A DNA stretch of 1,197 nucleotides from a phage. The notes beneath the pieces are model-generated. The model saw only the letters and a program-made list of their open reading frames with translations, searched no databases and was not told the DNA's origin. The position numbers were made by a program, and so were the translations under genes. Location: sequence record OR846209.1. One strand, written 5' to 3'. Within the stretch, counting starts at the first letter, position 1; each line of letters begins with the position of its first letter. Shown piece by piece: positions 1 to 1,197 of this stretch.

Positions 1-58
1 CGTCAATCCAGTCGATAACCTCAAAAGTCGAAGGATGGTAGTACACATATTTAGTCAT
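1..58 (-). CDS. 5' end of a downstream minus-strand ORF (3'-truncated by window edge); function unknown, by position a candidate tail-fibre assembly/chaperone or other accessory gene
   Basis: ATG at 58..56 lies 4 nt after the tail-fibre stop. Hand translation of the minus strand gives MTKYVYYHPSTFEVIDWID... open to the window edge. Only 19 codons are visible, and I do not recognise the N-terminus as a classical Tfa (lambda Tfa / Mu U / P2 G) start. The region is AT-rich. Confidence 0.35.
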   Translation of the reverse strand, partial: MTKYVYYHPSTFEVIDWID

Positions 59-62
59 ATTT

Positions 63-68
63 TCACCA
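63..68 (-). promoter_or_regulatory. Putative ribosome-binding site (TGGTGA on minus strand) for the downstream ORF, overlapping the last codon and stop of the tail-fibre gene
   Basis: Minus-strand sequence ...TTCATGGTGAAAATATGACT...: GGTG core at 67..64, about 5 nt spacer, ATG at 58..56. Weak Shine-Dalgarno match; arrangement fits translational coupling. Confidence 0.3.
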
Positions 69-1197
69 TGAAATTTTTACAAAACCATCAGAACCGCGCC
101 CACCAGAATATCCAGATATCGCGGAGCGCGTATTTTGGCTCAATGACGCACCACCACCACCACCAGCTCCATAGCCATCGGCATTTCCTCCGTTTGCAAA
201 TGCAGCCGCACTGCCGCCTGTGCCAAAGGCCGAACCCACACCAACCCCTCCTGGAGATGATTCGGTAGATGTAAATTCTGCTATTTTGCCGCTGCTACCT
301 AATCCGCCTTTAGCAGTGATATTAATAAAAGATGAGTCGCCTCCATCAAGCCCTAGTTCACCTGCATCCCCTTTAATTAGCGTATGGCCTTGTCCATTAG
401 GACCAATAGATGTTCTATCTTCATATGAACGTACAAAACCGCCGCCTCCACCTGAACCTCCAGCCCCAACAGAAACCGTATAAGTTTTTTTAGATGTCAC
501 ACCTATAATGGCAATTTTTAATTCTCCATGATTACCTCCCCTACCAGCTGAATAGGCATTAGTCTTATCGGGATCAGGAGTACATCCACCACCACCTCCT
601 CCACCACCTCCTCCCAGCATTTCAACAAAAACCTGCGTTACCCCATCAGGCACAGTAAAAGTCCCATTAGCTGTAAAAAACTGGTATCGAGGCCCGTTTG
701 AAGCTGCCGTATTTGCCAGATTCAGTGCCGCATTCGCCTTATCCATCGCCGCTTTCACCGCGCTCGGCGTCGCCGCCTCCGTCGTACTGGTGCTGTCGGT
801 GGCGTTATTAAGCTTCACGATCCCTTTTTGCGTTAGCGTACCGTCCGGGGTGCCGGTGATCTGCCCCCAGGCGTGAGTATGGCTGGCCGGGGCCGCCGCA
901 CTCGCCTTATCCATCGCCGCCTTTACCGCACTGGGCGTTGCCGCTTCTGTGGTACTGGTGCTGTCCGTCGCGCTGTTAAGTTTCACGATCCCTTTTTGCG
1001 TCAGCGTACCGTCCGGGGCGCCGGTGATCTGCCCCCAAGCGTGTGTATGCCTAGCCGGAGCCGCCGCACTCGCCTTATCCATCGCCGCCTTGACCGCACT
1101 GGGCGTTGCCGCTTCGGTGGTGCTGGTGCTATCGGTGGCGTTATTAAGCTTCACAATCCCTTTTTGCGCCAGCGTGCCGTCCGGGACACCGGTAACC
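63..1197 (-). CDS. Phage/prophage tail fibre protein, 3' portion (5'-truncated by window edge): repeated shaft motifs plus glycine-rich C-terminal distal domain
   Basis: Minus-strand ORF in the six-frame track (63..1154, 363 aa) ending at TGA (63..65). The 'M' at 1154 is a GTG that corresponds to Val in the internal repeat motif GIVKLN. Hand translation of 1155..1196 in the same frame gives ...VTGVPDGTLAQKGI with no stop, so the gene continues upstream past position 1197. The repeat motif GIVKLN(N/S)ATDSTSTTEAATPSAVKAAMDKA...HTHAWGQITG matches my memory of enterobacterial phage tail-fibre repeats (the Pfam Phage_fiber_2 type); not verified by search. Confidence 0.88.
   Translation of the reverse strand, partial: VTGVPDGTLAQKGIVKLNNATDSTSTTEAATPSAVKAAMDKASAAAPARHTHAWGQITGAPDGTLTQKGIVKLNSATDSTSTTEAATPSAVKAAMDKASAAAPASHTHAWGQITGTPDGTLTQKGIVKLNNATDSTSTTEAATPSAVKAAMDKANAALNLANTAASNGPRYQFFTANGTFTVPDGVTQVFVEMLGGGGGGGGGGCTPDPDKTNAYSAGRGGNHGELKIAIIGVTSKKTYTVSVGAGGSGGGGGFVRSYEDRTSIGPNGQGHTLIKGDAGELGLDGGDSSFINITAKGGLGSSGKIAEFTSTESSPGGVGVGSAFGTGGSAAAFANGGNADGYGAGGGGGASLSQNTRSAISGYSGGRGSDGFVKISW
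66..725 (-). other. Glycine-rich C-terminal distal domain of the tail fibre (putative receptor-binding tip)
   Basis: After the last repeat the protein becomes unique: ...RYQFFTANGTFTVPDGVTQVFVEML-GGGGGGGGGG-CTPDPDKT...VGAGGSGGGGGF...GLDGGDSS...KGGLGSSGK...PGGVGVGSAFGTGGSAA...GYGAGGGGGASL...GYSGGRGSDGFVKISW. Multiple poly-Gly blocks are separated by short non-Gly segments. Position at the C-terminus of a tail fibre is where receptor-binding domains normally sit. Function is inferred, not demonstrated. Confidence 0.6.
584..613 (-). repeat. (GGN)10 codon tract encoding a 10-residue poly-glycine run
   Basis: Plus strand reads tccaccaccacctcctccaccacctcctcc, i.e. ten consecutive Gly codons (GGA/GGT) on the coding strand, directly between the ...TQVFVEML segment and CTPDPDKT... 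Confidence 0.85.
726..1197 (-). repeat. In-frame tandem repeat array, unit 168 bp / 56 codons, about 2.8 copies in window (array open at right edge)
   Basis: The string cgccttatcc recurs at 735, 903 and 1071 (spacing exactly 168 bp). Hand alignment of unit 735..902 against 903..1070 shows about 20 mismatches in 168 (about 88% identity). Encoded peptide units are nearly identical (differences N/S, A/T, R/S). Similarity decays below about 726. Confidence 0.92.

What the first reader, a model, noticed from the sequence alone, without database searches (positions are those of the whole stretch)
1..68. Tightly coupled downstream ORF with unrecognised N-terminus immediately after the tail-fibre stop
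The tail-fibre TGA (63..65) is followed after 4 nt by ATG (58..56), with a GGTG Shine-Dalgarno-like element inside the last tail-fibre codons and no intervening hairpin or terminator. This implies co-translation of a partner protein. The position is where tail-fibre assembly chaperones are normally encoded, yet the visible N-terminus (MTKYVYYHPSTFEVIDWID) does not look like a lambda Tfa, Mu U or P2 G start to me. It may be a different chaperone family or an unrelated accessory gene. The segment is AT-rich (about 37% GC by eye).
Basis: partly seen in the sequence, partly recalled or inferred. Interest (0 to 1): 0.45.

Follow-up and report, generated by a model that had tools for sequence, protein, structure and literature searches.

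The report
Tail-fibre chaperone gene start (DUF4376 type)
The 19 codons at the window edge start a 201-residue prophage protein of the DUF4376 family, most likely the assembly chaperone for the glycine-rich tail-fibre tip encoded just upstream; it is ordinary but shows clearly how such chaperones are built from swappable halves.

Summary
On the minus strand the fibre gene stops at TGA 65..63, AAAT follows, and ATG 58..56 opens MTKYVYYHPSTFEVIDWID. No terminator or stable hairpin intervenes, and GC of 1..68 is 38%.

A Salmonella phage contig is 97.6% identical to the window and exact over the last 130 nt. There the ORF runs 201 aa and passes Pfam's DUF4376 threshold. It gives no Caudo_TAP hit, the family of lambda Tfa, Mu U and P2 G. 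Distant DUF4376 proteins are experimentally shown fibre chaperones (Alteromonas V22, Campylobacter CJIE1).

In 48 related loci the conserved DUF4376 C-half is joined to four unrelated N-halves. Each N-half pairs with exactly one fibre-tip type. The window type (27 loci) always follows a glycine-rich tip ending GFVKISW, 3-6 nt after its stop.

Verdict: a tip-specific N-module fused to a generic DUF4376 module. It is a new member of a known kind and of low to moderate interest. RefSeq already labels the gene "DUF4376 domain-containing protein". Binding and chaperone activity are inferred, not shown.

The parts
1..58 (-). First 19 codons (plus one base) of the downstream gene: N-terminal, fibre-tip-specific module of a DUF4376-type tail-fibre assembly chaperone (201 aa in the nearest relative).
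   Evidence: translation. (201-aa ORF L001:3237-3842). (last 130 nt exact in L001). (the 19 aa hold invariant Y4, W17, D19 and near-invariant Y6, P9, V14, D16 of the N-module family). (DUF4376, 42-46 bits against a cut-off of 25, residues 87-193).
59..62 (-). 4-nt intergenic spacer AAAT between the fibre stop and the chaperone start.
   Evidence: The spacing is 3-6 nt in all 27 window-type loci and 4 nt in 13 of them.
63..67 (-). GGTGA Shine-Dalgarno-like element, formed by the last two bases of the final Trp codon plus the TGA stop codon (65..63).
   Evidence: -7.4 kcal/mol against the anti-SD; 2% of shuffles as good. (present in 15 of 27 related junctions; replaced by weak TGG-TAA in 8).
66..716 (-). 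Glycine-rich tip domain of the tail fibre (ANTAASNGPRYQFFTANGTFTVPDGVT...GGGGGGGGGG...GYGAGGGGG...GFVKISW), the presumed client of the chaperone.
   Evidence: ORF. (Gly_rich_2 PF21722, 23.9 bits, just under the 24.3 cut-off). (precomputed weak Gly_rich_2 hit). (conserved Gly-rich framework with hypervariable loops). (no solved relative by sequence).
727..1193 (-). Phage_fiber_2 shaft repeats of the tail fibre (168-nt unit, 2.8 copies). The fibre ORF runs on beyond base 1197.
   Evidence: tandem repeat. (Phage_fiber_2, 4 stretches in the 589-aa L001 fibre, plus the Phage_tail_fib N-terminal domain).

Best explanation
The ORF starting at 58..56 (minus strand) encodes a two-module intermolecular tail-fibre assembly chaperone of a P2-like myovirus prophage of Salmonella. 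The N-terminal ~85 residues, of which the window shows the first 19, form a small beta-sandwich that recognises the conserved framework of the glycine-rich tip domain of the fibre encoded just upstream. The C-terminal ~115 residues are a DUF4376 module shared with chaperones of quite different fibres. That module probably oligomerises and brings three fibre chains into register, the role given to the C-terminal helical domain of Mu Tfa and Pam3 gp25. The gene is translated from the same late message as the fibre, probably by ribosomes that reinitiate 4 nt after the fibre stop, so client and chaperone are made together. Shown here: gene structure, family membership, junction geometry, modular architecture, and one-to-one pairing of N-module with tip type. 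Inferred: physical binding, oligomerisation, translational coupling, and whether the protein leaves the mature fibre.
Confidence: 0.8

Rival explanations
1. The protein is a structural component that stays on the mature fibre as a distal cap or adhesin (as T2/T6 gp38 does, or as Mu Tfa stays bound), and contributes to receptor recognition instead of acting only during assembly.
For: PHROG 1807 and 2837, which it matches, are labelled 'tail fiber protein' and 'tail protein'. Moraxella phage homologues are annotated 'tail protein'. Mu Tfa remains bound to its fibre (as cited in PMC7882524). DUF4376 chaperones of Alteromonas phages are proposed to be transient caps (PMC10579305).
Against: The downstream protein is not where the variability lies. 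Its N-module is 98.8% identical between loci whose fibre tips are only 56% identical, and the variable stretches are loops between the Gly-rich motifs of the fibre itself. The glycine-rich motifs that make up the gp38-type adhesin are in the fibre, not in this protein. The database labels are names based on position, not tests.
Confidence: 0.12
2. It is an accessory or cargo gene (moron) that happens to lie after the fibre gene and has no role in fibre biogenesis.
For: DUF4376 is formally a domain of unknown function. NCBIfam has no model for it. The N-module has the lowest GC in the region, 38% against 48-59% for its neighbours. Cargo genes do follow a little further downstream.
Against: Strict pairing of N-module with tip type in 48 of 48 loci. 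Conserved 3-6 nt junction with the fibre gene. Chimeras that join recognised Tfa N-halves (Caudo_TAP 1 to about 70) to the same DUF4376 module. Structural top hits are fibre chaperones. No PADLOC defence hit. Experimental chaperone role in distant family members (PMC7289586, PMC7882524).
Confidence: 0.04
3. The window's own copy is a pseudogene or truncated remnant, so the 19 codons do not lead to a full protein in this particular genome.
For: The sequence beyond base 1 is not available. Decayed copies exist: L034 has a deletion fusing the fibre repeats out of frame into the DUF4376 gene, and P0192 carries a frameshifted C-terminus.
Against: The two closest relatives (97.6% and 95.5% DNA identity) have intact 201-aa genes, and L001 is identical over the last 130 nt. 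The fibre ORF in the window is intact up to its stop.
Confidence: 0.04

Closest known systems
DUF4376-type tail-fibre chaperones: Alteromonas phage V22 gp27 and A5 gp9; the gene downstream of the Campylobacter CJIE1 prophage H-fibre
   Same: They carry the same Pfam domain (PF14301) in the C-terminal half, have a similar size (about 195-240 aa), are encoded immediately after the fibre gene, and have a variable N-terminal part. A chaperone role is shown by co-expression (PMC7289586, PMC10579305, PMC7882524).
   Different: Sequence relatives only at the level of the DUF4376 domain. phmmer hits outside Enterobacteriaceae cover only residues ~85-200 at 30-45% identity. Their client fibres have knob-type or P2 H-like tips, not the glycine-rich tip seen here. 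The window-type N-module was found full-length in only two representative clusters (P0006, P0123) of 1.84 billion proteins.
Cyanophage Pam3 gp25, chaperone of the glycine-rich fibre gp24 (PDB 7YPX)
Caudo_TAP family (PF02413): lambda Tfa, Mu U / TfaMu (PDB 5YVQ), P2 G
   Different: No Caudo_TAP hit even at E <= 1. hhalign of DUF4376 against the four reference Tfa proteins gives probability 1%. The conserved C-terminal helical segment of Caudo_TAP is replaced by a larger alpha/beta DUF4376 module.

Membership tests
DUF4376 (Pfam PF14301) | Score at or above Pfam's gathering threshold (25 bits) for the domain model | tested here: met
   46.2 bits (L001 copy, residues 87-193) and 42.5 bits (P0001). 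This applies to the full-length relative; the 19 residues inside the window lie outside the domain.
DUF4376-type tail-fibre chaperones | Encoded immediately downstream of, and on the same strand as, a tail-fibre gene | tested here: met
   4-nt gap in the window. 3-6 nt in 27 of 27 window-type loci, and -4 to +15 nt in the other types. P2-like tail gene order.
DUF4376-type tail-fibre chaperones | Required for folding or activity of the cognate fibre; forms a complex with it | not testable with these tools
   Known only for distant members (PMC7289586, PMC7882524).
Caudo_TAP (Pfam PF02413; lambda Tfa, Mu U, P2 G) | Score at or above the gathering threshold (22.1 bits) for the Caudo_TAP model | tested here: not met
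   No hit at E <= 1 for P0001 or P0041. Positive controls lambda Tfa, Mu U and P2 G score 127-148 bits. Sister chimeras P0083, P0107 and P0118 score 26-31 bits on the first half of the profile only.
Modular Tfa architecture (TfaMu / Pam3 gp25 type) | N-terminal beta-sandwich with the fold of the fibre-binding domain | tested here: inconclusive
Modular Tfa architecture (TfaMu / Pam3 gp25 type) | Non-conserved N-domain that goes with the fibre tip, and a conserved C-domain shared between different fibres | tested here: met
   N55 clusters 27/19/1/1 coincide with tip clusters 27/19/1/1, and there is a single C-module cluster.
Modular Tfa architecture (TfaMu / Pam3 gp25 type) | C-terminal domain forms a trimeric helical bundle | not tested
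T2/T6 gp38-type adhesin | Downstream protein itself carries the glycine-rich motifs and hypervariable receptor-binding loops | tested here: not met
   The glycine-rich motifs and the variable loops are in the fibre. The downstream protein has none, and it is 98.8% conserved where the tips are only 56% identical.

The most novel reading that the evidence does not exclude
The window-type N-module (consensus M-x-K-Y-A-Y-Y-x-P-x-x-F-x-V-L-D-W-x-D...) is an undescribed family of Tfa-like fibre-binding domains dedicated to glycine-rich tips. In enterobacterial P2-like prophages, host range would then be exchanged as a two-part cassette (fibre tip plus chaperone N-module), flanked on the left by the conserved fibre repeats and on the right by the conserved DUF4376 module and a co-travelling 151-aa gene. 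Both flanks would serve as homology arms for recombination. On this reading DUF4376 is a generic oligomerisation module, functionally interchangeable with the C-terminal half of Caudo_TAP although unrelated to it in sequence.
Probability: 0.45. Interest if true: 0.4.

Novelty: new member of a known kind. Interest (0 to 1): 0.27.

Why it matters
Retargeting phages and tailocins requires moving the matching chaperone along with the receptor-binding tip. These data indicate which piece must travel with a glycine-rich tip (the first ~85 residues of the downstream protein) and which piece is generic (the DUF4376 half). That is a practical rule for engineering Salmonella and E. coli P2-like fibres.

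The result would also let database annotators rename a widespread "DUF4376 domain-containing protein" as a tail-fibre assembly protein. It also corrects a statement in the literature that DUF4376 is the conserved C-terminus of Mu Tfa. It does not open a new area of biology.

Tried and rejected
- **E. coli megablast of the window:** matched only the fibre repeats at 78-79%, so it was no help for the junction.
- **NCBIfam and PADLOC:** no model for the 201-aa protein.
- **PDB by sequence with a family profile:** nothing.
- **hhalign between the four N-module types:** no relation found, all probabilities below 6%. However, types B, C and D, which all hit Caudo_TAP in Pfam, did not find each other either, so this test has no power and I drew no conclusion from it.
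- **First clustering attempt:** it merged everything, because the last 200 aa of the fibres still contain shared repeats. A second attempt merged the tips through compositionally biased glycine matches. With composition-corrected BLAST on the last 90 aa the clusters separate cleanly.
- **NCBP3 Pfam hit on residues 3-28:** 22 bits against a cut-off of 28.9; dismissed as chance.
- **P0192 as a window-type N-module with a different C-module:** rejected; it is a frameshifted copy.
- **Tip domain against PDB by sequence:** only a poly-Gly artefact.
- **Source of the window:** the exact source genome was not found among the fetched loci.

Full report
**1. Observation**

On the minus strand, the tail-fibre ORF ends with TCA TGG TGA, with the TGA at 65..63. 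Four bases (AAAT, 62..59) follow. Then ATG at 58..56 opens a frame reading MTKYVYYHPSTFEVIDWID, which runs off the window at base 1.

- In that frame a TAA lies at 79..77, and no other start codon lies between it and 58..56, so the start is unambiguous.
- GGTGA (67..63) pairs with the 3' end of 16S rRNA at -7.4 kcal/mol. Only 2% of shuffles of the upstream 25 nt do as well.
- There is no terminator-like site at the junction.
- The junction RNA folds no better than shuffled sequence (z = +0.51).
- GC of 1..68 is 38.2%.

Nineteen open codons alone would not prove a gene; the relatives do.

**2. Extending the ORF**

The window is 97.6% identical to an unannotated 6-kb contig of Salmonella phage S.Kent 1-2-1 (OR850896.1 = L001). 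The last 130 nt of the window are identical to it.

In L001 the ORF is 201 aa (3237..3842). The genes before it are Baseplate_J, Tail_P2_I and a 589-aa fibre. That fibre has a Phage_tail_fib N-domain, four Phage_fiber_2 repeats and a glycine-rich tip scoring just under the Gly_rich_2 threshold.

In Salmonella and E. coli chromosomes the same genes close a P2-like tail cluster (U-X-D-V-W-J-I-fibre-ORF) next to yjbD-rluF-pepE-yjbB-metH. This is the slot that gene G occupies in P2.

**3. Family**

- The 201-aa protein passes Pfam's threshold for DUF4376 (46.2 bits against 25; residues 87-193).
- It matches PHROG 2837 ('tail protein') end to end.
- It gives no Caudo_TAP hit even at E <= 1.
- Lambda Tfa, Mu U and P2 G score 127-148 bits on Caudo_TAP and nothing on DUF4376.
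- RefSeq calls the protein 'DUF4376 domain-containing protein'; a few sources call it 'phage tail fiber assembly'.

A search of 1.84 billion representative proteins finds 516 relatives. Nearly all are 140-250 aa long and match only residues ~85-200. The window-type N-terminus appears full-length in just two representative clusters.

**4. What is known about DUF4376**

- A5 gp9 is its homologue; the A5 fibre folds without it, and a 'transient cap' role was proposed (PMC10579305).
- The Campylobacter CJIE1 H-fibre works only when co-expressed with the downstream DUF4376 gene (PMC7882524).

That last paper equates DUF4376 with the conserved C-terminus of Mu Tfa. My controls do not support this (hhalign probability 1%, with a shallow Tfa profile).

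**5. Modularity and pairing**

Homologues keep the C-terminal ~115 residues (…RDxxTADYIIIDGNHFHSD…DYDYSxGWQP) at 70-99% identity, while the N-terminal part is replaced wholesale. I extracted the chaperone, the upstream fibre and the junction from 48 loci.

| Piece compared | Clusters |
|---|---|
| First 55 chaperone residues | 27 / 19 / 1 / 1 |
| Last 110 chaperone residues | one cluster of 48 |
| Last 90 fibre residues (composition-corrected BLAST) | 27 / 19 / 1 / 1 |

The fibre-tip clusters coincide with the N-module clusters:

- The window type always follows tips ending …G·GS·GFVKISW.
- The lambda-Tfa-like type always follows …NIAFNYIVRLA.
- The two singletons follow two other tips.

The N-modules of the three non-window types match the first half of Caudo_TAP (profile 1 to about 70 of 131), and DUF4376 replaces the second half. 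DUF4376 therefore occupies the place of the conserved C-domain of classical Tfa proteins.

Within the window type:

- N-module identity follows tip identity (Spearman 0.56) more than C-module identity does (0.31).
- One and the same N-module (98.8% identical) serves tips only 56% identical.
- Those tips differ in the loops between conserved glycine-rich motifs.

This points to recognition of the conserved framework, not of the receptor-binding loops. It also argues against the downstream protein being the adhesin.

**6. Structure**

AlphaFold gives a confident model (pLDDT 93.8): a beta N-domain (1-74), a long helix (76-102) and an alpha/beta C-domain with a second long helix (159-182). The whole model has no specific solved relative.

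The scores are weak, but the ranking is specific. Pam3 gp25 binds a TNF-like plus glycine-rich fibre tip through exactly this domain and trimerises through its C-terminal helices (PMC9608196). The 19 residues visible in the window form the first two strands. They include three invariant positions of the family (Y4, W17, D19) and four nearly invariant ones (Y6, P9, V14, D16).

**7. Junction**

The 3-6 nt gap is universal in the window type (27 of 27 loci). The SD-like GGTGA is a by-product of Trp plus a TGA stop, and it is lost where the stop is TAA (8 of 27). Reference pairs are equally tight: a 1-nt overlap in lambda, a 2-nt gap in Mu and a 3-nt gap in P2. Coupled translation is therefore plausible and typical, but it remains an inference.

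**8. Verdict**

The ORF is the start of a DUF4376-type tail-fibre assembly chaperone whose N-module is specific for glycine-rich tips.

The gene and domain are already catalogued, and the function is known for distant members, so this is a new member of a known kind. The modest added value has three parts:

- a clean demonstration of the tip/N-module cassette;
- the structural link of the N-module to Pam3 gp25 and Mu Tfa;
- the finding that DUF4376 replaces, rather than equals, the Caudo_TAP C-terminal half.

Binding, oligomerisation, and release or retention of the protein remain to be shown.

Noticed in passing
L001:3839-4294 (beyond the window's left edge); same position in 45 of 50 related loci: A 151-aa ORF overlaps the chaperone stop by ATGA. 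It is conserved after the DUF4376 gene whatever the chaperone's N-module type (51-100% identity). It has no Pfam, NCBIfam, PADLOC or PDB-sequence hit; only PHROG 1128, with an implausible 'enoyl-CoA hydratase-like' label. It travels with the DUF4376 module and may be a further fibre-assembly factor or a conserved cargo gene.
   Followed up: partly
L034:5042-6315: A decayed copy in a second prophage of the genome that also holds L007. A deletion fuses the fibre shaft repeats (…ANHTH) out of frame into the middle of the DUF4376 gene, removing the tip and the chaperone N-module. P0192 shows the same frameshifted C-terminal reading.
   Followed up: partly
L053:3150-5985 (also L054, L055): A gtrA / gtrB / gtrC-like O-antigen glucosylation cassette (GtrA_DPMS_TM, Glycos_transf_2, GT_STM0557_N) sits inside the P2-like tail gene cluster, between the baseplate V and W genes, in Salmonella.
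   Followed up: no
window 1-1197 and L001:1463-4294: Stepwise GC changes along the cassette: fibre repeats 59-63%, tip 48%, chaperone N-module 38%, DUF4376 module 49%, 151-aa ORF 54%. This fits a mosaic origin with the N-module as the most foreign piece.
   Followed up: partly
window 727-1193: A 168-nt tandem repeat, 2.8 copies at 88% identity, encoding the Phage_fiber_2 shaft repeats (HTHAWGQITG…AVKAAMDKA). Such near-identical repeats are likely sites for copy-number change and for the recombination that swaps tips.
   Followed up: no
P0131 (protein): A 6967-residue protein with 18 separate DUF4376-like stretches. This is a very different setting for the domain from the usual 150-250-aa phage proteins.
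   Followed up: no
window 35-268, 220-483 and other plus-strand ORFs: Several 30-90-aa ORFs antisense to the fibre gene (His-, Pro- and Arg-rich translations). They have the look of shadow ORFs of a Gly-rich, GC-rich gene; no evidence that they are genes.
   Followed up: no
L001:5029-5757 (also L053:11797-12525): A 242-aa ORF in a low-GC stretch (38%; the spacer before it is 30%) downstream of the tail module. It has no Pfam or PADLOC hit and is probably prophage cargo.
   Followed up: no

Follow-up and report, generated by a model that had tools for sequence, protein, structure and literature searches.

Tandem 168-bp units in a predicted Salmonella enterica prophage tail-fiber gene: conserved shaft modules, diverged DNA copies and a hybrid unit

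The window considered here is the whole 1,197-nucleotide stretch of sequence record OR846209.1, one end of which is occupied by tandem units of 168 bp. A first-pass annotation, made from the letters alone, had described these as in-frame repeats conserved in protein but diverged at synonymous sites. It had gone on to propose that they are no recent duplication, that they are kept by purifying selection, and that their synonymous divergence may reduce recombination between units, stabilizing the length of a fiber shaft. The questions raised by the locus are what the units encode, how old they and their present arrangement are, and whether their divergence is an adaptation in its own right or simply what protein-level constraint leaves behind.

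The repeat array and the gene that carries it

Tandem Repeats Finder places the array at window positions 727–1193 (period 168, 2.8 copies, 88% matches, no indels, score 724), and an ungapped repeat finder returns three copies at spacings of 168 and 168 with identities of 88% and 86%, so that the reported 168-bp in-frame periodicity is borne out by both; head to tail, the 168-nt units are 85–88% identical in DNA. The first-pass annotation had left the strand unstated. The coding strand is minus: the sole long ORF over the region enters the window at 1196–1197 and ends with a stop codon at 63–65. Of the three units originally described, two (A and B; Table 1) stand as complete units, but the third (C) does so only in part, homology ending at about position 727 and the final 12 codons of its frame unit being a non-repeat linker, ALNLANTAASNG, without the HxH motif discussed below. 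Plus-strand ORFs were dropped as short shadows of a GC-rich coding region. As for an RNA reading, there was no Rfam match and no tRNA in the window; no promoter-like site was found in it either, and the one terminator-like match was at chance level.

Table 1. Features of the window, with positions counted from its first letter
Feature	Position	Strand	Basis
Predicted tail-fiber gene, 3' part (377 codons + stop)	63..1197	-	ORF/translation; Pfam Phage_fiber_2 x3 + Gly_rich_2; 5' end outside window
Unit A, 56 codons, VTGVPDG...ARHTHAWGQ	1029..1196	-	Matches third unit of 581-aa allele type
Unit B, 56 codons, hybrid	861..1028	-	Zero mismatches to two parents either side of breakpoint; variable-site table
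Unit C, full frame unit	693..860	-	Translation in minus-strand frame
Unit C, repeat-homologous part (~44 codons, ITGTPDG...MDKANAA), last in array	727..860	-	Tandem Repeats Finder boundary 727; identical to unit 4 of L001
Linker LNLANTAASNGPR, non-repeat, without HxH, from array to C-terminal domain	690..728	-	Unit alignment
HxH (His-Thr-His) in linker after unit A, putative metal site on trimer axis	1041..1049	-	Translation; conserved in relatives
HxH (His-Thr-His) in linker after unit B	873..881	-	Translation; conserved in relatives
Candidate crossover interval, 26-nt tract identical in both parents, ACGCTGACGCAAAAAGGGATCGTGAA on coding strand	982..1007	-	Parent alignment
Glycine-rich C-terminal domain, presumed receptor-binding tip	66..689	-	Pfam Gly_rich_2, AF2, Foldseek
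Predicted DUF4376 tail-fiber assembly/chaperone gene, start (MTKYVYYHPSTFEVIDWID...)	1..58	-	201-aa ORF in L001, PF14301, PHROG tail families

The 377-residue translation matches Pfam PF03406 (Phage_fiber_2) in three stretches, at 173.1 bits against a cut-off of 22 (E 7.4e-52), the best stretch covering residues 120–160 and profile positions 1–41 of 42. It also matches many PHROG tail and tail-fiber families, and the profile match and the tail-fiber setting together place it among PF03406 proteins. More than 1,600 proteins match at E <= 1e-10, nearly all of the named ones being “tail fiber protein [Salmonella enterica]”; NCBIfam holds no family for the full protein, and an exact look-up of the window's partial protein found no record of it. 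Among 50,697 phage records, tblastn with the window protein matched one alone, OR850896, a 6-kb record entitled “Salmonella phage S.Kent 1-2-1” and flagged unverified. Window positions 1–1007 are 100% identical to this record (locus L001 in our set), whose fiber gene encodes 589 aa: a PF12571 N-terminal domain, one degenerate 51-residue unit, three 56-residue units and a glycine-rich C-terminal domain. The PF12571 (Phage_tail_fib) domain is present in every full-length relative, L001 included; the N-terminus of the window's own gene lies outside the window. OR850896 is unannotated as well as short (6 kb in all, coverage 3, flagged UNVERIFIED_ORG), and its gene content, that of a chromosomal prophage end with flanking genes, suggests a possible origin in host DNA, not in a virion genome.

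The gene neighborhood is that of a contractile tail. The chaperone gene begins 4 nt past the fiber stop, its first 58 nt being window positions 58–1. In chromosomal copies baseplate genes V, W, J and I adjoin the fiber gene (W-J-I lies upstream of it in loci L009, L012, L013 and L018), giving the order V-W-J-I-fiber-chaperone, and the domains found in neighboring genes are Baseplate_J, Tail_P2_I, GPW_gp25, Phage_base_V, tape measure and DUF4376. The neighbors in an E. coli locus also include tape measure, X and D genes, with fiber and chaperone near the prophage end. A position after W-J-I and directly before a chaperone gene is that of the P2 gpH/Mu S-type fibers; judged by its sequence and gene order, this is a tail-fiber gene of a P2/Mu-type contractile-tail Salmonella enterica prophage, and we assume that its product functions as a fiber in the virion. 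The earlier reading of the repeats as a fiber shaft fits both the Phage_fiber_2 matches and this context.

Two other features of the neighborhood may be recorded. Between baseplate genes V and W of the Salmonella loci, on the same strand, is a gtrA - glycosyltransferase - GT_STM0557-type cluster (O-antigen glucosylation), at 909–3744 in L009 and also present in L012 and L013, upstream of 908; the corresponding E. coli prophage lacks it. The last 4 nt of the chaperone gene are shared with a conserved ORF of 151 aa (L001 1742–2197, minus strand; L009 8377–8832), which is without a Pfam domain on record and matches PHROG 1128 (moron/auxiliary gene).

The C-terminal part of the protein is of a different character. 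AF2 models residues 170–377, the C-terminal domain, confidently and as beta-rich, and the best Foldseek match to this domain is the cyanophage Pam3 fiber 7ypx (E 9.9e-8, TM-score 0.44 on the target). The match to Gly_rich_2 (PF21722) is marginal, at 25.4 bits against a cut-off of 24.3; HMM, by this slight margin, and fold both point to a glycine-rich/TNF-like tip (PF21722; Pam3 gp24-like). Foldseek also finds a resemblance to Bxb1 tail-tip proteins and to the glycine-rich domain of the human ALK/LTK receptors. GC3 is 0.72 in the repeats (726–1196) and in the N-terminal domain of L001, versus 0.26 in the C-terminal part (66–725), a drop that makes the tip look compositionally foreign to the rest of the gene. 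Within it, at window positions 585–614, is a poly-glycine tract of 10 residues, read on the plus strand as runs of CCA/CCT/CCC; its length varies, 10 vs 11 Gly, between otherwise near-identical proteins. Many “partial” proteins of the family end or begin exactly at this tract, which suggests that short-read assemblies break there; the many “partial” cluster members had raised the suspicion of assembly breaks inside the 168-bp repeat, but the sequences place the breaks at the poly-glycine.

Shaft modules and array length

Each 56-residue unit consists of a 42-residue Phage_fiber_2 core, with the consensus PDGTLTQKGIVKLNxATDSTSTTEAATPSAVKAAMDKA, and a 14-residue Ala/Pro linker of the form AAAPA-x-H-x-H-x-W-x-Q. 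Among 123 relatives the spacing from core to core is 56 residues in 251 cases, and 51 only after the first, degenerate unit; the HxH follows 457 of 494 units in the same set, both His being kept and x being T, I, S, K or R, so that the motif is a conserved one within the fibrous segment. In T4 gp37, R-type (R1/R2) pyocin fibers and P2 gpV, three HxH motifs together bind iron octahedrally on the axis of the trimer, a site thought to be a reference point for the three chains, and repeats let the length of a fiber be adjusted (PMC6116203). The AF2 monomer model, which gives the repeats one helix per unit at pLDDT ~30, is uninformative for this part of the protein.

By analogy, the fiber would be a homotrimer in which the modules stack along the trimer axis, forming a spacer between a baseplate-binding N-terminal domain and the glycine-rich, receptor-binding tip, and the HxH motifs of the three chains may come together as a putative six-histidine metal site holding the chains in register. 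If the modules are indeed a stacked axial spacer, their number would set the reach of the fiber. Taken as a whole, the best explanation of the 168-bp periodicity, and one in which we have high confidence, is that it represents three consecutive 56-residue shaft modules of a minus-strand Salmonella enterica prophage tail-fiber gene.

How many such modules does the gene hold? The comparison of copy number that had been recommended gave 2, 3, 4 and 5 units in 1, 15, 88 and 19 of the 123 relatives, respectively, each array consisting of one degenerate 51-residue unit and one to four full units. The number of copies varies, and as far as the relatives' sequences indicate the array is a short one of 2–5 units, not open-ended. 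The 538-aa and 484-aa genes carry in-register deletions, their first units being fusions of unit 1 with a later unit. That the array continues beyond the window, as the first-pass annotation had it, is not readable from the window itself; all of the relatives support it, but for only about two more units. From their pattern of one degenerate and one to four full units, we infer for the window's gene, whose 5' part lies upstream of the window, a probable total of five (one degenerate and four full) and a product of ~645 aa.

Selection on the units and their age

Pairwise counts agree with the figures given originally (~88% identity, ~20 differences, mostly in third positions). Units A and B (168 nt) differ at 21 sites, distributed 2/2/17 over the codon positions, and at 5/56 residues (dN 0.041, dS 0.544, dN/dS 0.074). 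Over the 132 homologous nt, A and C differ at 20 sites (3/2/15; 4/44 residues; dS 0.705, dN/dS 0.074), and B and C at 16 (1/2/13; 3/44 residues; dS 0.567, dN/dS 0.054). The third-position excess is significant by binomial test (P = 1e-5 to 2e-4), as is the contrast of synonymous with nonsynonymous changes by Fisher tests on the unit pairs (P = 1e-7 to 6e-7). The calculation of dN/dS between units that had been proposed gives 0.05–0.08, with differences mostly synonymous rather than mostly nonsynonymous, and the purifying selection suggested earlier proves to be strong. Conserved coding repeats usually show just this combination of low dN/dS and diverged synonymous sites: here the shaft modules are under strong purifying selection while their DNA copies have drifted apart at synonymous sites (dS 0.5–0.7), and neutral synonymous drift under protein constraint explains the pattern.

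The age of the units can be judged from the fiber genes of eight Salmonella loci, cut into units for comparison. Units at the same position in different genes differ at 3–9 of 132 nt (the second units, for example, at 3–9/132 sites), versus 13–23 for neighboring units within a gene. Units cluster by array position, so that the duplications predate the split of these Salmonella alleles, and the comparison shows each array position within Salmonella, in the alleles sampled, to keep its own DNA type. Genes of E. coli, Superficieibacter and Phytobacter share this architecture, and dN/dS is as low in them. Between genera the mean number of differences is 26.5, against 17 within genes, and non-Salmonella units are closer to each other than to any Salmonella unit; this grouping by lineage suggests that over longer times the array turns over slowly or is homogenized, rather than being frozen.

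Could the units nevertheless be recent duplicates to which hypermutation, say, or a mutational bias toward third positions has given a false appearance of age? This can be entertained as a general possibility, but a dS of 0.5–0.7 between units speaks against it, as does the architecture common to E. coli, Phytobacter and Superficieibacter, and the recurrence of particular unit types, each with its characteristic differences, at matching array positions of independent Salmonella alleles refutes it by positional orthology; we give it practically no credence. The earlier statement that the repeats are not a recent duplication accordingly stands for the units themselves, by their dS and positional clustering. 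It does not stand for the A–B tandem in its present form, which appears to have been put together recently.

A hybrid unit and the recombination of arrays

Unit B matches the terminal unit of the 581-aa allele (L012) without a mismatch over its first 21 nt, and unit 3 of the 589-aa allele (L001) without a mismatch from nt 48 onward. Unit A differs from unit 3 of L012 at 3/132 sites and from L010 by 1 mismatch in 193 nt, and its type is the third in the array in 25/25 representatives that carry it. The alignments thus suggest that the window's gene is a recombinant. The 581-aa allele would have supplied unit A and B as far as nt 21; what remains of B, together with unit C, the tip and the beginning of the chaperone gene, can be shown by alignment to be identical to the 589-aa allele. 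Unit B being a perfect hybrid of two alleles, the A–B tandem would have been assembled recently from old, diverged pieces, and part of the divergence between A and B would be divergence between alleles, not divergence accumulated in place after duplication.

An equivalent hybrid is found in the five-unit 641-aa gene of L013 (3001–4926), in which unit 4 perfectly combines the 5' part of the terminal unit with the 3' part of a unit-3 type. Units 4 and 5 of this gene share an 89-nt identical tract (P 0.005 vs random), which fits a recent origin of the hybrid. Comparison of these alleles shows arrays that have apparently gained and lost units by unequal homologous crossover, leaving hybrid units behind. 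Homology-driven exchange tolerating divergence is documented in temperate phages (PMC3945230), and a recombination hot spot has been described in a Salmonella P2-like fiber gene (PMC8986868).

For the window, the simplest reading would be that a recent unequal exchange gave rise to a five-unit gene of ~645 aa. More specifically, a very recent natural unequal crossover through the 26-nt tract may have taken the shaft from four modules to five and joined it to the tip of the other allele, a proposal to which we give an even chance. If it is right, the array would be a built-in recombination adapter that tunes fiber length and swaps tips, not a length-stabilized structure.

The same arrangement could have been produced in assembly, by joining reads of two fiber alleles inside the repeat. 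The switch is sharp, from 100% identity with L001 (1–1007) to ~99.5% with L010/L012 (1005–1197), and the junction is found nowhere else: it was sought in 120 representatives and the listed cluster members, none of which carries it, and a 92-mer specific to the junction had no match among viral or metagenome contigs. Assemblies of this fiber gene are, moreover, often broken. However, the frequent breaks sit at the poly-glycine tract and not in the 168-bp repeat; the parents share only 26 nt, which is shorter than the k-mers with which assemblers normally finish; and both alleles occupy the same prophage position with the same neighbors, so that they would rarely be present in one genome. The equivalent hybrid unit of the 641-aa allele, whose exact protein is on 24 contigs and indexed in 245 collection blocks, also speaks against an artifact. 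An artifact seems quite improbable, and a natural recombinant is the reading followed here.

There remains the proposal that the units' synonymous divergence owes its origin or its persistence to selection, since it suppresses recombination between them and stabilizes shaft length. The units are 12–15% diverged and their longest exact tracts in the window only 20–32 nt, close to the shortest length usually quoted as sufficient for RecA-dependent exchange; alleles also look stable, the same 581-aa protein being found in 3405 collection blocks and the 641-aa protein in 245. Against this, when the same synonymous differences are placed at random between units in a permutation test, the mean longest tracts are 24.7, 21.1 and 22.8 nt, compared with 32, 23 and 20 nt observed (P 0.45–0.89): the exact tracts are no shorter than random. 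Relatives hold identical tracts of 39–89 nt between adjacent units, copy number varies from 2 to 5, and hybrid units exist, the window's unit B among them. Phage Rad52-like recombinases act on 78% identical substrates ~100-fold better than RecA (PMC3945230). Finally, the pattern is also what neutral drift at synonymous sites, under constraint on the protein, would lead one to expect, with no selection acting on the DNA. Selected suppression of recombination is not supported by these results and is, in our judgment, unlikely, with neutral drift the preferred account, although divergence probably does lower the rate of slippage relative to identical repeats. A caution follows for similar cases: synonymous divergence between repeats should not be read as an anti-recombination adaptation.

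Place among known repeat and fiber systems

The repeats are of an ordinary and well-known kind; Phage_fiber_2, HxH motifs, chaperone-dependent fibers and mosaic fiber genes are all established. The region can be confidently labeled as prophage tail-fiber shaft repeats, and this has little import beyond annotation. The additions made here are modest: a strict 56-residue super-unit with one HxH each, position-specific unit types, and a hybrid unit in the window. Together they make a small, clean case of fiber evolution, in which each position keeps its DNA type and rare unequal crossovers, in tracts of ~26 nt or shorter, would insert or delete modules of 56 residues and bring shafts together with new tips. 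For engineers of fibers and tailocins, the boundaries between modules and the natural junctions may be useful as marks of where length or tips can be changed.

Among tandem coding repeats generally, the array does not behave like the hypervariable, contingency type: these have near-identical units and frequent copy-number change, whereas the units here are 85–88% identical and fiber alleles recur unchanged on hundreds to thousands of contigs. A closer parallel is with repeats of the polyubiquitin type, in which the protein is identical and synonymous sites have diverged. As in these, every unit is under strong purifying selection, synonymous sites have diverged between units, and unequal crossover turns the array over slowly; protein and function are unrelated, and the likeness is an analogy only.

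Among fibers, PF03406 repeats were first noted in lambda Stf and in E. coli prophage fibers such as StfR. On the structure of the Phage_fiber_2 unit the literature yielded one statement only, that the repeat (Pf2) occurs in side tail fibers and is little known in structure and function (PMC3368898). Compared with the lambda Stf type (PF08400), the repeats described here form a strict 56-residue super-unit with an HxH linker and are in a P2/Mu-type (PF12571) fiber. The sole solved protein with sequence similarity is the phage Mu tail fiber S (PDB 5yvq, 8ju3; E 1e-6). Mu S (chaperone U; PDB 5yvq, 8ju3, 9ki1) is encoded in a like setting, after baseplate genes and with its chaperone gene directly downstream, but has one Phage_fiber_2 repeat, at residues 106–151, rather than an array; its C-terminal tip is unrelated, and the chaperone here is a DUF4376 protein. 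With the HxH fibers and spikes (T4 gp37, R1/R2 pyocin, P2 gpV) the protein shares an HxH with a variable middle residue in the fibrous part. Here, in distinction, the motif occurs once per 56 residues and is missing after the window's last unit, and the metal site is putative. In evolutionary behavior there is a parallel with the mosaic tail-fiber genes of temperate phages, which likewise combine a conserved N-terminal part and repeats with an interchangeable foreign tip, by crossover in a short identical tract; the difference is that the exchange here would have been between different array positions, so that the number of units changes as well.

What the first reader, a model, noticed from the sequence alone, without database searches (positions are those of the whole stretch)
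873..1049. One H-T-H (HxH) motif per repeat unit, possible metal-coordinating 'His box'
Each shaft unit contains ...PA(R/S)HTHAWGQITG... (HTH at 1041..1049 and 873..881 on the minus strand). HxH motifs in the T4 long tail-fibre tip are known to coordinate metal ions along the trimer axis. A regularly spaced HxH every 56 residues in a presumably trimeric shaft could likewise form periodic metal-binding sites that stabilise the fibre. This is speculative but testable.
Basis: inference. Interest (0 to 1): 0.4.

Follow-up and report, generated by a model that had tools for sequence, protein, structure and literature searches.

The report
Likely iron-binding histidine pairs in tail fibre
The two His-Thr-His motifs are real, strongly conserved, and match a short sequence module that holds an iron ion on the central axis of solved three-chain phage and bacteriocin fibres, so this is a new example of a known feature rather than a new one.

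Summary
HTH codons lie at 1041..1049 and 873..881 on the minus strand, 168 nt (56 aa) apart. They sit in the partial gene for a Salmonella P2-type prophage tail fibre.

Each HTH lies in a 15-residue linker (S/R-HTHAWGQITGxPDG) between Pfam Phage_fiber_2 repeats, not inside the repeat. The third repeat in the window has no HTH after it.

In 150 diverse relatives, this linker is one of several interchangeable linker types. Within its type, the two His and the Trp are the least variable positions. HxH is about 10-fold over-represented in these proteins.

The same HTHxWxQ(I/V)TGxP motif also occurs without Phage_fiber_2 repeats. A profile of 40 such modules finds only phage or pyocin fibre proteins among its top PDB hits: Bxb1 gp4 (E 4.9e-9) and the R2 pyocin fibre (E 0.011). 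In the R2 fibre the aligned His are His562/His564, the published octahedral Fe ligands. A bridging relative links the motif to monocin FtbO His67/69 and His122/124, which are published ferric-ion ligands.

It is a new member of a known kind and of modest interest.

The parts
63..1196 (-). Partial CDS, the C-terminal 377 aa plus stop (TGA at 65..63), of a P2 gpH-type prophage tail fibre. The 5' end runs off the window.
   Evidence: Translation. Pfam Phage_fiber_2 at 7.4e-52 and Gly_rich_2 at 1.7e-5. The 589-aa relative P0001 is 94% identical and named tail fiber protein [Salmonella enterica]. The same gene lies at 97.6% DNA identity in OR850896, flanked by Baseplate_J, Tail_P2_I and a downstream 201-aa ORF.
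1053..1175 (-). Phage_fiber_2 repeat 1 (residues 8-48).
   Evidence: Pfam reports 3 matched stretches. Coordinates are placed by register with the best stretch, 120-160.
1008..1052 (-). Linker module 1 (residues 49-63, RHTHAWGQITGAPDG), holding HTH at 1041..1049 (His50, His52).
   Evidence: The module class is defined.
885..1007 (-). Phage_fiber_2 repeat 2 (residues 64-104).
   Evidence: placed by register with the best stretch.
840..884 (-). Linker module 2 (residues 105-119, SHTHAWGQITGTPDG), holding HTH at 873..881 (His106, His108).
717..839 (-). Phage_fiber_2 repeat 3 (residues 120-160). It is followed by a junction without HxH (AALNLANTAASNGPR).
   Evidence: Best Pfam stretch 120-160. Junction variants are listed.
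66..671 (-). C-terminal glycine-rich domain (residues 176-377), probably the receptor-binding domain.
   Evidence: Pfam PF21722. AF2 model with pLDDT 83.5. Foldseek hits to Bxb1 tail-tip chains, the Pam3 fibre and the ALK glycine-rich domain. The middle of the domain is hypervariable among relatives.
1..58 (-). Start (ATG at 58..56) of the downstream gene, MTKYVYYHPSTFEVIDWID.... It sits where the tail-fibre assembly gene would be.
   Evidence: Sequence. The full 201-aa ORF in L001 matches DUF4376 at 6.7e-12. The chaperone role is inferred from gene order only.

Best explanation
The window encodes part of the shaft and the tip of a homotrimeric P2-type prophage tail fibre. The shaft is built from 56-residue units. 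Each unit is a 41-residue Phage_fiber_2 repeat plus a 15-residue linker, S/R-H-T-H-A-W-G-Q-I-T-G-x-P-D-G.

In the assembled trimer, the three copies of each linker most likely meet on the three-fold axis. Their six imidazoles (3 x HxH) would then coordinate one buried metal ion octahedrally, most likely iron. This is what is seen in the R1/R2 pyocin fibre shaft and in the monocin FtbO stalk. The invariant Trp two residues later probably packs under the site.

Each site would act as a registration point and clamp that holds the three chains in register and stiffens the shaft. The full-length fibre would carry three such sites, 56 residues apart. Two of them are in this window.

Shown here: the motif, its position outside the Pfam repeat, its conservation, and its sequence similarity to solved iron sites. 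Inferred: trimer geometry, metal identity, and the role in folding or stability.
For: - Motif and spacing are confirmed.
- Selection acts on the repeat protein sequence. Units 1 and 2 differ at 14 synonymous but only 4 non-synonymous codons, and the HTH is retained.
- Within the Salmonella/E. coli family, every 24-aa linker keeps H-x-H, with x = T, I, S or R.
- In 150 representatives at 50% clustering there are 636 Phage_fiber_2 repeats. HxH follows 115 of them, and 93 of these are at one fixed offset. In the 24-aa linker class, His8, His10 and Trp12 have the lowest column entropies (0.33, 0.21, 0.33). The only exceptions are an unrelated GGGG linker and one degenerate copy.
- HxH occurs 279 times in those proteins, against 27 +/- 5 in shuffles. 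No other residue tested shows comparable X-x-X enrichment.
- The same HTHxWxQ(I/V)TGxP motif recurs every 30-35 residues, without Phage_fiber_2, in P0204 and P0232. It also occurs alongside PF12789 repeats in P0241. It is therefore a self-contained module.
- A profile of 40 modules (A4) was searched against 177,635 PDB sequences. The four best hits are all phage or pyocin fibre proteins: 9D93 Bxb1 gp4 (E 4.9e-9), 6CL6 R2 pyocin fibre (E 0.011), 6CT8, and 6CL5 R1 fibre.
- The aligned His in 6CL6 are chain residues 243/245. With the 323-691 construct, these are His562/His564, which are the octahedral Fe ligands (PMC6116203).
- P0241 matches monocin FtbO (9J1L) at E 3.3e-5, with its HTH motifs aligned on His67/69 and His122/124. 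These coordinate ferric ions in the FtbO trimer (PMC11830787).
- The window HTH aligns with those same P0241 motifs (BLASTP, E 1e-14 to 4e-16).
- Monomeric AF2 fails completely on the shaft (pLDDT 33) but succeeds on the C-terminal domain (pLDDT 83.5). This fits an obligately interdigitated multimeric shaft.
Against: - No trimer model and no metal data were obtained.
- The link to solved iron sites rests on a short module. The narrow profile built only from Phage_fiber_2-flanked linkers (A2) reaches 9D93 at only E 3 and does not reach the pyocin fibres.
- hhalign of A4 against the FtbO fragment gives 4% probability. The 6CL6 hit is borderline (E 0.011).
- Metal sites are not needed for Phage_fiber_2 shafts in general. 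82% of these repeats are followed by linkers without His, for example the 12-aa NGKYTAQDATTA linker.
- A QTH variant of the first linker exists in intact, widespread Salmonella proteins, for example P0102 on 248 contigs.
- The window lineage has lost the HxH at the last junction.
Confidence: 0.7

Rival explanations
1. The HxH-x-W module is a purely structural packing or hydrogen-bonding element of the interdigitated shaft. The buried His/Trp ladder binds no metal.
For: - Trp12 is as invariant as the two His.
- A Gln replaces the first His at one site in intact proteins.
- Linkers without His also join Phage_fiber_2 repeats.
- No metal evidence was obtained here.
Against: - Where this module has been solved and described, the HxH binds iron: R1/R2 pyocin fibre and FtbO.
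- Six buried imidazoles facing one axis without a cation would be energetically odd (general knowledge).
Confidence: 0.15
2. The histidines are solvent-exposed and act as pH sensors or as ligand or receptor contacts along the shaft.
For: His is titratable near physiological pH. The middle residue x varies (T, I, S, R, N, K), as exposed positions do.
Against: - The alternating invariant pattern H-x-H-x-W, with variable x, fits one buried face of an extended strand.
- The homologous solved sites are buried on the axis.
- Receptor specificity maps more plausibly to the hypervariable C-terminal domain.
Confidence: 0.07
3. The regular HxH is only a by-product of recent DNA duplication of one unit and carries no selected function.
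For: The units are 88% identical at the DNA level, so the two copies are not independent.
Against: - There are 14 synonymous against 4 non-synonymous differences between units.
- Both His are invariant in linkers from proteins only 40-60% identical, from E. coli, E. fergusonii, Moraxella and metagenomes.
- HxH is enriched about 10-fold over shuffles.
Confidence: 0.03

Closest known systems
Iron site of the R1/R2 pyocin fibre Shaft domain (PDB 6CL5, 6CL6; His561/563, His562/564)
   Same: - Trimeric P2-related fibre.
- An HxH in the shaft, not the tip.
- Flanks are alike: pyocin KPATFPPSAHNHDVGQLT against window DKASAAAPASHTHAWGQIT.
- The module profile aligns exactly on the Fe ligands.
   Different: - The pyocin has a single site in a helix-plus-turn shaft. 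Here there is a site every 56 residues, alternating with Phage_fiber_2 repeats.
- The pyocin has Val where the window has the invariant Trp.
- The sequence match is borderline (E 0.011).
Monocin side-fibre protein FtbO (PDB 9J1L; His67/69 and His122/124 bind ferric ions)
   Same: - Two HTH pairs 55 residues apart in a trimeric stalk, each holding an iron ion.
- Linked to the window through P0241.
   Different: - The link is transitive only. The direct profile comparison is weak.
- The intervening sequence is of the PF12789 type, not Phage_fiber_2.
- It is part of a Gram-positive F-type bacteriocin.
Mycobacteriophage Bxb1 gp4 'tail collar fibers' (PDB 9D93)
   Same: - Best PDB match of the module profile (E 4.9e-9).
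- Carries two copies, PSAHDHVAADVTD and PSSHTHSIANVTGL.
- There are 9 chains in the entry, consistent with three trimers.
   Different: Whether a metal is modelled there is unknown to me, because the paper is not held. It has no Phage_fiber_2 repeats.
   Same: HxH triplets coordinate Fe on the axis of a trimeric fibre (cited in PMC6116203, and PMC8174754).
   Different: - The gp37 sites are closely spaced, in a six-stranded C-terminal receptor-binding needle.
- No sequence match to gp37 appeared in any PDB search.
- Here the sites are in the shaft, 56 residues apart.
P2 gpH / Mu S tail fibres (Phage_fiber_2 repeats; PDB 5YVQ, 8JU3, 9KI1)
   Same: - The Phage_fiber_2 repeat itself. Mu S residues 105-158 match at E 3e-6.
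- In the full-length relative, the N-terminal PF12571 domain and the J-I-H-G-like gene order.
   Different: The Mu S repeat is not followed by HxH. The P2-type 12-aa linker NGKYTAQDATTA has no His.

Membership tests
Pfam PF03406 Phage_fiber_2 repeat | Match to the family HMM above the gathering score. | tested here: met
   173.1 bits against a cut-off of 22, with 3 stretches.
Pfam PF03406 Phage_fiber_2 repeat | The HxH is part of the repeat as the family defines it. | tested here: not met
   The best stretch, 120-160, spans positions 1-41 of the 42-position model. By register, the HTH starts 2 residues after the model ends. Only 115 of 636 repeats in diverse proteins are followed by HxH.
Axial His6-metal site of trimeric phage/tailocin fibres (R-pyocin shaft, FtbO type) | An HxH motif with both His conserved among homologues. 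| tested here: met
   Both His are invariant in the homologous 24-aa linkers, apart from one degenerate copy. A QTH variant occurs at the 19-aa first linker in one Salmonella lineage.
Axial His6-metal site of trimeric phage/tailocin fibres (R-pyocin shaft, FtbO type) | Sequence similarity of the module to a site solved with bound iron. | tested here: met
   Profile A4 hits 6CL6 at E 0.011 with His562/564 aligned, and 9D93 at E 4.9e-9. P0241 bridges to FtbO at E 3.3e-5. This evidence is borderline or transitive: the narrow profile A2 and hhalign are weak.
Axial His6-metal site of trimeric phage/tailocin fibres (R-pyocin shaft, FtbO type) | Homotrimeric assembly, with the six imidazoles converging on the three-fold axis. 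| not testable with these tools
The monomer model had pLDDT 33. Trimer status is inferred from the family (pyocin, Mu S and FtbO are trimers).
Axial His6-metal site of trimeric phage/tailocin fibres (R-pyocin shaft, FtbO type) | A bound transition metal. | not testable with these tools
   This needs metal analysis or a structure.
T4 gp37-type receptor-binding needle | A C-terminal needle with several closely spaced HxH and sequence similarity to gp37. | tested here: not met
   No gp37 hit appeared in the PDB searches. The sites are 56 residues apart in the shaft. The C-terminal domain is a glycine-rich fold instead.
Pfam PF12789 PTR (phage tail repeat like) | Match to the family HMM. | tested here: not met
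   PF12789 is not listed for the window protein at E up to 1. It is present in the bridging protein P0241.
P2 gpH-type tail fibre gene | N-terminal PF12571 domain and a position after the Baseplate_J and Tail_P2_I genes. | tested here: met
   Seen in the 97.6% identical record OR850896 (L001) and in P0001. The N-terminus itself lies outside the window.

The most novel reading that the evidence does not exclude
The HxH-x-W-x-Q-I-T-G-x-P element may be an independent, mobile 'metal clip' cassette. Recombination would insert it between otherwise unrelated fibre repeats: Phage_fiber_2, PF12789-type repeats, and 30-35-aa RWP-type repeats. The number of axial iron sites would then be tunable, from 0 to at least 17-18 per chain (P0204, P0232). 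Long fibres built this way would be sizeable iron sinks, and their assembly would depend on iron supply.
Probability: 0.3. Interest if true: 0.45.

Novelty: new member of a known kind. Interest (0 to 1): 0.3.

Why it matters
Axial HxH-iron sites are an established feature of phage and tailocin fibres, so this does not change the picture.

It adds two modest points. First, in the very common Phage_fiber_2 shafts of enterobacterial prophages, the metal-site motif sits in an exchangeable linker rather than in the annotated repeat. Second, the same linker module recurs in quite different fibre architectures.

This is useful for annotating fibres and for engineering chimeric fibres or tailocins, where junctions could be chosen at module borders and the HxH registers kept. 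It also helps estimate metal content per virion: three predicted sites per fibre here, so 18 per particle if there are six fibres.

Tried and rejected
- **Monomer AF2 of residues 2-158.** With a 15-row alignment it gave pLDDT 33 and only three short helices, so no fold search was run on it.
- **Narrow linker profile.** A search of the 5.8-billion-protein set with profile A2 returned only short fragments and added nothing.
- **Bxb1 paper.** The paper that would say whether gp4 in 9D93 binds metal is not held. One search read another mycobacteriophage paper in the hope of finding it; that paper had nothing on it.
- **hhalign of the module profile against the FtbO fragment.** It aligned the HTH, but at 4% probability. 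The FtbO link therefore rests on P0241.
- **The HEH before the first repeat in full-length relatives (LDEHEHSTNHPDA).** I considered it as a fourth site and rejected it. The third position is Q, K, R and others in other families.
- **NCBIfam** gave nothing useful.

Full report
**What is in the window**

The minus strand of 63..1196 is one open frame that runs off the 5' end. It encodes 377 residues ending in ...GFVKISW.

Pfam finds three Phage_fiber_2 repeats (PF03406, E 7.4e-52) and a C-terminal glycine-rich domain (PF21722). PHROGs families are tail or tail-fibre proteins.

The closest protein is a 589-aa 'tail fiber protein [Salmonella enterica]' at 94% identity. The DNA is 97.6% identical to a 6-kb Salmonella phage contig, OR850896. 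In that contig the complete 589-aa gene follows Baseplate_J and Tail_P2_I genes. It is followed by a 201-aa ORF whose start, MTKYVYYHP..., is also at 58..1 of the window. This is therefore a P2 gpH-type prophage tail fibre.

**The observation**

CAYACNCAY matches only at 873..881 and 1041..1049, both on the minus strand. The peptides are PARHTHAWGQITG and PASHTHAWGQITG.

The tandem repeat has a period of 168 nt, 2.8 copies and 88% matches, so the two HTH are 56 residues apart.

The best Pfam stretch covers residues 120-160. By register, the HTH begins two residues after the end of each Phage_fiber_2 match, inside a 15-residue linker. The third unit is not followed by HxH.

Units 1 and 2 differ at 14 synonymous and 4 non-synonymous codons. 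The copies have therefore diverged under purifying selection.

**Conservation in close relatives**

Among 120 close relatives, every 24-aa linker between repeats keeps H-x-H, with x = T, I, S or R.

Two exceptions matter.
- The first (19-aa) linker reads QTH instead of HTH in 18 cluster representatives. These include intact and widespread proteins.
- The junction to the C-terminal domain is APANHSHYQFF in most relatives. In the window's lineage it is AALNLANTAASNGPRYQFF.

**Conservation in diverse relatives**

An exhaustive HMMER search of 1.84 billion representatives with the shaft gave 1261 hits. The best 150 were analysed. They contain 636 Phage_fiber_2 repeats.

The linkers between repeats fall into discrete classes:
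- 12 aa, NGKYTAQDATTA (108 cases, no His).
- 24 aa, xxKAPxSHTHxWxQITGVPxxxLT (61 cases, the window type).
- 21 aa, KANxSHSHxxxDLP.
- Others of 7, 19, 36, 46 and 52 aa.

In the 24-aa class the two His and the Trp are the least variable columns. The only sequences lacking HxH are an unrelated GGGG-containing linker and one degenerate copy.

HxH occurs 279 times in these proteins, against 27 +/- 5 in residue shuffles. 558 of 1533 His residues lie in HxH pairs. No other residue tested shows such an X-x-X excess.

**The module is independent of the repeat**

The same HTHxWxQ(I/V)TGxP motif recurs every 30-35 residues, with no Phage_fiber_2 between copies, in two long metagenomic proteins (P0204, P0232). 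It also occurs next to PF12789 'PTR' repeats in P0241.

Named members come from E. coli, E. fergusonii and Moraxella. Others are metagenomic.

**Link to solved structures**

The window protein alone finds only Mu fibre S (5YVQ, 8JU3, 9KI1), through one Phage_fiber_2 repeat that has no HxH.

A profile of 40 HxH modules from diverse contexts (A4) was searched against all PDB sequences. It returns as its four best hits:
- Bxb1 gp4 'tail collar fibers' (9D93, E 4.9e-9, two copies of the motif).
- The R2 pyocin fibre (6CL6, E 0.011).
- 6CT8.
- The R1 pyocin fibre (6CL5).

In 6CL6 the aligned His are chain residues 243 and 245. The construct is residues 323-691 in a 372-residue chain. This maps them to His562 and His564. 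Buth et al. showed these are the six-histidine octahedral site of a buried iron ion in the Shaft domain (PMC6116203).

Separately, P0241 matches monocin FtbO (9J1L) at E 3.3e-5. Its HTH motifs align on FtbO His67/His69 and His122/His124. The structure paper reports that these coordinate ferric ions in the FtbO trimer (PMC11830787).

The window's HTH aligns with those same P0241 motifs by BLASTP, including HTHTWAQVTDAPNATTTARGLTRL against HTHAWGQITGTPDGTLTQKGIVKL.

**Weak points**

- These links rest on a short module.
- The narrower profile A2 reaches 9D93 only at E 3.
- hhalign to the FtbO fragment gives only 4% probability.

**Structure prediction**

A monomer model of the shaft was useless (pLDDT 33). 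The C-terminal domain modelled well as a monomer (pLDDT 83.5). The contrast fits a shaft that folds only as an interdigitated multimer, but it proves nothing about the histidines.

**Interpretation**

The most likely reading (about 0.7) is that each HxH triplet forms a buried axial metal site in the trimeric shaft, probably binding iron. It would act as a registration point and clamp, as proposed for the pyocin fibre.

The full-length fibre would have three such sites 56 residues apart. FtbO has two sites 55 residues apart.

The sites appear helpful but individually dispensable. Many Phage_fiber_2 shafts use linkers without His. One site carries Gln in a natural lineage. This lineage has swapped out the last site.

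**Rivals**

- A metal-free packing motif (0.15).
- Exposed pH-sensing or ligand-binding histidines (0.07).
- Hitch-hiking on repeat duplication (0.03).

**Novelty**

HxH-iron sites in fibres, spikes and tailocins are well documented.

None of the papers I read through the available searches describes the Phage_fiber_2-linker form of the site, or its modular distribution. This remains a new member of a known kind.

Noticed in passing
window 66..686 (-): The C-terminal glycine-rich domain (YQFFT...ISW) models confidently as a single chain (pLDDT 83.5). By Foldseek it resembles Bxb1 tail-tip chains 9D93_Qa/Qb (E 5e-6), the cyanophage Pam3 fibre 7YPX/7YFW, and more weakly the ALK/LTK glycine-rich domains. 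Its ends are conserved and its middle is hypervariable among Salmonella relatives, as expected for a receptor-binding domain.
   Followed up: partly
window 687..731 (-), residues 156-170: The junction between the last repeat and the C-terminal domain is AALNLANTAASNGPR in this lineage. Most relatives have AAAPANHSH there, directly before YQFFT, so one predicted HxH site has been replaced here.
   Followed up: partly
L001 1463..3232 (full-length relative), residues about 166-178: LDEHEHSTNHPDA lies before the first repeat and looks like an HxH. In other families it is HEQ, HEK or HER. The conserved features are the first His and the later HP, so this is a different motif whose role is unknown.
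   Followed up: partly
P0102, P0044 and 16 other relatives (first linker): A natural H-to-Q variant (RNQTHTWNQITG) of the first HxH occurs in intact fibre proteins. One of these was seen on 248 contigs. Some carriers also have a frameshifted C-terminus (P0105, P0109).
   Followed up: partly
P0204 (1641 aa) and P0232 (1525 aa), metagenomic: These are very long proteins with 17-18 HxH per chain, in tandem 30-35-aa repeats HTHxWxQVTGAPVYTTRWPT.... They would be fibres with an unusually high density of predicted metal sites. Pfam gives only weak YmaF or DUF matches.
   Followed up: no
PDB 5IV5 chain O (T4 gp12): The N-terminal repeats of T4 short tail fibre gp12 (VNGVPDASSTTKGI, TESDQGVVQLA, and others) weakly resemble the start of the Phage_fiber_2 repeat (E 2.3, not significant).
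   Followed up: no
window 1..58 (-) and L001 3237..3842: The downstream 201-aa ORF sits in the tail-fibre-assembly position. It matches only DUF4376 in Pfam, not the usual Caudo_TAP family.
   Followed up: no
window 585..614: A run of 10 Gly codons (GGA/GGT/GGC mix; a CCA/CCT repeat on the plus strand) encodes GGGGGGGGGG near the start of the C-terminal domain. Seven of these ten Gly positions are invariant in the alignment of eight relatives; the rest are Gly in most rows.
   Followed up: no
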